In this document: positions 1 to 64,000 of the stretch, piece by piece | Layout of the letters: the number at the start of each line of letters is the position of its first letter | Position numbering within the stretch: position 1 is the stretch's first letter | Assembly: GCA_963676205.2 (NCBI GenBank) | Contig: CAXXUS010000001.1 | Location: 79,725 to 143,724, forward strand | Reading direction: 5' to 3' | Length of the DNA stretch: 64,000 nucleotides | DNA from: Arcobacteraceae bacterium | GTDB taxonomy: Bacteria; Campylobacterota; Campylobacteria; Campylobacterales; Arcobacteraceae | Notes under the pieces: model-generated | Told to the model about the DNA's origin: nothing | Databases searched by the model: none | Seen by the model: only the letters and a program-made list of their open reading frames with translations | Made by a program: the position numbers and the translations under genes

Positions 1-182
1 TCTTTGATAACAAAGATGATATAAACGATTTTATAGATTGTATAGTTGTGATAAGTGATAAAGAGTATATCTGGCCGTATATAGAAGAGAATATTGCCGT
101 ACTTGTTGCACCGACACAAAGATATATCGAAGATATCGTAGAAGCCCTTTTATTTAAAGAGCTTCATGATATAAATATCTAG
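1..182 (+). CDS. 3' end of an unidentified protein-coding gene (partial, runs off the left edge)
   Basis: One frame is open from the window edge to TAG at 180-182 (...VAPTQRYIEDIVEALLFKELHDINI*). No domain is recognisable from 59 codons. Confidence 0.3.
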   Translation, partial: FDNKDDINDFIDCIVVISDKEYIWPYIEENIAVLVAPTQRYIEDIVEALLFKELHDINI

Positions 183-1598
183 TTATTTAAGGAATTTTCC
201 CAACCCTTGTTTTAAAGAGTGGTTTAGCTCTTCACCAAGGATAGTTTTCATAATACTTTTATCTGTATATTTTAAAAGCTCTTTCTCTAGTTTTACAACT
301 TTTTCAGATTCGTTCTTAGCTTTCTCTTTCCAAAATGAAAGTTTCTCTTCAAACTCTTCTATATCACCAAACTCATCAACTATCTTTTTAAGCTTAGTCA
401 ACTCTTCATTCGCTTCATCAAATTTTGTTTGAAGGTTCACTTTCTCTTGAGTATGCTCTTTTTTAATCGCTTCTATAACTTGTTCATTGTTTTCTTGAAG
501 CATTTTATACTCACGCTTTACATCTGCAAGCTGTTTACTAAGTTTTAATGTAGTTACATTCTTATCCTCTACATCGTCAGCTTTTTTCTGTAAAAGTTTT
601 AGCTCACTTCTAAGGCTTTCTGTTTCGGCTAAGTCTTTTTCAAAGTTTAGCTCCATATCCTTTTTCTCTTTAACTAAACTCTTAACCTGCTCTTCGAGTT
701 GAACTGTTCTATTTTGCATAGCTATGATCTGAGCTTTAAGCTCTGCACTTAGCTCTTTACTATCTTGAAAGATCTTTCCTTTATCTTTCATCATACTAAC
801 TTTTAGATCACGTTTAAAACTAACCTCTTTAGTGATATCTCTGTTAACCGAGATAGTCCCAGTTAACTCACCACTATTATTAAGTACAGGTATCATATAA
901 CACTCTACGATAATAACATCACCGCTTTTTGTTACATTTTTTAAAGTACCTTTCCAAGAGCTTCCAGATTTAATAGTATTAACCATCTCATCATATATAG
1001 CATCAGCTACATCTTTATGCTTTAATACATTTAAAGGTTTACCTAAAAGCTCTTGTTTATCATACTCCATTAGGTTGCAAAATAGATCATTTACATATGT
1101 TATATTTCCATCGGTATCTGTTTTGATAACGATATTATTTAGATCGATAATATCTTTAAATCTCTCTAGATCTTTATTTTGCTGAACGATTAAAGACTCT
1201 TTATGAAGGTCTATTGCTAGCTGATTTATTTTTGTAAGTAGATGTTTTATATCGATAGGTTTTATTATATAATCATATACACGAAGCTTGATAGCTTCAC
1301 TTAAAAACTCATTATCTGAATAAGCAGTTGCAAAAAGTATCTCTACTTTTTGATCAACTTTTCTTATCTGCTGCATCATCTCTATACCTGTAAGTTTAGG
1401 CATATTGATATCACTGATTATAACATCAATAGAATCTTTGTTGGCTAGATATTTCTCTAAACCGTCTCTACCGTCACTTCCTGTATATATCTTATTTACA
1501 AAACCACCTAGAAGAGTCGATAGCTCATTTCTTATCTTATCATCATCCTCTACGTATAGAACGGTAAGTTTTTTTAGTAGCTCTTTATCTATCGCCAT
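183..1598 (-). CDS. Response-regulator receiver + PAS + long coiled-coil protein (no enzymatic or DNA-binding output)
   Basis: REC motifs (LYVEDDD, DVIISDINMPKLTG, ATAYSD, IIKP). One PAS (ITYVNDLFCNLMEYDKQELLGKPLNVLKH). About 200 aa Glu/Lys-rich heptad-like C-terminus. Start shares a base with the upstream stop (TAATG, 1596-1600). Confidence 0.85.
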   Translation of the reverse strand: MAIDKELLKKLTVLYVEDDDKIRNELSTLLGGFVNKIYTGSDGRDGLEKYLANKDSIDVIISDINMPKLTGIEMMQQIRKVDQKVEILFATAYSDNEFLSEAIKLRVYDYIIKPIDIKHLLTKINQLAIDLHKESLIVQQNKDLERFKDIIDLNNIVIKTDTDGNITYVNDLFCNLMEYDKQELLGKPLNVLKHKDVADAIYDEMVNTIKSGSSWKGTLKNVTKSGDVIIVECYMIPVLNNSGELTGTISVNRDITKEVSFKRDLKVSMMKDKGKIFQDSKELSAELKAQIIAMQNRTVQLEEQVKSLVKEKKDMELNFEKDLAETESLRSELKLLQKKADDVEDKNVTTLKLSKQLADVKREYKMLQENNEQVIEAIKKEHTQEKVNLQTKFDEANEELTKLKKIVDEFGDIEEFEEKLSFWKEKAKNESEKVVKLEKELLKYTDKSIMKTILGEELNHSLKQGLGKFLK

Positions 1599-1993
1599 TA
1601 TCTATTTTCAAAATCCATGGTTGAAACCAGTTCTATAAATTTTATAAAATCGAATGGTTTTAACAAATAGTTGTCTATACCTAAAGCTTCTGCTTTCTCC
1701 ATATACTCTTTTTCAGTATGTGCAGACATTATTACAAACGGCTTTTTTATACCTTTTTCTTGTGCTTTTTCTATTAGTTCAAGCCCGTTCATATTGGGCA
1801 TATTGATATCTGTTATAATAAGATCGATATCTGGATTAGCTTCTATTAAAGCTAAGGCTTTTTCTCCGTCAGGAGCTGTTAAAAAGTTTGCTTGAAGCTT
1901 TGTAAGAGTGTCCGTGATTATATTTAGTAGATCCTCTTCATCCTCTACAAATAAAAGCTTTAAGCTTTTAATTTTTGCAATTTTTTCTTGCAT
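1598..1993 (-). CDS. CheY-like single-domain response regulator
   Basis: 131 aa, receiver only: LLFVEDEEDL, DLIITDINMPNMNGLE, MSAHTEK, LLKPF. Confidence 0.85.
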   Translation of the reverse strand: MQEKIAKIKSLKLLFVEDEEDLLNIITDTLTKLQANFLTAPDGEKALALIEANPDIDLIITDINMPNMNGLELIEKAQEKGIKKPFVIMSAHTEKEYMEKAEALGIDNYLLKPFDFIKFIELVSTMDFENR

Positions 1994-2004
1994 TTAAATA
2001 TACC

Positions 2005-2484
2005 TTATGATGATTTCAACTCTTCTTTATGTACTACTGACTCAATATCCATAATTACAAGCATTTGATTGTTTTCAAGTCTTACAAAACCTTTTAAATA
2101 TTTTGAAGGTATCGCAGAACCCATATCTGAAACAGGTGATAGTTGCGTAGTATCTAGTTTTTGAACATCATCAACCTTATCAACTACAATACCAACCATC
2201 CTTTTATCACCTGTGATAACTGCGATAACGGCAGTGTTATCATCGTATCTTACATCTCCTGTATTAAATCTTATTCTAAGATCTAGAACAGGCACAACTT
2301 CACCTCTTAGGTTAATAAGCCCTTTTACCCATTCTGTAGTATTTGGAAGAGTAGTTATTATTTCAGGATATGTCAATATCTCTCTTATCTTAGGAAGCTC
2401 TATAGCATACTTCATACTACCTAGTTCAAAAGTCATATATTCACTATATTCTACGTTCTTTTTTCTTTCTATTTCGTCATTCAT
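2005..2484 (-). CDS. cheW: Chemotaxis coupling protein CheW
   Basis: 159 aa with the typical CheW pattern: FELGSMKYAIELPKIREIL, GLINLRGEVVPVLDLRIRF, GIVVDKVDDV. Confidence 0.85.
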   Translation of the reverse strand: MNDEIERKKNVEYSEYMTFELGSMKYAIELPKIREILTYPEIITTLPNTTEWVKGLINLRGEVVPVLDLRIRFNTGDVRYDDNTAVIAVITGDKRMVGIVVDKVDDVQKLDTTQLSPVSDMGSAIPSKYLKGFVRLENNQMLVIMDIESVVHKEELKSS

Positions 2485-2533
2485 AAAAATCCCTTAGTTA
2501 AATTTACTTTCTACTCTTTTATTGTTTAAGAAG

Positions 2534-2926
2534 CTATTCACTTTTTTTCCACTCTTTATAAAGAGCTTCGTGTTCCTCTATCTCTTCACGGGAAGGTTTT
2601 CTTCTACAAGATAGATAACCTTTAGTCCCATCACAAGTCTCAAATGGATATACTGTTGCAAATACCCAGTAAAAACCACCTGCTTTTGTAGCATTCTTTA
2701 CATATCCTGTCCATACCTCTCCACTTTGCACCGTATCCCATAAGGATTTAAATGCAACTTTCGGCATATCGGTATGTCTTACCATATTATGCGGTTGTCC
2801 CATAAGCTCATCTAGCTCATACCCCGCTACTTTACAAAAATCATCGTTTGCAAAGGTTATTATACCTTTTGCATCTGTCTCACTTACTAGGAATGCGTTA
2901 TCATCTAATACAGTCTCTCCTGCCAA
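2534..2926 (-). CDS. Stand-alone PAS sensor protein (CetB/Aer-type energy-taxis PAS)
   Basis: ITFANDDFCKVAGYELDELMGQPHNMVRHTDMPKVAFKSLWDTVQSGEVW...YWVFATV closely follows the Campylobacter CetB-type PAS pattern. I prefer the in-frame TTG at 2926, preceded by AAGGAG with 5-nt spacing, over the ORF-track ATG at 2989. Confidence 0.7.
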   Translation of the reverse strand: MAGETVLDDNAFLVSETDAKGIITFANDDFCKVAGYELDELMGQPHNMVRHTDMPKVAFKSLWDTVQSGEVWTGYVKNATKAGGFYWVFATVYPFETCDGTKGYLSCRRKPSREEIEEHEALYKEWKKSE

Positions 2927-3099
2927 AGCAACTCCTTTAAGTTCAAATATGAAATTTGGTCTATAAAACAATATTCTTAATAAATACATACCATTATAGA
3001 AAATAAAAACTTAAAAATAGCTCTAAAAAACACTATTTATATCAAACTTATTTTTATATGGATAAACTATTCACTATTGGATTAAAGGGGTTTTGATAC

Positions 3100-4299
3100 T
3101 TATAGCACTACTCTTTTTAAAACTTCACATTCAATTACAACTTTACTACTTTGTAAAGATATCAAATCTTTAGATTTTAGAGTTTCAAGTTCAACTATTT
3201 TTCCATCTTTTACTATTTGAGCAAAACCTTTTTGGTTTTTTTTGCTTGGATCGTTGGAATTTAGGGCGTTTAGCAATAATTGAAGTTCATGCTCTTTTTT
3301 ATTTAGTATAGTTTTAAAGCTATTATTAAAATTGTTTTTTAAATTATTTATATTATTATTTACTAGCTCAAATTTTGTCGCAATTGAGTTCTGAACAAAT
3401 AAAGAGTAGATATTATTTAATATCTGTGCTTTTTTATCTAAGATCACTTTTTGTTTATGGGAAAAATCATCCATAAGTGTATCAATATACATTTTTATCT
3501 CATTTATATCAGGTGTTGATATCTCTATTGCATTTGAGGGTGTGCTGGCTCTAAGATCTGCTACAAAATCACTTATCATAAAATCGTTCTCATGCCCTAC
3601 TGCACTAATTATTGGTGTAGTTGCTTCATAAATAGCGTCAGCTACTATCTCTTCATTAAATGCCCAAAGATCCTCTATACTTCCTCCTCCGCGCCCAACT
3701 ATCATCACGCTATCTTGCTCTTTTCTTGCTAATTCATCAGCTTTTTTTATAGCGCTTACGATAGACTCTTTTGCGCTCTCTCCTTGCACAAGAGCAGGTA
3801 TTAAGATCATCTTTGCCAAAGGGTAACGATGAGAAAGAACCTTTTTCATATCCTCTATCGCTGCACCCGTATTTGAAGTGACTACATATATATTTTTAGG
3901 GTATCTAGGAAGTGGTTTTTTTATACTTTGATCAAAGTAGCCTTTTATCTGTAGTTTTGCTTTTAACTGCTCATAAGCTAAAGCCAAAGCACCCACACCG
4001 CTTGGTTCTATCTTTGTACAAAGTATCTGGTAAGAGCCTCTTGGAACATAAGCCGTAACGTTTCCGCTTATTACGATCTTTTGTCCCATCTCTAAACGAA
4101 ACTTTAAAGATGAAGCGTTTCCTCTAAACATTACACAGCTTATAACCGATTTATTATCTTTGATAGAAAAGTAGATATGACCGCTGTTGTGATAGGTAAG
4201 ATTTGATATCTCACCCTCAACATATACATTTATAAAAGTGGTCTCAAGCAGACCTTTGATCTGCTCGTTTAAAGATGAAACGGAAATGGGTTGGTTCAT
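3100..4299 (-). CDS. xseA: Exodeoxyribonuclease VII large subunit
   Basis: N-terminal OB fold (VSSLNEQIKGLLETTFINVYVEGEISNL...GHIYFSIKD), catalytic core (GRGGGSIEDLWAFNEE) and coiled C-terminus. 399 aa. Confidence 0.9.
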   Translation of the reverse strand: MNQPISVSSLNEQIKGLLETTFINVYVEGEISNLTYHNSGHIYFSIKDNKSVISCVMFRGNASSLKFRLEMGQKIVISGNVTAYVPRGSYQILCTKIEPSGVGALALAYEQLKAKLQIKGYFDQSIKKPLPRYPKNIYVVTSNTGAAIEDMKKVLSHRYPLAKMILIPALVQGESAKESIVSAIKKADELARKEQDSVMIVGRGGGSIEDLWAFNEEIVADAIYEATTPIISAVGHENDFMISDFVADLRASTPSNAIEISTPDINEIKMYIDTLMDDFSHKQKVILDKKAQILNNIYSLFVQNSIATKFELVNNNINNLKNNFNNSFKTILNKKEHELQLLLNALNSNDPSKKNQKGFAQIVKDGKIVELETLKSKDLISLQSSKVVIECEVLKRVVL

Positions 4300-5010
4300 T
4301 TATACCTTGCGAGCTATAAAAAGAGTTGATATATCCATAGAAAAACCCTTTACATATATAGGTTTAAGTCCAGCCTCTTCAAGCTCTTCACACATCTGTT
4401 TAGTTGTGATAAACTCATTTATAGATTCAGGCAGATAAGTATAAGCCTCTTTATTTTTTGAGATAAGTCCACCGATAATAGGCATCATCTTATTTAGATA
4501 AAAGTCCGTTAGATAATCCTGCGGTCTTTGTTTTTCATTTTTAGTGAACTCTAATATCACAAGTAAACCGTCTTTTTTTAGGATTCTAGCAAACTCACTA
4601 AGCCCCTCTTTTCTTTTTACTACGTTTCTTATACCGTAAGCTATTGAAGCTATATCTGCACTTTGGCTATCGATTGGCATCTTTTCAGCTCCAGCTTCAA
4701 TAAACTCACCATCTGGTATCTTTTGTTTACCTACGTTCATCATACCTACACTTGGATCAACACCAACTATATGATCAAGAGCGATTCCATTTTGTTTAGC
4801 TATTTTTTTCCAGTCTATCATCATATCACCAGTACCGCAAGCAACGTCAACTATCTTTTCGATATGTGGTTTATCATAATATGAAAAAGCAAGGTTACAA
4901 GCTTTGTTTCTCCATGTTTTATCTACACCCATACTTAATATTCTATTAGCAAGATCGTATGTTTTTGCTATATCGTCAAACATATCAATGATCTGTTCTT
5001 GTTTACTCAA
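4300..5010 (-). CDS. ubiE: Demethylmenaquinone/ubiquinone C-methyltransferase UbiE/MenG
   Basis: MFDDIAKTYDLANRILSMGVDKTWR plus SAM motif VDVACGTGD. The ORF-track start (5085) is also TTG. The TTG at 5010 (AAGGA 8 nt upstream) gives the usual ~236-aa length. Stop abuts the xseA start. Confidence 0.85.
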   Translation of the reverse strand: MSKQEQIIDMFDDIAKTYDLANRILSMGVDKTWRNKACNLAFSYYDKPHIEKIVDVACGTGDMMIDWKKIAKQNGIALDHIVGVDPSVGMMNVGKQKIPDGEFIEAGAEKMPIDSQSADIASIAYGIRNVVKRKEGLSEFARILKKDGLLVILEFTKNEKQRPQDYLTDFYLNKMMPIIGGLISKNKEAYTYLPESINEFITTKQMCEELEEAGLKPIYVKGFSMDISTLFIARKV

Positions 5011-5163
5011 AATATATATCCTTTTAATTGGTTCCCAATTAAAAGGGAAACCTTGTTTAATAACTTCTTTTAACAAGATAGCCAAGCTATCTTTAAAGAA
5101 GCAAACCCTAAAGAAAACAACGAGTTGTTTTAAAATAATTTATATCTAAATATCTCTTTAGTG

Positions 5164-5412
5164 CTATAAAAAAAACTTACCTATTAGTAGTCCTAAAATA
5201 AAACCTACATTTAAAGCTACCAATACTCTTAATACATTGATCTTTAGGTTTACTTTAGGGAAATACTCAACTACTCTTTTTTGCATCTCCAAAGCTCTAT
5301 CGAACTCTTTTGAAGATTTATCTATATGTTCTAAAGTTCTATTTAATGTCAGCTCGGCAAGTTCGATCCTATCTACGATCTCTTTTGCCTGTTTAAAGCT
5401 CATATCACTCAT
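5164..5412 (-). CDS. Small tail-anchored membrane protein (hypothetical)
   Basis: 82 aa: hydrophilic helical N-terminus and a single C-terminal TM (VLRVLVALNVGFILGLLIGKFFL). ATGA overlap with the upstream ParA-like gene suggests co-translation. Confidence 0.5.
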   Translation of the reverse strand: MSDMSFKQAKEIVDRIELAELTLNRTLEHIDKSSKEFDRALEMQKRVVEYFPKVNLKINVLRVLVALNVGFILGLLIGKFFL

Positions 5413-6197
5413 TTAAGTTTAATCCATCTATCTAGATCAAAAAACACTTTGTTTAAAGTGTTTAGTACATAATCTTTTGCTTCTGTTTGCATACGTCTAA
5501 AGAAAAGATATTTTCTTGCACTCTCCATATCCCCTGAATCTTTAGATTCCATAGCTTTTTTTGCAAAGTCTGTGTTATTGTGTGCCATCTCCCAAACAGT
5601 ACTTCCAACATAACGGCTTAGTGTTATGATCTTATCGTTTTTTATAGGGAAGTATTTAGGCTTTTTTATATAATCACAAATAACAGAGTTGTTTCCTAGA
5701 TATTTATGCCCAAAGAAGTTGATAAACTGCTCATTGATATAATCAGGTTCCATACTAATAGCTCTATTTAGTGCAAATATAGTGTTCTCTTCAGGATTAT
5801 CTTCGATCTTTTTGATCTTTTTCATAGTTGCTATAGCATTTTTACCGTCAAGCTCACCGTCACCTAAAGGGATGATCCATTTAACGTTACCGAAAGATCC
5901 AACTTTTTTGATCTCTTCAAGAACTAAAGATGATGTTTTATTTCCACCAACATCAACGATAACTTCATGGTTGCTATCCATTAAGATCATCTCATCAAGT
6001 TCACTGATCTTATTAGTTCCTAGCATTCTTTTGTTTACTATCTCGGTACGGTTAAAAGACATACTATCGTTATTTTCATCATCGATCTCAATATATGTAA
6101 CTTTTTTCCCATGCTTTTTATAAAGATAAGGTGCTATAACCTGCATAGCTACAGTTGATTTACCTACACCACCTTTTGTTTGAGGGATGATTATCAT
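5409..6197 (-). CDS. ParA/MinD-superfamily P-loop ATPase (orphan, TraL/ParA-like)
   Basis: N-terminal deviant Walker A directly after the start (MIIIPQTKGGVGKST) and Walker B-like VIVDVGGN. No recognisable ParB or MinE partner nearby. Confidence 0.7.
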   Translation of the reverse strand: MIIIPQTKGGVGKSTVAMQVIAPYLYKKHGKKVTYIEIDDENNDSMSFNRTEIVNKRMLGTNKISELDEMILMDSNHEVIVDVGGNKTSSLVLEEIKKVGSFGNVKWIIPLGDGELDGKNAIATMKKIKKIEDNPEENTIFALNRAISMEPDYINEQFINFFGHKYLGNNSVICDYIKKPKYFPIKNDKIITLSRYVGSTVWEMAHNNTDFAKKAMESKDSGDMESARKYLFFRRMQTEAKDYVLNTLNKVFFDLDRWIKLK

Positions 6198-6241
6198 AAG
6201 TTATATCCTTTAAATCATTATCGGATTATTTTATCCAAAAA

Positions 6242-7051
6242 TTAATTTATAATCGCTTGTGTTCTTACTCTTTCAAGGTCATTGTATAGTTTCAGTTTAA
6301 AGCCCTCAACTGCTTTACCATCTTCTATATCTATAACAGCTAGCTGCAAAATAGTTTTGCAATTATTGGCAACATCGAAGTGTCCACCGATACCGGTAGT
6401 AACCTTTGCAATAGGCACTTTCTCATCCATACCTATAACCTTATCTCTACATCCAGTTAAGCCCATATCGGTAATATAAAATGTCCCCTTAGCGATCTCC
6501 ATATCATCAGTACCTATATGTGTATGAGTACCAATGATGGCACTAACTTTCCCCTCGAACATCTTCATCATTATTCGTTTTTCACTTGTAGCTTCTGCAT
6601 GAAAGTCTATAAAGATATTATTTACTCCATCGGCTATAAGTTTCTCAACCGTCTCAGTAGCATGATTAAAAGGGTTATTAGTATTTGGCATACCATATAT
6701 CCCCATAAGGTTTAAAACAGCAAGCTTTTCACCATTTACTTCCACTATATCTAAACCTTTTCCAGGAACCGTATCTGGATAATTATCAGGTCTTAAAACA
6801 GGTTTTGTCTCAAGCAGGGTTATCATCTCTTTTTTCTTATCAAAAGAGTGATTTCCACCTGTTATAATATCTATGCCGCAAGCTAAAAGCTCATCGCAGT
6901 TTTTAACCGTTAAACCAAAACCGTGGCTGGCATTCTCTGCGTTTGCTATTACAAAATCTATATCAAACTCTTTTTTTAACTGTATCAACTTATCTTTAAT
7001 GATACGTCTGCCAGGACGACCGACAATATCACCTATAAATGCTATTCTCAA
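6242..7051 (-). CDS. YmdB-family metallophosphoesterase (2',3'-cyclic-nucleotide phosphodiesterase-like)
   Basis: MRIAFIGDIVGRPGR, NAENASHGFG, GGNH, DFHAEATSEK and GTHTHI are the calcineurin-like metal ligand blocks of the YmdB/TIGR00282 family. TTG start overlaps the upstream kinase stop (TTGA). Confidence 0.85.
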   Translation of the reverse strand: MRIAFIGDIVGRPGRRIIKDKLIQLKKEFDIDFVIANAENASHGFGLTVKNCDELLACGIDIITGGNHSFDKKKEMITLLETKPVLRPDNYPDTVPGKGLDIVEVNGEKLAVLNLMGIYGMPNTNNPFNHATETVEKLIADGVNNIFIDFHAEATSEKRIMMKMFEGKVSAIIGTHTHIGTDDMEIAKGTFYITDMGLTGCRDKVIGMDEKVPIAKVTTGIGGHFDVANNCKTILQLAVIDIEDGKAVEGFKLKLYNDLERVRTQAIIN

Positions 7052-9597
7052 ATAGGTATCCTAATAATAAATTCAGCTCCGCTTTCGATATTCTTAGCTT
7101 CTATGGAACCGCCTATCTTTTCGATAATATTTTTCGTCATATATAAACCTATGCCCGTACCGATACCTTTAGGCTTTGTTGTAAAGTTTGCTTTAAATAT
7201 ATTTTTCAACACATCTTTTGGTATCCCGCCAGCAGTATCTTTTATCTTTAAAATTACGTAAATATCATCTTTTAAGACTTCGAATCTTATCACTCTTTCT
7301 CTTAAGTTCTTAGATATAAACTCATCTTTTGCATTATTTACAATATTTATGATCACGTGTTTAAACTCATTAGGGATAATATTGACCTTTAAATCTCCGT
7401 CACCCTCAAATTTTGTCACTATGGTATGTTTTATAAGATCGTCTTTCATCAGTACTAAAGATGAATCTATAACATCTTTTAAAATAGTTGATTGAAGCTC
7501 CCCTTTTGGTCTAAAGAAATCTCTAAACTCATCTATGGTCTCTACAGAGTGGTTAACCTGCTCTTTTATACGTTTACCAAACTCATGTATATAGTTCTCG
7601 TCTGCTTTATTACTTTTTAATAGATACTCAAGTTCATCGACTGAAAGTTTTATAATATTTAAAGGCTGTTTCCACTGATGGGCAACCGCATCCATCATCT
7701 CACCCATAGATGCCATTTTAGTTTTTTGGATAAGGATCATATCCTTTTCCCTTATCTTATCTATTTGACTTTTCACCTCATCGTTTAGGTTTTGGTTAAG
7801 CTCTTGAAGCTCTTTATTTTGTTTTATGATCAACTCTTTTGCTTTAACCTTATCATCCACATCGATAATAGCCCAAAGAACATGACCATCTTCAAGTTTT
7901 GCTTTTTCGTTTAAAGGGCTACCTGAGACCTCACACCAGATTGTTGAGCCGTCATTTATTCTAAACTGGAACTCTTCTCTTACTATCTCGTTCATAGCCA
8001 CTTGTGAAATTATATTTTTTGCAAAATTCTCATACTCATCATCATCCAAGTGAAACATTCTGGTACTTTTACCGATAATATCATCTTTACTTTTATAACC
8101 TGTTAGCTTTAGAAGTCTATCGTTCACATCTATGATATTTCTATCCTCATCAACTATTAAAAACCCTACAGATGTATAATCATATATATTTTTAAACTTA
8201 CTAAGTGCTTTTTCCATCTCTATCTTATCATCTAAAGAGTTTGCAACAGATACAAAAGTTTGGTTATCAGGTAGTAGATTTAAAGAGATCTCAATATATA
8301 CTTTTTCACCACTCTTAGCGATACAAGCTTTTCTTACTTTTGAGATATGACCACTCTTTTTAGCCTCAGCTAAAGCTTCTTTTGCAATATCTTTAAAATC
8401 CTCGTGAGCTAGATCTAGACAATTTAAACTTTTGAACTCATCTTGGGTATATCCAAAAAGTTTAGTATATGTTGGGTTTACTTCTAAAAAGTTTCCTTCA
8501 AGATCCAAAATAGCAATACCGCTGTCAACCTCATCTATAAGGGTTTGAAGTTTTTTATTATTTACTTTTAGTTTATTTTTTACGCTCAACTCAAAATATA
8601 TCACCGTAAATATGATACCAAGCAAAAATATTAAAATTGAGCTTACAAGTAAGGTATTTAAACTCTTATTCATAATATAGTTGCTTTTTGTATTTAGCAT
8701 AAGTGCACCTACAACTTTTTTCGATATAGGATTTTTCAAAGGAAAAACTAGTATCAGGTTTTTATTTTTTTTATCATATGTTGCAAAATCTTTTCCCATT
8801 GATATATGCTCTAAAATATAAGCTTTCACACCATCAGATATCTGCTTTATCGAGGGGTTAAGTTTTGTTACCTTTTCAAGGTTGCTTTTTTCATAATAGA
8901 ACCCTTCAAAATCTGATCTAACATAATTGTTTTTCTCTTGTACTTTTTTATCAACAATATCTTTTGATACTAAAAACTTCACTATAAGCTCATAGTGTTC
9001 CATAAACTCTTCTATCATCCCGTAAGCATCAAATGACAGTTCAACGCTTCCAATATGTTCATCTTGATACATTATAGGATATACAAATCTAAAACCATTG
9101 TATATCTTGCCTTCTTCAAAGCCGTCAACTGCTTTTTTATTTTGGTTAACATATTTAACAGTAGCCCTAGCATCACTTAGACTATCTCCAAACTTATTTG
9201 GTCTATGAAACCTTAAAAAGCTTTCGTTGTTGGGTAGATGGAAATGTAACTGTTTTAAGTTGTATTTTTTAAGTATTTTATAATCATCTGCCAATAGATC
9301 GTAAAGTGCAGACCTTATCTTAGCTTTATTCTCTTTATCGGCTTTATAAGCACTACGATATAGCTCTAAAACCTCTTTTCTTGATATCATCGTCGTAAAA
9401 AGTAGATCAGCTCTTTGTTTAAACTTATGATAAAAAGTATCGTATCCCATACGATATTCTTGCAGCTTTATAGCTATCTCCTCTTCTACCTTTTTATCCT
9501 TTTCATATTCTAAAAAGATAAATACTATAATAGAGATCGATATAAATAAAAAAGATAAACCTATAAGAGTTTTTTTGCTATTGCTCATCTGCCCCAC
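7048..9597 (-). CDS. Sensor histidine kinase (TM - Cache-like periplasmic domain - TM - 2x PAS - kinase core)
   Basis: Periplasmic LHFHLPNNESFLRFHRPNKFGD block (Cache-type). Two PAS domains. H-box MDAVAHQWKQPLNII. N/G boxes (NIVNNAKDE, GTGIGLYM). GTG start at 9597; an alternative ATG lies at 9588. Confidence 0.9.
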   Translation of the reverse strand: MGQMSNSKKTLIGLSFLFISISIIVFIFLEYEKDKKVEEEIAIKLQEYRMGYDTFYHKFKQRADLLFTTMISRKEVLELYRSAYKADKENKAKIRSALYDLLADDYKILKKYNLKQLHFHLPNNESFLRFHRPNKFGDSLSDARATVKYVNQNKKAVDGFEEGKIYNGFRFVYPIMYQDEHIGSVELSFDAYGMIEEFMEHYELIVKFLVSKDIVDKKVQEKNNYVRSDFEGFYYEKSNLEKVTKLNPSIKQISDGVKAYILEHISMGKDFATYDKKNKNLILVFPLKNPISKKVVGALMLNTKSNYIMNKSLNTLLVSSILIFLLGIIFTVIYFELSVKNKLKVNNKKLQTLIDEVDSGIAILDLEGNFLEVNPTYTKLFGYTQDEFKSLNCLDLAHEDFKDIAKEALAEAKKSGHISKVRKACIAKSGEKVYIEISLNLLPDNQTFVSVANSLDDKIEMEKALSKFKNIYDYTSVGFLIVDEDRNIIDVNDRLLKLTGYKSKDDIIGKSTRMFHLDDDEYENFAKNIISQVAMNEIVREEFQFRINDGSTIWCEVSGSPLNEKAKLEDGHVLWAIIDVDDKVKAKELIIKQNKELQELNQNLNDEVKSQIDKIREKDMILIQKTKMASMGEMMDAVAHQWKQPLNIIKLSVDELEYLLKSNKADENYIHEFGKRIKEQVNHSVETIDEFRDFFRPKGELQSTILKDVIDSSLVLMKDDLIKHTIVTKFEGDGDLKVNIIPNEFKHVIINIVNNAKDEFISKNLRERVIRFEVLKDDIYVILKIKDTAGGIPKDVLKNIFKANFTTKPKGIGTGIGLYMTKNIIEKIGGSIEAKNIESGAEFIIRIPI

Positions 9598-11551
9598 TAT
9601 ATTTTAATCTTACTTCAAAAACAGCACCGTCACCCTCATTATAAGCTAAAATAGTACCATCTTGATCATCTATGATCTTTCTTGCCACATTAAGTCCAAT
9701 ACCTATACCGCTATGCTCTTTTGTTGATACGAACGGCTCAAAGATCTTATCGATAATACTTTGCGATATTCCGCCTGCATTATCTTTAAATTTTACTACT
9801 ATCATATCTTTTACTTGGTTAAACCCTATTGTAATAACAAGCTTTCGTTTTTCATAGTCATCGATATTTACAAGTTCATCAAGTGCATTATTGATGATAA
9901 TGATCCAAACCTGCTCTATCCTTTGTCTTTGTACAAAACTTTTATATATCTCTTTATCTTTGTCTATATCTATATTAAACTCTATATCATTTAAAAATAT
10001 CTTTGATATCTGCTTTGATCTATTGAATGCCATAGTTAAAGATGTAGCCAAAGTATGGTATATATTTACATACTCCTTCTCCTCTTTTGACTTTTGAGAC
10101 ATCTCCCTCATAGATTCAATAATATTAGCTATCCTTTTAAGCCCCTCATTTATCCTTGCTGCATCCTCTTGTATCCTTGATTTTGTCTCGTTTTCAGGCA
10201 AAGTACCTATATCATAGTTCATCATCTCAAAGTTACCCATGATATATGTTAAAGGTGTATTTATCTCATGTGTTATACCTGCAGCTAACTGACCGATAGC
10301 AGTAAACTTTATATTTTTTAACTGCTCCTCTTCAAGTATCTTTGTTTGTTTTAGATTTTGTATGGTCTTAACTGCAATCTCTTGTTTTAACGAGTTTGCT
10401 AAAAGCTCTTTTTCGGTTATATCGAATATAATCCCAAGTATCCCGCTTATGTTTTTCTTATGCATAAATTTAGCTTTATGTATCTCTAAAACCCTATGAT
10501 CCATACTATCGTGGTATGTAAATTTATAACTTTGATAAGAGAGCCTGCTATCTATCATCTCTACATCTTTAGAGCTACTATAATCTGATATCTCTTTATC
10601 TGCAATATCATATATTGTTTTTCCGATGATCTCTTTTTTAGGTTTATCAAAAAAGTCGCAAAAAGCTTGGTTACAATCTATATATTTAAAATCTTTATCT
10701 TTAACAAAAACAGGTATCGGTATGGTATTTATCAGTTTATTTGTAAAACCTAGGTTGTGTCTTAATCTTGATGTTTTATCTTTTACAAGTTTTGCAAGCA
10801 GTCTATTTTGCTCATCAAACTTTAGATTGTTCTTCTCTATCATTCTAGTTACTTTTCTAGATAAAAATATAGAAACACTAATAACTATAACTACAAAAAC
10901 TATTGCCAATCCGATAAGAAAGCTATTTGTTTCTTCATACTTTTGTTTTATCTGATCTGTTCTTTTTTGGAGTTTTTTATCTATATGGGAAATATAAACA
11001 CCTGCATAGATACTCCATCCAAACGGTTTATAGTACTCTACATAAGTTAGTTTCTCTTTATTCTCTAAGGATTTGTCGTTGTTTGTAACAGATAAATACT
11101 CAATAAAAGCACTACCATCTTTTTGTGCAAGCTCATACCCCTCTTTCATATAATATTTTCCAAAAGGGTCTTTAAAATTAAAGGCATTTTGACCAATTAT
11201 ATCACTATTTTCATGACTTAGTATCAAACCTTTGTCATCAACTATATAGATAAAGGTTTGCTCGCCGAAATTTATATTTGAAACTCTATTTAAAAGTTTT
11301 GTTTTTAACTTATCTAAAGGTGTATCGTTTTGTTTTATCCTAAAATCAAATAAAGAGATAAGCTGCCCTACTTCAAGCTTTAAAAGCTCTTTTTCATGCT
11401 CTAAATATATCTGTTTGCTTTTTACCATCTCCTCATTTAAAAAATACTCTTGTTTAATAGAAGCGATGGTTGCAATAGTTGATACCAACACAAATATAAA
11501 TATGATCGGTAGATATTTTATATATGCGGCTAAACTTTTATCTATGTTCAT
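9578..11551 (-). CDS. Sensor histidine kinase (TM - Cache - TM - PAS - kinase core)
   Basis: Cache-like FIYIVDDKGLILSHENSDIIGQNAFNFKD, one PAS, H-box AAGITHEINTPLTYIMGNFEMM and G box GIGIGLNV. ATG at 11551 has GAGGTGG 6 nt upstream; the ORF-track start at 11587 lacks an RBS. Confidence 0.9.
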   Translation of the reverse strand: MNIDKSLAAYIKYLPIIFIFVLVSTIATIASIKQEYFLNEEMVKSKQIYLEHEKELLKLEVGQLISLFDFRIKQNDTPLDKLKTKLLNRVSNINFGEQTFIYIVDDKGLILSHENSDIIGQNAFNFKDPFGKYYMKEGYELAQKDGSAFIEYLSVTNNDKSLENKEKLTYVEYYKPFGWSIYAGVYISHIDKKLQKRTDQIKQKYEETNSFLIGLAIVFVVIVISVSIFLSRKVTRMIEKNNLKFDEQNRLLAKLVKDKTSRLRHNLGFTNKLINTIPIPVFVKDKDFKYIDCNQAFCDFFDKPKKEIIGKTIYDIADKEISDYSSSKDVEMIDSRLSYQSYKFTYHDSMDHRVLEIHKAKFMHKKNISGILGIIFDITEKELLANSLKQEIAVKTIQNLKQTKILEEEQLKNIKFTAIGQLAAGITHEINTPLTYIMGNFEMMNYDIGTLPENETKSRIQEDAARINEGLKRIANIIESMREMSQKSKEEKEYVNIYHTLATSLTMAFNRSKQISKIFLNDIEFNIDIDKDKEIYKSFVQRQRIEQVWIIIINNALDELVNIDDYEKRKLVITIGFNQVKDMIVVKFKDNAGGISQSIIDKIFEPFVSTKEHSGIGIGLNVARKIIDDQDGTILAYNEGDGAVFEVRLKYSGADEQ

Positions 11552-14081
11552 TGAATACCACCTCGATAACCGCTCCGTTATCATCATTGTATATTTTTAT
11601 ATCGCCCTCTTGATCATCAACTATCTTTTTAGCTACGTTCAGTCCTATACCAAGTCCGCCGTGTTTTTTTGTACCTATAAAAGGGTCAAATATATGTTCT
11701 AATATCTCCTCTTTAATACCGCCTCCGTTATCTTTTATACTTACTTTTATCTTTTCATCTATACTTTGTATATGGATATCTATTTTTCTATCCTCATAAT
11801 CTAGACCGTTATCTAGCGCATCTAAAGCATTATTTAAAAGTATTATCCAAAGCTGTTCAACCCTTTGTTTTTGTATAAATGCAGTATATGTATATTTATC
11901 TTTTTGCATACCGACACTAAAAAGTTCATCGTTAATAAACACCCTTGATATCTGTTTTGCTTTATTGTTTATAATTGTAGAAGCTATAATAAGTGTCTCA
12001 TAAACATTTGCCGCGTATTTACTCTCTTGAGTTGATTGAGATACCTCTCTCATGGTATCTATGATAGCTTCTATTCTTGCAATCCCCTCATCAACTTTTC
12101 CAAAATCTTTTAAGAATGTCTCTTTTAATTGAGACTCATCCATATCCTCAACATCATAACGCATCATCTCCATATTACCCTTGATATAGGTTAGCGGAGT
12201 ATTGATCTCATGAGTTATTCCTGCGGCTAAAGAACCAATAGAGCTTAGTCTTGCATTTTTGATCTTATCCTCAACATGCTTCTCTTGCTGTTCAATATTT
12301 TTTTGAACCTCATCTTTTACTTTTTGCTCAAGCTCTTTATTTAGGTTTTCAAGTTTTATCTTCTCCTCCAAAGAGTTTATAATAAATGCAAACGTCTTTT
12401 TATCAGGAAGAAGATCAAAGGATATATCAAGATAAACATCTTGACCATCTTTATGTCTATATACGCTTTCTATATGGGAAACCGAACCTTTTAAAACCGT
12501 ATCTCTTATAGCTTGCTCGATTTGTTTCTTATGCTTTGGATCTACTAAAGTGATAATATTCTTACCGTAAAGCTCCCTTTTTGAATAACCTAAAAATCTA
12601 CTGCAGGCATTGTTTGCTTTTATAATATTACCTGTGCTATCCATCATACCGATACCGCTGTTTGCGTTATTGATAATTGCATTGTACTCTTTAAGCTTCA
12701 AGCTTAGGTGTTCATTTAAACTATCAACTTTCTTTTTATCGCTTATATCTTCTGCAACAGCTATATAACCGATGATCTCGTGTTTATCGTATTGGGGTTC
12801 TATATTTATATAAACATAATATTTTTTACCATATTTATCTTTATTGATAAGCTCACCAGACCAGTTCTTTCCATCTACGATAGTGCTCCACAGATCTATA
12901 TAGATATCATTAGGATTTGATTCATTTTTTACTATACTATGACTTCTTCCTAGAAGCTCCTCTTTACTATAGCCTGAAACTTTACAAAAAGCTTCACTTA
13001 CGTATGTTATCTTACCGTGCACATCTGTTCTTGAAGTGATGATATGCTTATCTATTAAAGATAAAGAGTCACTAAGCTCTTTAGTTCTCTCTTTGATCTG
13101 TTTATCAAGATCTAAATTTAAATTATTTAGTTTATTGTTTATCCTTGCAAAAGGTTTTGATAATATAAATGCCAAAGTAATAGAGATGATAATCGAAACG
13201 ATCAACATGATCCTAAAAAGCTCATAATAATCGCTCTTTAGCTCCTCTACAAAATCCTCTGCATAAGATAAGATCAAAATAAACTCATTCTCATTTATTA
13301 GATTTAATCTTTTTGACATAATCTGATCATTGAAATAAACATCATTTTTAAGTATCTGTTTATAATCTTGGGGAAATTGTGTTTTGATATCTATATTGCT
13401 GTCTTTATATTTTGACCAATTGAACTTTTCATTTTTATGGAGTATAAACTTTCCATCTTTATCCACTAGATACCAGTTCTCTTTATAGGAGCTTTTTATA
13501 GATTTAAAGATAGATTTTTCAAGATCTACATCAAGAACTACATATCTATCTTCTATCTTTTTAAAGACTTTATAATAAGCGATATCTTTCTTTTCATCAT
13601 AGATAAAATCACTGATATAAAGCTCATTGTTCTTAAGTTTTTGGAGATCTTTAAAATAGGTTTTATTTTTAATATCTCTAAAACCTTGATCTTTTGAACT
13701 ATCTATCTTTCCCGATTGATCTTTAAATAGTTTTATACTATCTTGTGTATCACTTCCTATTAAAGCAAAAGAGATAAAATTATCCTCTGCTTCAAGTACC
13801 GTATAAAAAAGGCTATAAAGATCTTTTAATTTTTTATTTGCAACATATTGTTGAAAATGGTAGTTTGAGCTAAGAACATCTATTTTTAACTTTACCTCTT
13901 TTTGATAAGATGATATCTCTTCATCTTTTTCAACAAGCATCTCATAAAAAAGATCTGTCTTATATGAAAGATATCCATCCTCTATAACCTTTGTAAATAT
14001 ATAAAAAGTTACCGAGGATAAAATTAATCCAAAAAGTATAAAGCTGGTAAAAAGTTTAAATTGAAAAGTTTTAAAAAACAT
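11538..14081 (-). CDS. Sensor histidine kinase (TM - large periplasmic domain - TM - 2x PAS - kinase core)
   Basis: Two TM segments bracket a ~260-aa extracytoplasmic region. PAS (ITYVSEAFCKVSGYSKEELLGRSHSIVKN). H-box AAGITHEINTPLTYIKGNMEMM. G box GLGIGLNV. The core is paralogous to the next kinase downstream. Confidence 0.9.
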   Translation of the reverse strand: MFFKTFQFKLFTSFILFGLILSSVTFYIFTKVIEDGYLSYKTDLFYEMLVEKDEEISSYQKEVKLKIDVLSSNYHFQQYVANKKLKDLYSLFYTVLEAEDNFISFALIGSDTQDSIKLFKDQSGKIDSSKDQGFRDIKNKTYFKDLQKLKNNELYISDFIYDEKKDIAYYKVFKKIEDRYVVLDVDLEKSIFKSIKSSYKENWYLVDKDGKFILHKNEKFNWSKYKDSNIDIKTQFPQDYKQILKNDVYFNDQIMSKRLNLINENEFILILSYAEDFVEELKSDYYELFRIMLIVSIIISITLAFILSKPFARINNKLNNLNLDLDKQIKERTKELSDSLSLIDKHIITSRTDVHGKITYVSEAFCKVSGYSKEELLGRSHSIVKNESNPNDIYIDLWSTIVDGKNWSGELINKDKYGKKYYVYINIEPQYDKHEIIGYIAVAEDISDKKKVDSLNEHLSLKLKEYNAIINNANSGIGMMDSTGNIIKANNACSRFLGYSKRELYGKNIITLVDPKHKKQIEQAIRDTVLKGSVSHIESVYRHKDGQDVYLDISFDLLPDKKTFAFIINSLEEKIKLENLNKELEQKVKDEVQKNIEQQEKHVEDKIKNARLSSIGSLAAGITHEINTPLTYIKGNMEMMRYDVEDMDESQLKETFLKDFGKVDEGIARIEAIIDTMREVSQSTQESKYAANVYETLIIASTIINNKAKQISRVFINDELFSVGMQKDKYTYTAFIQKQRVEQLWIILLNNALDALDNGLDYEDRKIDIHIQSIDEKIKVSIKDNGGGIKEEILEHIFDPFIGTKKHGGLGIGLNVAKKIVDDQEGDIKIYNDDNGAVIEVVFNEHR

Positions 14082-14110
14082 AAAAGATACCGTTTTAAAT
14101 ATCTTTTATC

Positions 14111-14485
14111 TTAATCGTTTTCCAAAACTTCTATGATCTTGTTCTCCAAAGCTTGAAGAGACTCAAAAGGTTTCATAAGGTAGTGTGTAGCACCCTCCTT
14201 ATGAGATTTTAAAACCTTATCTAGTGTTGAGTAAGCTGTCATCATTACAACTTTTTGTTCAGGATTTTTTGCTATGATCTTTTCTAAAGCATCTAGTCCG
14301 TTCATTTGCGGCATCATAATATCCAAAAGAATTAGATCATAACTATCATCGATAGTATTTATAGCAGTTATCGGATTTGAAAAGGTTGTAACACTGTATT
14401 TACCGTTTCTACTTAAGAACCTATCGATCATACTTAAGATCTCATTCTCATCATCTATTACTGCTATTTTATATCTATTATCCAT
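14111..14485 (-). CDS. Single-domain response regulator (receiver only)
   Basis: 124 aa: IAVIDDENEIL, DLILLDIMMPQMNGLD, MTAYS, LMKPF. TAATG overlap with the upstream chemoreceptor gene. Confidence 0.9.
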   Translation of the reverse strand: MDNRYKIAVIDDENEILSMIDRFLSRNGKYSVTTFSNPITAINTIDDSYDLILLDIMMPQMNGLDALEKIIAKNPEQKVVMMTAYSTLDKVLKSHKEGATHYLMKPFESLQALENKIIEVLEND

Positions 14486-15894
14486 TAATCATCCTTTTTT
14501 TCAAACAAATCTTTTGCTGCTTGTTTCATTACCACTACGTTCTTCTCTTCTAGTATTTTATCTAGTATATGGAAGACGTCTTGACTTGCTTCTTCAATTT
14601 TATCAACTTTTTGCTCTATTAATGCTTTGGTACAAGTAACAGAATTGTCACCACACTCAATTGCAAGTAGATTTGCTTCATCATGCACTATAGCGTGAGG
14701 TCTATCAAGCAGGTGGTAAGACTTGGTAAAGCTAAACTCCTCTTTACCTAAACCTGTCGTATACCATTTTCCAAGACGACAATCTTTATGAGTTGCCGCT
14801 TTAAACTCATTGTCTTCACCGAATATTAATTGATATAGATTGTTTTTATAGATCACGTGGTCTAGTTTTGCAAGGTTTATAAATATCTTATTACTAATAG
14901 ATTCAACCTCATAAACACTTCTACTTGCATTTTTTTGGAACTGGGTCATTAGTTTAATAAGTACGTCAACTCTATCTTTTGTCTCTTTTACAACCTCTGC
15001 AACAACATCAGAGCTTTTTTTCATACGTGCTGTTTCACTTTGGATAGATTCAACAACCATTTTTATCTCTTTAGCAGCCTCAGCACTTCTTGAAGCTAGG
15101 TTTCTAACCTCACCTGCAACTACCGCAAAACCTTTACCAGCTTCCCCTGCAGTTGCCGCTTCAACAGCTGCATTTAATGAAAGTATATTTGTTTGAAATG
15201 ATATTTGATCTATTACTGTGATTGCATCTGCTATCTCATCACTTTTTGCAACCAGTGTTGTTACTATCTCATTTTCAGTTTCGATCTGAGAGTTTAAGTT
15301 ACTTGTATCATCAACGATATTCTTTGTAAGTGAAAGGCCGTCTTCTGAGCCTGAAGCTGTCTCTTTTGACTCTTTTGCCATAGATTTAAGCTCTTCTAAA
15401 AGCTCTAAATAAACAGCTTGTGTATTATTTAACGACATATTCATATTTTGGTTATGCTTATGTAAAAGTCCGCTGTCTTTATTATCATGGATTGATGTTT
15501 TTACTAAAGATATGATAGCTATATCGTTATCTTTTTTAATTGCAACCTTAGCTTCACAATCATCTAGAACTATTCTATCTTGATTGGTTCTAATAGCTTC
15601 AGATACGCTTGAGTAGTCTTTGATATTCTCTTTTGCTCTATCATTAGCAAAAATAACTTCTGAATTTTTACCAAAAACAACTAAACCCTCCTCTTGGGAA
15701 AATGCTGCTATTTTTTTATACATATCTAGCTCTTTTAAAGCATTATCAAGTTCACTTCTATCAAGTTGTTTTGAATTAAGCTCCTCGATCTGTTTATCTT
15801 TTTGAAAGATATTATTCTTTAAAGACTCTATCTCTTTATTTAATCTCTCGATCTCTTCATTTTGTTTATTGCAATTACCAAAAAACATACACAA
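14485..15894 (-). CDS. Soluble methyl-accepting chemotaxis protein with C-terminal CZB zinc-binding domain (TlpD-like)
   Basis: No TM segment. MCP signalling hairpin [48 protein letters not shown]-terminal DHVIYK...CRLGKW...HAIVH fits the 3His/1Cys CZB signature. Confidence 0.85.
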
Positions 15895-16072
15895 CTCTCC
15901 TGATAAATTTTTTGATTATTCTAGCATAAGTTGGTTTGTAAAAAGTTTCTTTGTGCATAGATTTCACAATTATTAAACAAATTTACAATAAAATTGCATA
16001 AGTATAATTTTTTTATTTACAAGAAAAACAAAAATATAATATTTTTTTATACTTTTAACTTTAGGAGTAATT

Positions 16073-16294
16073 ATGATAGATGCAACATTAACTATGATAC
16101 TGATCGTTAGTTTAATAGTAAGTTTCTCGGTATTAGCCGTTTTTATATGGGGAGCAAAAGAGGGTCAGTTTGATGATAGTAGAAGAATGATGGACGGTCT
16201 TTTATTTGATTCACAAGATGATCTAAACGAAGCTGTTGATAAAGAGAAGAAAAAAAATAAAATAAAAAAACCGACTAATCCAGAAAAGGAATAG
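16073..16294 (+). CDS. ccoS: cbb3-type cytochrome oxidase maturation protein CcoS/FixS
   Basis: 73 aa. Single N-terminal TM followed by FIWGAKEGQFDDSRRMMDGLLFD, the conserved CcoS motif. Confidence 0.7.
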   Translation: MIDATLTMILIVSLIVSFSVLAVFIWGAKEGQFDDSRRMMDGLLFDSQDDLNEAVDKEKKKNKIKKPTNPEKE

Positions 16295-16322
16295 CCGGTT
16301 TGAAATTAGAAAAAACTAATTA

Positions 16323-16613
16323 TTAAAGACCTTGGATATAATCACCTAGTTCTTTCATTTGAGCATCAGAAAGTCTAGCAACTTGACCTTTCATAACACC
16401 TTTCATTGGTCCACCGTAAGTTCCAGCTTTATAACCTTTTAAAGCATCAACAGTTTTAGCTGAAGCCCATCCAGCAATAACTTGTGATTTTCCTAAAGCT
16501 TTTTTCTCAGCTTTAGCACCGTGACAACCTGCACATGGTTTATATAGACTTGTTGCAGACGCAGTCATAGCAACAGCAGCACCAAGTGCTAGTCCTAGAA
16601 CAACTTTTTTCAT
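16323..16613 (-). CDS. Periplasmic class I cytochrome c (c553-type)
   Basis: Signal peptide (MKKVVLGLALGAAVAMTASA), CAGCHG haem site, distal Met region (GGPMKGVMKG). 96 aa. Confidence 0.85.
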   Translation of the reverse strand: MKKVVLGLALGAAVAMTASATSLYKPCAGCHGAKAEKKALGKSQVIAGWASAKTVDALKGYKAGTYGGPMKGVMKGQVARLSDAQMKELGDYIQGL

Positions 16614-16727
16614 TGTTTATCTCCTGTTTTAATTTTTAAAGCTCAACTCTAGCAAATATTAACTTAAACTTATGTTTATTTTCAGTAAAATTCACATAAT
16701 TTTAAATAATAGTTAAAAAGGAAAACA

Positions 16728-16943
16728 ATGCCGTTTATAAATGTAAAAGTTGCAGGAAATTTAACAATGGAGCAAAAGAGACAAATATCAGATGAGATAT
16801 CTACAACTATGTTAAATGTATGTGGAAAACCAAAGCCGTCTTGTTATATAGTATTTGATGAAGTTAGTCGTGATAACTGGGCAAAAGGGGAAGATATACT
16901 TTCAGATGTAGATAAAAAAGCGTCGGAGAATAAAGAGAAATAG
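16728..16943 (+). CDS. 4-oxalocrotonate tautomerase family protein
   Basis: MPFINVKV catalytic Pro-1 start and a ~60-aa beta-alpha-beta core. 71 aa. Confidence 0.7.
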   Translation: MPFINVKVAGNLTMEQKRQISDEISTTMLNVCGKPKPSCYIVFDEVSRDNWAKGEDILSDVDKKASENKEK

Positions 16944-17518
16944 TGAAAGTTCTAGATATAAAAGATCTCGATTTTGGTTATACCAAAGATAAACTTATCT
17001 ATAAAGATTTCAACCTTTGTTTAAATAAGGGCGAGATCAAATCTATCGTAGGTCCAAGTGGAAGCGGTAAGACCACTTTATTTGAACTAATTAGCTCAAA
17101 TATACAACCCTTAAGAGGATATATAAAAGCACAAAATATAAGCTCAATATATCAAGACCCTTACAGCTCTTTTCATCCAACCTATTCAATAATAGAGCAG
17201 ATAAAAGATACGGTAGATGATATGAGTGAACTAAAAAACTATACAAACAAACTCACGCTTGATATAGAATTATTAAATAAAAAACCTCATGAGCTTAGCG
17301 GTGGACAGCTTCAAAGATGTAGTATATTAAGGTCTCTTCTAATGAAACCTGATCTTTTACTTGCTGATGAGCCCACATCTGCTTTAGATAATGTAATAGC
17401 TTTAGAAGTTATGCAGTTATTAACTAAGTTTCTTGATAGTTTTGGAATACTTTTAATTACACACGATGAAGATCTTGCACTTTGGTGCAGTGATGAGATA
17501 ATACGCTTGAAAGGATAA
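16943..17518 (+). CDS. ABC transporter ATP-binding protein (short, no adjacent permease)
   Basis: Walker A GPSGSGKTT, signature LSGGQLQR, Walker B LLLADEPTSALD, H-loop ITHD. GTG start overlaps the tautomerase stop (TAGTG). Confidence 0.85.
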   Translation: MKVLDIKDLDFGYTKDKLIYKDFNLCLNKGEIKSIVGPSGSGKTTLFELISSNIQPLRGYIKAQNISSIYQDPYSSFHPTYSIIEQIKDTVDDMSELKNYTNKLTLDIELLNKKPHELSGGQLQRCSILRSLLMKPDLLLADEPTSALDNVIALEVMQLLTKFLDSFGILLITHDEDLALWCSDEIIRLKG

Positions 17519-17519
17519 A

Positions 17520-18443
17520 ATGAAAGCATTAGTTTTAATGAACATGGGTGGAGCAAGAAACAAAGAGGAGCTAGAGATGTTCTTGCGAAATATGTTCAAC
17601 GATAAGAACATATTAACTATAAAAAGTGATTTTTTTAGATCACTTATAGCTTCTATGATAGTTTACAGTAGACTAAACTCTGCTTGGGAAAACTATGAAG
17701 AGATAGGTGGGGAGTCACCTATATATAAACTAACAGATAAACTTATAGCAAAACTTCAAGAAAAACTTGGAGATGAATATTTCGTAACACAAGCTATGAG
17801 ATATACTCCGCCTTTGGCAAAAAGAACTGTGCTAGAGCTTGAGCAAAGAAATATAGATGAAGTTATACTGTTTCCACTCTATCCACAATACTCTACAACT
17901 ACTACTAAATCGTCATTAGAAGATTTTGAAGAGGCTGCGATACATAAATTTAATACAAAAACAATAGAGCCTTTTTATAAAAATAAAAACTATAACGATC
18001 TTATAATTGATGATATATTAAAAACAATAAATAGTGAAGATACAAAAGATTATAACCTTATATTCTCAGCTCATGGACTTCCACAAAAAGTGGTTGATAA
18101 AGGTGATCCTTACCAAAAGCAGTTGGAGGAGCAACTTATAATCTTAAAAGATATGTTAAAGGAAAGATCATTAGAGTTTGCATCTATAAATCTTGCATAC
18201 CAATCAAAGGTTGGTCCTATGAAATGGCTAGAGCCATCTTTAGATAATGAGCTTAAAAAATATAAAGATCAAAATGTTATCATCTACCCAATTTCATTTA
18301 TAATAGATAACAGCGAAACAGACTTTGAACTTAAGATCGAATATAAAGAGATAGCTGATGAGATTGGGATAAAAAACTATAAGGTTTGTGATTGTTTAAA
18401 CGATAATGATAAGTTCGTAGATACAATTATTTCATTAATTTAG
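17520..18443 (+). CDS. hemH: Ferrochelatase
   Basis: ALVLMNMGGA, LYPQYS, FSAHGLP and conserved C-terminal blocks. 307 aa. Confidence 0.9.
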   Translation: MKALVLMNMGGARNKEELEMFLRNMFNDKNILTIKSDFFRSLIASMIVYSRLNSAWENYEEIGGESPIYKLTDKLIAKLQEKLGDEYFVTQAMRYTPPLAKRTVLELEQRNIDEVILFPLYPQYSTTTTKSSLEDFEEAAIHKFNTKTIEPFYKNKNYNDLIIDDILKTINSEDTKDYNLIFSAHGLPQKVVDKGDPYQKQLEEQLIILKDMLKERSLEFASINLAYQSKVGPMKWLEPSLDNELKKYKDQNVIIYPISFIIDNSETDFELKIEYKEIADEIGIKNYKVCDCLNDNDKFVDTIISLI

Positions 18444-18491
18444 CTCTTTTTAGATATCATATTTGTTCATTAAATTTAAAGGTTAAACTTT

Positions 18492-19541
18492 TTGGAATGG
18501 TTAGGTATCGATTACCGTGATCCGATCTTCGGACTCATGGTTCTATTTTCAATCATCTTTGCAGCATCCTTTCTTACACACACTTTCAATCTTTATAAAG
18601 AGAGAAAGTCTAGACGTGAGTATAGAAAACTGCTAGATAGATTTAATCTAGGAACTCTAAAAGAGGATGACTATGTTCATCTTTATACCACCTATAACCT
18701 TCCTTTTGACTCGATCATACTTTTAGCTTCAACCTTTTTGCATAAGGGTAACTACAATAAAGCTATCTCGGTTTATCTAGCTCTTTTGGAACACGTAACC
18801 GATAATGTTAAAAAAGAGGAGCTTTTGGAACTTTTGGGAACCACATATTTTAAAGGTGGTTTTTTACAACGTGCAAAAGATATATTTTTAAAGATATTAA
18901 AGTTCTCACCAAGAAATAAAAAAGCGCTTCACCACCTATTGATAATCTATGAGAAACTAAAAGATTATGATAAGGCTGAAGAGGTATTGGAATCTTTAAA
19001 CGAAGTGCAAGTTGATATATTTAGGGATAAATTTTATATAAGTACCCTAAAGATTATTGCAAACCCAACCATGAGCTTTGATAAAAAATCAACCTCTTTA
19101 ATGGCACTATTTAAGATGAACAAGATCACAGAAAGACTTGTAGTAAAGTTTTTGATACAGTTCAATAAACCTATGTTTTGGGAAAATATAGATAAGTTTA
19201 ACCCTATAAAAATAATCGATCTACTATGGTATTTAGATTTTAATGATATAGATTTTGATAAAGTAGCACAAAACAATATCTTACAAGAGATATATACCGC
19301 TAAAGGATATATAGATTTAGCAAAAGATAGCAATATATTTGAACTATCGGTACTGATCACTCTGCACCATGAAAAATCAAAGATCAAAGCTGATCTAAAC
19401 TATGAATATCTTTGTACAAAATGTAAAAAGGTTCACCCGATATATGAGAGCAGATGTCCCCATTGCCACTCTATTTTATCCTTTAAGGTTGAGCCTATGT
19501 TAGCAAGAAAGTTTTATGAAGCAGATCAATCTTTACAGTGA
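18492..19541 (+). CDS. LapB/YciM-like TPR protein with N-terminal TM anchor and C-terminal rubredoxin-type zinc finger
   Basis: TM (LMVLFSIIFAASFL), several TPR-like repeats, C-terminal CTKCKK...CPHCHS. TTG start. Confidence 0.65.
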   Translation: MEWLGIDYRDPIFGLMVLFSIIFAASFLTHTFNLYKERKSRREYRKLLDRFNLGTLKEDDYVHLYTTYNLPFDSIILLASTFLHKGNYNKAISVYLALLEHVTDNVKKEELLELLGTTYFKGGFLQRAKDIFLKILKFSPRNKKALHHLLIIYEKLKDYDKAEEVLESLNEVQVDIFRDKFYISTLKIIANPTMSFDKKSTSLMALFKMNKITERLVVKFLIQFNKPMFWENIDKFNPIKIIDLLWYLDFNDIDFDKVAQNNILQEIYTAKGYIDLAKDSNIFELSVLITLHHEKSKIKADLNYEYLCTKCKKVHPIYESRCPHCHSILSFKVEPMLARKFYEADQSLQ

Positions 19542-19962
19542 TGGTTCTAGCTTAGGAAACCCTGGCCCTGGCGGCTACGGTACGATCCTAAGTTATAACG
19601 GTCATGAGAAAAAAATAAGCGGCGGGGAAGCACTTACGACCAATAACCGTATGGAGCTAAAAGGTGTGATAGAGGGCTTAAAGCTTTTAAAAGAGCCTTG
19701 CGAAGTTGAGGTTATAAGCGATTCAAAATATGTGGTGCAAGCTATCAATGAATGGCTAGCAGGCTGGATAAGAAACGGTTTTAAAACAGCTGCAAAAAAA
19801 CCCGTAAAAAATGATGATCTGTGGAAAGAGTATATGGAAGTCTCAAAAGATCATAAGATCAAAGGAACTTGGGTAAAGGGTCACGCAGGACACCCTGAGA
19901 ATGAAGAGTGCGACCGCTTAGCAAGAGAGTTTGCAGAAAATCTAAAAATGGAGGAAATATGA
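19516..19962 (+). CDS. rnhA: Ribonuclease HI
   Basis: [30 protein letters not shown] and [14 protein letters not shown] carry the DEDD catalytic residues. Confidence 0.9.
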
Positions 19963-20642
19963 ACAATATAACAGAACTAGAGAAGTGTTTGGATTATCAG
20001 TTTAAAAACAAAGATCTGATAATCGAAGCACTAACACATAAAAGCTATAAAAAGCCGTACAACAACGAAAGGCTTGAGTTTTTAGGGGACGCGGTATTAA
20101 ACCTAATAGTAGGCGAATACCTATTTAATAAATTCCCAAAATCAACAGAGGGTGATCTCTCAAAGATAAGAGCAAATCTTGTAAATGAAAAAGGTTTTAC
20201 AAAACTAGCAAATGAGATAAACCTTGGGAAATATATATTTTTAAGTGCCGCAGAGGAGAGAAACAAAGGTAGAAGTAAAGCTTCTATTCTTTCCGATGCA
20301 TTTGAAGCTATTATGGGAGCAATATATATTGAGAATGGCTTAGAGCCTATAAAAAAGATAGTTCTAAAACTACTTGATAGCAGTTATAAGAACATCTCAT
20401 TAGATGATCTTTTTAGTGATTATAAAACTGCTCTTCAAGAGATCACTCAAGCAAAGTTTGGTGTAACACCTGAGTATAAACTAGAGCAAAGCTATGGTCC
20501 AGATCATCTAAAAGAGTTTGAAATATCTATCTGGATAGATGATAAACACTATGGAACTGCTATCGGTAAAAGTAAAAAAATAGCTCAGCAAAAAGCTGCA
20601 AAGATTGCACTTGATAGCTTAGAGGATAATAGTGATGAATAG
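19959..20642 (+). CDS. rnc: Ribonuclease III
   Basis: Signature [11 protein letters not shown] plus a C-terminal dsRBD ([16 protein letters not shown]). I place the start at ATG 19959 (ATGA overlap with the rnhA stop), not the ORF-track 19908. Confidence 0.9.
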
Positions 20643-21717
20643 TTTTGGACATAGATTTAGATTTACCACTTTTGGTGAAAGTCACGGCAAGGCTTTAGGG
20701 TGTATCGTTGATGGTGTACCTGCAGGGATCAAAATAGATGAAGAGTTTATCCAAAGTGAGATGGATAGAAGAAAACCAGGAAAAAGTAAGTTTGAAACCG
20801 CTCGTAAAGAGGGTGATCGTGTAGAGATATTAAGCGGCGTGTTTGAAGGAGTAACTACTGGGACTTCTATAGCTATGGTTATCTTTAATGAAAACCAAAA
20901 AAGTCGTGACTATGATAATGTCAAAGATCTTTTTCGCCCTGGACATGCAGATTTCACCTACTTTCATAAATACGGTATCCGTGATTATAGAGGCGGTGGG
21001 AGAAGTAGTGCAAGAGAAACAAGTGCAAGGGTTGCAGCAGGTGCTATTGCAAAAATGCTTTTAAAAGAGCTAGATATAAATGTTGAAAGTGGAATATTTT
21101 CAATAAACGGTATCGAGTGTGAAAGTTTAGATTTTAACGCTTCAAAGAAAAGTGAAATATTCTCATTAGATAAAAATATAGAGCCGCAACAAAAAGAGGC
21201 AATTTTAAAAGCAAAAGATAGCCATAACTCTGTAGGCGGTACTGCACTTGTAAAGATATCAAACTCACCTATAGGTTTAGGTGAGCCGATCTATTATAAA
21301 CTTGACTCACTGCTAGCTGATGCAATGATGAGTATCAACGCCGTAAAAGGGGTTGAGATAGGTGATGGATGCGAGGCAACACATTTAAGTGGATATGATA
21401 ACAACGACCAGATAGATAAAAGCGGTTTTAAAAGCAACCATAGCGGTGGAATTTTAGGTGGTATCAGTAACGGTGAGGATATTTTGGTAAAGGTTCATTT
21501 TAAACCAACACCATCTATATTTTTAGAACAAGACACTATTGATACCAAGGGTGATGAACTAGTTTGCAAACTTCAAGGAAGACACGATCCTTGTGTTGCA
21601 CCAAGAGGCTCTATCGTAGCTGAGGCTATGGCGGCATTGGTTCTTGCAGATATGTTATTGCTTAATATGAGCTCAAAACTGGATAACGTTAAAAAAGTAT
21701 ATTCAAGCCAATTTTAG
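20632..21717 (+). CDS. aroC: Chorismate synthase
   Basis: [31 protein letters not shown]. Confidence 0.95.
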
Positions 21718-21767
21718 ATAAAATTGCACGAAATAATTTAAATAAAAATTTAAAATAAGGGAAAAAA

Positions 21768-22262
21768 ATGGATTTCGTTTCAATCATTATGGGAAGTAAA
21801 AGTGACTATGAGATTATGAAAAACTGTGCAGATACTTTAGAGAAGTTTCACGTTAAATATGAGCTTGTGATCAGTTCGGCACATAGATCTCCTGAGAGAA
21901 CAAAAGATTATATCAAAGAAGCAGAAGAGAAAGGTGCAAAGGTTTTTGTTGCTGCTGCAGGTATGGCTGCTCACCTTGCGGGTGCAGTTAGTGCGACAAC
22001 TACAAAACCTGTTATCGGTGTACCTATGAAAGGTGGAGCGATGGATGGTATGGATGCTATGCTTTCAACTGTACAGATGCCTGCAGGTATGCCTGTTGGA
22101 ACTGTTGCACTTGGAAGAAGTGGAGCAGTAAATGCTGCATACCTTGCTATGCAAATACTTGCTATTACAGATAAAGAGCTTGCTATAAAACTAAAAGAGG
22201 ATAGAGTTGTTAAAGCTAAACAAGTTGAGAACGATTCAAGAGAAGTAGAGGTTATTTTATAG
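21768..22262 (+). CDS. purE: 5-(carboxyamino)imidazole ribonucleotide mutase
   Basis: [31 protein letters not shown]. Confidence 0.95.
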
Positions 22263-23147
22263 ATGCTTACTTTCTCAAACCTTCTTTTAAAACTTCAACA
22301 GTTTTGGAGTGAGCAAGGGTGTAATATCGTGCAACCATACGATATCCCTGCAGGAGCTGGAACTTTCCACCCTGCTACACTTTTAAGAAGCTTGGATTCA
22401 AAACCTTGGAGCGTAGCTTATGTTGCTCCTAGTAGAAGACCAACTGATGGTAGATATGGTGAAAACCCAAACCGTCTTGGAAGCTATTACCAATTTCAAG
22501 TTTTAATTAAACCAAGTCCTGAGAATATTCAAGATCTATATTTAAAATCTTTAGAGTACTTAGGACTTGATCTATCAAACCATGATATTAGATTCGTTGA
22601 AGACAACTGGGAGTCGCCGACACTTGGTGCTTGGGGTCTTGGTTGGGAAGTTTGGCTTGACGGTATGGAGGTAACTCAGTTTACTTACTTCCAGCAAGTT
22701 GGAGGTCTTCCTTGCGATCCTGTTGCAGTTGAGATTACATACGGAACGGAAAGACTTGCTATGTATCTTCAAGGTGTTGATTCTGTATTTGATATCGTTT
22801 GGAATGAAAACGAGCATGGTGTAACAAAATATAAAGATATACACTTTGAGAGTGAATATGAGTTTAGTAAATACAACTTTGAAGTTGCAGATACTGCTAT
22901 GCTTTTTAAACACTTTGATGATGCGGCAAACGAGTGTAAAAGATGTCTCGAAGCTGGGCTTCCATTACCTGCGTACGATCAATGTATGATAGCTTCACAT
23001 GCATTTAATACACTTGATGCAAGAAAAGCTGTAAGTGTAACACAAAGACAAAACTACATCCTAAAAGTGCGTGAGCTATCAAGCGGTTGTGCAAAGCTTT
23101 ACAAAAGTCAAGAGGAAGATAGAAATCAAAGGCTTAGTGCTATATGA
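22263..23147 (+). CDS. glyQ: Glycine--tRNA ligase alpha subunit
   Basis: [37 protein letters not shown] and [10 protein letters not shown] are highly conserved GlyQ blocks. Confidence 0.95.
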
Positions 23148-23872
23148 AAATAAAAGAGATCTACACTCTTCTAGATGAGTTATCCCCTTTTGAACTTCAA
23201 GAGAAATGGGATAATTCAGGTCTTCTTGTGGGAAATATGGAGGATGAGTTTAACAACATCTATATCTGTTTAGATCTTGATATGGATGTATTAAACGGTA
23301 TCCCTTCAAACTCTTTGGTTATCACACACCATCCTTTGATATTCTCACCTTTAAAGAGTGTAAATTTCGACTCATATGCAACTAAGATACTTAAAGAGCT
23401 TATAAAAAAAGATATAGCATTGATATCTATGCATACAAACTTTGACAAAACACACTTAAACAGATATGTTGCAAAAGAGGTTTTAGGTTTAGAGCTTGAA
23501 GAGAGTGAAGATTTTATCTGTTATGCAAAGGTTGATAGAGCTTTTGATGAGTTTGCGAAAAATATAGCAAAAAAACTAAATCTAAAATTCCCTAAAACAG
23601 TAAAATGTAAAGAGCATATAGATAGAGTTGCACTAACTACTGGTTCAGGGATGTCATTACTTCCTTTTATAAAAGCAGACTGCTTTTTAACGGGAGATAT
23701 AAAATACCATGATGCTATGGAAGCAAAACTAAGAGAAGTAAGCCTGATCGATATAGATCACTATGAAAGTGAAAAGTTCTTCAGCCCCCTACTTACGGAA
23801 CTTTTATCAAAAAATTTGAAAAAAAATCAATTAAACGATATAATACCGCTTTTAAAAAATCCATTTAGCTAA
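23144..23872 (+). CDS. Nif3-like dinuclear metal centre protein (GTP cyclohydrolase I type 2 homologue)
   Basis: [30 protein letters not shown]. Confidence 0.85.
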
Positions 23873-23903
23873 CAAACGAAAATAAATTTAATAGGAGAAA
23901 CCG

Positions 23904-24620
23904 TTGAGTCAATATTTAGATCAACTTATACAACTTTCAAAATGTGACGGACAGATTGCAGATTTTGAACCACAAATCAAATCACAAAAAGAGAAACTAA
24001 CAGTATTTATGCAAAATGCAGATGAGCTTACAAAATCTATAGAAGAGATCAAAGTAGAATTAGATGAGATCAAATCAAAAAGAGTTAAAAATGAGATCCA
24101 TTTAGCAGAGCTAAAAGATAAACTTGATGATATAGCAAAAAAGAATAAAGTTATCAAAACAGAAAAAGAGATGAAAGCTCTTCAACTTGAAGAGGAGATC
24201 GCAAAAGAGCAGATCGAATTCGCTCACGAAGAGATCGTAAGATATGACGAACTTACAAATGCTAAAGAGGAAAAACTAGCTGAGTTAGAAAAAGAGCTGG
24301 CTGAAGAGCAAGAAGCTACAAAAGAGATGGAAGCTGCTGTTGAAGATCAAATAAAAGCACTACAAGATGAAAGAGCTGAAGTTTCAAAACAAAGAGCAGA
24401 TATCGTTACAAAGATCGAGCCTAAGATTATGACTTTTTATGAAAAGATTAGAAGATGGGCAAAAGATAAAGCTGTTGTTCCTGTTAAAAAACAAGCATGT
24501 TACGGTTGTTTTATGAAAATAAACGACAGAGTTTATACAGAAGTATTAAGAGCTGATGAGATCGTTACATGTCCACACTGTGGTAGAATCCTTTATAAAG
24601 AGGATGAAGAAGAAGTATAA
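23904..24620 (+). CDS. Coiled-coil + C4 zinc-ribbon protein (COG1579/DUF164; HP0958-like)
   Basis: Long Glu/Lys coiled coil, then CYGCFMKI...CPHCGRILY. It lies directly after the Nif3 gene, as in Helicobacter pylori HP0959/HP0958. TTG start. Confidence 0.7.
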   Translation: MSQYLDQLIQLSKCDGQIADFEPQIKSQKEKLTVFMQNADELTKSIEEIKVELDEIKSKRVKNEIHLAELKDKLDDIAKKNKVIKTEKEMKALQLEEEIAKEQIEFAHEEIVRYDELTNAKEEKLAELEKELAEEQEATKEMEAAVEDQIKALQDERAEVSKQRADIVTKIEPKIMTFYEKIRRWAKDKAVVPVKKQACYGCFMKINDRVYTEVLRADEIVTCPHCGRILYKEDEEEV

Positions 24621-24621
24621 A

Positions 24622-25767
24622 ATGTTTCAAGCATTTTATACAATACTTTCGCTGGTACTTTACGTGCTGGCGATCCCTTTTCTTTTATTTAAATCAAGAA
24701 ATAAAAAATACTCCCAAGCAATACCTGCACGTTTTTTCTTAAAAAACAATCCAAGCTTTAGTGAAGAGAAATTTTGGTTTCATACCTGCTCTATGGGTGA
24801 AACAAAAGCTATAAAACCTATTTTAGATAAACTTGAGCCCAACCAAAACCTAAGTGTTATAACAAATACGGGATACGAAGAGGCTTGTAAACTCTCATCA
24901 AATGTACGCTATTTACCCTTTGAGCTATTCTTGCCTTTTTGGACAATAAAACAAAAAGCTTTAGTGGTGATGGAAGCGGAGCTTTGGTATATGCTTTTTT
25001 TAAGTGCAAGAAGAAAAGGGGCTAAAACAATTTTGATCAATGCCCGTATCAGTGATAGATCATACAGCTCCTATAAAAAGATGGCTTGGTTTTATAAACA
25101 TATCTTTAAAAATATCGATAAAATATTTGCTCAAAGTGAAGTTGATAAACAAAGACTTGCTGAACTGGGTGCAACAAATATAGAGGTGATCGGTAATATC
25201 AAACTTGCCCTTTTACCAAAAACCACAAAAGAGCTTAGCAAGCCAGCAAACTCATATATAATCACTGCGGGAAGTACCCATGATGGGGAAGAGCAGATCA
25301 TTCTAAACGCCTATAAAAAAACGCAGGGGAAACTTATAATCGTACCGCGCCACCCCGAGCGTTTTGATAAGGTGGATAGTTTGATCAAAGAGTATATAAA
25401 AGATAAAGATATCAGCTACCATCGCTACTCTACTCAAGAGGATTTTAATAGCGATATTATCTTAGTGGATAAGATGGGGGAGCTTATCAATATCTATGCT
25501 ATAAGTGATACTGTTTTACTCTCTGGTGCTTTTAAAGAGAATATCGGCGGACATAATCCAATAGAGCCTGCATATTTTGGATGTAAGATAATCAGCGGGA
25601 AACACTACTTTAACCAAAAATCTCTTTTTGAGTGTGTAAAAGATTATAATATTGTTGAAGTTGAAGAGTTAGCTGACACAATTGATAAGCTTGATACTTT
25701 GCCAAATGCTTCACTTGTAGAGATAGGTTCGGTTGAACCAATAATTAATGAACTCAAAAATATATAA
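24622..25767 (+). CDS. waaA: 3-deoxy-D-manno-octulosonic acid (Kdo) transferase
   Basis: N-terminal anchor, WFHTCSMGE, VPRHPERF, GGHNPIEPA. Start placed at ATG 24622 (MFQAFYTILS); the ORF-track extension from 24556 overlaps the previous gene. Confidence 0.85.
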   Translation: MFQAFYTILSLVLYVLAIPFLLFKSRNKKYSQAIPARFFLKNNPSFSEEKFWFHTCSMGETKAIKPILDKLEPNQNLSVITNTGYEEACKLSSNVRYLPFELFLPFWTIKQKALVVMEAELWYMLFLSARRKGAKTILINARISDRSYSSYKKMAWFYKHIFKNIDKIFAQSEVDKQRLAELGATNIEVIGNIKLALLPKTTKELSKPANSYIITAGSTHDGEEQIILNAYKKTQGKLIIVPRHPERFDKVDSLIKEYIKDKDISYHRYSTQEDFNSDIILVDKMGELINIYAISDTVLLSGAFKENIGGHNPIEPAYFGCKIISGKHYFNQKSLFECVKDYNIVEVEELADTIDKLDTLPNASLVEIGSVEPIINELKNI

Positions 25768-26890
25768 TGTCGCTGTTTTAGGTGCAGGAGCTTCAGGGCT
25801 TTTTTTTAGCTCGCAAGTAAAGAGTAAAAATATCTGTATCATAGAATCAAACGGCAAAATCGGTGAGAAGATAAAGATTTCAGGCGGCGGACGCTGTAAT
25901 ATCACCAATAAAAAAGTAAGTGAAAATAACTATCTAGGCGATAGTGATTTTATAAAAAATACATTTAATACTTTTTCAAATAAGGACCTTGTGGCACACT
26001 TTAAAAACAACGATCTTAAACTATCTCTTGAAGATAAGATAGTAAAAGGGCAGTATTTTTTTAAAAGCTCACAAGTAGTTTTAGAGTTCTTAAAAAAGCA
26101 GATCACTCACGCAAAAATATTTTTTAATACCCAAGTTAAAGATGTGGAGTATAGCGAGCACTTTACGATTAAAACAAATAAAGGGCTGATAAAAGCAAAA
26201 AAACTAGTTGTGGCAAGCGGCGGGGAATCGTATAGAAGTATAGGGGCAAGTGATATTGGCTTTCAAATAGCACAAAAGTTTGGACACACCATTGCGCGAA
26301 CCTCCCCTGCTCTTGTAGGCTTTACTGTACAAAAAGAGCAGTTTTGGTTTAAAGCGCTTAGCGGTCTTTCGCTGACAATAAAGATAACCATAGATGATAA
26401 AAGCTTTTATCAAGATATGCTCTTTGCCCATAAAGGGTGCAGCGGTCCTGCCATTTTAAACGCTTCACTTTATTGGCAAAAAGGCTCACTTACAATAGAC
26501 TTTCTTCCAAACTTTGATCTTAGCAAACTTAACGGTAATGCACTACTATCTTCAAAGCTTCCCGCACCCAAACGTTTTATAAAAGCGTTTTTAAAATCAA
26601 TCAATTTAGAAGATAAGGCGATAAGCAAACTCTCAAAAGAAGAAAAAGAGAAATTGCAAATCATTAAAAACTATAGCTTTAGCCCTGCAGGTACTTTTGG
26701 ATATACAAAAGCGGAAGTTACAAAAGGGGGTGTTAACACATCCCAGATAGATCAAAATAGTTTTGAAAGTTTAAAACAAAAAGATCTTTATTTTATCGGT
26801 GAAGTTTTGGATGTAACGGGTGAGCTTGGGGGATATAACTTTCAATGGGCTTTTAGCTCTGCGTATGCTTGCGCAAACAATATAGATTGA
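25748..26890 (+). CDS. HI0933/BaiN-family NAD(FAD)-utilising flavoprotein
   Basis: VAVLGAGASGLF dinucleotide fold, ISGGGRCN, C-terminal GEVLDVTGELGGYNFQWAFSS. Confidence 0.85.
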   Translation: MNSKIYNVAVLGAGASGLFFSSQVKSKNICIIESNGKIGEKIKISGGGRCNITNKKVSENNYLGDSDFIKNTFNTFSNKDLVAHFKNNDLKLSLEDKIVKGQYFFKSSQVVLEFLKKQITHAKIFFNTQVKDVEYSEHFTIKTNKGLIKAKKLVVASGGESYRSIGASDIGFQIAQKFGHTIARTSPALVGFTVQKEQFWFKALSGLSLTIKITIDDKSFYQDMLFAHKGCSGPAILNASLYWQKGSLTIDFLPNFDLSKLNGNALLSSKLPAPKRFIKAFLKSINLEDKAISKLSKEEKEKLQIIKNYSFSPAGTFGYTKAEVTKGGVNTSQIDQNSFESLKQKDLYFIGEVLDVTGELGGYNFQWAFSSAYACANNID

Positions 26891-26915
26891 CTAAAAATAC
26901 AATATGTGCTAGAAT
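26887..26915 (+). promoter_or_regulatory. Candidate sigma70-type promoter for the toxin-antitoxin pair
   Basis: TTGACT (26887-26892), 17-nt spacer, extended -10 TGcTAGAAT (26907-26915), about 25 nt upstream of the antitoxin start. Sequence match only. Confidence 0.4.
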
Positions 26916-26939
26916 AAGATAAAAAATAAGGAGATAAGT

Positions 26940-27194
26940 ATGGTACAAAATATGTCATCACAAAAAGTAACTGTTACTATACCTTATGAACTAAAAGAGA
27001 AACTAAATAATTTAAAAGATGAACTTCACACTTCAGTTTCTGCGATATATAAAGAAGCATTAGAAAACTATTTAGAAAAAAAAGAGTTAGAAAAATGGCA
27101 AGATGGTGCAAACTTAGCTTCAAAAGATAAGAACTATTTAGAGTTTGTAAATGAACTAAATAGTGATCTTGGAGATGATATATATGAATATTAA
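26940..27194 (+). CDS. Ribbon-helix-helix (CopG/MazE-like) antitoxin
   Basis: 84 aa. KVTVTIPYELKEKLNNLKDEL is an RHH beta-strand/helix start. Overlaps the toxin gene by 11 nt. Confidence 0.65.
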   Translation: MVQNMSSQKVTVTIPYELKEKLNNLKDELHTSVSAIYKEALENYLEKKELEKWQDGANLASKDKNYLEFVNELNSDLGDDIYEY

Positions 27195-27543
27195 CCAAGG
27201 AGAGATTTGGGAAGTGGAGTTTTTTCCAAAAGTTGGAAGTGAGATCACTAAAAAAAGACCAGCAATCGTTATAAACCATGACCTTATAGGAAAACTACCT
27301 TTAAAAACCATTGTTCCTATTACAAACTGGTCAAACTCTTTTGAAAACTATCCTTGGATGTATAAATTAGAACAAAATGAATTAAATGGTTTATCAAAAA
27401 TATCAGGAGTTGACTGCTTTCAAATAAAAAACTTCTCTATTAATAGATTTAAAACCAAAATTGGTATAGTTAATGAAACTCAACTTCAAGAGATTCATAA
27501 TATTGTGATAAAAACATTAAATCCTAAATACAAATGTGTTTAA
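27184..27543 (+). CDS. MazF/PemK-family endoribonuclease toxin
   Basis: GEIWEVEFFPKVGSEITKKRPAIVINHD, PLKTIVPIT, DCFQIKNFSINRF. Start placed at ATG 27184 (MNINQGEIW). Confidence 0.85.
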   Translation: MNINQGEIWEVEFFPKVGSEITKKRPAIVINHDLIGKLPLKTIVPITNWSNSFENYPWMYKLEQNELNGLSKISGVDCFQIKNFSINRFKTKIGIVNETQLQEIHNIVIKTLNPKYKCV

Positions 27544-27716
27544 TCATCGCTATTATCTCTTTTGTATTTGCCTATAATTTTTATATAGACGCTAATATTG
27601 CTTCTGCAATTGTAAGTGGAGTGATAGGTCTTGGATTTGCTTTATTAATGGGTAGGAATATTTTGAAGACTAAAAGGGAAAGAGATATGAGTAAAGAAAC
27701 AACCTCTACAAAATAA
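27534..27716 (+). CDS. Small two-TM membrane protein (hypothetical)
   Basis: 60 aa. Two hydrophobic helices, then a basic tail (KTKRERD). Overlaps the toxin stop by 10 nt. No homology recognised. Confidence 0.35.
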   Translation: MCLIIAIISFVFAYNFYIDANIASAIVSGVIGLGFALLMGRNILKTKRERDMSKETTSTK

Positions 27717-27734
27717 AGATTAATCTTAATATAT

Positions 27735-28388
27735 TTAGAACTTTACAATTATTCCATAGTTAAAGGTAAATAGATTCTTCTTAAAAGCTTCACCATAGTC
27801 AGGATCATCATAAAAATATTTATAGGTAGGACCTGCATATAGCTCAAAAACATTACCAAAATGAATTGTAATTCCAAGACCTAAAAGTAAATTTAGATCA
27901 CTTCTAAATCTTAACTTTTTTAAACTTTCAGGTGTATGACTTGCATTTTTTCCATAATCCTGAGTATAATAACCATATCCCAGTTTTACAAATGGTCTAA
28001 GTCCATTTAAATATTCAGGTGATGCTTCTAAAGTTAGGATTAAGTCTGAACCGTATATGCTAAAACCTTCTTTGTTAACATATTCGTAATATCCTTCTCC
28101 ATCAATATATGTTTCATAATACGAAAGTTCAAGTTTACCATTTTTAAAATAATAGCCGACTCCTGCTGCTCATCCATAATATCCATAACTCGATGTATAA
28201 GATACATTTACAAAAAAACCTTGATTATTTATTCTTGAGTCATTAGATTTTCCTTTATAGGAATCACTAGAATCAAGAACTGTTGCAGTTGTCATATTAA
28301 ATTCAAAAAAATCTGCTATTGAATCACTACTTGCATATACTTTAAAATTAACAAATAAAATTAAAATAGAAAAAAATATGTTTTTAAT
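27735..28388 (-). pseudogene. Decayed outer-membrane beta-barrel protein gene
   Basis: My own minus-strand translation gives a signal peptide (IKNIFFSILILFVNFKVYA) and Tyr/Gly-rich alternating strands ending ...FTFNYGIIVKF*. The initiator position is ATT (AAGGA 6 nt upstream). An in-frame TGA lies at 28170-28172 (YYG*AAGVGYYF). Absent from the ORF track for these reasons. Confidence 0.65.
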
Positions 28389-28728
28389 TGTATATCCTTA
28401 AATATTATGAAGTAAGATTATATCTAAATAGCTGTCACAAATGCGTCACAAAATTGCCATTACAAAATAAAGATTGTGTTTGTAATCTAATTCGTGGATG
28501 AATGCCTTTCTTTTTATCCGTAAAAAGAAACAAAAACTCTTCCACCCGATAAAATGTAATCTCAAGCTTCCATAAAATATTTTCTGATGTCAAAAACTCA
28601 AAATAAAACCTTCATTTAGAAGCTTTTATTTTTCAGACAGTTTTCCATCTTTTCCGAAAATATTTTACTCCATCTTGGCATTTTAACAGGGTGGAATTTT
28701 TTCTTTGGTAGCTAGCTTCACCGTCAGG

Positions 28729-28750
28729 CAATCCACATTTGCAGAAGCTA
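28729..28750. repeat. Left copy of the imperfect inverted repeat flanking the IS110-family recombinase
   Basis: CAATCCACATTTGCAGAAGCTA versus the reverse complement of 30158-30177 (CAACCACATTTCGAAGCCTA): 19 matching positions with small indels. Confidence 0.4.
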
Positions 28751-29051
28751 AAAATTTGAGATATTTTTTACGTAACAAGCTGAGGACTCGTATAATATAA
28801 ATATTGAAAATATAGTAATATATTTTCATAGAGTTCATAAAGATAATATATCTGAGTTGAGGACAAAGCAACTAAAATAATTTTGGTTAGCTTGGCAGAC
28901 AGTTTGATAGTTATACTTTAAATTTGAGTAGCAACAAGAACAGTTTTAACTAGTTCGTATTTTACGAGTCTAAATTTAGTATAAATAAATTATCGAGTAG
29001 GATTTGATCCTACTCTAACGAACTCTTTATATTAAAACAAAGGTTCCAAGT

Positions 29052-30032
29052 ATGTATTCTATCGGATTAGATATTAGTAAATCAACTATAAATGTATATA
29101 TTCCAAAAAACGATTTAGATTTAGTTATTGATAATAGTTTAAAATCTATAAAATCTTTATATTCAAAGTTAAAGAAGTTATATCAAAAAGATATCGATAA
29201 ATTAGCATTTATATTTGAGCCAACTGCAAATTATTCTACTACATTAAGATATTTTTGTAGCGAAAATAGAATTAAATGCTTTATTGTAAACCCTAAACAG
29301 AGTTCTAACTTTTCTAAAGCATTAGGAGAGAGAAATAAAACAGATTTAACTGATGCTAGAGTATTATCTAAAATGGAATCTATAGCTCTAAAAGAGGATA
29401 TCAAAGTTCCCATTATCAATGTGCTTGTTGAAGAGTTAAATGAGTTAGTTTCTTATTATAGATTACTAACTAAACAAAAGCTTCAAAATAAAAATCATTT
29501 AGAAGCTTTATTAGCAAAGTTTGAATCTTCTATAGTGATTAAAGAGCTAAAAAAAGAGATTTTAAATTTAGAAAAAAAAGAAAAAATGATTATTAAAAAG
29601 ATAATCGATTTAATAAAAAAAGATGAAAACTTATATCAAGCTTTTAATAATATAAAATCAATTAAAGGTATAGGAGATTTATCTGCTATAGTCCTTTTAC
29701 ATCACTTTATAAAATATCCAAATGCAAATCAAAGGGAAATAATATCTTTAGCTGGCTTAGACCCAATATGTAAGGAATCGGGTACATCATTAAAGAAGAA
29801 AGCAAAGATATCAAAAGCAGGTTCTAAAATATGTAGATCAACTTTATTTATGGCTTCATTAGTATCAATACAGTTTAACGAAGAGATAAAACTATTTTAT
29901 ACAAGATTAAAAAACAATGGTAAACATACTACAGTGGCACAAATTGCAGTAATGAGAAAGTTAATTATAATCGCTCATTCTTTATACAAAAATAATCAAA
30001 CATATAATCCTTTAAAATATAAATCTAACTAA
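29052..30032 (+). CDS. IS110-family DEDD transposase/recombinase
   Basis: RuvC-like N-terminus (IGLDISKST, FIFEPTANYS, DLTDARVL). C-terminal Tnp module (IKGIGDLSAIVLL, SLAGLDP, ISKAGSKICRSTLFMASL). 326 aa. Confidence 0.9.
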   Translation: MYSIGLDISKSTINVYIPKNDLDLVIDNSLKSIKSLYSKLKKLYQKDIDKLAFIFEPTANYSTTLRYFCSENRIKCFIVNPKQSSNFSKALGERNKTDLTDARVLSKMESIALKEDIKVPIINVLVEELNELVSYYRLLTKQKLQNKNHLEALLAKFESSIVIKELKKEILNLEKKEKMIIKKIIDLIKKDENLYQAFNNIKSIKGIGDLSAIVLLHHFIKYPNANQREIISLAGLDPICKESGTSLKKKAKISKAGSKICRSTLFMASLVSIQFNEEIKLFYTRLKNNGKHTTVAQIAVMRKLIIIAHSLYKNNQTYNPLKYKSN

Positions 30033-30157
30033 GTGTTTTTTTACTATTTTTTAAGGTAGCAACTGTTTGAATGGATAAAGGTGCTAAATGCACCTTTAGG
30101 AATGAGTTCCGCAAGCAAGTAAAACAATATCGATAATTTTTAGGTACCTATCGTAGA

Positions 30158-30177
30158 TAGGCTTCGAAATGTGGTTG
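30158..30177. repeat. Right copy of the imperfect inverted repeat flanking the IS110-family recombinase
   Basis: TAGGCTTCGAAATGTGGTTG is the reverse-complement partner of 28729-28750. Confidence 0.4.
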
Positions 30178-30250
30178 TTTTTGGTTACTTTTTGTCAATA
30201 CAAAAGTAACATAAGCGAAAAGCTAAAAGCCTTTCAAAAAAAGAAAGAAA

Positions 30251-33211
30251 CTATTCCTCTTCCACCGCACTATAATGCAATTCAAGTCCTTTACTTGTAG
30301 TTACAAAACCGTTAATATTTAAACGCCCCTCATGCACCATCTTATGGTGTTTTTTACAAAGTGGGATAAGGTTGAATTTATGGTTTTGGTTAATATGCCC
30401 TATAAATCCTCTCTCATCGGCACTTTGCTGCTCTTTTATATGATGTACCTCATCCACGGGTGCCCCACATATTGCGCAAGTGCTCATATAAAGATCACGG
30501 TTGTATTTTGAGGTTTTTTTGTGCGTTAATCGCTCAACAGAACTGTAATCATCGGTGATACGTTTACGAATATCATTTGCAACGCGTAAAAACTCACTAT
30601 CCATATGCAAGGATTTTGCAAACTCTAAGCCGTAAATTGAACTACCGCTTCCGTATTTTAGTTTTCTATCAAAGATCAGTTTATCTTTCTCATCCTCATA
30701 CATTACACTTAAGTGCAAGCAGATAATATTTGTAAGTTTTTCTATCTCTTCAAGCTCGGGGAGCTGGTGTAGGTGTGTCGCAAAAAGGAAGATCGATTCA
30801 AGTTTTGCTAGTTTTAAAATAGCACTTGCAACAATACTTACTCCACTCATAGTCTCGGTTGAGTGACTGATCTCATCACCTAAAACAAGCGAGTTTTTTG
30901 TAGCACGGTTAAATATATTTTTTAGCTCCATCATCTCTACAGCGAACGATGAAAGCCCTTTTGCGATATTATCGCTTCCGCTGATTCTTGTAAATACTGC
31001 GTCAAAAATAGCAAAACGCATCGACTTTGCAGGTACGAAAAATCCAGCTTGAGCTAAGATCACTGCCATCCCTACAGATTTCATTAGTGAGCTTTTTCCA
31101 CTGCTGTTGATCCCATAAAGCAATACACCGTGCATATGGTTTTGAAGCAGATTTACAGGTCGTGCATTTTTAATGATCACATTATCTTTTTGCTCTTTTC
31201 CAGCAAGTCCTAGATCACCTAGAATAATATCGTTTGGTACATATATACCACCCTCTTCGTTTGATTCTATGATCGGGTGGCGCAGTTCTAAAACCTCTAT
31301 AAAGTTTTGATCATCTTTAGCTTTTACGATTTTAGGGCACACATAGTTGTATTTTTTTGCCGTTTTAATATTAGATACAGTTAGGTCAACCTCGGCGATA
31401 AAACTAACAAGTTCTTCTAAAAGAGAGGCGAATTTTTTCTCAAACTCTTTGACTTTCTCTTTAAATACAAGCTTATTAAGCTCTATTATCTTTTGCTGGT
31501 TTGCTACATATTTATCGCTGATATTCTCGATCAAAGTGTTTGTGATCTTTACGTTATTGGTCTGCACTTTTATATTAAAATCTTTAAACAAATACAGTTC
31601 ATCATCAATAATTAGGTGTGAAGCTTCAAGCTCTTTTTTTATTAGGTTGTAGCGGTTTTTAGTGATCCCTAAAAAGAACCCCTCTTTTTCTAGGCGGTTG
31701 ATACTTACAAAGTTTGTATCGCTTGTATTTAAAAACCCTAAGATATGTTCTCTAAACACCTCTAGCTTTTGTTTTAGTTCACTATTTTGGAAGTTAAGCT
31801 CATCGATTTGAAGATTTACGCCAGCACTTATCATATTATCTTCCACATCTTTTAACATATAGCGTCCACTCACACTTAGATCAAAAGTGGCATTGATATT
31901 ATCGATAAACTGCATTATATCACCCGAACTGCATGGCGGTGTTACAAACTTATAGTTCTCCATAAACGTAACGATCTCTTTAATACTTAAAAGTGAATCG
32001 TTAAGATAATTTAGCTCAAAAGGGTGCAGACGATTTAGTTTTATACGTCTTGTAAGGCGCTCTATATCATAGATATTTGCCAGCTCATTTTCTATAGGCG
32101 CGGTGTAATCATAAAGCTCTTTAGATAGGTTGTACCTACGCTGTAGCTCTTTGGCATCTTTGATAGGATGGGTTAAACGCTCTTTTAAAAGCCTCTTTCC
32201 CATAGCAGTTGAAGTATTTGTTAAAAGTCTTAAGAGTGATGGGTTATGGGTGGTCTCAATAATATTTAACTGCTCTAAGGCATTGTTTCCAAGGTAAACA
32301 TATTTGCTTACATCAAGTTTTACGGGGTGGCTTAGTTTTTGGATAATATTTGCATCATGCCCTATTACAAAATCTATTAAAATAGCTAAAGACTCAGAAG
32401 CTATCGGGTAGCGCTCTAGATCTAAATGCTCTATAGGGGTTAGAAGAGATTCAATATTAAATACGTTTTTAAATAGCTCATTTTGATACCCTATCTTAGC
32501 TCTAAAATTTGAGATATGAAAGGTTTTTTTTGAAAGCTCTAGATACTCAATGATCTCATTTTGGTTTATATTTTTATCACAAAATGTTACAACCACTTCC
32601 GAGGTTTTATGCATATTCATATAGTTAAACACTTCATCTAAAGCAAAGCTTGGATCCTCGCTTGTACCGTACACTTCGTTGATATAACATTTTCCCGTTG
32701 TTACATCTATTGCACTGTAACCCACTAAATAGTTGCCGTTTATTTGATCTATAGTTAAAGAGGTGATATTGTTCTCATCTTGATTTACCACAAAATCAAA
32801 GTTCGTCCCTGGGCTTATCACTGCATCTAAATAGCGGCTTACTTTTGGCGGTACACCTTTTTGTTTGATAATAGCTACAGTGTATTTTTGCTCATTTATA
32901 ATACGCGCTAAGTGTTTTTCAAAAGAGATCGCTGGAACACCTGCCATCATAGGATTCTCTTGGGAGTTTTCTAAAATAGTTTTATTTTTACGAGTAAGCT
33001 GAATATTTAAAAGCTCTGCTATCTCTTTAGCTTTACCTATCTGCTCCTCATCGTTATTTACCTCATACACTTCATAAAAAGTACCAAGCTCCATTAAAAC
33101 AACACTGTGTTTACCGTATTTGCTCTCAAAAAGTTTTTGAAGCTTAAAATAGGTGACCGTTAAAAGCTCTTTTTTATTCTCTAATAGTTCTGCTACCTCT
33201 TGTGCAAGCAT
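30251..33211 (-). CDS. MutS-family protein with C-terminal HNH endonuclease (MutS7-type)
   Basis: Mismatch-domain-like N-terminus (GTFYEVYE, MAGVPAISFEKHL). ABC ATPase (GINSSGKSSLMKSVG; LVLGDEISHSTET; ATH). C-terminal HNH (CAICGAPVDEVHHIKEQ...NLIPLCKKHHKMVHEG). 986 aa. Confidence 0.85.
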   Translation of the reverse strand: MLAQEVAELLENKKELLTVTYFKLQKLFESKYGKHSVVLMELGTFYEVYEVNNDEEQIGKAKEIAELLNIQLTRKNKTILENSQENPMMAGVPAISFEKHLARIINEQKYTVAIIKQKGVPPKVSRYLDAVISPGTNFDFVVNQDENNITSLTIDQINGNYLVGYSAIDVTTGKCYINEVYGTSEDPSFALDEVFNYMNMHKTSEVVVTFCDKNINQNEIIEYLELSKKTFHISNFRAKIGYQNELFKNVFNIESLLTPIEHLDLERYPIASESLAILIDFVIGHDANIIQKLSHPVKLDVSKYVYLGNNALEQLNIIETTHNPSLLRLLTNTSTAMGKRLLKERLTHPIKDAKELQRRYNLSKELYDYTAPIENELANIYDIERLTRRIKLNRLHPFELNYLNDSLLSIKEIVTFMENYKFVTPPCSSGDIMQFIDNINATFDLSVSGRYMLKDVEDNMISAGVNLQIDELNFQNSELKQKLEVFREHILGFLNTSDTNFVSINRLEKEGFFLGITKNRYNLIKKELEASHLIIDDELYLFKDFNIKVQTNNVKITNTLIENISDKYVANQQKIIELNKLVFKEKVKEFEKKFASLLEELVSFIAEVDLTVSNIKTAKKYNYVCPKIVKAKDDQNFIEVLELRHPIIESNEEGGIYVPNDIILGDLGLAGKEQKDNVIIKNARPVNLLQNHMHGVLLYGINSSGKSSLMKSVGMAVILAQAGFFVPAKSMRFAIFDAVFTRISGSDNIAKGLSSFAVEMMELKNIFNRATKNSLVLGDEISHSTETMSGVSIVASAILKLAKLESIFLFATHLHQLPELEEIEKLTNIICLHLSVMYEDEKDKLIFDRKLKYGSGSSIYGLEFAKSLHMDSEFLRVANDIRKRITDDYSSVERLTHKKTSKYNRDLYMSTCAICGAPVDEVHHIKEQQSADERGFIGHINQNHKFNLIPLCKKHHKMVHEGRLNINGFVTTSKGLELHYSAVEEE

Positions 33212-33630
33212 TATTTACGAACTCCAGTCCAATCTCTTATCAGATTACGCTCTTCTTTACTAAGGTTTGCTTCCTCGTGAAAATATATATATGAGCCTAA
33301 AGGCATAGCAGCATAAACGCTTCTATATATCCCTTTTAGTCTTTTTTGTTTATCCTCTTCACTATAGTTTTCCCAAGTTGAGAAGTTAAGCCAAGCACGT
33401 CCATGTTTTACATGTGAAGCTATACTCCACGAAAACGGTGCCACATAAGAGTACCAAGGCCATTTTACCTCATTTGAGTGGCAGTCATAGCACGCTTTTT
33501 TAAATATCCCCATCACCTGTTCATCAGCTTTTATCTCAAGCTCTTTAGGTGTAGTGGGATTTGTTTTATCTGTTTGTATAAACTGCATTAGTATAACAAC
33601 TGCAAAAATTATGATCAAAGCTCTTTTCAT
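33211..33630 (-). CDS. Haem-binding-domain (Haem_bd) protein, membrane anchored
   Basis: N-terminal TM/signal, then CYDCHSNEVKWPWYSYVAPFSWSIASHVKHGRAWLNFSTW. TAATG overlap with the mutS7-like start. Confidence 0.7.
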   Translation of the reverse strand: MKRALIIIFAVVILMQFIQTDKTNPTTPKELEIKADEQVMGIFKKACYDCHSNEVKWPWYSYVAPFSWSIASHVKHGRAWLNFSTWENYSEEDKQKRLKGIYRSVYAAMPLGSYIYFHEEANLSKEERNLIRDWTGVRK

Positions 33631-33642
33631 ATATCTATTCCC

Positions 33643-33960
33643 TTATGAAACCATTATCTCATACGGTCTTTTTAACTCTTGTATAAAAGCCGATATGGAT
33701 AGATTTCTTGATTTTCTAATAAACTCTTTACCGTCTAAAAAAACTAAAATAGTCGGTACGGCAAAGACATTGAACTCTGCACTGATATTTTGATTTAAAG
33801 CAGCATCGATATATATCTGCTCTATAAGTGGAAAGTTTTGATCTAGCGCATCTTTTATCTTTGGCTTTAAAGCCTCACAAACGCCGCAGTCTTGCCCGCT
33901 AAAATAGAGCATAACCCCGCTTTTGTTATTTATTGTCTCTTTTATCGTTTCTATAGTCAT
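33643..33960 (-). CDS. Thioredoxin-fold protein
   Basis: 105 aa. Redox motif CGVC in MLYFSGQDCGVCEALKP and the cis-Pro region (AVPTILVF). Confidence 0.75.
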   Translation of the reverse strand: MTIETIKETINNKSGVMLYFSGQDCGVCEALKPKIKDALDQNFPLIEQIYIDAALNQNISAEFNVFAVPTILVFLDGKEFIRKSRNLSISAFIQELKRPYEIMVS

Positions 33961-34023
33961 AGAGATATTGTATCAAAAAAATGTTTTGGAACTATTTAGT
34001 AATATTTTTGTATAATTTTTACC

Positions 34024-37000
34024 ATGAGTTTAAAGAAATTATTAATACCCCTTTTTATACTAATCATCTCATCATTTGCAAACGATAAAATATCGGTTCA
34101 GCTCGTATGGAAACATCAGTTCGAGTTTGCAGGGTTTTATATGGCAAAAGAGAAAGGCTTTTATAAAGATGCCGGTCTTGATGTGGAGCTAAAAGAGTTT
34201 AACTTCGGTATAGATATCACACAAGAGGTTGTTGAGGGTAAATCAACATACGGAGTAAATTATCCAAGCGTGATACTAGAGCATGCAAACGGAAGCCCCG
34301 TAGTGATACTAAATGCTATTTTACAATCCTCTCCACACGTTTTGGTCACACTTAAATCAAGCGGTATAAGATCTATAGAAGATTTTAAAGATAAAAAGAT
34401 AATGATATTTAACAATGCTATAAAATCCGCATCACTAAGAAGTATGTTAAACTCTCAAGGGGTATCTGTAAAAGATATGAAACTTCTTCCAAGTAAGTTT
34501 AACATTGATACTCTGCTTGATGGAACGACTGATATAAAATCGTGCTTTTTATCAAATGAGGTTTATGAACTAAAACAAAAGCGTATCAAATACGATATCT
34601 GGGACCCTAAAGATTACGGTTTTGATTTTTATGAGGGTATTTTATTTACATCTAAAAAAGAGATAGAGGAGAACCCTCAAAGGGTAAAGAGTTTTCAAGA
34701 TGCTACTCTTAAAGGGTGGGAGTACGCTTTTGAACATATAGATGAAACTATCGAAGTGATCTTAAAAAAATACAACTCACAACACAAAACAAAAAAAGCT
34801 TTAAGGTATGAAGCAGAAGTTTTAAGAGCCTTAGCATACTACAAAGTTGATAAGATAGGTACTATCGATAAGAATAAGATACAAAGAATATATGATATCT
34901 ACAACATTATGGGTCTAACAAAAAACAAGCTCAATATGGATGATATGATCTTTGATGAGGGTGTTCAAAGTCTAAATCTAAGTACAAAAGAGAAAAACTA
35001 TCTAAAAAATAAAAAGCAGATAACTATGTGTGTTGACCCTGATTGGGCACCTTTTGAAAAGTTGGAAGATCATAAACATATTGGTATTGCAGCTGATTAT
35101 ATTAAATATATTCAAAAAACCCTTCCCGTACCTATCAAAGTGCTTGAGACAAAAAGCTGGCTGGAATCTATAGAGTTTGCCAAACAAAGAAAATGCGATA
35201 TCTTTTCACTAGCAATGAAAACACCACAAAGAACAGACTATATGAACTTTACAAGTCCATACCTAAAAATACCGATGGTGATGGCTACAAAAACGGGCGT
35301 TTCTTATGTTGAAGATATCTCTAAATTAAAAGATGAAAAGATAGCTTTGATCAAAGGGTATGCAAGTTCAGATATTTTGGTTAAAAGATATAAGAACATA
35401 GATTTTATAGAGGTAAAAACATTAGATGAGGGACTTAAACTTGTAGCAGCTGGTAAGGTGTTTGGAGTTATAGAAAACCTAGCCGTTATTACAAATAAGA
35501 TAGAGCAAGAGTATATAGGTATGCTGCAGATATCTGCAAAACTAAAAGAGAAGTTTGAACTTGGTATTGGTGCTAGAAACGATGAACCTCTTCTTGTAAA
35601 TATTTTTGAAAAATCTATCAAGAATATTAGTGAAGAAACAAATATAAATATTATGCAAAAATGGCTTCCCGTAAGTATATTAGATGGTAAGCAAGGTGAA
35701 AAACAGGTCAATCTAACAAAAAATCAAAAAGAGTATCTTAAAAATAAAAAGATAATCAAAATGTGTAATAACCCAACTTGGGCTCCTATTGAGTTCTCAA
35801 CTGAGATATTTGATAACCAAACTACACAACGCCACAATATGCAAGGTATTGCCATAGATACTCTTAAACTCTTAGAGGCTAAGCTCAATGTAAAATTTGA
35901 ACATATACATACTAAAGACTGGGGTGAATCACAGCAGTTCTTAAAAGATGGGAAATGTGATATTTTGCCTGCTGCAATAGAAACAAAAAAGAGAAAAGAG
36001 TATGCAATATTTACAGAGCCCTACTTAAGCTACGAACTTGCAGTTATCACTAAAAGCGGTCACCCTATAGTATATAACTTCGATGATATGCTAAATAAAA
36101 CAATGGCTAGAAAAAAAGCTTCAGGGCTTATACAAACTCTTAAAAATAAATACCCTACTATAAATATCTTAGAAACAGAAAATACAAAAGAGGCTTTTTT
36201 AAGTATTTCAAACGGTGAAGCCGACTATACGGTCGCGGTTCTTCCCGTAGCATCTTACTATATCTCAAAACTAGCTATAAACAATCTACAGATATCGGGT
36301 TATCTTGATATGAGGTATGATCTATCTATTGCCGTTAAAAAGAATGAACCTATACTACGAGAGATATTAGATGAAGCTTTAAAAACAATAACTTGGAAAG
36401 AGAAAAAAGATATAACCGATAAGTGGACAAAGTCTATTATCAAAGAGATCACAAATATGAGACTTGTCTGGCAAACTTTAGGTGTGGTTTTTGTGATAAT
36501 ACTATTATTGCTTTATAGACAATATACACTTGGCAAATACAATAAAAAACTAAAACAAACAAAGTTAGAACTTGAAAACTCCCTAAAAGAGATACAGCAT
36601 ATTATCGATACAACCATCGAGGGCTTGATAATACTTGAAGAGGGAAAATGTATAAATGTAAATAATGAGGTTGTATCATTATTTGGATTTAAAGATAAAC
36701 AAGAGATTATAGGGTTAAAAGCTATAGACTTTATCGCTCCGCAGAGTAGATCTTTGGTTGAAGCGAATATGCTTTTAGAAAAATCGGAACCTTACGAGGT
36801 GATGGCTATCAAAAAAGACGGCTCGGTATTTCCTACACTACTTAGAGGTCAAAACTTCTATACTGAACAAAAATCAATGAGGATCGTAGGTATACTCGAT
36901 CTTAGTGAGGTAAAACAAAAAGATAAACTTATAGCAGACCAGTCAAAGATGGCAGCGATGGGTGAGATGATAGGAAATATCGCACACCAATGGAGACAAC

Positions 37001-37644
37001 CTTTATCTGTGATATCTGTAGCTGCTAGTAGTATGAAGATGAAAAGCAAGTTTAATAAACTTGAACCTGAAGAGATACAAAGCAATGCCGATAGTATAGT
37101 AAAAAGTACAAAGTATCTTTCACAAACAATTGATGACTTTAGAGATTTTATAAAAGGTAGTAAAACTCCTCGTAAATTTGATATCAATACAAATATAAAA
37201 AGAGATCTTTCGATCTTAGAGGGTATGCTTAAAGCAAACGATATAGAGGTTGTATTAGAACTAGAAAAAGATCTTGAGGTTGTAAACTATGAAAATGAAC
37301 TTACCCAAGCAGTGATCAATATAATGAACAACTCTAAAGATGCCTTAAAGATATCTAATTTAGAGAGAAAACTTATATTTATACAAACTTATAAAAAAGA
37401 GAACTACTGCTATATCAATATAAAAGATAATGCAAACGGTATCAATGAAAATATCATAGATAAGATATTTGAGCCTTACTTTACTACTAAACACCAAAGT
37501 CAAGGTACAGGACTTGGTCTTTTTATGACACATAAGATATTAACAGAGAGTATGCAAGGTGATATAAAAGTGTATAATAAAAAATATACTTTTGAAGGTA
37601 TCTCTTATAAAGGTGCTCTATTTCAAATAAAACTTCCCCTATAA
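34024..37644 (+). CDS. Large sensor histidine kinase with three periplasmic solute-binding modules
   Basis: Signal/TM. NMT1/ABC-substrate-binding-like module (~20-300). Two family-3 SBP modules (MCVDPDWAPFE..., MCNNPTWAPIEF...). TM (~805-825). PAS. H-box IGNIAHQWRQPLSVIS. N/G boxes (NIMNNSKDA, GTGLGLFM). 1206 aa. Confidence 0.9.
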   Translation: MSLKKLLIPLFILIISSFANDKISVQLVWKHQFEFAGFYMAKEKGFYKDAGLDVELKEFNFGIDITQEVVEGKSTYGVNYPSVILEHANGSPVVILNAILQSSPHVLVTLKSSGIRSIEDFKDKKIMIFNNAIKSASLRSMLNSQGVSVKDMKLLPSKFNIDTLLDGTTDIKSCFLSNEVYELKQKRIKYDIWDPKDYGFDFYEGILFTSKKEIEENPQRVKSFQDATLKGWEYAFEHIDETIEVILKKYNSQHKTKKALRYEAEVLRALAYYKVDKIGTIDKNKIQRIYDIYNIMGLTKNKLNMDDMIFDEGVQSLNLSTKEKNYLKNKKQITMCVDPDWAPFEKLEDHKHIGIAADYIKYIQKTLPVPIKVLETKSWLESIEFAKQRKCDIFSLAMKTPQRTDYMNFTSPYLKIPMVMATKTGVSYVEDISKLKDEKIALIKGYASSDILVKRYKNIDFIEVKTLDEGLKLVAAGKVFGVIENLAVITNKIEQEYIGMLQISAKLKEKFELGIGARNDEPLLVNIFEKSIKNISEETNINIMQKWLPVSILDGKQGEKQVNLTKNQKEYLKNKKIIKMCNNPTWAPIEFSTEIFDNQTTQRHNMQGIAIDTLKLLEAKLNVKFEHIHTKDWGESQQFLKDGKCDILPAAIETKKRKEYAIFTEPYLSYELAVITKSGHPIVYNFDDMLNKTMARKKASGLIQTLKNKYPTINILETENTKEAFLSISNGEADYTVAVLPVASYYISKLAINNLQISGYLDMRYDLSIAVKKNEPILREILDEALKTITWKEKKDITDKWTKSIIKEITNMRLVWQTLGVVFVIILLLLYRQYTLGKYNKKLKQTKLELENSLKEIQHIIDTTIEGLIILEEGKCINVNNEVVSLFGFKDKQEIIGLKAIDFIAPQSRSLVEANMLLEKSEPYEVMAIKKDGSVFPTLLRGQNFYTEQKSMRIVGILDLSEVKQKDKLIADQSKMAAMGEMIGNIAHQWRQPLSVISVAASSMKMKSKFNKLEPEEIQSNADSIVKSTKYLSQTIDDFRDFIKGSKTPRKFDINTNIKRDLSILEGMLKANDIEVVLELEKDLEVVNYENELTQAVINIMNNSKDALKISNLERKLIFIQTYKKENYCYINIKDNANGINENIIDKIFEPYFTTKHQSQGTGLGLFMTHKILTESMQGDIKVYNKKYTFEGISYKGALFQIKLPL

Positions 37645-37678
37645 AAAAAGGCTAGAGGTGAAACCCCTAGCCTTTTTT
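37643..37678. terminator. Bidirectional rho-independent terminator between the convergent kinase and tpx genes
   Basis: AAAAAA-AGGCTAGAGG-tgaaa-CCCCTAGCCT-TTTTTT. GC-containing stem with one mismatch, A-run on one side and T-run on the other. Confidence 0.7.
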
Positions 37679-37695
37679 ATGAACTTAGCTATAAA

Positions 37696-38208
37696 TTAAA
37701 CAGCAGCTTTCGCAGCCTCTAAAGCCTCATCGTAATTTGGCTCTTCAGTGATCTCAGGTACAAGTTGTTTATATGCAACTTTACCATCTTTTCCAACTAC
37801 AAAGATAGCTCTACAAGTAACACCTGCAAGTGCACCATCAGCTACTAGTACACCATAAGCATTTGCAAAATCTTTGTTTCTAAAGTCACTTGCAACCGTT
37901 AGGTTAGCGATACCTTCAGCAGTACAAAATCTTCCTGCAGCAAAAGGTAGGTCCATAGATACAACTGTTGTATCTACACCTTCGATAGATGCAGCACTTT
38001 CATTGAACTTTCTAGTCTCAGCCGCACAAACAGGAGTATCTAAAGATGGTACTACAACGATTAGTTGTACACTATCTTGTGAACCACCCACTACTTTATC
38101 TGCTAAACCTTCACAATTTACTACAGTAACTTCTGGAGCATTGTCACCTACATTGATCTCATTTCCTGCTAAATTACAAGCATTACCTTTTAGAGTAACT
38201 GTTGCCAT
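37696..38208 (-). CDS. tpx: Thiol peroxidase (atypical 2-Cys peroxiredoxin)
   Basis: VTLKGN...AP, VPSLDTPVC (peroxidatic Cys), GRFCTAEG (resolving Cys region). 170 aa. Confidence 0.9.
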   Translation of the reverse strand: MATVTLKGNACNLAGNEINVGDNAPEVTVVNCEGLADKVVGGSQDSVQLIVVVPSLDTPVCAAETRKFNESAASIEGVDTTVVSMDLPFAAGRFCTAEGIANLTVASDFRNKDFANAYGVLVADGALAGVTCRAIFVVGKDGKVAYKQLVPEITEEPNYDEALEAAKAAV

Positions 38209-38401
38209 TTTTTTCCTTTTTAATAAAAATTTGTTTGTATGCAGAAGAATTATAAATTAAATAGGATAAATTTAGTCTTAATTAAAAAACTTAGCTTTTT
38301 TGAAAAATTTAAAATAAATTTTTTTAATAATTTCATAACACTTTAATATTCTTTATATATAATTATGTCACTAAATTGTAATAGTTAAGGAAAATAGGCA
38401 G

Positions 38402-40228
38402 TTGAAGGTTTTCAATCATATCTACAGCGATAAAGGCTCGCTAAAAAAATTCACAAAAAATAACAATATTTGTGATAATAGTAATACAATTTTACAAATA
38501 TTTTATAAAAAATCTAATGTTACTATATTTAACACTATTAAAAAGATCATCAAACAAGAGTTTCCAAAGATCAAAATAATCAAAACTCCAAGTTCAAGTA
38601 TAAAAAACGATAAAACAATATTAAGTTTTATAGTTCTTGGAAATAAAACAAAGTATAAAAAAGAACTAAAAAAGATAAATACACTTCTTGATCAATATAA
38701 GAACGTGGTTGATTATAATAGTATCATCTCTAAAACCGATCTAAAAGGGAAGATAACCTATGCAAATGAAAAGTTTTGCAAGGTTTGTGGATATACCAAG
38801 CAAGAGCTTATAGGAAAGAACCATAATATAGTTAGAAGTAAAGATACACCAAAAGATATCTATAAAGAGCTATGGGATACGATACAAAAAAAACAGACTT
38901 GGCAAGGGATATTAAAGAACCGAACTAAAAATGGTGAGAACTATTATGTTGAAAGTACTGTTATGCCGATACTTGACGAAAAAGGTGAGATCTGCGAATA
39001 TATAGCACTACGACACAATATCACTGAGATTATGAACCCAAAAAGAAGGTTGATTGAGAAGATCAAAGTTATAGAAGAGCCTATGCTTGTGATGATAAAA
39101 ATAGATGGTTATGAGATACTAGAGGATTTTTATGATCAAGAGAGTGTTGAGACTATTGAAGATAGTTTATCTCTACAGATATTAGACTTTTTTCCAAAAG
39201 AGTGTAGATTTGATAAGGTATACCAGTTTGGAAACGGTGAGTTTGGGTTTTTAAAAGATATGAAAAACAACCCTATAACACTTCAAGAGCAACATAAACA
39301 TCTTAAAAAATTTCAAGATAATATATCAGATGCAAAAGTTATACTAAAAGATTATGAGTACGATATAAATATTATCATCTCTTTTGCAACAGGCAAAAGA
39401 GATATCTTTGAAAATGTGATATACGGTTTAAAAAAAGCGCAAAAAGACAAGCTTGATATTGTCTTTGCCAACGATCTTATAGAACAAAAACAAAAACAAG
39501 CCATACACAATATAAATATGATAAAAATGGTTAAAAATGCTTTGGTAGATAAAAGGATAGTATCATATTATCAACCTATCTTTTGCAATAAGAGCAATAA
39601 GATCAAAAAATATGAATCTTTGGTAAGGCTGATCGATGAAGATAAAAACGTTATAACCCCTTACCATTTTATAGACCTTTCAAAAAAGGGTAAATACTAC
39701 AGCCAGATCACAAATACTGTATTAGATCAAGCTTTTGTTTTATTGGATAAAACGGAATGTGACGTTAGTATCAATATCTCAATGCTCGATATTGAGAACG
39801 GATATATTAGAAACAAGATCATAAACCTTTTAAAACTAAATGCCACTAAAGCTAAAAGAGTTGTTTTTGAACTTTTAGAGGATGAAAATGCTAAAGATTA
39901 CAAACTAGTTTTTGACTTTATATCTTTAATCAAAGGTTTAGGTGCTAAAATAGCAATAGATGATTTCGGAGCAGGATATTCTAATTTTAATAGACTCTTG
40001 GAGTTTCAACCTGATATCTTAAAGATTGACGGTAGTCTTATAAAAAATATTGAAAAAGATGTTTTTAGTAAAAACGTCGTAGAGACGATACAAGCCTTTG
40101 CCGTAAAACAAAATATAGAGACTGTAGCAGAGTTTGTTTCGAGTAAAAATATCCTAAATATAGTAAATCAAATAGGTATTGATTACTCTCAAGGTTACTA
40201 TATCGGAAAGCCCGAAAACAAATTTTAA
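38402..40228 (+). CDS. PAS - degenerate GGDEF - EAL protein (putative c-di-GMP phosphodiesterase)
   Basis: PAS (ITYANEKFCKVCGYTKQELIGKNHNIVRS). Mid-domain with NGEF in place of GGDEF (YQFGNGEFGFL). EAL domain (YYQPIF, YESLVRL, FELLED, AIDDFGAGYSN, KIDGSLI, VAEFV, QGYYIGKP). TTG start. Confidence 0.85.
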   Translation: MKVFNHIYSDKGSLKKFTKNNNICDNSNTILQIFYKKSNVTIFNTIKKIIKQEFPKIKIIKTPSSSIKNDKTILSFIVLGNKTKYKKELKKINTLLDQYKNVVDYNSIISKTDLKGKITYANEKFCKVCGYTKQELIGKNHNIVRSKDTPKDIYKELWDTIQKKQTWQGILKNRTKNGENYYVESTVMPILDEKGEICEYIALRHNITEIMNPKRRLIEKIKVIEEPMLVMIKIDGYEILEDFYDQESVETIEDSLSLQILDFFPKECRFDKVYQFGNGEFGFLKDMKNNPITLQEQHKHLKKFQDNISDAKVILKDYEYDINIIISFATGKRDIFENVIYGLKKAQKDKLDIVFANDLIEQKQKQAIHNINMIKMVKNALVDKRIVSYYQPIFCNKSNKIKKYESLVRLIDEDKNVITPYHFIDLSKKGKYYSQITNTVLDQAFVLLDKTECDVSINISMLDIENGYIRNKIINLLKLNATKAKRVVFELLEDENAKDYKLVFDFISLIKGLGAKIAIDDFGAGYSNFNRLLEFQPDILKIDGSLIKNIEKDVFSKNVVETIQAFAVKQNIETVAEFVSSKNILNIVNQIGIDYSQGYYIGKPENKF

Positions 40229-40304
40229 ACTATTTTTAAGAAATATATAACCAAAATTTGGATATAATTAAAAATAATAAAAAAATTTATCGAAAGGATC
40301 TGAT

Positions 40305-41876
40305 ATGGCCGGAATGTTAGGACAACTCGGAAGTCAAGGTGCTGCCGGACTATCACAAGCAAATATTGATAAATTAAAAGCTAGTGAAAGAGAGGCAAAA
40401 GTAAAGCCTTTAGAGACTTCTCTTTCAAAATGGGAAGAGGAAAGAACTGCTCTTGGAGCTATAAAATCCAAAGTAAACGAATTCTTAGATGCTGCAAAAG
40501 CGTTTGATCTTTACTCTAAAGAAAACGCTTTTGAGCAGATGAGTGCGCAAACCGAAGGTAGTTCTGCAACATTTAAATCTATAGACGGGGCAACGGTAGA
40601 TCCTGGTAATATAGACGTATTTATCAAACAACTGGCAACTAGAGATGTTTATCAAAGTAGCCAAATACCTGATATGAATGCAATGATCCATGCAGAAACT
40701 ACACCGCCTACTCCTCCACCTGAACCTACTAAGCCAAAAGAGCCTGCAAACTATAGTACATACGGTTTTATCGATGATAGTGTTGAGTATAAACAATATC
40801 AAGATGAGCTTGCAGCATATGAAGCTGCGGTTGAATCGTACGATGCTAGAATAGAAGAGTATAATCAGCAGATGCTAGAATACAATAACTTTATGGCTGA
40901 AAAACAATTAGAGTTCCAAACAGACCCTGGAGTTGAACCTAAACTTATAATCGATACAGCAGGTAAAGCTTATGAGTTTAAAACATATGGAAAAACATAC
41001 CAAGAGCTTTTTGATGAGATGCGTGCAATTGATGATATAGACGTATCTTTAGCAAAAGTTACAACCGATACTTCTAGAATCGCTATAAAAAGCGGCGAGT
41101 CAGGAACGGAAAATGCTCTAAAAATAACTCAAAACAATGTATTTTTAGGACTAGGACCAAACGATGCAAATGCCCATGTGGTTGAAGCACAAGATATGGT
41201 TGCAAATATCGACGGTATCGATTATCAATACCCTACAAATACTATAGAGATAAAAGAGGGTCTGATGATGACCGCAGTTAGTGCAGGTAAATCATCTATA
41301 CATATTGAAAGGGATGATGGAACCATTATGCCTGCAATCAATAATTTCGTTGATAAATACAATGCATTAGTTGATGAGCTTAATACTGCAACGATAGATC
41401 CAAACTCACCTATAAACGATAGATCTAACCTAAGAATGATACAATCTCAAGTAAAAAGTATCTTGATGCAAGGTTACGGTAAGAACGGAGAGAACAATCT
41501 TTTTGTAAACGGTTTTGGTTTTGATAAACAAGGGAAACTTTCAGTTGATCAAACAAAACTAAGTAGCGAGATCACTAACAACTACGGACTTATAAAAGAG
41601 ATGTTTGTAGGAAATAGCATAAATATGACCCAAGGTATGGGTACAAGAATGTCTGAATACCTTGATTCACTTGATGGTTATAACGGTGGATTAAGCCTTT
41701 ATGAATCAAATCTAAACCATAGAAAAGAGGTTTTAGAAAAGGAAAAAGAGGATGCTATCGAAGATCTAGATAGAAAATACCAAGATCTTGCAAATAAATA
41801 CGCCGCTTACAGTGACGTGATCAATAAAATGGAGACTTCATTTAAAGGTTTCCAAAATATGATTAGAGGCGGATGA
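40305..41876 (+). CDS. fliD: Flagellar filament cap protein FliD
   Basis: N-terminal GLSQANIDKLKASEREAKVKPLE..., central IDGIDY..., C-terminal coiled segment (RKEVLEKEKEDAIEDLDRKYQDLANKYAAYSDVINKM). Confidence 0.85.
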   Translation: MAGMLGQLGSQGAAGLSQANIDKLKASEREAKVKPLETSLSKWEEERTALGAIKSKVNEFLDAAKAFDLYSKENAFEQMSAQTEGSSATFKSIDGATVDPGNIDVFIKQLATRDVYQSSQIPDMNAMIHAETTPPTPPPEPTKPKEPANYSTYGFIDDSVEYKQYQDELAAYEAAVESYDARIEEYNQQMLEYNNFMAEKQLEFQTDPGVEPKLIIDTAGKAYEFKTYGKTYQELFDEMRAIDDIDVSLAKVTTDTSRIAIKSGESGTENALKITQNNVFLGLGPNDANAHVVEAQDMVANIDGIDYQYPTNTIEIKEGLMMTAVSAGKSSIHIERDDGTIMPAINNFVDKYNALVDELNTATIDPNSPINDRSNLRMIQSQVKSILMQGYGKNGENNLFVNGFGFDKQGKLSVDQTKLSSEITNNYGLIKEMFVGNSINMTQGMGTRMSEYLDSLDGYNGGLSLYESNLNHRKEVLEKEKEDAIEDLDRKYQDLANKYAAYSDVINKMETSFKGFQNMIRGG

Positions 41877-41880
41877 TCCT

Positions 41881-42456
41881 CTAATCTATAAAATACCTTA
41901 TAGATGCAAAGCCGTCAGCTTTTGAGGTTTTGATCTGATCTATATGCTCTTGATCTATAATTCCCCCTAAAGCTATCACTTTAAAATCTTTATAATCGCT
42001 ACATTTATCTTTTAAAGCGTTTAGAGCATCTATCCCTTTTGGTTTACCCTTATATGGCGTATAAAAAATAGGTGAGTAAGTTATTGCATCAGCTCCGCTC
42101 TCATAAGCTTTTTTTGCCTCATCAAAATCGTGACAACTTATGATCGTAAAAAGCCCTTGTTGTTTACAATAAGCGATCTTATCAAACTGTTTTGATGTAA
42201 GGTGTATAGCGTTAAAGCCTAACTCTAAAGCCAGCTCAATATTTGAATTGATCACTATAGTTTCTATTTTATTCTCTTTGCAGGTATCTAAAAAAACTTT
42301 GGCTAGCTTTGTTATATCATCGGAGCACTTATCTCTAAAGCCTGCAATATCTATCTTATGTGCTTTTATAGATCGTACTAGTTTCTTTTTTAATTCAAAC
42401 TCATTATCTCCGTAGTATTTGGGGTCAGTGATAAGATAGCTTATAAAATCATTCAT
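41881..42456 (-). CDS. Thiamine-phosphate synthase family protein (ThiE/TenI-like)
   Basis: YLITDPKYY start, AIHLTSKQ, GADAITYSPIFYTPYKG, ALGGI. 191 aa. ThiE versus TenI cannot be told by eye. Confidence 0.65.
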   Translation of the reverse strand: MNDFISYLITDPKYYGDNEFELKKKLVRSIKAHKIDIAGFRDKCSDDITKLAKVFLDTCKENKIETIVINSNIELALELGFNAIHLTSKQFDKIAYCKQQGLFTIISCHDFDEAKKAYESGADAITYSPIFYTPYKGKPKGIDALNALKDKCSDYKDFKVIALGGIIDQEHIDQIKTSKADGFASIRYFID

Positions 42457-42469
42457 GTTTTTTCTCCAT

Positions 42470-42502
42470 AAAAAAAGGGCTTCATAAAATGAAGCCCTTT
42501 TT
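42470..42502 (-). terminator. Rho-independent terminator downstream of atpB
   Basis: Minus strand reads GGGCTTCAT-ttt-ATGAAGCCC followed by T7. It begins about 20 nt after the atpB stop. Confidence 0.75.
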
Positions 42503-42521
42503 AAAATATCATAAGATCATA

Positions 42522-43208
42522 TTAGTGATCTTCGTGCTCCATCATAACTGATCCAGCTATATAAACATATGTAAGGATCATAAAGATAAATGTTTGAAGT
42601 AGACCAAACGCTGTTAATAGGAAAAATCCTGGAAGCGGTGCAATCCAAGGTACTAGCATTAAAAGTACCATTAAGAACATATCATCCCCTCTTACTGAAC
42701 CAAAAAGCCTGAACGATAATGAGATGATTCTTGAAAAGTGTGAAATGATCTCAATTGGGAACATTAAAGGTGCAAGTGCAGGAACAGGACCCATAAAGTG
42801 TCCAAAATATTTTGCAAAACCGTTTTTCTTAATACCTAAATAGTTATAATATACAAATACGATGATAGCTAAAGATAAAGTAAAGTTGATATTTCCAGTT
42901 ACTGATTCAAAACCAGGAACGATACCCATCATATTACTTACGAAAATAAATAAACCAAGTGCAGCAATTAGCGGCATAAATGTTCTAGAGTTCTCTTCAC
43001 CCATAGAATCTTTACCGATTGAGATAACACCTTGGATATATGCTTCCATTAGATTTTGAGAACCTGTAGGAACCAGTTGAACCTTTCTTGTTGCAGCTTT
43101 TGCTACCATAAAAATTATAGCAACTACTAAAAATAAGTGTGACAGAATCATCCATAATTGATCGTGTCCACCTAAAGCACCTAAAAATGTAAATAATCTA
43201 CCTTCCAT
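42522..43208 (-). CDS. atpB: F0F1 ATP synthase subunit a
   Basis: Polytopic, 228 aa. Conserved Arg helix LSFRLFGSVRGDDM and C-terminal LLQTFIFMILTYVYI. Confidence 0.9.
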   Translation of the reverse strand: MEGRLFTFLGALGGHDQLWMILSHLFLVVAIIFMVAKAATRKVQLVPTGSQNLMEAYIQGVISIGKDSMGEENSRTFMPLIAALGLFIFVSNMMGIVPGFESVTGNINFTLSLAIIVFVYYNYLGIKKNGFAKYFGHFMGPVPALAPLMFPIEIISHFSRIISLSFRLFGSVRGDDMFLMVLLMLVPWIAPLPGFFLLTAFGLLQTFIFMILTYVYIAGSVMMEHEDH

Positions 43209-43316
43209 TTTTTTCCTTTTATTAAACTCTTATATTTAAATAGTCCAGAATTATATTAAATATTTGCTAAAATTAAGATAAATATAAATATTGCTATGTA
43301 TATTTTTTATACAGTT

Positions 43317-44924
43317 CTATCTTCCGCCCCATTTTGAGACAAATGCAATATTTACTTTCATATATTTTGGTATATCTTCACCGTCGTAATATCCGTCATT
43401 TTCAGCTTTCATAGCAGAGATATCAAACTGACCCCATTTTAGACCAAACCCAAAGCCTGCAGTATAGATATAACCATCATTAAAACTATTATCCCCAATA
43501 TCTTTCATAACACCTGTTCTTATAGAAAACCAGCTTCCAGGGTGAAACTCTATCCCTGCACCGATCTTTTGTGTTGTTTCGCCATCGATCAGGGTATCGT
43601 TTTTTGTAAGATCATAATCTATTGCAAACTCTGCCATATCATTAAATAATTGACGACTCACCCCTATTCTATATGCAGGTTTTAATTTTATAGTTTCATT
43701 ATCTATTTTAAATGTTGGCGAGTTTAGGTTTTTTCCCACTAAACCAATTATAGTGCTACTATCTCTTGGTTGATATGCTACACCAAGGTCTATTCCCACG
43801 TTAGTATTAAATTCAAAATCATTATCCTCGCTTAGATCCTCTACTGCATCACTACCACTTTGCAGTGAAATAGATTTTGATTTCATCGTTAAGTTCATCA
43901 ATTTAACATTTAGTCCATAACCCAAATAACCGTTTAGATATTGTGAAGTATCAGAAAAAGTTAGTGGAATCTCGGTTAAAAACATAGCCTTAGCATCAAC
44001 TCCTATGAGTCCTGAATCTATAGCGTACATTATAGATGATTGTGTATATTCATTTTCATCTGTAAAACTTATCTGATCTGTATCTGGATCATATTTTACA
44101 TATTGATCATCATTTTTAACAATAAGCTCAGTATGCGCTGAAGATGTTTTTATCTTAATTGCAGCATCCACATACATAAATACACCAATAGCAAAGTTTT
44201 TGTCTATAAGCGAGCTTATATAAGCATCAACTGAAAAATATAAGGCATTGTTAGATGATAGGTTAGAGATAACATCTTGTATCTTTTTTATATTCGCTCT
44301 ATCCTCTGTACTTGTATTTAATGTAACTGTAAGTCCAGATAATAAAGAGTTTAGATCATCAGTTGACGCACGACTAACTGCACTTCTTGTTATTATATTA
44401 CCGCTACTATCAACTAGTCCTGCATTTTCCAATTGATCTAAAACATCATTTGTGATATATCCGTCATTTGCAAGAGTATCTAAGGTTGCTTGGGTTATAA
44501 CTTCATTCTCTATTAATGTTGAGAATGTCTCTGTCAAAGTTTCTGTATCTAAAGTATCACCACTATTGAGTATCGAAGTTATCGCATCAGAAATTGTAGA
44601 GGTATCAAAAGTAAATCCAGTAACAACATCAGAAGCTGCTTCTTCGATATTATCAATAGTATCCTCTAATTCTGCATTCTCTAGAGTATCTAAGTTTCTT
44701 GCTATATTATTTTCACGATATGTAAGAGCTACACCTATAGAAAACTCTGTACTATTTGGTGAAGCCAGCAATAGTGCAGGGTTATAGTATGAAGCTAAAG
44801 ATGCAGGTGCATTAGCAGTTCCAACACCACCCATACCTGTAGCTTTAAATCCTATTGGATCAAAATAATTATATGAGAATAAACAATTTACAGATAAAAA
44901 AAGAGTAACTATAATCTTTTTCAA
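43317..44924 (-). CDS. Outer-membrane beta-barrel protein (TraF_2-like family) with an acidic Asp/Thr/Ser-rich insert
   Basis: Signal peptide. GFKATGMGGVGTANAPASLASYYNPALL N-terminal motif. Alternating beta-strand C-terminal half ending in an aromatic-rich segment. About 150 aa low-complexity insert (residues ~75-225). Confidence 0.6.
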   Translation of the reverse strand: MKKIIVTLFLSVNCLFSYNYFDPIGFKATGMGGVGTANAPASLASYYNPALLLASPNSTEFSIGVALTYRENNIARNLDTLENAELEDTIDNIEEAASDVVTGFTFDTSTISDAITSILNSGDTLDTETLTETFSTLIENEVITQATLDTLANDGYITNDVLDQLENAGLVDSSGNIITRSAVSRASTDDLNSLLSGLTVTLNTSTEDRANIKKIQDVISNLSSNNALYFSVDAYISSLIDKNFAIGVFMYVDAAIKIKTSSAHTELIVKNDDQYVKYDPDTDQISFTDENEYTQSSIMYAIDSGLIGVDAKAMFLTEIPLTFSDTSQYLNGYLGYGLNVKLMNLTMKSKSISLQSGSDAVEDLSEDNDFEFNTNVGIDLGVAYQPRDSSTIIGLVGKNLNSPTFKIDNETIKLKPAYRIGVSRQLFNDMAEFAIDYDLTKNDTLIDGETTQKIGAGIEFHPGSWFSIRTGVMKDIGDNSFNDGYIYTAGFGFGLKWGQFDISAMKAENDGYYDGEDIPKYMKVNIAFVSKWGGR

Positions 44925-44996
44925 AATAATTCCTTATGCTTTTATCTATAAATTATACCAAATTTAATTTAATTTAAAGAAAAGAATAGTATTTCT

Positions 44997-46205
44997 TTAA
45001 TAAAACTGTGTAAATTTATACCCATGTTTACTAAGCTCTTCAGATATTAGCTTTTGATGCTCTTCACCTTTTGTTTCAAGTGCTATTGTAACATAAGCTT
45101 CACCAAACTCTAGATTTACCGAATTTCTATCGTAATCTATCTGAACTATATTTGCCGCACAAGACTTAAATATCTCTGTTAATAGCATAAGTGAACCTGG
45201 CTTATCTATCAATATTACAGAAAGGTTCATTTTTCTATGAGATTTAACCAAACCTTTTTCAATGATCTGAGCTAGCATAGTTACGTCAATATTACCGCCG
45301 CTTAAAACCGTCACAGTTCTTTTATCTTTAGTATCGATCTTTTTATGAAGCATTGCTGCAACACCTACAGCACCAGCCCCCTCAACCACAAGTTTTTGAG
45401 ACTCAAGCAAGAAAAGAATAGCATTTGCCACCTCTCTATCTTCAACTTCAACTATCTCATCCACGTTATTTTTTACAAGTTCGAACATTTTTGGATTTGT
45501 ATCACGTACTGCTATACCATCAGCTATAGTTTTTACACTTAAAGAATCAACAGCTTTTCCTTGCTCAAAAGAATCAAGCATAGCCCTTGCACCGCTTGCA
45601 ACTACACCTACTACTTTGATCTGAGGCTTTAACTCTTTTACAACAGTAGCAATACCGCTGATAAGTCCACCTCCACCTATAGGGATCACTATAGTATCTA
45701 TATTATCAAGCTCTTCAAGTATCTCTAAAAAGATAGTTCCTTGTCCACAGATAACATCATCATCCGCATAAGGGTGAACAAAAGTTTTATTATGCTCTTT
45801 TGCATAATCTGTTGCGAACTTATAACACTCATCATAATTTGATCCATGAAGAATAACCTCTGCACCATGTGATCGTACACCGCTTATTTTTGTAAGTGGA
45901 GTCGCTTCAGGCATTACAATAGTTGCATTGCAACCGTAATATTTAGCACTATAGGCTACACCTTGCGCATGGTTTCCTGCACTTGAAGCAACCACACCTA
46001 GTGCTCTTTCATCTTCGCTTAGTTTTGATATTTTATTAAAAGCACCTCTGATCTTAAAACTTCCCGTGATCTGTAGATTCTCTTTTTTTAAATATATATC
46101 TCCGCCTAATCTATTACTTAGAATAGGTGCATATGCAAGGGGAGTTTTATGTATCACTTTTTGAAGTTTTGTTTGTGCTTCTTTTATATCATTTAATGTT
46201 ATCAT
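44997..46205 (-). CDS. ilvA: Threonine ammonia-lyase (short form with one ACT-like domain)
   Basis: PLP lysine motif GSFKIRGA, SSAGNHAQGVA, GGGGLISG, C-terminal regulatory domain. 402 aa. Confidence 0.9.
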   Translation of the reverse strand: MITLNDIKEAQTKLQKVIHKTPLAYAPILSNRLGGDIYLKKENLQITGSFKIRGAFNKISKLSEDERALGVVASSAGNHAQGVAYSAKYYGCNATIVMPEATPLTKISGVRSHGAEVILHGSNYDECYKFATDYAKEHNKTFVHPYADDDVICGQGTIFLEILEELDNIDTIVIPIGGGGLISGIATVVKELKPQIKVVGVVASGARAMLDSFEQGKAVDSLSVKTIADGIAVRDTNPKMFELVKNNVDEIVEVEDREVANAILFLLESQKLVVEGAGAVGVAAMLHKKIDTKDKRTVTVLSGGNIDVTMLAQIIEKGLVKSHRKMNLSVILIDKPGSLMLLTEIFKSCAANIVQIDYDRNSVNLEFGEAYVTIALETKGEEHQKLISEELSKHGYKFTQFY

Positions 46206-46265
46206 TCCATCTCATTTATTTAATATTTTCGTGAATTTTACTACAAAAATGCAAAAAGAGAGTTT

Positions 46266-46898
46266 ATGAACAAATCAAGCAAAGAAAAATCTATTTTTAT
46301 AACGGCTACAAATACCGATGTGGGGAAAACCTATGCAGCACAAAGGTTTTTAAAACACTATGCAAAAAAAGGTTACAAGGTTGGTTATTTTAAACCGATC
46401 GAAACAGGAGTTGAAGATCAACCGCTAGATGGTAAGAAGATGTATGATCTTGTAAAAAAGCTAAATCCCGACTTTAAACCCACTTTAGAAGAGGTAGTTC
46501 CATATAGATATAGAGTTCCAGCATCACCTTTTGTGTCAAAGAAGTATGAACCAAAGATAAAAATAGATATCAAATTTATAAAAGCACAAAAAAAATATCT
46601 TCAAAAATATTGCGATATTTTAGTAATAGAAGGAGCTGGTGGATTAATGGTTCCTATAAAAAAGAACTATTTTATGATCGATCTTATAAAAGATCTAAAA
46701 ACAAAAGCTGTACTTATAACGCCAAGTCGATTAGGGTGTATCAATGATACTTTACTGAGTATTGAAACACTCAAAAGGGCAGAGGTCCCTTTTGAATGGT
46801 ATGTGAATCTTTTCTTAGACAAGGAGAGATTTGAAAAGATCACACTCCCCTTTTACGAGGAGTATTTTAAAAAAATAGAATATTTACACAACATTTAA
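46266..46898 (+). CDS. bioD: Dethiobiotin synthase
   Basis: IFITATNTDVGKTY P-loop, FKPIETG, IEGAGGLMVP. Confidence 0.85.
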   Translation: MNKSSKEKSIFITATNTDVGKTYAAQRFLKHYAKKGYKVGYFKPIETGVEDQPLDGKKMYDLVKKLNPDFKPTLEEVVPYRYRVPASPFVSKKYEPKIKIDIKFIKAQKKYLQKYCDILVIEGAGGLMVPIKKNYFMIDLIKDLKTKAVLITPSRLGCINDTLLSIETLKRAEVPFEWYVNLFLDKERFEKITLPFYEEYFKKIEYLHNI

Positions 46899-46923
46899 AC
46901 GCCAACCATCCGCCCAAAAAGTT

Positions 46924-47133
46924 TTAATACCCTTTTGTGGTATTTATGCCAGGTTTTTGTTCATCTCCAATATAATCATCAACTGTATTAAAATTATATT
47001 TAACTATTGCATAAGCTGCACCTACAACTAAGATGAATAATACAACTAAATATATTAGTCTTCTTTTTTCAGGACTCTCTTTTCCGTTATAATCATCGAT
47101 TTGTTCTAATGAAGGTTCGTTATCTAAAGCCAT
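46924..47133 (-). CDS. Small single-TM protein (hypothetical)
   Basis: 69 aa: acidic N-terminus, then one TM (LIYLVVLFILVVGAAYAIV). No homology recognised. Confidence 0.4.
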   Translation of the reverse strand: MALDNEPSLEQIDDYNGKESPEKRRLIYLVVLFILVVGAAYAIVKYNFNTVDDYIGDEQKPGINTTKGY

Positions 47134-47267
47134 ATATAATCCTTTCTTATATTAAATATTAGCTATTGTGAATTATAATTGTTTCTTAATAAATTTTGAA
47201 GATAAAAATATTACTAGTAGAGAAGTTTAATAAAAGTTTTAGGTTGGGTGGTATATTTGATAAGGAG

Positions 47268-47642
47268 TTAAATATTAGGAAGAAGTTTTTCTAAGGTTTC
47301 TAGTCCTAAGCTATCCATCTCTAGCTGTATCTGAGCCATTTTTTTAGAATCATGGTTAAAGATAAGTGGAGCTATCATATTTACTATAGATTTTTTAACA
47401 GGGTTTTGCAACACAAAGATATAAAAAACAGAATATTTTGAGTTCTCTTTAAGTTCTAGTTTTTTAGCATCTTCAGCTTTTATTTCAAACTCGACGTTCT
47501 TGATTGAATCAAAACTGATCACTCTAATCTCGATACCGTTAGGCTCGCTTTTGATCATAGAGAAAAAATCATCAATACTTTCAAGCTCGAACTTGTTTTC
47601 TTTTTCAAATCCGGCAAGTGGCACAACCACTTCATATACCAT
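47268..47642 (-). CDS. fliW: Flagellar assembly factor FliW
   Basis: 124 aa. GFEKENKFELESIDD...FFSMIKSEP...FYIFVLQNP...NMIAPLIFN follows the FliW pattern. Confidence 0.8.
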   Translation of the reverse strand: MVYEVVVPLAGFEKENKFELESIDDFFSMIKSEPNGIEIRVISFDSIKNVEFEIKAEDAKKLELKENSKYSVFYIFVLQNPVKKSIVNMIAPLIFNHDSKKMAQIQLEMDSLGLETLEKLLPNI

Positions 47643-47697
47643 CTTTTACTACCCTTTTAAATTATTGAAAAAGTATAACTAAAAATAATTATCTTTG

Positions 47698-48870
47698 TCA
47701 ATTGTTAAACTCGTTTTTTAGCTTATTTAGAGCATCTTTAAGAGAATTTTGTCTTAATGCTATATTTATTCTAAAAAATTTATTTCCATTCTTTCCAAAA
47801 GTAAGCCCATCGTTTAGGACAATTTTTGCGCCGTTTATTAGTTTTTCCCTTATCTGTTTATGCGAAATATCACACTTTGAAAAATCGAGCCAAACTAAAT
47901 ATGTAGCTTCTAACTCACCCACTTTTATAAAAGGCAACTCTTTATTTATAAAACTTTTTAGATATTTATAGTTTTCATAAATATATGAGTTAAGGTTATC
48001 AACCCACTCTGCTCCGTTTATATATCCACTTTTTAAAGCTTCTGGAGCAAAGGTGTTTATCTCGGCAATATGGAGTGAATTCACCTTTGCTTTTAGTGTT
48101 TCAAGAATATCTTTATTTGAGCTGTGTGCATACGCAATTTTTAATCCTGCTATATTAAAGGTTTTTGTAGGGGAGTTAAAAGTGATTGTATTATTTGCTA
48201 TCGTAGAACTAAGTGAGGCGATAGGGGTAAACTCTTTATATACAAGGTCAGAGTGTATCTCATCGCTTATTATCAATATATTGTTTTTCACACAAATATC
48301 ACCTAACTTTTTAAGCTCCTCTTTACTCCAAACACGACCTACAGGATTGTGTGGTGAGCATAAAAAAAGCATCTTCGTATCTTTATCTATCTTTGTGTTT
48401 AGATCATCAAAATCTATCTCATATCTATCACCCTTTAGTTTTAAAGGGTTGGTTATAAGCTTTCTTCCATTATCTTTAACAATTGAGCTAAAAGGGGGAT
48501 AAACAGGTGTTTGGATAATCACACCCTCACCCTTTTTAGTAAAGCACTCAAGTGCCAAGCTCATACCCACTAAAACACTAGGTAAAAAATATATCTGCTC
48601 TTTTTTGATATCCCAGTTGTTTCTTCTTTTTTGCCAATCGATCACAGAGTCAAAAACCGTATCATCTATAAAAGAGTAGCCAAAAAGCGACTCTTCAGCC
48701 TTTTTTACAATAGCTTCGGTTATAAACGAAGGGGTTTTAAAATCCATATCAGCTATCCACAATGGTTGCAAATCACTGCTACCGTATCTTGTTTTCAAAG
48801 CATCATATTTTATACAGTTTGTTCCTACTCTATTGATATGCTCATCAAATATAGATGTTAAACTATTCAT
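47698..48870 (-). CDS. PatB/MalY-family PLP-dependent C-S lyase (candidate ovothiol sulfoxide lyase OvoB)
   Basis: NCIKYDALKTRYGSSDLQPLWIADMDFKTP, CSPHNPVGRVW, SPTKTFNIAGL (PLP Lys). Start overlaps the ovoA stop by 4 nt. Confidence 0.85.
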   Translation of the reverse strand: MNSLTSIFDEHINRVGTNCIKYDALKTRYGSSDLQPLWIADMDFKTPSFITEAIVKKAEESLFGYSFIDDTVFDSVIDWQKRRNNWDIKKEQIYFLPSVLVGMSLALECFTKKGEGVIIQTPVYPPFSSIVKDNGRKLITNPLKLKGDRYEIDFDDLNTKIDKDTKMLFLCSPHNPVGRVWSKEELKKLGDICVKNNILIISDEIHSDLVYKEFTPIASLSSTIANNTITFNSPTKTFNIAGLKIAYAHSSNKDILETLKAKVNSLHIAEINTFAPEALKSGYINGAEWVDNLNSYIYENYKYLKSFINKELPFIKVGELEATYLVWLDFSKCDISHKQIREKLINGAKIVLNDGLTFGKNGNKFFRINIALRQNSLKDALNKLKNEFNN

Positions 48871-50627
48871 CTTAGTTTTAACTCCAAAACACCTTCGCTG
48901 CTAAGCCTATTATTTATATCTTTTAAAAACTTATCATAATTATAAAGCTGCTCTTTTTTATTTGTAGCAATGATTAGATCAAAATCTTTAAAGTGTGGTT
49001 TTAGATTGCAAGCATCCCCTTGCCAAAACTTTACATTCTCTTTTTGATTATTTGACTCGGCAACTTGTATATTTCTAGCGGTAAAATCTATACCTATAAC
49101 CTCATCAAAAACTTTTGAAAGCTCATCAGTGATCTTGGTTGAATCCTCACAACCAATATGTAAAGCTTTTCTTGTAGTTTTAATCCCATTTAATATACTC
49201 TTAATATCGATACTAAAATCAATATCTTTTGAACTAAGCTTTTGTATATTTTTGGTATCAGTTTTTTTAGAGCCGCTTACTATATACCTAAACCCTGCAT
49301 GTTGAAAAAAGTGTCTTCTAAAAGCATAACGAGAGTCACCCAATACCTCATTTCCACTAGATGCCCAAGAACCACCTTTTATGATATTGTGTCTTGTATC
49401 AAAGGTTGGAACTGAAAAATCATCATATAGCTGATGTATCTTAAAACCCTCAAAACCATCTATTGATGTTGTAGTCCACTGCCATACATTACCAACAACA
49501 TCATAAAACTCTTTATGTTTAAACCTATCAACGGCACAAGATGATGAGAAAAACTCAAAGTTTATATTTGCACTAGCCTTTTCAGGTTCATTTGCAATAT
49601 CACAAAACTCTCTTAACCTATTATATTGAGCCTCACTTGGCAAACTTATATCAAGCCCTGACTTTTCACTTTTATATCTACAAAACGCTTCAGCCTCTAA
49701 GAAGTTTACATCTACAGGCCAATCTAGTGGAAGATCTATAATAGATGTTAGAGTTTTATATTTAAAACCTTCCTTATCAGCTATCCAAAATGTCGGGTAC
49801 TTTGCTTTTGTATACTCTCTCCAGTTATTACCTTCATCAGACCAATAAGCTTTATTCTCATATCCGCCCTCATCTACGAACTGTTTAAACTCACCGTTAC
49901 TAACTAAATACTTTGAAGCTTTAAAATCCTCTATATACTCTTCATAAAAACCGTATTCGTTATCCCAGCCGTAAAAGTCACTATCAAACTTTTTACCTAA
50001 AGTAACTTTTGCACCCTTTACCTCTAGTAGTTCGTTTTTGGGAAACTTAGTCGTAGAGTACTCATCGCAAATATTAAACTCTTTATGCTCTTTTACAAAC
50101 CTTTGATCAAGCTGGCGGTGTAGAACAGATGAAGTCTCTATATGTATCCTCTCATGCTCAATTCCCATTAAAATAGCCCACATTGGTGAATCCCAAGTTA
50201 TAGGCAGAGTAAACTCTACGTTTTTAATAAGATCGCTTACAAGCTCTCTTACCTTAGCCCTATACTCTTTCGTTTCATCAACACTTGGCCAGCTATAGTT
50301 CTTGTCGTTTAGATCATCCCAGCTCATCTCATCAACACCGATTGCGAATATAGACTCAAACTCAGGATTTATCCTATTTTTAATATATTGTCCCAGTATT
50401 AGTTTATTGATAAAAAAAGTCGCAGTGTGTCCAAAATAAAATATAAGTTTATGCCTTAAAGGCTCAGGTTGTTCATAAAATACGCTGTCATCTATAAATG
50501 TTTCAAAAAGAAGTTCGAAATGTGTAAAAGTGGTATTAAAATACTCTAATATCTCTTTTCGTTTCTCTTCAACACCGGCACCATTATCAAAAAGTGAAAT
50601 ATTTCTTGTTATAAACTTTTTGTGCAT
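48867..50627 (-). CDS. ovoA: 5-histidylcysteine sulfoxide synthase / methyltransferase OvoA
   Basis: DinB-like iron site (HKLIFYFGHTATFFINKL, IEHERIHIETS). FGE-sulfatase domain (GNVWQWT, RHFFQHAGFRY). C-terminal SAM methyltransferase (ALHIGCEDS...VIGIDF). Start placed at ATG 50627 (TAGGAGAGTAT upstream), not the ORF-track 50744. Confidence 0.85.
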   Translation of the reverse strand: MHKKFITRNISLFDNGAGVEEKRKEILEYFNTTFTHFELLFETFIDDSVFYEQPEPLRHKLIFYFGHTATFFINKLILGQYIKNRINPEFESIFAIGVDEMSWDDLNDKNYSWPSVDETKEYRAKVRELVSDLIKNVEFTLPITWDSPMWAILMGIEHERIHIETSSVLHRQLDQRFVKEHKEFNICDEYSTTKFPKNELLEVKGAKVTLGKKFDSDFYGWDNEYGFYEEYIEDFKASKYLVSNGEFKQFVDEGGYENKAYWSDEGNNWREYTKAKYPTFWIADKEGFKYKTLTSIIDLPLDWPVDVNFLEAEAFCRYKSEKSGLDISLPSEAQYNRLREFCDIANEPEKASANINFEFFSSSCAVDRFKHKEFYDVVGNVWQWTTTSIDGFEGFKIHQLYDDFSVPTFDTRHNIIKGGSWASSGNEVLGDSRYAFRRHFFQHAGFRYIVSGSKKTDTKNIQKLSSKDIDFSIDIKSILNGIKTTRKALHIGCEDSTKITDELSKVFDEVIGIDFTARNIQVAESNNQKENVKFWQGDACNLKPHFKDFDLIIATNKKEQLYNYDKFLKDINNRLSSEGVLELKLR

Positions 50628-50756
50628 ATACTCTCCTAAGTGTGAAGATACTAACATAGATTCTATTAAATTAAAAGAAACTTTATTTATTTTATTTATT
50701 TTATGATAAAATGTAAAATTTAGCTTCATAATTTCAAAAAACATTTAGGAGGTTTC

Positions 50757-52667
50757 TTGTCTAAGATAAAATTTAGAAATATTTTATTTATATTTATACT
50801 ACTATTTATAGTACTTACCGCAATATATTATCATAAGACAAAAAGCACTGCTATTGAGAATGCTCAAGTAAAGATCGAAGAGTTCTTACTAAACTATAAA
50901 GCGCTTCGAGCATATATTAGTAATATACAAAAATATGAGGTTTATAGACTACAAGAGAGTAAGCAGCTTGATCCACACTATTTTAATCCCATATTGCTAT
51001 CATCCACATATGGTGCTAGAAACGTAAATGAGTTTTATAATGTTTTTAGAAAGCAGCATGATCAAAAACCTATTGTTATAAGATTTGCCAGCGATAATCC
51101 TAGAAACCTAAAGAATAAAGCAAATGAAAAAGAGTCAAAACTATTAAAAGAATTCAATGAAAATAAGATAGAGAAACATATAGAGATCATCGAGGATGAA
51201 AACGGTGCAAACCTATATTATGTTCTTCCTACTAGAAAGACCACTCCTGATTGTATGAAATGCCACTCCGATCCTAAAATTGCGCCAAAAGGTTTAGTAG
51301 AGCATTACGGAGATAAGCACGGTTTTTATGAAAAAGTTGGTGATATTAGAGCTATCCTTTCAACAACCTACCCGCTTGAAGAGGATCTAAAAGTTGCTAA
51401 ACATAGATTTGTTAGTATAACTTTCGTAACCTTTATAGTATTTGCTATCTCTTTATTTGTAGTATTCTTATTTACTAAAAAGATAGAGAATAAAAACGAA
51501 GAATTGGAGAGCTTAAATAAAAACCTTGATAATAAGGTAAAAGATAGAACCAAAGAGCTTGAAAAAGAGAAACACTATATCGAAGCACTTTTGGATAACA
51601 CGCCCAATATCATACTTGTAACAACAGGCAAAGAGCTTCTTGATTGTAATAAAAGGCTTTTAGAGTTCTTTGAATACGACACTATTGAGCAGTTTAAAGA
51701 ACAGCACTCTTGTATCTGTGAATATTTTGATCTTATTGATGAGAACAAACTATCAGAGGATAAAGAGATAGACGGTATGAACTGGTGTTTATATATCGTG
51801 CAAAAACCTTTTGCCGTACATACGGTATCTTTAACTAAAAACAATGAAAAACACTACTTCAATATAAGTGCGATATATCTGCATAAAGATAAAAACGAGA
51901 TATTGGTATCTCTTCAAAATATCACAGAGTTAAAGAAAAAAGATCATGTATTGATACAACAATCAAAAATGGCAAGTATCGCGGATATGCTAAACAATAT
52001 AGCTCACCAATGGAGACAACCATTATCAGTGATCTCAACGGCCTCTACTGGAATGCTTTTAAAACAAGAGTACGGTATGCTAAATGAAGAGACTATAGAG
52101 AAGAACCTAAATCTTATAAATAAAACTTCACAAAACCTTTCAAATACTATAGATAATTTCAGCTCCTATTTTACTGAAGAGCAAGAAAATACTGTTATTG
52201 ATATCAATGAGGTTTGGCAAAATGCAATAGATCTAATAGATGCACAATATAAAGATCATACGATTGAGATCATAAGAGATTGTGAAAAGATCGAGATATA
52301 CGGTATGAAAAACGATATCTTACAGATATTTATAAGCTTTTTATCCAATACAAAAGATGCTCATGCGGTATCATCTTATCAAAATAAATATCTATTTATA
52401 AATATGTATAAGAAAGATGATGTTATAACCATATCGGTAAAAGATAATGCAGGTGGTATCAAAGATGAGATACTTCCAAATATCTTTGAGCCTTACTTTA
52501 CCACAAAACACCAGTCTGTAGGTACGGGACTTGGTCTATATATGGTTTATGAAACTGTTATACATAAACTAAAAGGTTCCATAAAAGTTCAAAACGTAGA
52601 GTTTGAATATCAAGAAAATCAATATAAAGGTGTAGAATTTATTATAAAAATTCCAACTAAAGTATGA
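50757..52667 (+). CDS. Sensor histidine kinase with periplasmic Tll0287-like (DUF3365) c-type haem domain
   Basis: TM1. Periplasmic domain carrying CMKCH (CxxCH). TM2 (FVSITFVTFIVFAISLFVVFLF). PAS-like region. H-box LNNIAHQWRQPLSVIS. G box GTGLGLYM. TTG start after AGGAGG. Confidence 0.85.
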   Translation: MSKIKFRNILFIFILLFIVLTAIYYHKTKSTAIENAQVKIEEFLLNYKALRAYISNIQKYEVYRLQESKQLDPHYFNPILLSSTYGARNVNEFYNVFRKQHDQKPIVIRFASDNPRNLKNKANEKESKLLKEFNENKIEKHIEIIEDENGANLYYVLPTRKTTPDCMKCHSDPKIAPKGLVEHYGDKHGFYEKVGDIRAILSTTYPLEEDLKVAKHRFVSITFVTFIVFAISLFVVFLFTKKIENKNEELESLNKNLDNKVKDRTKELEKEKHYIEALLDNTPNIILVTTGKELLDCNKRLLEFFEYDTIEQFKEQHSCICEYFDLIDENKLSEDKEIDGMNWCLYIVQKPFAVHTVSLTKNNEKHYFNISAIYLHKDKNEILVSLQNITELKKKDHVLIQQSKMASIADMLNNIAHQWRQPLSVISTASTGMLLKQEYGMLNEETIEKNLNLINKTSQNLSNTIDNFSSYFTEEQENTVIDINEVWQNAIDLIDAQYKDHTIEIIRDCEKIEIYGMKNDILQIFISFLSNTKDAHAVSSYQNKYLFINMYKKDDVITISVKDNAGGIKDEILPNIFEPYFTTKHQSVGTGLGLYMVYETVIHKLKGSIKVQNVEFEYQENQYKGVEFIIKIPTKV

Positions 52668-53608
52668 GAAGTATCTTAGAGAAAAAAATATTTAAAAGAA
52701 AAATCTATAAAAGGATCCTTTGGATAGCTATCCTTTTTTTGATCAGTGTAGTTGCATTAAAACATTTAGAGAAACAACACCCTCTTCCACCAACAACTCA
52801 AAGTATGGAAGATATACAAAAGCCTGTCGCTAAAGTAGATGATAAACCCAAAAAACCTCTAACTGTTGCTCAAAAAAAGCAACTATTTAAAGATAAACTG
52901 GTTCCTGCTGTTAATAGTGCTTATAAAAAGCTTGATGATAGATATAAAAAAATCAAAGAGCTTATCAATAAAGATCCAAAGAACCATCGTATTGCTCAGC
53001 TAAAAGAGGAGTATAACGCTAAAACCAACCATGAGCTTCTTTTAAAGCTAAAACCCCACCCAAAAAGCGTGACCTTAGCCCAAGCAGCTATAGAGAGTGC
53101 TTGGGGAACATCAAGATTCTTTGTAAAAGCCAATAACGTATTTGGCGTATGGTCATTTAATAAAAACGAGCCTAGAATAGCAGCAAGCGAAACAAGAGGA
53201 GCAAAGACCATATATCTAAAAAAATATCTAAGCATAGAGGATTCTATACTTGATTATTATAAGATACTTTCAAAAGCGGGAGCTTATCATAAGTTTAGAG
53301 TTCAAAACTATAAAGATCCAAACCCCTACTTACTTGTAAAACATCTTGATAGATACTCTGAAAAAAGAGCTAAATATGGTGAGATACTCACTTCCGTTAT
53401 AGGATATAACAAGTTTAGCGAATATGATGAAAAGTTTTATCCAAGACCGCCAAAACCTGCTAAAAAACCTAAAGAGAAGATCGTGATCGAAGATCAAAAC
53501 ACTACGCAAGAGACAAATAGTACTATTGCATCAAATACCGTTGTTGTTCAAAACACAAAAAGCGAAACTATTTTAAATAACGATCACAATAATTCAATAA
53601 AAAAATAA
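52664..53608 (+). CDS. Membrane-anchored N-acetylglucosaminidase-domain protein (Bax/FlgJ-like)
   Basis: TM anchor, then LAQAAIESAWGTSRFFVKANNVFGVW (glucosaminidase catalytic block). Low-complexity C-terminus. ATGA overlap with the kinase stop. Confidence 0.7.
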   Translation: MRSILEKKIFKRKIYKRILWIAILFLISVVALKHLEKQHPLPPTTQSMEDIQKPVAKVDDKPKKPLTVAQKKQLFKDKLVPAVNSAYKKLDDRYKKIKELINKDPKNHRIAQLKEEYNAKTNHELLLKLKPHPKSVTLAQAAIESAWGTSRFFVKANNVFGVWSFNKNEPRIAASETRGAKTIYLKKYLSIEDSILDYYKILSKAGAYHKFRVQNYKDPNPYLLVKHLDRYSEKRAKYGEILTSVIGYNKFSEYDEKFYPRPPKPAKKPKEKIVIEDQNTTQETNSTIASNTVVVQNTKSETILNNDHNNSIKK

Positions 53609-53633
53609 GGATTTTTTAGGTACAATCGCGACT

Positions 53634-54317
53634 ATGATAGTCTATGGAAAACAAGTCGTACTTTATATATTGGATAAACACCCATCTTTGATAAAAGAGG
53701 TGATCTTTTCAAAAAAAATAGACGATAGAATATTTAGCAAATTTTTACGCCTTGGTCTAAAGATACAAAAGGTTGATAACCAAAAAGCTCAAGCTTTAGC
53801 AAATGGAGGGAACCATCAAGGTTTCTTTCTAGATATCGATATGCCTGAGCAGTCAAGTTTAACTGAACTAAAAAGATTTGGATTTTTACTTGTACTTGAC
53901 GGACTAACCGATATGGGAAATATCGGTGCAATCGTTAGAAGTGCGTATTCACTTGGAGTTGAAGGTATAGTTATAAGTGGTATTCAAAACCTGAAAATGG
54001 AAAATATCGTTAGAAGCAGCAGTGGTGCTTTACTAGATATCCCTTTTGTAACACTAAACAACTCTTTAGATGTGGCAAATGAGCTTTCACAAGTTGGATT
54101 TACTCTAATAGGTGCCGATATGGACGGCGTTGATATTAAAGGGTTTGAAAAACCAAATAGCAATATCGCTTTGTTTTTAGGAAGTGAAGGTAGCGGATTA
54201 TCAAATAAGATCGTAAAAAAACTTGACCGTAAGGTATCAATAAAGATGGCAAATAAGTTTGACAGTCTAAACGTATCGGTCGCGGCAGGTATTTTAATAC
54301 ATGAGTTAAGAGGATGA
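53634..54317 (+). CDS. TrmH/SpoU-family RNA 2'-O-methyltransferase (RlmB-like)
   Basis: N-terminal substrate-binding subdomain (IVYGKQVV), SPOUT motifs (LVLDGLTDMGNIGAIVRSA, LFLGSEGSGLS, SLNVSVAAGILIHE). Confidence 0.85.
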   Translation: MIVYGKQVVLYILDKHPSLIKEVIFSKKIDDRIFSKFLRLGLKIQKVDNQKAQALANGGNHQGFFLDIDMPEQSSLTELKRFGFLLVLDGLTDMGNIGAIVRSAYSLGVEGIVISGIQNLKMENIVRSSSGALLDIPFVTLNNSLDVANELSQVGFTLIGADMDGVDIKGFEKPNSNIALFLGSEGSGLSNKIVKKLDRKVSIKMANKFDSLNVSVAAGILIHELRG

Positions 54318-55135
54318 TATTGAAAAAAATTGTTTTAGTTCTTTTATTGCTTTTAAGTTTCTCTTTTGCAGATAAGCTAGATGATAAACTATACTCTTTT
54401 ATAGGGGAAACGAACTATAAGATACATAAGAACCTTTTAGACCACCTTTTTAAAAAAAGGGATAACTTTATATATGAGGATAAGATAAACTATATAGGAG
54501 TACTTAAAGTGCTTCAAGAAAACGGTCTTCTTCATCTTCAGTTTGATAAACCTAAAAAGCTAACGGTAAAGTTTCATATCAATGCAGATCACCTAAAAAC
54601 TTTAAAGATACTAAACGATACTTTAAAATCTTTGGGATATTACTACTATTTTACGAAAGAGACTGTGAAAAAAGCTAACGGCGATCTAACTTGGACAATA
54701 GAGTTTAAAACAAGATACGCAATAGATCCTTTGATATTTGGTAAAAAACTTTTATCTAACGATACAAGAATGATAGATATAGTAAAACATAACGAGAACA
54801 ATTGGGAATACTATTTAGACAGTTCACACGCAGTGATAGCAGAAGCTGTTCTAATTGAAAAAAATGAAAAGAAGATTTTCTCAAAACCTCTAAACGACTA
54901 TTTAATAAAAGTGAAAGACGCCCAAAGACTTAGAGTGATAAGTCGTACGCTAAACCACTGGTTCCCGTATATTGTTTTTTACGATGAGCATCTAAATATC
55001 TTAAAAACTATCAAAAAAGATGCTATACATAGATATATAAAAACACCAGTACCGCAAGGTACCGTTTATATTAAAATTTCAGACTTATACATGCTTCTTA
55101 ATATAAAAAGAGGCTTGAGTATTATAGTTAATTAA
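54314..55135 (+). CDS. Secreted/periplasmic hypothetical protein
   Basis: Signal peptide (LKKIVLVLLLLLSFSFA). No recognisable domain. ATGA overlap with the upstream methyltransferase gene. Confidence 0.5.
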   Translation: MILKKIVLVLLLLLSFSFADKLDDKLYSFIGETNYKIHKNLLDHLFKKRDNFIYEDKINYIGVLKVLQENGLLHLQFDKPKKLTVKFHINADHLKTLKILNDTLKSLGYYYYFTKETVKKANGDLTWTIEFKTRYAIDPLIFGKKLLSNDTRMIDIVKHNENNWEYYLDSSHAVIAEAVLIEKNEKKIFSKPLNDYLIKVKDAQRLRVISRTLNHWFPYIVFYDEHLNILKTIKKDAIHRYIKTPVPQGTVYIKISDLYMLLNIKRGLSIIVN

Positions 55136-55144
55136 GGATACAAC

Positions 55145-56374
55145 ATGTTTGATGAGATACAGTTTGACAGGATAAAAAGACTTCCAAAGTATGTATTTGC
55201 AGAGGTTAACGATCTTAAGATGGCTGAAAGAAGAGCCGGAAAAGATGTTATCGATTTCTCTATGGGAAATCCTGACGGTGATACACCTGAACATATTAGA
55301 GCAAAACTTGTTGAATCGGCCCAAAAAACAAAAACACACGGCTACTCTACATCAAAAGGTATCCCTAAACTTCTTATAGCAATTGCAAATTGGTATAAAA
55401 GAAGATACGGAGTTGATCTTGACCCTATGAGCGAATGTGTTGCTACAATGGGTTCTAAAGAGGGTTATGCACACTTAGCTTATGCTATTACAAATCCAGG
55501 TGATGTTGCGGTTGTACCTGATCCAACTTATCCTATCCACAGCTACGCTTTTATCTTAGCTGGAGGTAATGTACATAAGTTCGGTATCGTATTTGATGAG
55601 GATTATAACGTAGATGAGGATCAGTTCTTTCAAGACCTAGAGAGAGTTTTTAAAGATGCAAGTCCAAGACCTAAATATGTGGTTGTAAACTTCCCTCATA
55701 ACCCATCAACTGCTACGGTTACACCTGCTTTTTACGAGCGTCTTGTAAAGATGGCTAAAAAAGAGAGATTTTACGTGATCAGCGATATCGCATACGGTGA
55801 TATCACATTTGATGGTTACGTTACACCTTCTATTATGGAAGTTGAAGGAGCAAAAGATGTGGCAGTTGAGAGTTTCACACTTTCAAAAAGCTACAATATG
55901 GCAGGTTGGAGAGTTGGTTTCTTTGTTGGAAACAAAAAACTTATCGGTGCTCTTCAAAAGATCAAATCTTGGCTTGACTATGGTATGTTCACACCTATTC
56001 AAGTTGCAGCTACGGTTGCACTAAACGGTGATCAACAATGTGTTGCAGATATTACTGCAAAATATGATCATAGACAAGATGTGCTTATCGAAGCGTTTAC
56101 AAGAGCGGGTTGGCCGATAAGAAGAAACAAAGCTTCTATGTTCGTATGGGCTAAGATACCTGAGTGTGTAACTCATCTTGGAAGCTTAGAATTTTCAAAA
56201 AAACTTCTTGTTGAAGCTGGCGTAGCCGTGGCTCCTGGAATCGGTTTTGGTGATTACGGTGAGGGTTATGTAAGAATAGCACTAATTGAAAACGATAAAA
56301 GAATAAGACAAGCGGCTAAAAATATTAAAAAATTTTTAGCTCAATATTGTGATGATGGGAATGCGAATGCTTAA
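55145..56374 (+). CDS. Class I/II PLP-dependent aminotransferase (AlaC/AspC-like)
   Basis: RLPKYVFAEVNDLK, IDFSMGNPD, NFPHNPS, SKSYNMAGWRVGF (PLP Lys), YVRIAL. Confidence 0.9.
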   Translation: MFDEIQFDRIKRLPKYVFAEVNDLKMAERRAGKDVIDFSMGNPDGDTPEHIRAKLVESAQKTKTHGYSTSKGIPKLLIAIANWYKRRYGVDLDPMSECVATMGSKEGYAHLAYAITNPGDVAVVPDPTYPIHSYAFILAGGNVHKFGIVFDEDYNVDEDQFFQDLERVFKDASPRPKYVVVNFPHNPSTATVTPAFYERLVKMAKKERFYVISDIAYGDITFDGYVTPSIMEVEGAKDVAVESFTLSKSYNMAGWRVGFFVGNKKLIGALQKIKSWLDYGMFTPIQVAATVALNGDQQCVADITAKYDHRQDVLIEAFTRAGWPIRRNKASMFVWAKIPECVTHLGSLEFSKKLLVEAGVAVAPGIGFGDYGEGYVRIALIENDKRIRQAAKNIKKFLAQYCDDGNANA

Positions 56375-57632
56375 AATTGGAATAATCGGTGTAGGAACAG
56401 TCGGGCAAAGTGTAGCTGGGATACTTGAAGCAAATAAAGAGATCATAACTGCTCGTGCAGGGTGTGAACTTAAAGTTGTAAAAGGTGTTGTTAGCAATCT
56501 AAGTAAAAAAAGAGATGTAAATATTCCATTAACTGATAATGTTGATGATGTACTAGATGATGACTCTATCGATATAGTTGTTGAACTTATGGGTGGGGTT
56601 GAAAAACCTTACGAGGTTGTTCAAAAAGCTTTGAAAAATGATAAAGCAGTAGTTACAGCAAATAAAGCGCTGCTTGCTTACCATAGATATGAGCTTCAAG
56701 AACTTGCAGGCGATACACCGTTTGAGTTTGAAGCTGCCGTTGCAGGTGGTATTCCTATTATCAATGCTCTTAGAGATGGTCTTAGTGCGAACCATATTGA
56801 AAGTATTATGGGTATTATGAACGGTACTTGTAACTATATGCTAACAAAGATGATCAACGAGGGTGTTGATTATGATACTATTTTAAAAGAAGCGCAAGAA
56901 CTAGGTTACGCAGAAGCTGATCCAACGTTTGATGTTGGTGGTTTTGACGCAGCACATAAACTTCTAATACTCGCTTCAATAGCATACGGAATAGATGCAA
57001 AACCTGAAGATATCTTAATAGAGGGTATTCAAAATATCGGTAAAGAGGATATTGAGTTTGCAAAAGAGTTTGATTATGCAGTAAAACTTTTAGGTATAGC
57101 TAAAAAGAACGGCTCAAAGATAGAACTTAGAGTTCATCCAGTACTTATACCAAACGATCAAATGATAGCTAAAGTTGACGGTGTAATGAACGGTGTTAGC
57201 GTAATAGGTGATAAGGTTGGTGAAACTATGTATTACGGTGCTGGTGCTGGTGGTGATGCAACTGCAAGTGCTGTTATCGCTAACCTTGTAGATATCGCTA
57301 GACGTGGTAAAGGTTCACCTATGCTTGGTTTTGAAAGACCTTTAGAGACACAAAAGCTTACTCTTGCTCCAAGCAGTGAAATAGAAACAAAATATTACCT
57401 AAGAATAAAAGTTGAAGATAAAAGCGGTGTTCTTGCAAAGATATCATCGATCTTAGGTGAAGATGGTATATCTATAGAAGCGATGCTTCAAAAACCGCTT
57501 ATGGGATCATATGCTAACCTTCTTCTTTCAACACACACTTGTAAAGAATCACAGATACAAAAAGCTATCTCTACTATCAAAGAGCTTGATTTCGTAGATG
57601 AAAAGATAGTAATGATAAGAATTGAAGAGTAA
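56367..57632 (+). CDS. hom: Homoserine dehydrogenase
   Basis: IGIIGVGTVGQS NAD fold, NGTCNYMLT, EADPTFDVGGFDAAHKL, C-terminal ACT domain. Start placed at ATG 56367 (MLKIGIIG), inside the ORF-track GTG/ATG run that begins at 56349. Confidence 0.9.
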   Translation: MLKIGIIGVGTVGQSVAGILEANKEIITARAGCELKVVKGVVSNLSKKRDVNIPLTDNVDDVLDDDSIDIVVELMGGVEKPYEVVQKALKNDKAVVTANKALLAYHRYELQELAGDTPFEFEAAVAGGIPIINALRDGLSANHIESIMGIMNGTCNYMLTKMINEGVDYDTILKEAQELGYAEADPTFDVGGFDAAHKLLILASIAYGIDAKPEDILIEGIQNIGKEDIEFAKEFDYAVKLLGIAKKNGSKIELRVHPVLIPNDQMIAKVDGVMNGVSVIGDKVGETMYYGAGAGGDATASAVIANLVDIARRGKGSPMLGFERPLETQKLTLAPSSEIETKYYLRIKVEDKSGVLAKISSILGEDGISIEAMLQKPLMGSYANLLLSTHTCKESQIQKAISTIKELDFVDEKIVMIRIEE

Positions 57633-57646
57633 AAATACTCTTCAAT
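57621..57646. terminator. Hairpin between the convergent hom and lipoprotein genes (probable bidirectional terminator)
   Basis: Perfect 11-bp stem ATTGAAGAGTA-aaaa-TACTCTTCAAT spanning the hom stop codon. Flanking U-tracts are weak. Confidence 0.5.
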
Positions 57647-57650
57647 TATC

Positions 57651-58805
57651 TTAGTTTACAGCTTCAATTGCACCTGTACTATTGTTAAATCTATAAGATT
57701 TTGCATTAGAGTTATATCCAGCTTCTATATTTTCCAGCCCATTTCCAATAGAACCAAATGTTGGTATATTTGCATATGCAGATTTAAATTTTATACCCAT
57801 TATCTTTGAACCTATCTCTGTTATTTTTGAACTTGATAAAATAGATGCATTAGAGATATATGTATTTACCGCAGTTAAAGCTGTAGATACTTTTACGGCA
57901 TCTGTACCTGAAGTTGCATTACAAGTAGTGTAACCGTTATGTGCAATAGCATCTATGATCGCAACACCAACGGTAACTACTATCTCAACAGTTGGCTCAG
58001 GGAAATTAGTCTCCGTCAACATACCTCCACTTGAACTTCTAGCCGTATCTATAGCAGTTTTTATAGTTGTAAGAGTTGTTGTGTTTACTGAGTTTACGAT
58101 ACCTTTTAACATAGATCTTGCTATTAGATTTACAGGCTCACCTGTAGTTGTTCCACTTGTGTAAAGCTCGGTTCCATTAAGAGCACTTAAAGTAGTTGAG
58201 CCTTTCATGATCTTCAATATCCCGTAAGTTGCCAAAGATGACTGTATATTTAAAAGATCGTCACTTGAGATATCTCCAACTTTTTTACTTAGAAGATCAT
58301 TTTTCAAAGGATCACCTAGTATTGTTGTTTCACTCACGATAAATCCACTTAAACTCTCATCGCTCGCTGCTTTATTTAAAATACCCGCGATTTGAGATTC
58401 AGTAAGTCCTTTAGATTGAAATGTAGTGATAGGCGATACTACATCTATAGTTCCGTCAGTTGATACTACACCTGAAATTTCTAAGTCGTATGTCTTACCC
58501 TCATGTGTTCCTTGAGTTTTTATAATAATGTTCTTACCTGATGTTAAACTTGTAGAAAAACTAAAGTTACCGCTGCTATCTGTTGTTGTGGATATAGGCT
58601 CACCTTCATCACAAGTGTTATTATCATTTGTATCTTGGCAAAGAACTGCACCTGATATATAAGGGTCAACAAGTTTACCGCTTATAGTTGTAGTACTTGT
58701 TTCACTGTTTGTTGTACTATCATTGTCACTATCTAAAGGGTTATCACAACCGTTAAATACTACTAATGCTCCACAAAGTAATGCTACCGTACTTAATCTT
58801 TTCAT
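57651..58805 (-). CDS. Ser/Thr-rich lipoprotein (hypothetical)
   Basis: Lipobox VVFNGC after the signal peptide. Thr/Ser-rich linker. Asp/Asn-Cys segment CQDTNDNNTCDEGEP. No enzymatic motif recognised. Confidence 0.55.
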   Translation of the reverse strand: MKRLSTVALLCGALVVFNGCDNPLDSDNDSTTNSETSTTTISGKLVDPYISGAVLCQDTNDNNTCDEGEPISTTTDSSGNFSFSTSLTSGKNIIIKTQGTHEGKTYDLEISGVVSTDGTIDVVSPITTFQSKGLTESQIAGILNKAASDESLSGFIVSETTILGDPLKNDLLSKKVGDISSDDLLNIQSSLATYGILKIMKGSTTLSALNGTELYTSGTTTGEPVNLIARSMLKGIVNSVNTTTLTTIKTAIDTARSSSGGMLTETNFPEPTVEIVVTVGVAIIDAIAHNGYTTCNATSGTDAVKVSTALTAVNTYISNASILSSSKITEIGSKIMGIKFKSAYANIPTFGSIGNGLENIEAGYNSNAKSYRFNNSTGAIEAVN

Positions 58806-58900
58806 CTTCTATCCTTTTATAATGTTGTCATAATAATTATATTTTATCAATATGACTTTATTTGATGTTAAATGTCATTTTTGGCTAATATTATTCTATT

Positions 58901-60682
58901 ATGAGATATATATTAATGATAATGATTCCGATCTTTTTATTCTCAAACAGTTTTGAGTATAAATTATCTTATTTTGAAGATAATAGCTCTTTAAAACTAT
59001 CTCAAATCAAAACAAAACAATTTACTCCAATACAAAATCAATACCTTAACAAAGGTTTTAATTTCAACGATTTTTGGATAAAGATCGAGCTTATAAACTC
59101 TACAGATAAGAATATTAGAAAAATATTTTATTTAGATAATCCAACCGTTGATAAAGTAGACCTATTTGAAAACGATAAATTAAAGATATCTACTGGAGAT
59201 CATAGAGAAGTTTCTAAAAGGGAGTTTAACGATATATATTTTGCATTTGATCTAAATGCACAAAAAGATACGAATACAACATACTATTTAAAGATAAATA
59301 CAACAAATGCTTTTGTTATCAAATTTTATTTAGAAGATCATCAAATATACCAAAAAAACTCAAACTATAAAATGATGTTCTTACTATTTTTCGCAGGTTT
59401 TATTAGCTCTATAATCATATATAATATATTTTTATTTACGATCTTAAAAGATAAAATATACCTATATTATGTGCTATTTCAAATAACTATACTTATGCTC
59501 TTACTCTCTATGAGCGGCCTAGGGATATATTTGATATGGGTTGATAACTTTTCATTTAATGAGTTTATCATAAAAACATTCGATGATCTAACTATTGTGT
59601 TAGGAGTGATATTTTGTAAAAACTTTTTAAATACAAAAAAAAGTTTCCCTAAGCTCAATAAACTTATAAATATAGTGCTTCTTGTTTTAATATATGTGAT
59701 GGTAACACCTTGGGAGTATCACTCACTTCTAGTTAAACCTGTAATGATAGGCTCTATCTTGCTAATTATTCTTATCTCTGCATATGCAGCTATCAAAAAT
59801 ATTTACGGTGCACGTTTATTTTTATTTGGTTGGCTTATTTTAATGGTAGGTGCTATTGTAACTCTTTTAGGAAATTTCGGTGAGATAGATACAAGCTCGA
59901 TAACCTCTTGGAGTTTATATATAGGCTCAATGCTTGAGGCTATAATCTTTTCTATTGCCTTAGCAAGAAAGATCGAGCAGCTAAAACAAGAAAAAGAGCA
60001 TGCACTAAAGATATCTAAAAAACTGCTTCGTAAAAAAGTGAAACAAAAAACAAAACGTTTAAACTCAATGGTTGTTGAGAAAAGCTTATTGTTAAAAGAG
60101 CTAAACCATAGAATTAAAAATAACCTTCAGATCATATCCTCTTTTATAACAATACTCTCAATAAATGAAGAGGATTCAAGGTTTAAACAAAGCCTAAACC
60201 TCCTAAACGATAGGATATTTGCAATAGCTTCGCTTCATAAGTTTTTTTACGACCAAAAACATATTGAGAATATATCAATAAAAAAATATTTCCTGAACCT
60301 TATCGATAACCTAAAATATCTACACTCAAAAGATACAGATATCTCATATGAGCTTGATATCTCTGAAGCTAGTTTAGATATAGACAAACTTACTATCATA
60401 GGTATTATTATAAATGAGCTTATAACAAACTCGATCAAATATGCATTTGAAGGTAAAAAGCAAGGTAGTATCTCTATACTTTTACAAAAGGATGTAGATA
60501 CTTTTACACTAGTTTATAAAGACAACGGTATAGGTTTTGATATCAATAAGAAATACAAAAGCTCCATAGGGATAAATATGGTACAAAGGTTAGCAGTAAA
60601 ACAGTTAAATGCCCAGATAGATATTCAAGCCCAAAATGGTGTATATTATAAGATCGTTTTTAAGGATTTAAAAGATGTATAA
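58901..60682 (+). CDS. 7TM-DISM-type sensor histidine kinase (HisKA_2 core)
   Basis: Extracytoplasmic N-terminal domain. Seven predicted TM helices (~165-355). H-box ELNHRIKNNLQIISSF. ATPase (INELITNSIKYA, DNGIGF). Confidence 0.85.
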   Translation: MRYILMIMIPIFLFSNSFEYKLSYFEDNSSLKLSQIKTKQFTPIQNQYLNKGFNFNDFWIKIELINSTDKNIRKIFYLDNPTVDKVDLFENDKLKISTGDHREVSKREFNDIYFAFDLNAQKDTNTTYYLKINTTNAFVIKFYLEDHQIYQKNSNYKMMFLLFFAGFISSIIIYNIFLFTILKDKIYLYYVLFQITILMLLLSMSGLGIYLIWVDNFSFNEFIIKTFDDLTIVLGVIFCKNFLNTKKSFPKLNKLINIVLLVLIYVMVTPWEYHSLLVKPVMIGSILLIILISAYAAIKNIYGARLFLFGWLILMVGAIVTLLGNFGEIDTSSITSWSLYIGSMLEAIIFSIALARKIEQLKQEKEHALKISKKLLRKKVKQKTKRLNSMVVEKSLLLKELNHRIKNNLQIISSFITILSINEEDSRFKQSLNLLNDRIFAIASLHKFFYDQKHIENISIKKYFLNLIDNLKYLHSKDTDISYELDISEASLDIDKLTIIGIIINELITNSIKYAFEGKKQGSISILLQKDVDTFTLVYKDNGIGFDINKKYKSSIGINMVQRLAVKQLNAQIDIQAQNGVYYKIVFKDLKDV

Positions 60683-61343
60683 AATACTAATAGTTGAAGA
60701 TGAGGAGGTAACTGCATTTGCATTAACAACTCTACTAGAATCTTTAGGCTATGTGGTAACTGACAGCGTAAATAATGCACAAGATGCTTTACAAAGTATT
60801 ATAGATAATTCACCTGATCTAATGATCAGCGATATAATGATCAAAGGTAGTGTTAGCGGTAGTGAACTTGCAAAAGAGGTTTATTTAAAATATAAACTAC
60901 CTATCATATTTCTAACAGCATATTGCGATGATGAGATGATACAATATGCTATCGATGCCAATGCCTGCGGTTATATTATGAAACCCTATAAAGAGCATGA
61001 AATAAAAGCTATGATAAGTCTTGCCGTCCATAAATTAAAAGAGAAAGATAATCTCTGCCATCTTGTAAGTTTTGAGGGTTATAGTTTTGATTTAAACTCA
61101 AACAAACTCTATAAAGATGATCAAGAGATAAAGCTTGGTAAAAAAAGTATCAAACTCTTAAAAGTTTTGACCAAGAACGATACTGCATCTTTTGATACTC
61201 TTATAAATGAACTATGGGATTATGATGATGAAAAAAGTATTGATAAACTACGTCAGCTTGTAAAAAGAACAAAAGAGAAGCTAAATATAACTGCTATTGA
61301 ATCTATCAAAAATATAGGCTATAAGATACACTTAGACACCTAA
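60675..61343 (+). CDS. OmpR/PhoB-type response regulator
   Basis: REC (ILIVEDEE, DLMISDIMI, LTAYCD, IMKPY) plus a winged-helix C-terminus (YSFDLNSNKLYKDDQEIKLGKKSIKLLKVL...IKNIGYKI). Overlaps the kinase stop by 8 nt. Confidence 0.85.
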   Translation: MYKILIVEDEEVTAFALTTLLESLGYVVTDSVNNAQDALQSIIDNSPDLMISDIMIKGSVSGSELAKEVYLKYKLPIIFLTAYCDDEMIQYAIDANACGYIMKPYKEHEIKAMISLAVHKLKEKDNLCHLVSFEGYSFDLNSNKLYKDDQEIKLGKKSIKLLKVLTKNDTASFDTLINELWDYDDEKSIDKLRQLVKRTKEKLNITAIESIKNIGYKIHLDT

Positions 61344-61696
61344 GCTATCTTAACCTCTTCATCCCAAATAACACTTACACCGTATTCTAAGTCAGGTATC
61401 ACATATTTAAAATACTCACCGCTTCCTTTTCTTCCGTGAAGCCTTACTGTAGTTTGTCCCTCACTTAAAAGCTTTTTCATTTCATACTCACTAAAACTTC
61501 TTTTGTTCCATCTTAAAAAAGCGTTTGAGTAAACCATAAAAGTGCAAGTTGAATCAGCAGTAAATACATAAGCTTCACTCTCATCATACTCTTTTTTGGC
61601 ATTTTCACAATGGTAAAGCTTTATCTGTTTACCTTTTGCGGTCATTTTTCTTGAAACTACGTTTGCTCCGCAGTATGGACATTTACCAAGTATCAT
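61340..61696 (-). CDS. Small zinc-ribbon protein resembling a topoisomerase C-terminal repeat
   Basis: GKCPYCGANVV...LYHCEN...CTF, followed by FSEYEMKKLLSEGQTTVRLHGRKG, which resembles the Toprim C-terminal repeat seen in plasmid/ICE topoisomerase III. 118 aa. Confidence 0.5.
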   Translation of the reverse strand: MILGKCPYCGANVVSRKMTAKGKQIKLYHCENAKKEYDESEAYVFTADSTCTFMVYSNAFLRWNKRSFSEYEMKKLLSEGQTTVRLHGRKGSGEYFKYVIPDLEYGVSVIWDEEVKIA

Positions 61697-61815
61697 TTTT
61701 TATTCCTTTCAATAATTCCCTTAGTGAAAGGGAACATTATATTTAAATTACTTCTTTTATCGTAATTTATAAAAAATCACTAAAGAAGCAAACTCTGAAG
61801 AGCGTACGAGTACGC

Positions 61816-62352
61816 TTAATTTATAAAACCTATCTTTCTGGTTTTTTCATTAGCTTCATCTTGTAAATCCTGTATATTTGAAACTACTTGTACCACTTTA
61901 TGCAATAACTCTTTTGTATCTTTGTTATCAACTTCTAATGCTTCAAGCCTTTTGATAATATCATAGTATGGTACGGATTGATTTTTCAGCCTAGTAAAAG
62001 TTCGCATTATAGAGATATTTACCTCTGTTGCTATTTTACTTTTTAAAACCGTTGCGAGCATATAAACGCCTTGCTCAGTAAAAGCTTTTACTTTAGAAGG
62101 ATTAAACTTTAAACTTCTAAGCTTATCACATTTTGTGATAAGCTCATCTTTTTCAAACTCTTCTAACTCAAACATAAAATCACTTGGAAATTTCTCTATA
62201 TTTCTTTTTACTGCTTGATTTAATGATCTTGTTTCAACTTTATAAAGTTCAGCTAAATCTTTATCGATCATCACTTGAATACCTCTAATGATAAATATTT
62301 TATCATTTACTAAGACTTCTTTGATTGTATTTACATCCATAGTATCCTCCAA
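61816..62352 (-). CDS. ORF6N-domain protein (KilA-N-related, phage/mobile-element associated)
   Basis: IFIIRGIQVMIDKDLAELYKVETRSLNQAVKRNIEKFPSDFMFEL...FTEQGVYMLATVLKS is the ORF6N pattern. Coiled C-terminus. Confidence 0.8.
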   Translation of the reverse strand: MEDTMDVNTIKEVLVNDKIFIIRGIQVMIDKDLAELYKVETRSLNQAVKRNIEKFPSDFMFELEEFEKDELITKCDKLRSLKFNPSKVKAFTEQGVYMLATVLKSKIATEVNISIMRTFTRLKNQSVPYYDIIKRLEALEVDNKDTKELLHKVVQVVSNIQDLQDEANEKTRKIGFIN

Positions 62353-62392
62353 GTATTTATGGATTGATTATAATAAATTTTATTTATCTATC

Positions 62393-62417
62393 AAAAAAAT
62401 ATTTCAAATTGAAATAT
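62393..62417 (-). terminator. Weak AT-rich hairpin + T-run just after the 258-aa ORF
   Basis: Minus strand: stop, 2 nt, ATATTTCA-att-TGAAATAT, then T6-7. The stem has a single G:C pair, so stability is low. Confidence 0.35.
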
Positions 62418-62419
62418 AA

Positions 62420-63196
62420 TTACATATTATTTGGGTTAGACATATACTCTTTAAACTGGTTATTTGGTATTTGTGTTTGAGAACCACCTATATTTACAAA
62501 CCCACCATTTCCTAAAACACTTACATCTCCCCCTCTTGTTTGCATATTCATAGCAATCATAGGGGAAGATTGATTCTCTTGAAGCACACTTATATTCTGA
62601 TCGGTATTATAAGCATCTATAGCTTGTGGTAGATTTGGATCATTTTGTGCGGTATTTATGGTATTTGAAGGTTTCTCTTGCCATCTCATATACATATTTG
62701 TATGAGGGCTCATTAATTGTGGTTTACTAATCGTACTAGAACTACTATAAGCATCATATCTGTCTGAACCCCATTCAAGTGCCGTAGGTCCTTCTCCCCA
62801 AGAAGATATAATGGGATAAACATCTTTTTCATTTCTATCAAAATTCTGATTATAATTTTCTCCAAAAGATTTATCATTTTGTGTCATATCATATAGAGCT
62901 TGCCCTCCAGAAATAATTGAATTAGCTATATCCAATCCATCTTTTAGCGGAAATATGACGGTGCTTAATGCGGCTTTTCCTATTTTATTAAGATCTACTT
63001 CCTTATCTTTTTTTGAAAGATTACCAAACTGCTCATCTACTACCGCCCCAAGGTGCATTAGCCTTCCTAAAGCATCGTTTATTCCTGAACCCCTAGCTAC
63101 AAAATTAGAAGCCTTTAATAAAGAGTCTCCTAAATTTGATAATGTATTACTTTTAGGAACTTGTGTTTTACCTTGATTTACGCTATCATTTTCCAC
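62420..63196 (-). CDS. Hydrophilic Asn/Gln/Ser/Gly-rich protein of unknown function
   Basis: 258-aa ORF with GTG start, no signal peptide, no TM, no motif I recognise. Same strand as the flanking accessory genes. Confidence 0.45.
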   Translation of the reverse strand: MENDSVNQGKTQVPKSNTLSNLGDSLLKASNFVARGSGINDALGRLMHLGAVVDEQFGNLSKKDKEVDLNKIGKAALSTVIFPLKDGLDIANSIISGGQALYDMTQNDKSFGENYNQNFDRNEKDVYPIISSWGEGPTALEWGSDRYDAYSSSSTISKPQLMSPHTNMYMRWQEKPSNTINTAQNDPNLPQAIDAYNTDQNISVLQENQSSPMIAMNMQTRGGDVSVLGNGGFVNIGGSQTQIPNNQFKEYMSNPNNM

Positions 63197-63257
63197 TTTA
63201 TCTAAGGAGTTATCTTTGTTAAATGCAATTATATTATCTGGATTAGTTTTAGTTATA

Positions 63258-63758
63258 TTATCTGTTGTAGCCCGCTGTTATAGGTTGGTTTCGTGGTTCT
63301 AAACCTACTTGGGAACTTCCTAAAGAAGAGGAATAACCTGCTTTTAGATCATCAAAGCTTTTATCTAATCTCCACCCTTGATCTGTTTTTTTAACTAAAT
63401 CGTTTTGTTCAAATCTTTTAAAATCCTCTTTACTAATAGACTCTGTTCTGCCATTTATATCCATTACTTTTTCATGACCTTCTATTGTATGCCTAATGTC
63501 ACTTACAGCATCTAATGTATTTTTTAAGTTTTCCCTACCCTCTTTACCAACAACTTTATAAGCAGCCTGAAAATTATCATTTGCCTTTAAGCCTTTTTGA
63601 ATTGTATCTATAACACCGTTCTTTTCATCTGGCTTAGTCTCCTTTTGACTTTCTGCTTGCTTTATAGCATCACTAACACCTGCATCACCGTTTGAAGCAA
63701 GTCTAGGTAAACCTTGACTATTAAAAGAGCCGTCTTTACTATTTAATAGTTTATCCAT
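63258..63758 (-). CDS. Hydrophilic protein of unknown function
   Basis: 166-aa ORF. Charged and Lys/Asp/Gly-rich, no signal peptide or TM, no recognisable motif and no clear RBS. Confidence 0.4.
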   Translation of the reverse strand: MDKLLNSKDGSFNSQGLPRLASNGDAGVSDAIKQAESQKETKPDEKNGVIDTIQKGLKANDNFQAAYKVVGKEGRENLKNTLDAVSDIRHTIEGHEKVMDINGRTESISKEDFKRFEQNDLVKKTDQGWRLDKSFDDLKAGYSSSLGSSQVGLEPRNQPITAGYNR

Positions 63759-63888
63759 ATACTTAGCATCTGCTTGGGCTTTATATTGGATATTAATTAA
63801 AAAATATGATTAGAAGTTTTAGGTAAATAAATTAATCTAAAAGTATATATTGAGATTTGAGTATTGTTATGGTATGAAGAAAGAGTCC

Positions 63889-64000
63889 TTAAAGGAACTC
63901 TTTTTTATAAACCTCTTCATCAAAGGCTACAAGCACTTTAGAGTTGTATTCTATCACGGGTCTTTTTATAAGCATATTCTCTTTAGCAAGCCACTCTTGC
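63889..64000 (-). CDS. 3' end of an ArsC/Spx/YffB-family protein gene (partial, runs off the right edge)
   Basis: My minus-strand translation ...QEWLAKENMLIKRPVIEYNSKVLVAFDEEVYKKEFL* matches the C-terminal LIKRP-V/I...G/AF pattern of the family. Confidence 0.45.
   Translation of the reverse strand, partial: QEWLAKENMLIKRPVIEYNSKVLVAFDEEVYKKEFL

Follow-up and report, generated by a model that had tools for sequence, protein, structure and literature searches.

A CZB chemoreceptor and a CheYm-type receiver linked to a candidate family of sensor kinases in an Arcobacteraceae genome

Receivers encoded next to chemoreceptor genes have been named CheYm in Arcobacter; no function was given for them, and their role in the Che pathway was assumed from the chemoreceptor neighbour alone (Mo et al. 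2022, PMC9321776). Arcobacter-type genomes encode five CheY-like proteins, the roles of which are mostly undecided (PMC9321776). The regulation and positioning of soluble chemoreceptors of the TlpD class are still debated (PMC13001251). In Myxococcus xanthus, the Che3 chemosensory system and the classical kinase CrdS act on one regulator, CrdA (PMC3147164). Here we describe a locus in a 64,000-nucleotide stretch of DNA from an Arcobacteraceae bacterium (the window), in which five genes on the minus strand (7048-15888) encode a chemoreceptor (MCP), a receiver (REC) and three sensor kinases (HK1, HK2 and HK3). The reading that we favour, and to which we give an even chance, is that these genes belong to a two-component branch linked to a chemoreceptor, in which dedicated kinases would signal to a CheYm coupled to a CZB chemoreceptor.

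The open reading frames and the overlapping or near-abutting boundaries of the string are those of the initial annotation, except for the choice of start codons. The 5' end had been placed at a TTG (15894); the ATG at 15888 is the more likely start of MCP, because AGGAG is positioned 8 nt upstream. The MCP stop and the REC start share TAATG at 14485, REC and HK1 are separated by 29 nt (14082-14110), and HK1 and HK2 overlap at 11538-11551, where GAGGTGG provides a strong ribosome-binding site for the HK2 ATG (11551). The overlap of HK2 and HK3, given earlier as 9578-9597, holds for a GTG start of HK3; with the more plausible ATG start, it is 9578-9588. TTGA at 7048-7051 is common to the HK3 stop and the start of a YmdB-family metallophosphoesterase (6242-7051, minus strand; Pfam YmdB 7.9e-86), which is translationally coupled to HK3 here. 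Internal promoters and terminators, named at the outset as signals that would separate the genes, do not exceed expectation in a consensus scan (65 found, 71 expected from shuffles).

The spacer between REC and HK1 (14082-14110, minus strand) carries a 12-bp AU-rich hairpin, the 3' arm of which lies over the HK1 AUG, followed by a U-run. The surrounding region (14062-14125) folds at -12.4 kcal/mol (z = -3.0), and the hairpin may serve as an attenuator, so that the kinases would be expressed less strongly than MCP and REC. An intrinsic terminator (16262-16300, minus strand; -20.9 kcal/mol, z = -7.9, then U7) closes the cytochrome c gene that lies upstream, indicating that a new transcription unit begins with MCP. 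A promoter-like TTTACA-16-AATAAT (15915-15942, minus strand; 10 of 12 matches, a consensus match only) is positioned 27 nt 5' of the MCP ATG. At the other end, a hairpin with a U-rich tail (5020-5046, minus strand) lies between s82 and the probable true start of ubiE (TTG 5010 or ATG 4983; homologue alignments start at residue 28 of the long ORF), and is where co-transcription of the string probably ends. The co-directional string had been described as running on through the YmdB, ParA, ubiE and xseA genes. In four genomes (G017, G025, G031 and G037), however, MCP-REC(-HK) is set in a different backbone, without YmdB after it, and the comparison thus places these four genes in a family-specific backbone outside the module.

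MCP (14485-15888, minus strand) is 467 aa long and matches MCPsignal (PF00015, 1.6e-32) and CZB (PF13682, 8.7e-13) in Pfam. It is composed of an N-terminal coiled coil, a small PAS-like alpha/beta domain (about residues 68-130), an MA hairpin and the C-terminal CZB domain. The putative zinc ligands H344, C370, H398 and H402, which fit the CZB pattern Hxx[WFYL]...Cx[L]Gx[W]...HxxxH, are invariant across 10 orthologues, as are, beyond the TlpD features, the cysteines C111, C412 and C419. No transmembrane segment is found, the maximal Kyte-Doolittle mean over a 19-residue window being 1.18 against a threshold of 1.6. The AF2 model (pLDDT 80) matches the cytoplasmic domains of Tsr, Tm14 and TM1143 in Foldseek. 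In accordance with the initial description of MCP as TM-less and TlpD-like, Pfam, topology, orthologue alignment, AF2 and Foldseek support its assignment as a soluble CZB receptor of the TlpD class.

TlpD of H. pylori (PMC6715182, PMC12871147 and PMC13001251) is likewise cytoplasmic and has a short MA hairpin, a CZB domain at its C-terminus in which three histidines and one cysteine bind zinc, and an N-terminal helix followed by a small PAS-like domain (predicted here). It lacks canonical methylation sites, and a search of MCP for the canonical methylation consensus found none. Order-level relatives are only about 31-35% identical over the MA and CZB regions. The parts of the three TlpD papers that the comparison covered do not mention an adjoining receiver or kinases. 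Signalling through CheW/CheA and a response to Zn or HOCl/oxidants are further marks of the TlpD class; the host genome does encode CheA, CheV and one stand-alone CheW.

REC (14111-14485, minus strand; 124 aa) matches Response_reg (1.1e-23) in Pfam and, as first described, shows no output domain. In an alignment to E. coli CheY and, as a second reference, to CheYz of the same genome, REC keeps D12, D13, D57, T87, Y106 and K109, supporting its assignment as a bare receiver that these residues should make phosphorylatable. The FliM-binding residues are missing (W58 is I, K91/K92 are T/L, and K119 falls in a gap), and N59 is M. The motif following the phosphorylation site is DIMMP rather than the D[WV]NMP of CheYs, and the best matches are the receivers of CpxR, NtrC and AtoC, with Spo0F among the best structural-sequence matches. 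Therefore, the label "CheY-like" does not hold in detail.

REC fits the CheYm of Mo et al. (PMC9321776), a match by description rather than by sequence identity. CheYm of Arcobacter, Sulfurospirillum, Sulfuricurvum and Sulfurimonas is likewise a single-domain receiver adjoining a chemoreceptor gene, with T87 and Y106 present and W58, K91 and K119 missing (PMC9321776). In two species of S7 Table of that paper, the accession numbers of CheYm and CheYw are 10-13 apart, in keeping with how far apart these two genes lie in the window. The module had been put forward as not yet described; because Mo et al. already named MCP-adjacent receivers, this does not wholly stand. It stands for the kinases and the CZB link, since that paper does not report that the partner receptor is of the CZB type, nor does it describe a dedicated kinase family (PMC9321776).

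We compared the locus across 41 genomes. Orthologs of MCP and REC are adjacent in 13 of the 16 genomes with an MCP ortholog, and in one more the pair is split by a contig break. No REC ortholog is present in the 25 genomes without an MCP ortholog (Fisher p = 3e-9; related genomes are non-independent samples, and p-values here overstate the support). In G018, an IS transposase takes the place of REC, and the MCP match has two stops inside (first search). The pair spans several Campylobacterales families on different, unrelated backbones, and the spacing of MCP-REC(-HK) is tight at every orthologous locus examined (gaps of at most 23 nt, or overlaps). The kinase slot next to the pair holds zero to three kinases. 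Thus, of the five-gene order sought in relatives, the MCP-REC part is kept and the kinase number is not.

The receiver type forms a distinct group of five paralogues in the genome, three of which lie directly 3' of CZB-ending MCPs (chance about 1e-5); besides the locus in the window, the genome has two further MCP(CZB)-CheYm modules. The 41 genomes have 29 such receivers, of which 23 directly follow an MCP; these belong to at least three paralogous lineages, and 20 of the 23 MCPs have a Pfam CZB match and one a degenerate CZB. CheYm at one locus (G001:C7) follows an MCP without any CZB. Five of the eight CZB receptors of the host genome lack such a receiver, indicating that CheYm is no general partner of CZB. 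The paralogous module on contig 2 runs on into a REC-GGDEF-EAL protein. This, together with the Spo0F match and with single-domain regulators such as McvR, which target transcription factors (PMC8995066), is what an ordinary two-component system would predict, with MCP merely co-expressed and the regulator directed to c-di-GMP enzymes, a transcription factor or a phosphorelay. The recurrence of MCP directly upstream, on varied backbones and often with overlapping stop and start, makes such a non-chemotaxis target unlikely. In addition, no Hpt gene is present at any locus examined, and no other output gene is conserved beside the pair.

Each of the three kinases has two TM segments that flank a periplasmic domain of 180-285 aa, followed by PAS, HisKA and HATPase_c. 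HK1 (11538-14081, minus strand; 847 aa) has a dCache-like periplasmic domain of about 260 aa (weak dCache_1), two PAS and the H-box AAGITHEINTPLTYIKGN. HK2 (9578-11551, minus strand; 657 aa) has sCache_2, one PAS and the same H-box as HK1, AAGITHEINTPLTYIMGN. HK3 (7048-9588, minus strand; 846 aa) has dCache_3, two PAS and the H-box AVAHQWKQPLN. The statement that the three carry different extracytoplasmic sensors is thus borne out, with dCache_1 weak. By their cores, HK1 and HK2 are members of a rare, CheYm-linked kinase family with the H-box GITHEINTPLTY. This core is found in 3 of about 68 kinases of the genome, namely HK1, HK2 and the kinase of the contig-2 MCP(CZB)-CheYm pair.

The core of HK3, in contrast, is the dominant kinase type of the genome (HQWKQPL, 53 copies) and matches the HK1/HK2 core at E of about 1e-10 against 1e-78. 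The initial annotation had all three inputs converging on one receiver. Translational coupling joins HK3 to both HK2 and YmdB, and the HK3 ortholog holds the same position in a sister species (L028), as convergence would predict. However, the slot holds HK3-type kinases in this genus only and lacks them in all other genera, and two genomes retain just a kinase-less homologue of the HK3 sensor half. Because HK3 is of the dominant HQWKQPL type, a core that does not travel with the receiver, the idea that all three kinases converge lacks support and we consider it very improbable; HK3 is probably not cognate to the adjoining receiver. For HK1 and HK2, the core of which co-occurs with the receiver, the comparison supports a shared receiver.

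Among the 41 genomes, 17 have both the kinase core of HK1/HK2 and the receiver family, one has the core alone and one the receiver alone, and 22 have neither (p = 2e-9, with the same overstatement from relatedness). Of the 29 cores of this type, 20 are part of CheYm loci, at most 5 kb from a receiver. The first kinase 3' of the receiver has a near-invariant H-box in all eight loci with a kinase, at lengths of 393-711 aa. HK1 and HK2 are thus adjacent to CheYm and share its phyletic distribution, as cognate partners would, and phosphotransfer from them to CheYm has strong comparative support. In accordance, curated matches point to AtoS for all three kinase cores and to the AtoC/NtrC/CpxR class for the receiver (NCBIfam NF008468 and NF008469), at scores far below the equivalog cut-offs.

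The pair occurs without an adjoining kinase in L029, L033, G025, G037, G028 and the contig-1 paralogue, with YmdB directly 3' of REC in L029 and L033; at these loci, either CheA is the donor or the donor gene is located elsewhere in the genome. These kinase-less loci, together with the variable kinase number and the classification of CheYm as a Che protein by its neighbour (Mo et al., PMC9321776), are in line with CheYm being an auxiliary CheA substrate for the arrays of the receptor, where it would act as an alternative CheY or as a phosphate sink, and the kinases mere neighbours in a permissive slot. We consider this doubtful, as the co-occurrence of core and receiver argues against it, the kinases adjoin the receiver in the paralogous modules as well, and the receiver, with DIMMP in place of DxNMP, is nearer to NtrC/AtoC/CpxR than to CheYs. 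The distribution instead points to HK1 and HK2, and not CheA, as the kinases that feed the receptor-linked receiver, and it bears out the earlier view of a two-component/chemotaxis mix, in that the association of receptor, receiver and kinases recurs as a module and is non-random.

A two-component branch of this kind could work as follows. The soluble TlpD-class receptor would be co-translated with its dedicated receiver, and the specialised classical HisKA kinases would be the likely phosphodonor of CheYm, probably also its phosphatase. The family would combine one DHp/H-box region with swappable inputs (dCache, sCache, PAS or, in paralogous modules, an N-terminal CheY-like REC). As HK1 and HK2 belong to it, two periplasmic or PAS-sensed signals would set the level of CheYm~P; HK3 would be a passenger from the general kinase pool, probably signalling elsewhere. 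CheYm~P should be unable to bind FliM in the manner of CheY. From gene linkage only, we propose that its target is the CZB chemoreceptor encoded next to it, or the CheW/CheA complex of that receptor, and that it alters kinase control, gain or localisation, and that non-chemoreceptor sensors would thereby gain entry into taxis. The full scheme, in which classical kinases rather than CheA phosphorylate CheYm and CheYm~P binds back to the CZB receptor or array to retune its signalling or placement, is tentative.

The comparative evidence gives CheYm a concrete candidate upstream partner, a kinase family in which the DHp region is constant and the sensors are interchangeable, and it indicates a preference of the pair for CZB receptors. 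If this is correct, two-component sensing would enter chemotaxis at a single receptor, not via CheA or the motor, which would explain many apparently orphan kinases and receivers in such genomes. It would form a new modular layer of input or adaptation, widespread in environmental Campylobacterota, in which a single chemoreceptor is gated by inputs from Cache, PAS or CheA-driven REC domains. A fixed transmitter/receiver pair with exchangeable inputs would also be attractive for signalling engineering.

The hybrid Che/two-component logic resembles that of Che3-CrdS/CrdA of M. xanthus (PMC3147164). However, CrdA is an NtrC-type transcription factor with a gene-expression output, whereas the regulator here is linked to a single receptor gene and lacks an output domain. 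The likeness to E. coli AtoS/AtoC is by sequence a class resemblance, not orthology, as the system here lacks a sigma-54 or DNA-binding output and has other sensor domains. Phosphorylatable receivers that modulate receptor-kinase signalling without motor binding are known in CheV, which is fused to a CheW domain, and in Sinorhizobium CheY1, a phosphate sink. Both receive phosphate from CheA and, to our knowledge, neither has dedicated HisKA kinases. The new part here appears to be the rare HK1/HK2 kinase-core family and its co-occurrence with CheYm.

The five genes described in the initial annotation (chemoreceptor MCP, receiver REC and kinases HK1, HK2 and HK3) are located on the minus strand of the window, which has a GC content of ~31%. 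The junction sequences contain TAATG at 14485 (MCP stop and REC start), a 29-nt gap between REC and HK1, an HK1/HK2 overlap at 11538–11551 with a GAGGTGG ribosome-binding site preceding the ATG at 11551, and TTGA at 7048–7051 (HK3 stop and YmdB start). HK2 and HK3 also overlap, by 20 nt as annotated with the GTG start at 9597 and by 11 nt with the ATG start at 9588. The MCP most likely starts at the ATG at 15888, with AGGAG 8 nt upstream. Pfam assigns MCPsignal plus CZB to the MCP, which has no hydrophobic segment, in accordance with a soluble receptor ending in CZB. The 124-aa REC is a bare Response_reg. The periplasmic domains of the kinases differ, as had been proposed (weak dCache_1 in HK1, sCache_2 in HK2, and dCache_3 in HK3), and all three kinases have two TM helices, HisKA and HATPase_c, with two, one, and two PAS domains, respectively.

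Behind the cytochrome c gene upstream of the string lies a strong terminator (−20.9 kcal/mol, z = −7.9, U7), and a consensus scan places a promoter-like site 27 nt ahead of the MCP start. Within the string, the scan gives no excess of promoter- or terminator-like matches over shuffles. A 10-of-12 promoter match at 14504–14477 was rejected, because it runs across the start codon of REC and would not drive its expression. The REC–HK1 spacer forms a 12-bp AU hairpin covering the HK1 AUG, with a U-run behind it (−12.4 kcal/mol, z = −3), which may attenuate kinase expression. At the far end, alignments of ubiE homologues start at residue 28 of the long ORF (TTG 5085), and the true start is probably TTG 5010 or ATG 4983 instead. 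A hairpin with a U-rich tail (5046–5020, minus strand) lies between s82, the gene after the ParA-like gene, and this probable start. Therefore, the predicted co-transcribed unit probably ends before ubiE and xseA, into which the string had been extended.

Full-length MCP orthologues are present in 16 of the 41 related genomes (41–73% identity). The receiver ortholog lies directly 3′ of the MCP in 13 of the 16, with one further case broken by a contig end, and is found in none of the genomes without an MCP ortholog (p = 3e-9, 41 genomes). One genome (G006) has the MCP only. In another (G018, locus L021), a DDE_Tnp_1/DUF772 IS transposase (4840–6015) occupies the position of the receiver, the MCP match has two internal stops as reported by the first search, and an HK1-type kinase and the YmdB backbone are retained, which suggests that the module is in decay there.

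The Arcobacteraceae backbone is MCP, REC, zero to three kinases, YmdB, ParA-like ATPase, s82, ubiE, and xseA. The kinase slot is empty in two loci (L029 and L033), holds one kinase in six (L030, L031, L032, L034, L035, and G002), and in L036 combines a single kinase with a homologue of the HK3 sensor half that lacks the kinase part. In G024 (L016), a 701-aa PAS protein with no kinase domains detected shares it with an HK1/HK2-type kinase of 852 aa and a protein of 479 aa that has no Pfam match. Three kinases occur only in the window and in the sister species (L028). Of the five-gene order, relatives thus keep MCP–REC, and the three-kinase slot is limited to these two. Other backbones read MCP, REC, PAS-HK, and DEAD-box helicase (G017); MCP, REC, aminotransferase, and PBP1 (G025 and G037); and REC-PAS-HK, MCP, and REC with overlapping boundaries (G031). 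Because the kinase slot holds zero to three kinases and the backbones change, the MCP and REC are the invariant core, which kinases often join as a third member. YmdB, ParA, ubiE, and xseA are neighbours unrelated to the module.

Proteins of 479–481 aa occupy the kinase slot at 11393–12838 of L036 and at 9329–10768 of L016. The former matches the N-terminal (sensor) half of HK3 without the kinase core, so it at least is a sensor-only relative of HK3. The ParA-like ATPase (5164–6197, minus strand) shares 96% identity with its counterpart in the sister species and 77–78% across genera, clearly above the MCP (63–73%) and about level with the receiver, and an 82-aa tail-anchored protein is always 3′ of it. 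A role within the module as array-positioning partner, by analogy with PpfA/ParC, was set aside, since YmdB, ParA, and s82 are absent beside the module in G017, G025, G031, and G037.

We provisionally assign REC to CheYm, defined as a CheY homologue adjoining a chemoreceptor gene in Arcobacter and also listed for Sulfurospirillum, Sulfuricurvum, and Sulfurimonas (Mo et al. 2022, PMC9321776). When compared with all ORFs of the genome by phmmer, it falls in a group of five (259, 120, 110, 104, and 93 bits; next match, 65), three of which sit directly 3′ of MCPs with a CZB end. Besides the window pair of soluble CZB receptor and CheYm, these modules comprise a 765-aa CZB-ending MCP with an N-terminal TM segment and a CheYm paralogue on contig 1, and, as a second full module on contig 2 (71439–77301, outside the window), an 853-aa TM MCP(CZB), a CheYm paralogue, a REC-HK with a HEINTPL core, and a REC-GGDEF-EAL protein. 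The receiver domain within this REC-HK belongs to the DINMP (CheY-like) type, which hints at a chain from CheA through REC-HK to CheYm with c-di-GMP output.

At E ≤ 1e-25, the 41 genomes contain 29 receivers of this group. A same-strand Pfam CZB match lies just upstream of 20; three more directly follow an MCP in which no CZB is detectable, one of these having a degenerate CZB with its ligands lost, and one receiver is located at a contig edge. A metagenome scan with the receiver alignment, whose degenerate patterns match mostly generic receivers, recovered one true relative (L104), once more with MCP(CZB), REC, and a HEINTPL-type kinase.

D12, D13, D57, T87, Y106, and K109 are conserved in the receiver. 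It has DIMMP in place of the CheY motif D[WV]NMP, lacks W58, K91, and K119, and in curated matches is closer to the receivers of AtoC, NtrC, and CpxR than to CheYs. CheYz (which has W58), F7-CheY (which adjoins CheA), and CheYw are separate genes of the genome. CheYw (1598–1993) lies beside the sole stand-alone CheW, within a minus-strand cluster after xseA (183–2989) of a CetB-like PAS-only protein, CheW, CheYw, and a REC-PAS protein. Between xseA and the PAS gene, where four other genera (L030, L031, L034, and L035) have a 410–723-aa MCP, the window has a gap of only 110 nt, so the partner transducer seems to have been lost or moved.

Among ~68 kinase-like ORFs of the genome, the HK1/HK2 core occurs only in HK1, HK2, and the contig-2 REC-HK (mutual E ~1e-78; next match, 1e-34). 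An HExxN motif is present, so phosphatase activity is also conceivable. Curated matches concur with those of the receiver, AtoS being the best for all kinase cores. Searching the 41 genomes with the HK1 core gives 29 matches in 18 genomes, 20 of them (21 if G018 is counted) ≤5 kb from a CheYm-type receiver. Core and receiver are both present in 17 genomes, the receiver only in one, the kinase only in one, and neither in 22 (p = 2e-9). The first kinase after the receiver carries AAG[IV][TI]HEINTPLTY[IL]KGN.EM in all eight loci with a kinase there, with lengths of 393–711 aa and differing sensors. Kinases that share one cognate receiver would be expected to combine a constant DHp helix with changing inputs, as seen here, and comparative support for the putative kinase-to-receiver step is strong. 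The co-occurrence speaks against, and the loci with an empty kinase slot speak for, an alternative that we consider unlikely, in which CheYm is a sink fed by CheA and the kinases are bystanders.

HK3 has a core of the common type (H-box HQWKQPL), and H[QE]W[KR]QPL is found in 53 ORFs of the genome. The two different core types speak against true convergence of all three kinases, suggested by their shared string, and we regard it as very improbable. No DNA-binding regulator adjoins the H[QE]W[KR]QPL kinases examined, members of a very large, apparently orphan family.

The reading we favor, at roughly even confidence, is that HK1 and HK2 would set the phosphorylation state of CheYm, that CheYm~P would modulate the CZB receptor encoded beside it, or the array of that receptor, and that HK3 would signal elsewhere. 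The step from receiver to receptor is proposed from gene linkage. This linkage speaks against a two-component system aimed at a non-chemotaxis target, to which we give a low probability.

The MCP lacks the methylation consensus carried by most MCPs of the genome. That CheYm replaces methylation-based adaptation as a general rule was rejected, since the two TM CZB receptors paired with CheYm paralogues carry the consensus (AASLEETAAA). MCP residues C111, C412, and C419 are invariant in 10 orthologues (DCEAK; EC....V.C.K) outside the CZB zinc site and may provide an additional redox or metal site, one not seen in the parts of the TlpD literature consulted.

An AF2 model (pLDDT 80) of the MCP comprises a coiled coil at the N terminus, a PAS-like domain of five strands (residues 68–130), the hairpin of the MA domain, and a CZB made of helices. 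The predicted layout is the same as that reported for H. pylori TlpD (PMC12871147). Sequence and fold searches of a PDB copy that did not include TlpD matched the MA domain only. Every part of the module falls in known families. The arrangement had not been recognised as a described one; MCP–CheYm adjacency is already published, and the window receiver has the residue pattern reported for CheYm, in a study that mentions neither kinases nor CZB (PMC9321776). A dedicated kinase family and a CZB bias are unreported in the literature that we found.

What the first reader, a model, noticed from the sequence alone, without database searches (positions are those of the whole stretch)
28700..30215. 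IS110/IS1111-family recombinase embedded in long, structured non-coding arms: candidate bridge/seek guide RNA
Seen in the sequence:
- ORF 29052-30032 is a DEDD (RuvC-like) recombinase. It lies in about 320 nt (left) and about 145 nt (right) of non-coding DNA. These arms are bounded by an imperfect inverted repeat, 28729-28750 (CAATCCACATTTGCAGAAGCTA) against the reverse complement of 30158-30177 (CAACCACATTTCGAAGCCTA), which gives a 1449-bp unit.
- Perfect hairpins lie inside the arms: 28995-29015 (8 bp), 30077-30097 (8 bp) and 30147-30161 (6 bp).
- Just outside the IRs lie palindromes: AGCTAGCT at 28710-28717 and a 9-bp perfect hairpin at 30184-30210.
- Short internal copies of flank or end sequence occur. 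TTTTGGTTA is at 28881-28889 (internal) and 30179-30187 (right flank), with TTTGGTAGCT at 28704-28713 (left flank). AAATTTGAG is at 28752-28760 and 28920-28928. GTAGCAAC is at 28928-28935 and 30056-30063. The last two abut each other in the internal copy.

Established knowledge: IS110-group elements encode a bridge RNA in the left non-coding arm, and IS1111-group elements encode a seekRNA in the right arm. The loops of these RNAs carry guides matching the target and the element ends. IS1111-type elements often insert next to palindromic sequences.

Inference: one arm here encodes such a guide RNA, and the short repeats could be its guide segments. Taken singly, the 8-9-mers are close to chance expectation in AT-rich DNA, so this remains a hypothesis.
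Basis: partly seen in the sequence, partly recalled or inferred. Interest (0 to 1): 0.7.

Follow-up and report, generated by a model that had tools for sequence, protein, structure and literature searches.

The report
IS110 insertion sequence with bridge RNA
This is an ordinary but intact IS110-type mobile element whose left end encodes a "bridge" guide RNA matching both its own ends and its insertion site; the inverted repeat thought to bound it belongs to a host repeat it landed in.

Summary
The ORF at 29052-30032 is an IS110-family DEDD/Ser recombinase. The element's limits and type need correcting.

- **Limits.** Comparison with 91 related loci and with uninterrupted homologous sites puts the element at 28789-30064. 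That is 1276 bp, flanked by the CT core on both sides. The left end is 263 nt and the right end only 32 nt.
- **Type.** This is the IS110 group (bridge RNA in the left end), not IS1111/seekRNA.
- **Guides.**
  - LTG 28855-28864 matches the left target.
  - RTG 28896-28902 pairs with the right target.
  - LDG 28928-28935 equals the right end.
  - RDG 28960-28968 pairs with the left end.
  - Both 2-nt handshake guides fit.
- **Family-wide support.** Guide-target matching beat all 10,000 permutations. LDG equals the right end in 45 of 45 loci over five variants. Twenty-seven of 46 helix pairs show compensatory changes. A covariance model built without the window hits it once (117 bits).
The repeat at 28729-50/30158-77 and the right-arm hairpins lie outside the element. 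They belong to a palindromic host repeat that is the target.
Only GTAGCAAC is functional.

This is a new member of a known kind, of modest interest.

The parts
28729..28769 (.). Left arm of a palindromic host repeat. It is not part of the insertion sequence.
   Evidence: It lies outside the homology with relatives. It pairs with 30122-30177 (I7). Homologous uninterrupted repeats occur in L003, L005, L007 and L011.
28778..28788 (+). Left target (AGCTGAGGA) plus the left copy of the CT core (28787-28788).
   Evidence: The junction was defined from 8 copies in two Arcobacter genomes and from empty sites. It matches the LTG at 9 of 10 positions; the tenth is a G.U wobble.
28789..30064 (+). The insertion sequence proper: 1276 bp including the right copy of the CT core. 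Left end 28789-29051, recombinase gene 29052-30032, right end 30033-30064.
   Evidence: These are the limits of DNA homology to relatives. The empty-site reconstruction agrees.
28791..28796 (+). TATAAT -10 box, 3 nt inside the left end. It is the presumed bridge-RNA promoter element.
   Evidence: The motif CGTATAAT is conserved in nearly all of 59 left ends. The promoter scan finds TTTACG-18-TATAAT. The function is inferred from IS621 (PMC11208160).
28805..28828 (+). 5' stem-loop of the bridge RNA (10 bp).
   Evidence: Present in the minimum-free-energy fold. A hairpin with a different sequence sits at the same place in relatives.
28830..28836 (+). 5' strand (AGAGTTC) of a long-range closing helix. 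It pairs with 29020-29026.
   Evidence: RNAalifold helix 1 is 98.5% paired, with one compensatory pair.
28849..28909 (+). Target-binding loop. Basal stem TATC/GATA. LTG 28855-28864 on the 5' side. Apical stem 28866-28892. RTG 28896-28902 and handshake TT 28903-28904 on the 3' side.
   Evidence: Helices 2 and 3 have 9 compensatory pairs. The loop sequences are hypervariable among relatives and covary with the flanks, with 0 of 10,000 permutations reaching the observed match.
28855..28864 (+). Left target guide (LTG), AGTTGAGGAC. It has the same sense as the top strand of the left target, 28778-28787.
   Evidence: (D15). The geometry follows Durrant 2024.
28896..28902 (+). Right target guide (RTG), CAGACAG. 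It pairs with the top strand CTGTTTG at 30063-30069 through 6 Watson-Crick pairs and 1 G.T.
28910..28985 (+). Donor-binding loop. Basal stem 28910-16/28979-85. LDG 28928-28935. Apical stem 28938-28956. RDG 28960-28968. Handshake TC 28969-28970.
   Evidence: Helices 4, 5 and 7 have 14 compensatory pairs. The loop sequences are conserved and covary with the element ends.
28928..28935 (+). Left donor guide (LDG), GTAGCAAC. It is identical to the right end plus core C, 30056-30063.
   Evidence: LDG equals the right end in 45 of 45 loci over five sequence variants. The window is the only GTAGCAAC/GTAGCAAC case.
28960..28968 (+). Right donor guide (RDG), TTTTACGAG. It is the reverse complement of core plus left-end start, CTCGTAtAA (28787-28795), matching at 8 of 9 positions.
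   Evidence: It covaries in relatives: CTTAT with ATAAG, and CTCAT with ATGAG.
28995..29015 (+). Conserved 3' hairpin of the left-end RNA (9 bp).
   Evidence: Several different stem sequences occur among relatives with pairing kept (helix 8).
29020..29026 (+). 3' strand (GAACTCT) of the closing helix. It ends 13 nt before the ribosome-binding site AAAGG.
29052..30032 (+). IS110-family recombinase gene (326 aa). It has a RuvC-like DEDD domain, a coiled coil and a Tnp domain with the catalytic Ser-Gly.
   Evidence: Pfam and NCBIfam matches. Full-length match to the ISCro4 (9t56) and IS621 (8wt6) structures at E about 1e-23. D7, E56, D98, D101 and S243-G244 are conserved.
30056..30064 (+). Right end of the element (left donor, GTAGCAA) plus the right copy of the CT core (30063-30064).
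30065..30240 (.). Host palindromic repeat to the right of the insertion. It is not part of the insertion sequence.
   Evidence: It is colinear with uninterrupted repeats elsewhere. The joined flanks fold as one long hairpin, z -6.1.

Best explanation
The element at 28789-30064 is an intact IS110-group insertion sequence, in the sense of IS621, from an Arcobacter-like genome.

**Anatomy.** Its 263-nt left end encodes a bridge RNA of about 185-225 nt, read from the TATAAT box at 28791-96. The RNA has a 5' hairpin followed by two internal loops.
- The target-binding loop carries LTG AGUUGAGGAC and RTG CAGACAG. [quoted passage not shown]
- The donor-binding loop carries LDG GUAGCAAC and RDG UUUUACGAG. 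These pair in the same way with the joined element ends, GGTAGCAA-CT-CGTATAA.
- Two-nucleotide handshake guides follow each loop: UU after the RTG and UC after the RDG. They pair with the non-cognate partner, donor AA and target GA.

**Mechanism.** The 326-aa DEDD/Ser recombinase, guided by this RNA, recombines a circular excised copy with the target at the CT core. This leaves CT on both sides.

**Target.** The target lies in the apical part of a palindromic host repeat.

**Basis.**
- Shown here: limits, core, family, RNA structure, and guide complementarity with covariation.
- Inferred from IS621 and ISCro4 work: transcription, the circular intermediate and the catalysis.
For: **Protein.** Pfam and NCBIfam IS110 models score above their cut-offs. 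The protein aligns over its full length to the IS621 and ISCro4 structures, with DEDD and Ser-Gly conserved.

**Limits.** Eight copies in A. iocasae and Arcobacter sp. LRMN1-1 are invariant exactly from CT|CGTATAAT to GGCAA|CT and diverge outside those points. Window homology to all relatives spans 28787-30064. The joined flanks are colinear with uninterrupted repeats reading AGCTGAGGAC-TGTTTGA.

**RNA.** In an alignment of 48 distinct left ends, the RNAalifold structure is 96.8% paired, against 29-42% when partners are slid. Twenty-seven of 46 pairs have compensatory changes, against 6-10 in the slid controls, and no shuffle in 500 reaches the observed values. The window RNA folds with z -5.4. 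A covariance model built from 46 relatives without the window hits the window once, at 28845-28987, with 117 bits and E 1.6e-21.

**Guides.** The target-loop sequences are hypervariable and the donor-loop sequences conserved.
- Over 32 distinct target loops, LTG against left target averages 6.8 of 9 for own sites and 4.5 for others.
- RTG against right target averages 6.5 of 7 for own sites and 4.8 for others.
- In both tests 0 of 10,000 permutations reach the observed value. Controls in the wrong orientation give 216 and 6,493 of 10,000.
- LDG equals the right end in 45 of 45 loci over five variants, and RDG covaries with the left-end start.
- The donor-loop handshake guide pairs with target positions 6-7 (0 of 10,000 permutations). 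The target-loop handshake guide pairs with donor positions 6-7 (103 of 10,000). Controls against the cognate partner are negative.

Strand geometry and handshake rules are those published for IS621.
Against: - No expression data exist. The transcript ends and the use of the TATAAT box are inferred.
- Only one copy lies in the 64-kb window. No empty site from the same species was available, so recent mobility is not shown.
- The -35 region at the reconstructed right-left junction is weak (CTATTT).
- Rfam 15 gave no hit. I could not establish whether Rfam holds a bridge-RNA family at all.
- The T of the CT core is not matched by the LTG or the LDG; both carry A after the C. This differs from the IS621 scheme, where both core bases are paired.
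- The window's own matches include one G.U and one G.T wobble.
Confidence: 0.93

Rival explanations
1. One reading: a 1449-bp unit bounded by the imperfect inverted repeat 28729-50 / 30158-77, behaving as an IS1111-type element. The repeat would be its sub-terminal inverted repeat, and a seekRNA would be encoded in the 145-nt right arm.
For: The inverted repeat exists and extends further (28748-69 against 30122-43). The right arm contains perfect hairpins.
Against: - Homology among relatives stops at 28789 and 30064.
- The right arm and the left 60 nt are homologous to host repeats that occur without any insertion sequence between them.
- The true right end is 32 nt, too short for a guide RNA.
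- The family covariance model and the profile HMM find nothing on the right.
- There is no sub-terminal inverted repeat of 7 nt or more in register at the true ends.
Confidence: 0.02
2. The conserved left-end structure is only a promoter and 5'-UTR leader of the recombinase mRNA, for example for translational control. Target choice would then be protein-determined, and the guide-like matches coincidental.
For: The closing helix ends 13 nt before the ribosome-binding site, so the structured RNA is contiguous with the mRNA leader. No transcript data are available.
Against: Loop sequences covary with flanking DNA in the strand orientation and register predicted by the IS621 model, and not in the control orientations. 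LDG tracks five right-end variants in 45 of 45 loci. A leader function would not explain hypervariable loops that match each lineage's own insertion site.
Confidence: 0.03
3. The anatomy is as described, but this copy is a fixed, no longer mobile relic. This concerns activity, not identity.
For: The window holds a single copy. The exact protein is not on record elsewhere. Some relatives are decayed: L009 and others carry premature stops.
Against: The ORF is intact, with all catalytic residues. All four guides and both handshake guides fit their partners. Sister elements are multicopy: 5 and 3 copies in two genomes.
Confidence: 0.15

Closest known systems
IS621 (E. coli) and ISCro4: IS110-group bridge recombinases with bridge RNA (Durrant 2024, PMC11208160; Hiraizumi 2024, PMC11208158; PDB 8wt6, 9t56)
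   Same: - The domain order is the same, with the DEDD and Ser-Gly catalytic residues.
- The left end is long and the right end short.
- The RNA has a 5' hairpin, then a target loop (LTG on the 5' side, RTG on the 3' side), then a donor loop (LDG on the 5' side, RDG on the 3' side).
- The strand geometry, the CT core and the 2-nt handshake guides that pair with the non-cognate DNA all agree.
- A -10 box sits just inside the left end.
   Different: - The protein matches IS621 and ISCro4 only at E about 1e-23. No plasmid-borne IS110 transposase reaches 30% identity.
- The RTG is 7 nt, against 4 in IS621.
- LTG and LDG pair with only the C of the core.
- The RNA has an extra conserved 3' hairpin and a long-range closing helix that reaches almost to the ribosome-binding site.
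- The host is an AT-rich Arcobacter-like genome.
ISPpu9 / ISPpu10 of Pseudomonas putida: IS110 elements that insert in REP or other conserved intergenic stem-loop repeats (PMC12288879; bioRxiv 10.64898/2026.03.19.712850)
   Same: The element inserts into a structured, repeated intergenic palindrome. A perfect hairpin lies next to the target, 13 nt to the right of the core, at 30077-30097. Homologous empty sites carry a hairpin at the same place with a different sequence.
   Different: The repeat family is different: about 175 nt, AT-rich, and unrelated to REP. A role for the neighbouring hairpin in target recognition was not tested here. Sister lineages use different positions within the same repeat.
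IS1111-group elements with a seekRNA or bridge RNA in the right end (IS1111A, ISPa11, IS4321/IS5075)
   Same: They belong to the same DEDD recombinase superfamily, use RNA-guided target choice, and tend to insert into repeated or palindromic sequences.
   Different: Here the guide RNA is in the left end, the right end is only 32 nt, and there is no 7-17-bp sub-terminal inverted repeat.

Membership tests
IS110 family (DEDD recombinase) | N-terminal RuvC-like DEDD_Tnp_IS110 domain plus C-terminal Transposase_20 (Tnp) domain, scoring above curated cut-offs. | tested here: met
   PF01548 scores 63.3 bits (cut-off 29). PF02371 scores 54.5 bits (cut-off 21.3). NF033542 scores 157.1 bits (cut-off 140).
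IS110 family (DEDD recombinase) | Catalytic D, E, D, D and Ser-Gly residues (IS621 D11, E60, D102, D105, S241-G242). | tested here: met
   D7, E56, D98, D101 and S243-G244 sit in conserved motifs that align over the full length with ISCro4, and IS621 gives an equivalent full-length match.
IS110 family (DEDD recombinase) | Insertion flanked by the same short core on both sides, with no classical terminal inverted repeats. | tested here: met
   CT lies at 28787-88 and 30063-64. The same holds in 8 copies of the sister element. No terminal inverted repeat is found at the true ends.
IS110 group with bridge RNA (IS621-like) | Long non-coding left end and short right end. | tested here: met
   The left end is 263 nt and the right end 32 nt.
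IS110 group with bridge RNA (IS621-like) | Conserved structured RNA in the left end with two internal loops, supported by covariation. | tested here: met
   Twenty-seven of 46 pairs are compensatory and 96.8% are paired. The covariance model gives 117 bits.
IS110 group with bridge RNA (IS621-like) | First loop: LTG has the sense of the left-target top strand and RTG is complementary to the right-target top strand. Both covary with the insertion site. | tested here: met
   In the window, 10 of 10 and 7 of 7 positions pair, counting one wobble each. Family-wide, 0 of 10,000 permutations reach the observed match, and orientation controls give 216 and 6,493 of 10,000.
IS110 group with bridge RNA (IS621-like) | Second loop: LDG matches the right end plus core and RDG is complementary to the core plus left-end start. 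| tested here: met
   LDG equals the right end in 45 of 45 loci over 5 variants. RDG covaries with the left-end start.
IS110 group with bridge RNA (IS621-like) | Handshake guides that pair with the non-cognate DNA at positions 6-7 and not with the cognate DNA. | tested here: met
   In the window, TT pairs with AA and TC with GA. Family-wide, 0 of 10,000 permutations (donor loop) and 103 of 10,000 (target loop) reach the observed value. Cognate controls are negative.
IS110 group with bridge RNA (IS621-like) | Match to the published bridge-RNA covariance model, or sequence homology of the RNA to the IS621 bridge RNA. | not testable with these tools
   The published model is not available here. 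Rfam 15 gives no hit. Only a clade-specific model could be built.
IS110 group with bridge RNA (IS621-like) | The RNA is expressed, a circular right-left intermediate forms, and recombination depends on the RNA. | not testable with these tools
   This needs RNA-seq, junction PCR and recombination assays.
IS1111 group (seekRNA or bridge RNA in the right end) | Long right end that encodes the guide RNA, with a short left end. | tested here: not met
   The right end is 32 nt and the RNA is in the left end.
IS1111 group (seekRNA or bridge RNA in the right end) | Sub-terminal inverted repeats of 7-17 bp at the element ends. | tested here: not met
The best shared 7-mer is out of register in AT-rich sequence.

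The most novel reading that the evidence does not exclude
In this Arcobacter clade the bridge RNA may be a longer molecule of about 220 nt than in IS621. A covarying long-range helix (28830-36 / 29020-26) and an extra 3' hairpin tie the guide RNA to the recombinase mRNA leader, ending 13 nt before the ribosome-binding site. This could couple guide folding or processing to recombinase translation.

Sister lineages have also naturally retargeted their target loops to different positions of one palindromic host repeat. A neighbouring hairpin, conserved in position but not in sequence, may act as a second, structural target determinant, as proposed for ISPpu10.
Probability: 0.25. Interest if true: 0.45.

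Novelty: new member of a known kind. Interest (0 to 1): 0.3.

Why it matters
It adds a compact (326 aa, 1276 bp), apparently intact bridge-recombinase orthologue from an AT-rich Campylobacterota lineage. It is distant from the characterised IS621 and ISCro4 (E about 1e-23), and no plasmid-borne IS110 transposase reaches 30% identity to it.

It comes with a ready-made natural data set. There are 32 distinct target loops with their insertion sites and five donor variants. These independently reproduce the published guide geometry, including handshake guides.

For annotation, it shows that inverted repeats near an IS110 gene can belong to the targeted host repeat. Element limits should therefore be set by comparing copies.

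It does not open a new kind of mechanism.

Tried and rejected
- **Rfam 15.** I scanned the region with permissive thresholds and the whole window at gathering thresholds. Only chance-level snoRNA-like hits below threshold appeared.
- **Exact-protein look-up.** The protein is not on record in public assemblies, so no same-species copy or empty site could be fetched.
- **Other copies in the window.** None were found for the element, its left-end RNA or the host repeat.
- **TTTTGGTTA and AAATTTGAG as guides.** Rejected. In relatives these positions are helix strands conserved or compensated independently of the flanks, and the flank copies lie outside the element.
- **RNAalifold helix 6.** This helix would pair GTGG of the LDG with TTAC of the RDG. 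It shows only one-sided changes and was not used in building the covariance model. It may form in the free RNA, but there is no evidence for it.
- **A -35 box at the reconstructed right-left junction.** Only the weak CTATTT was found. The promoter scan of the region is not above shuffled expectation, 15 against 11 +/- 3.3.
- **Plasmid collection search for a named close relative.** All hits are below 30% identity.
- **Literature search for Arcobacter plus IS110.** No papers were found.
Full report
**Observation check.** The ORF at 29052-30032 (+, 326 aa) matches Pfam DEDD_Tnp_IS110 and Transposase_20. It also passes the curated cut-off of NCBIfam NF033542, 'IS110 family RNA-guided transposase', at 157 bits against 140. 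It aligns over its full length with the solved ISCro4 (9t56) and IS621 (8wt6) recombinases at E about 1e-23. The motifs carrying D7, E56, D98, D101 and S243-G244 are conserved. These correspond to IS621 D11, E60, D102, D105 and S241-G242. The number of exact 8- and 9-mer repeats in the two 'arms' is what a first-order Markov model gives: 13 against 8.9 +/- 5.4, and 3 against 2.6 +/- 2.6.

**True limits of the element.** The window holds one copy, and the exact protein is not on record elsewhere. A genome scan found relatives at 62-67% protein identity: five copies in Arcobacter iocasae, three in Arcobacter sp. LRMN1-1, and others in MAGs. Within those two genomes the copies are invariant exactly from ...CT|CGTATAAT to ...GGTGGCAA|CT and diverge outside those points. 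DNA homology between the window and every relative runs only from 28787/28789 to 30064.
- The element is therefore 28789-30064, 1276 bp.
- It is flanked by CT at 28787-88 and 30063-64.
- The left end is 263 nt and the right end 32 nt.

Joining the window's two flanks gives a sequence that is colinear across the junction (AGCTGAGGAC-TGTTTGA) with uninterrupted segments in L003, L005, L007 and L011. These are homologous empty sites. The joined flanks fold as one long imperfect hairpin (-32.3 kcal/mol, z -6.1). The inverted repeat, the right-arm hairpins (30077-97, 30147-61, 30184-210) and the palindrome at 28710-17 therefore belong to a palindromic host repeat, not to the insertion sequence.

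The A. iocasae/LRMN1-1 sister elements sit in the same repeat family at another position, CAACTACGG|CT|TCGAAGCC.

**The RNA.** A metagenome scan added 80 loci, and 59 loci carry a full left end. In an alignment of 48 distinct left ends, RNAalifold predicts:
- a long-range closing helix;
- a first internal loop closed by a basal and an apical stem;
- a second internal loop with basal, middle and apical stems;
- a 3' hairpin.

Of 46 pairs, 27 have compensatory changes. Paired cells reach 96.8%, against 29-42% when the partners are slid by 1-3 columns. No shuffle in 500 reaches the observed values. The window RNA alone folds with z -5.4. A covariance model built from 46 relatives with the window left out hits the 64-kb window once, at 28845-28987 (+), with 117 bits and E 1.6e-21. 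Nothing is found in the right arm.

**Guides.** The IS621 rules are as follows (Durrant 2024). LTG and LDG have the sense of the top strand of the left target and left donor. [quoted passage not shown] The core is included. In the window:

| Guide | Position | Sequence | Partner | Match |
|---|---|---|---|---|
| LTG | 28855-64 | AGTTGAGGAC | left target 28778-87, AGCTGAGGAC | 9 identities; the tenth is a G.U wobble |
| RTG | 28896-902 | CAGACAG | CTGTTTG at 30063-69 | 6 Watson-Crick pairs + 1 G.T |
| LDG | 28928-35 | GTAGCAAC | right end 30056-63 | identical |
| RDG | 28960-68 | TTTTACGAG | CTCGTAtAA at 28787-95 | 8 of 9 |

Across the family the first-loop sequences are hypervariable and the second-loop sequences conserved. 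Over 32 distinct target loops, own-site matching exceeds all 10,000 permutations for both LTG and RTG. Controls in the wrong orientation give 216 and 6,493 of 10,000. LDG equals the right end in 45 of 45 loci across five variants. The window is the sole GTAGCAAC case, which is a compensatory change. RDG tracks the left-end variants CTTAT and CTCAT.

The handshake guides described for IS621 are present too. UU after the RTG pairs with donor AA, and UC after the RDG pairs with target GA. Family-wide, the donor-loop handshake covaries with target positions 6-7 (0 of 10,000 permutations). The target-loop handshake covaries with donor positions 6-7 (103 of 10,000). Neither pairs with its cognate DNA.

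**Mechanism.**
- Shown here: family, catalytic motifs, limits, CT core, RNA structure, and four guides plus handshakes with covariation.
- Inferred from IS621 and ISCro4 work: transcription from the TATAAT box at 28791-96; excision to a circle that joins GGTAGCAA-CT-CGTATAA; assembly of a recombinase tetramer on the RNA with target and donor; and Ser-mediated strand exchange at CT.

Some differences from IS621 were seen:
- the RTG is 7 nt;
- LTG and LDG pair only with the C of the core;
- there is an extra 3' hairpin (28995-29015);
- a closing helix (28830-36 / 29020-26) ends 13 nt before the ribosome-binding site.

**Comparison and novelty.** All testable defining features of an IS110-group bridge-RNA element are met. 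The two defining features of the IS1111 group fail: there is no guide RNA in a long right end, and no 7-17-bp sub-terminal inverted repeat. Insertion into a structured intergenic repeat parallels ISPpu9 and ISPpu10. No paper links Arcobacter and IS110, and plasmid-borne relatives are below 30% identity. The element is thus a new, well-documented member of a known kind.

**Limits of this work.** There is no expression or mobility evidence. No same-species empty site could be fetched. The published bridge-RNA model could not be run, and Rfam gave no hit.

Noticed in passing
L070:128-690: Two tandem copies of the left end and bridge RNA, 99.6% identical, precede the recombinase gene. The junction ATGTATTCT|CGTATAAT fuses the first 9 nt of the ORF, which end in CT, to the left-end start. 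This suggests recombination at an ectopic CT core.
   Followed up: partly
L082:253-1961: A partial left end and a more distant IS110 ORF (46% identity) are followed by a second, full left end of the window's clade with the start of its ORF. Two family members lie in tandem.
   Followed up: no
L010 (JABSQY010000094.1) versus L008: A contig binned as a 'Nanoarchaeales archaeon' MAG carries an element nearly identical to one in a Campylobacteraceae MAG of the same study, in the same kind of target. This is probably binning contamination.
   Followed up: no
L009:1499-1903: The recombinase ORF of this relative has a premature stop at codon 135. Several metagenomic relatives (L031, L061, L081, L083) are also truncated. 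Part of the family is decayed.
   Followed up: partly
window 28634-28643: CAGACAGTTT is an exact 10-nt copy of the RTG plus handshake region (28896-28905). It lies 150 nt to the left of the element, outside the host repeat. It may be chance and is unexplained.
   Followed up: no
window 30158-30177 and L001-L007, L011, L013: Sister elements in A. iocasae, Arcobacter sp. LRMN1-1 and a TARA contig insert at CAACTACGG|CT|TCGAAGCC. This is one arm of the same host repeat family that is unoccupied in the window. Related elements have target loops aimed at different positions of one repeat.
   Followed up: yes
window 30077-30097; L003, L005, L007, L008, L010 and L011 right flanks: A perfect hairpin lies 13 nt to the right of the core. 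Homologous occupied and empty sites carry a hairpin at the same place with a different sequence. It recalls the target stem-loop reported for ISPpu10.
   Followed up: partly
window 30251-33211 (-) and 30216-30236: The neighbouring gene encodes a 986-aa MutS-like protein (domains I, III, V) with a C-terminal HNH nuclease domain. A terminator-like hairpin just downstream of it forms the outer edge of the host repeat.
   Followed up: partly
window 26940-27543 (+): A ribbon-helix-helix antitoxin and a PemK/MazF toxin form a pair with overlapping genes. The next ~1 kb, 27716-28700, has no ORF above 60 aa.
   Followed up: no
window 1-64000: No Rfam family reaches its gathering score anywhere in the 64-kb window. 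There is no rRNA, riboswitch or other curated RNA.
   Followed up: no

Follow-up and report, generated by a model that had tools for sequence, protein, structure and literature searches.

A MutS7-type MutS-HNH gene and its neighbours in a genome of the Arcobacteraceae

Organization of the locus and domains of its MutS-HNH product

The window, the whole 64,000-nucleotide stretch of Arcobacteraceae DNA analysed here, carries three closely spaced genes on its minus strand: a thioredoxin-fold gene (trx, 33643..33960, 105 aa, Pfam Thioredoxin 5e-10), a Haem_bd gene (PF14376, 33211..33630, 139 aa, Pfam 3.7e-41) and a MutS-HNH gene (mutS7, 30251..33211, 986 aa, assigned from the ORF and Pfam). The ORF list agrees with a preliminary description of the window on the coordinates of all three, and the sequence bears out the two spacings that it gave. 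The Haem_bd/mutS7 junction reads ...CGT AAA TAATG CTT... on the minus strand, so that the final A of the Haem_bd stop codon (TAA) doubles as the first base of the mutS7 ATG, a 1-nt overlap of stop and start. A GGAG lies about 10 nt 5' of this ATG. The trx gene is 12 nt upstream of Haem_bd, counted from the trx stop to the Haem_bd ATG. The three genes are probably co-transcribed in Arcobacteraceae.

An extended -10-like element, TGATACAAT (33967..33975, minus strand), preceded by a T-run and stopping 6 nt short of the trx ATG, was spotted by eye, and is a possible promoter of a leaderless or near-leaderless trx-Haem_bd-mutS7 transcript. It was not among the matches of a sigma-70 consensus scan, which demands a -35 hexamer. 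The sigma-70 promoter and terminator scan returned 20 sites versus 15.4 ± 4.1 expected, corresponding to background frequency. A search among relatives for a shared regulatory motif 5' of trx yielded no common intergenic region to compare, because the end of another coding gene occupies that DNA in most of them. A terminator-like hairpin (30216..30236, minus strand; 9 pairs, 3 of them G-C) is present 15 nt past the mutS7 stop.

Comparison of the 986-aa protein with Pfam gave matches to MutS_I (2.6e-12), MutS_III (1.3e-24), MutS_V (4.6e-44) and HNH_2 (23.0 bits, cut-off 21). Domain I (32795..33115, minus strand, residues 33-139, Pfam MutS_I) contains the motif G43-T-F45-Y-E47, in which F45 and E47 align with F36 and E38 of E. 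coli MutS. Across 28 diverse homologues, G43 and F45 do not vary, and at least 90% retain E47. The preliminary description had GTFYE standing in place of the canonical GxFYE; it is in fact the canonical motif with T as x, and the alignment with E. coli F36 and E38 led us to reject a degenerate mismatch motif.

Domain III, the core/lever (31373..32284, minus strand, residues 310-613, Pfam MutS_III), spans 304 residues on a profile of 194 positions, and contains a beta-rich insert (approximately residues 495-557; strands at 502-557 in the AF2 model) at the place of clamp domain IV. A counterpart of connector domain II (32462..32770, minus strand, approximately residues 148-250) has a beta/alpha structure in the AF2 model and is covered by the whole-chain alignment with MutS1; MutS_II matched only below threshold (E 0.028, 15.2 bits). 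Neither domain II nor domain IV thus reaches the Pfam threshold in this protein, and the AF2 model (pLDDT 86.4) has structural counterparts of both.

Domain V, the ABC ATPase (30557..31123, minus strand, residues 697-885, Pfam MutS_V), contains Walker A (GINSSGKSS) and Walker B (LVLGDE) motifs, with N702, G705, K706, D779 and E780 invariant in the same 28 homologues. It is followed by an HNH nuclease domain (30320..30478, minus strand, residues 912-964, Pfam HNH_2) with C912-x2-C915, H923-H924, N947, C952-x3-H956 and H960. The linker that tethers it to domain V, read here as flexible, is modelled with low confidence, its AF2 pLDDT dropping below 50 at residues 895-897. Conservation of the HNH catalytic residues, which the preliminary description had singled out for checking, extends to the giant-virus copies: C912, C915, H923, H924, N947, C952 and H956 show no variation among 28 full-length homologues or among 31 C-termini from Arcobacteraceae and giant viruses, and H960 is conserved in at least 90% of homologues. 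When the isolated HNH domain was searched with Foldseek, 10 of the 11 best matches were HNH nucleases, each with an E-value of only 0.09-0.9 (matches included IscB, TagI, McrA, Cas5-HNH, Cap5, Cas9 and T5 SciA). At the sequence level, the HNH tail had a single match in the PDB, no better than chance.

Family assignment and distribution

The definition of MutS7, as given in PMC3166940, combines domains I, III and V with an HNH domain. The window protein has MutS_I, MutS_III, MutS_V and HNH_2, all above the Pfam cut-offs. In a tree of 74 rows (IQ-TREE quick search, with two long branches as the only outgroups, and octocoral sequences left out), it falls in an Arcobacteraceae clade (support 100), which is nested in a Campylobacterales clade (95-100), itself within a group holding 16 giant-virus contigs. 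A branch with support 99 splits this MutS7 group from E. coli MutS1 and from the MutS2 of the same genome. The MutS7 identity given in the preliminary description is upheld by the domain architecture, by the invariance of the HNH residues and by the tree, and on these sequence features the 986-aa ORF is a genuine, intact MutS7. It belongs to an already described family, and its genus has already been cited for MutS7; MutS7 trees have been rooted with Arcobacter and Sulfurospirillum sequences (PMC6163669).

Other Campylobacterota MutS7 proteins show no substantive difference from the window protein, with 77-79% full-length identity, 984-988 aa and identical domains; they are annotated as 'MutS-related protein' or 'DNA mismatch repair protein' in Arcobacter, Aliarcobacter, Halarcobacter, Malaciobacter and Poseidonibacter. 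The MutS7 proteins of Mimiviridae giant viruses, which share with the window protein a clade separate from MutS1 and MutS2, have 31-37% similarity from approximately residue 21 to 986 and retain all HNH residues, but many have an additional tail of 55-60 aa past the HNH domain. The octocoral mitochondrial mtMutS is a named MutS7 relative, with sequences outside this sampling.

Resemblance to MutS1 is greatest in the predicted fold: the AF2 model superposes on the entire E. coli, Taq and human MutS chains (Foldseek E approximately 1e-48; TM by target 0.80-0.85), with about 20% identity to MutS1 of E. coli and Thermus aquaticus and with the Phe-x-Glu motif and ABC ATPase in common. It differs in its C-terminal HNH fusion and in domains II and IV, which are too diverged for Pfam. 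Canonical MutS1 identity was ruled out, because the scores are below the NCBIfam cut-offs (391.6 versus 480 for NF003810; 293.4 versus 641.7 for TIGR01070) and MutL (PF01119) is absent from the genome. MutS2, for example that of Helicobacter pylori, likewise combines a MutS-family ATPase with a C-terminal nuclease, but lacks mismatch domain I, has Smr instead of HNH and lies far from the window protein in the tree. MutS2 identity was therefore dismissed from the presence of domain I, HNH in place of Smr, and a TIGR01069 score of 121.5 (cut-off 400).

The genome contains only two MutS_V genes, mutS7 and a MutS2 with an Smr domain, and searches of it for MutL (PF01119) and MutH found neither. 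This answers the question of a canonical mutS or mutL elsewhere in the genome, raised in the preliminary description. MutL occurred in 1 of 301 Campylobacterota genomes, and MutS7 appears to be the sole candidate mismatch sensor in the MutL-less Campylobacterota. The family had been called a rare lineage, a label that does not hold in Campylobacterota, where mutS7 is present in 72 of the 301 sampled genomes and in 29 of 58 genera, at one copy per genome. Across genera of Arcobacteraceae its identity is 75-80%, versus 39-68% for both upstream genes. Arcobacteraceae, like most other non-Campylobacter, non-Helicobacter Campylobacterales, inherit it vertically as a single-copy housekeeping gene.

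Upstream and downstream neighbours

The Haem_bd protein has an N-terminal hydrophobic anchor (residues 4-18, hydropathy 3.07) and a haem-c motif, CYDCH, with CxxCH kept in 51 of 52 orthologues. Because of the signal anchor and CxxCH, it is probably periplasmic or extracytoplasmic. The trx protein contains a CGVC motif (CSVC in most orthologues), with CxxC in 48 of 48 orthologues; no signal sequence was found in it, and its score falls short of the cut-off of each NCBIfam thioredoxin model.

Conservation of the trio across Campylobacterota, a comparison proposed in the preliminary description, stood within the Arcobacteraceae clade, where trx-Haem_bd-mutS7 is found at 49 of 73 scorable loci with approximately four changes on the tree, and failed elsewhere, neither trx nor Haem_bd being beside mutS7 at any of 20 mutS7 loci from eight other Campylobacterales families. 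In 45 of 48 relatives, Haem_bd and mutS7 still overlap or meet within roughly ±5 nt, despite a trx identity of just 39-56%; a junction this tight goes beyond plain adjacency and may be a sign of selected co-expression. Together with the conserved CxxC and CxxCH, this would be in line with a functional redox-linked unit in Arcobacteraceae, in which the trx-like protein maintains the Cys-rich zinc site of the HNH domain in its reduced state, or the operon couples repair capacity to the oxidative or respiratory state. We regard such a unit as improbable. Besides the 20 mutS7 loci with neither neighbour, about 15-16 Haem_bd loci outside Arcobacteraceae had no trx or mutS7 nearby, and genomes with Haem_bd but without MutS7, and the reverse, both occur, giving independent phyletic patterns. 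Even within Arcobacteraceae, a clade of approximately 20 genomes retains MutS7 at 74-78% identity without these neighbours, and one genome (G049) has lost mutS7 and retained trx and Haem_bd. The Haem_bd protein should also be periplasmic, away from DNA, and in relatives unrelated genes extend the string upstream; examples are leuA and a gene for a 679-aa membrane protein overlapping the trx start.

A trx-Haem_bd-MutS7 module intrinsic to MutS7 was rejected, as the association is not kept wherever MutS7 occurs. Since Haem_bd and MutS7 occur independently in other genomes, we read the trio as a lineage-specific compact gene string, with no functional partnership or partner system.

On the downstream side, an IS110 gene (29052-30032, plus strand) is convergent with mutS7, 219 nt beyond its stop, and a MazEF pair occupies 26940-27543. 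The preliminary description had placed mutS7 immediately beside an IS and a TA module, which is accurate for IS110 and not for MazEF, 2.7 kb away, and had raised a surveillance or defence role. The closest relative (90% identity) has the same order of fliD, PAS-EAL, Tpx, kinase, trx, Haem_bd and mutS7, with other cargo (Abi_alpha, GGDEF, MNT/HepT) between mutS7 and an HI0933-like gene. IS110 and MazEF, cargo particular to the window genome, belong to a variable islet that abuts the 3' end of a backbone gene.

Proximity to IS110 and MazEF, and the Abi_alpha gene directly after mutS7 in the nearest relative, are what would speak for the MutS-HNH protein as a defence or surveillance nuclease of the adjacent mobile/TA islet. 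This we consider very improbable, because the gene itself is single-copy, tracks the family phylogeny and shows much stronger conservation than its neighbours, while the flanking cargo differs between relatives; its GC content is 0.35, versus 0.265 for the IS region; and none of the 5027 models of PADLOC-DB 2.0 matched MutS7, Haem_bd or trx at E 0.01 or better. Membership of mutS7 in a mobile or defence islet was likewise rejected. A search of the downstream islet for a duplicated mutS7 3' end gave only a 23-nt match of 83% identity (28524-28546 versus 30244-30266), regarded as chance.

Proposed role in DNA repair

Overall, the locus is probably best explained by an intact MutS7 housekeeping repair gene, preceded by a lineage-specific string of genes and followed by a variable IS110/MazEF islet. 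By homology, a MutS-type dimer would scan DNA and recognise mispairs or small loops by means of Phe45-x-Glu47 in domain I, and ATP binding in domain V would then drive a conformational switch. MutL and MutH, both absent from the genome, would not be recruited; instead, the tethered HNH domain would nick the DNA, from which excision would start. The searchable literature yielded no biochemical or genetic study of a bacterial MutS7, and binding of mismatches, nicking and avoidance of mutations are thus all functions that we infer for it. The absence of a known strand-discrimination signal counts against this scheme. The window alone carries minor weight: its gene is a routine case within a described family, and the redox and defence angles fail. 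The idea of a self-contained nicking MutS is testable in Arcobacteraceae because they are culturable.

G9/C9 runs per genome had a median of 1 (IQR 0-2) in the 72 MutS7-positive genomes versus a median of 40 (IQR 8-94) in the 229 MutS7-negative genomes, a contrast that comes mainly from a few deep clades (f2, f3 and f6), has host association as a confounder and carries no phylogenetic correction. The three families with both MutS7 states each showed the same direction of contrast. Some MutS7-negative groups (f9, f13 and part of f3) likewise have few such runs.

MutS7 might instead act on recombination intermediates or damaged DNA rather than in post-replicative mismatch correction, with the HNH domain cutting those substrates, for example in heteroduplex rejection that limits homeologous recombination or in recognition of oxidative lesions. 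Such bacteria are naturally recombinogenic; the other MutS paralogue of the genome is MutS2-Smr, which in Helicobacter is an anti-recombination and oxidative-damage factor; and mutS7 follows a trx-like gene, near a thiol peroxidase. We think this role unlikely, although less so than the redox or defence readings, because MutS7 has a full MutS1-like fold with the mismatch-specific Phe-x-Glu conserved (F45 invariant, E47 at least 90%), whereas MutS2 proteins lack domain I, and the depletion of poly-G runs in MutS7-positive genomes fits correction of loops and mismatches.

For a housekeeping repair role of MutS7, the poly-G contrast is circumstantial support. A. butzleri was reported to lack hypervariable G:C tracts, and a functional mismatch-repair system was suspected (Miller et al. 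2007; PMC2147049). The distribution of mutS7 anticorrelates with poly-G contingency tracts, and we tentatively propose that MutS7 may be the working MutL-independent mismatch and loop repair of free-living Campylobacterota, and that its absence in two large host-associated families, presumably Campylobacteraceae and Helicobacteraceae, may permit hypermutable poly-G/C contingency tracts. The contrast in G9/C9 runs, alike in direction in the three mixed families, fits this reading. No paper tying MutS7 to poly-G/C tracts was found in the literature searched. If true, this reading would turn the remark on the G:C tracts of A. butzleri (PMC2147049) into a testable one-gene hypothesis.

Identity and predicted fold of the MutS-HNH protein

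The MutS-HNH protein (986 aa, 30251-33211, minus strand) is encoded by an ORF with matches to Pfam MutS_I, MutS_III, MutS_V and HNH_2. Its scores fell below the NCBIfam cut-offs for MutS1 (391.6 vs 480, and 293.4 vs 641.7) and for MutS2 (121.5 vs 400). Domain set and tree position match published MutS7, as the preliminary description had proposed; the tree placement agrees with how MutS7 has been defined and with the members assigned to it (PMC3166940). MutS7 trees have already been rooted on Arcobacter sequences (PMC6163669), and the window MutS-HNH belongs to an already known gene family for which the genus is already cited.

In an alignment of 28 homologues, 32-79% identical to the window protein, G43 and F45 of the domain I motif, N702, G705 and K706 of Walker A, and D779 and E780 of Walker B were invariant, and E47 was at least 90% conserved. 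GTFYE, previously read as replacing the canonical GxFYE, is itself the canonical motif, with F45 and E47 aligning to E. coli F36 and E38. The catalytic residues of the HNH proved conserved: the HNH/zinc site (C912, C915, H923, H924, N947, C952 and H956) was invariant in the same 28 homologues, and also in 31 C-termini, 20 of them giant-virus copies.

An AlphaFold2 model of the window protein (pLDDT 86.4, pTM 0.78) was found by Foldseek to superpose over the full length of the MutS chains of E. coli, Taq and human (E ~1e-48, TM by target 0.80-0.85, ~900 columns). Because the superposition covers complete MutS chains, the protein is predicted to have folded regions corresponding to connector domain II (~148-250) and to clamp domain IV (~495-557), neither of them seen by Pfam; the MutS_II profile reaches only E 0.028. 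Published accounts hold that MutS7 is without domains II and IV, whereas this model has folded counterparts of both, with the whole MutS1 chain aligned. The HNH domain is joined by a low-confidence linker, and the best structural matches of its isolated model were the HNH nucleases IscB, TagI, McrA, Cas5-HNH, Cap5 and Cas9, every one with a weak E-value.

Phylogeny and distribution of MutS7

An exhaustive representative search returned 3726 clusters at E <1e-30, the best 150 being mostly full-length with 34-56% identity. A profile scan of IMG/VR yielded 581 viral stretches, many of them giant-virus MAGs with 31-37% identity over residues ~21-986; one match sits on a 1,259,197-bp contig. In a 74-row tree with MutS1 of E. 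coli, this genome's MutS2 and viral contigs among its entries, the window protein fell in an Arcobacteraceae clade (support 100) within a Campylobacterales clade (95-100), itself within a group holding the viral contigs; a branch with support 99 sets apart the E. coli MutS1 and the MutS2 of this genome.

Far from the rare lineage it had been called, MutS7 is common in Campylobacterota, occurring in 72 of 301 sampled genomes and 29 of 58 genera, with one full-length copy each and a second, partial match in three genomes. It was not found in families f2, f3, f6, f9 and f13 of this sample.

Two genomes of another family (G075 and G165; family f11, genus g35) carry MutS7 copies (L093:4501-7452 and L094) that share 73% identity with the window protein and branch within the Arcobacteraceae clade; identity in other f11 genera is ~51%. 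These two copies probably represent an inter-family replacement that arrived without the trx and Haem_bd neighbours. Metagenomic copies at L204:6265-9102 and L205:6001-9003 branch just outside the Campylobacterales clade and are surrounded by genes of bacterial type (T2SSF, DnaB_C, prepilin peptidase, DUF285), so MutS7 exists in other bacteria. In an alignment including giant-virus copies (A2), many of these (L108, L109, L112, L119, L122, L127, L136, L170, L175) have an extra 55-60-aa tail after the HNH, ending ...KIS..T..K(I/V)..G.Y and missing from all Campylobacterales copies.

Repair complement and poly-G/C runs

A check for a canonical mutS/mutL in the window's genome (2.48 Mb, 99.7% complete) found only one other MutS_V gene, encoding a 736-aa MutS2 with a Smr domain, and neither MutL nor MutH. 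MutS7 is therefore the genome's only candidate mismatch sensor having domain I. MutL was present in 1 of the 301 Campylobacterota genomes. By homology, a MutS-type dimer would detect the mismatch via Phe45/Glu47, an ATP-driven switch would follow, and the tethered HNH would nick the DNA, standing in for MutL/MutH. No experimental test of the MutS7 mechanism in any bacterium was found in the literature searched.

Poly-G/C runs were counted in each of the 301 genomes as nine-nucleotide windows made up solely of G or solely of C. The median was 1 (IQR 0-2) in the 72 MutS7-positive genomes vs 40 (IQR 8-94) in the 229 MutS7-negative genomes (Mann-Whitney p 2e-30, uncorrected), a depletion that is only suggestive of a real repair role for MutS7, because a few deep clades dominate the contrast and it is confounded with lifestyle. 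In the three families with both states the contrast ran the same way (positive vs negative 0.5 vs 3.5, 1 vs 2 and 0 vs 7.5); the MutS7-negative families f2 and f6 had medians of 128 and 213. The window's own genome contains no G/C runs of 9 or more. The contrast echoes Miller et al. 2007 (PMC2147049), who remarked that A. butzleri is without G:C tracts and guessed at functional MMR, leaving the MutS7 gene unmentioned.

Gene neighbours and the downstream islet

Upstream of mutS7 on the minus strand lie ORFs for a 105-aa thioredoxin-fold protein (trx, 33643-33960, Pfam Thioredoxin) and a 139-aa Haem_bd protein (33211-33630, Pfam Haem_bd). The gaps are 12 nt (trx/Haem_bd) and -1 nt (Haem_bd/mutS7), the latter junction being TAATG with GGAG ahead of it. 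ORF positions, junction sequence and Pfam matches confirm the packed string, overlapping start and MutS-HNH architecture originally described.

Conservation of the trio holds inside the family and fails elsewhere. Haem_bd lies directly upstream of mutS7 in 49 (the window among them) of the 73 scorable Arcobacteraceae-clade loci (79 in all), a state for which ~4 changes suffice on the MutS7 tree, and the junction is within ~±5 nt in 45/48 relatives. One clade of ~20 species keeps MutS7 without either neighbour, and neither trx nor Haem_bd was near mutS7 in any of 20 loci from eight other families, where neighbours vary by family. Haem_bd occurs in 55/301 genomes, at loci far from mutS7 outside Arcobacteraceae; none of 15 such loci has trx or mutS7 beside it. 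Haem_bd is seen in MutS7-less genomes, and MutS7 in Haem_bd-less ones. An Arcobacteraceae genome without MutS7 (G049; L196, G049:C1:167836-174210) has lost the gene, yet trx and Haem_bd persist there on the same strand, separated by ~660 nt, and the 3 kb downstream showed no remnant of mutS7.

Across Arcobacteraceae genera, MutS7 identity is 74-80%, that of the adjoining trx only 39-56% and of Haem_bd only 48-68%. Haem_bd is probably a periplasmic haem-c protein, physically apart from DNA, because it has a strongly hydrophobic N-terminus and CxxCH (51/52 orthologues). Upstream of trx, relatives carry leuA or a 679-aa membrane protein overlapping the trx start, a continuation of the kind usual in compact operons that join unrelated genes. 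The three genes represent a gene order inherited within Arcobacteraceae and are likely co-expressed. Functional coupling among them is quite improbable, and the importance earlier attached to the redox/haem pairing, which is absent at the loci examined outside the family, is not borne out.

The trx ATG is without a Shine-Dalgarno sequence and has an extended -10-like TGATACAAT 6 nt before it (33961-33975, minus strand), so trx, which opens the string, may be translated from a transcript that is leaderless or nearly so.

A defence or surveillance role had also been raised, with a TA module immediately beside mutS7; MazEF is in fact 2.7 kb off. The closest relative (a Tara contig, 90% identity) shares the backbone of fliD, PAS-EAL, Tpx, kinase, trx, Haem_bd and mutS7 while its cargo differs, so mutS7 adjoins a variable islet without belonging to it. 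The trio proteins matched no PADLOC model, and the defence role suggested for this backbone gene is not borne out. The interval from the mutS7 3' end to the HI0933-like gene is a cargo hotspot, holding MazEF, a broken outer-membrane gene and IS110 in the window (26890-30250), and Abi_alpha, a GGDEF protein (7TMR-DISM), FMN_red and MNT/HepT in the relative (L104:10964-17160), where this cargo reaches as far as Mem_trans and the HI0933-like gene.
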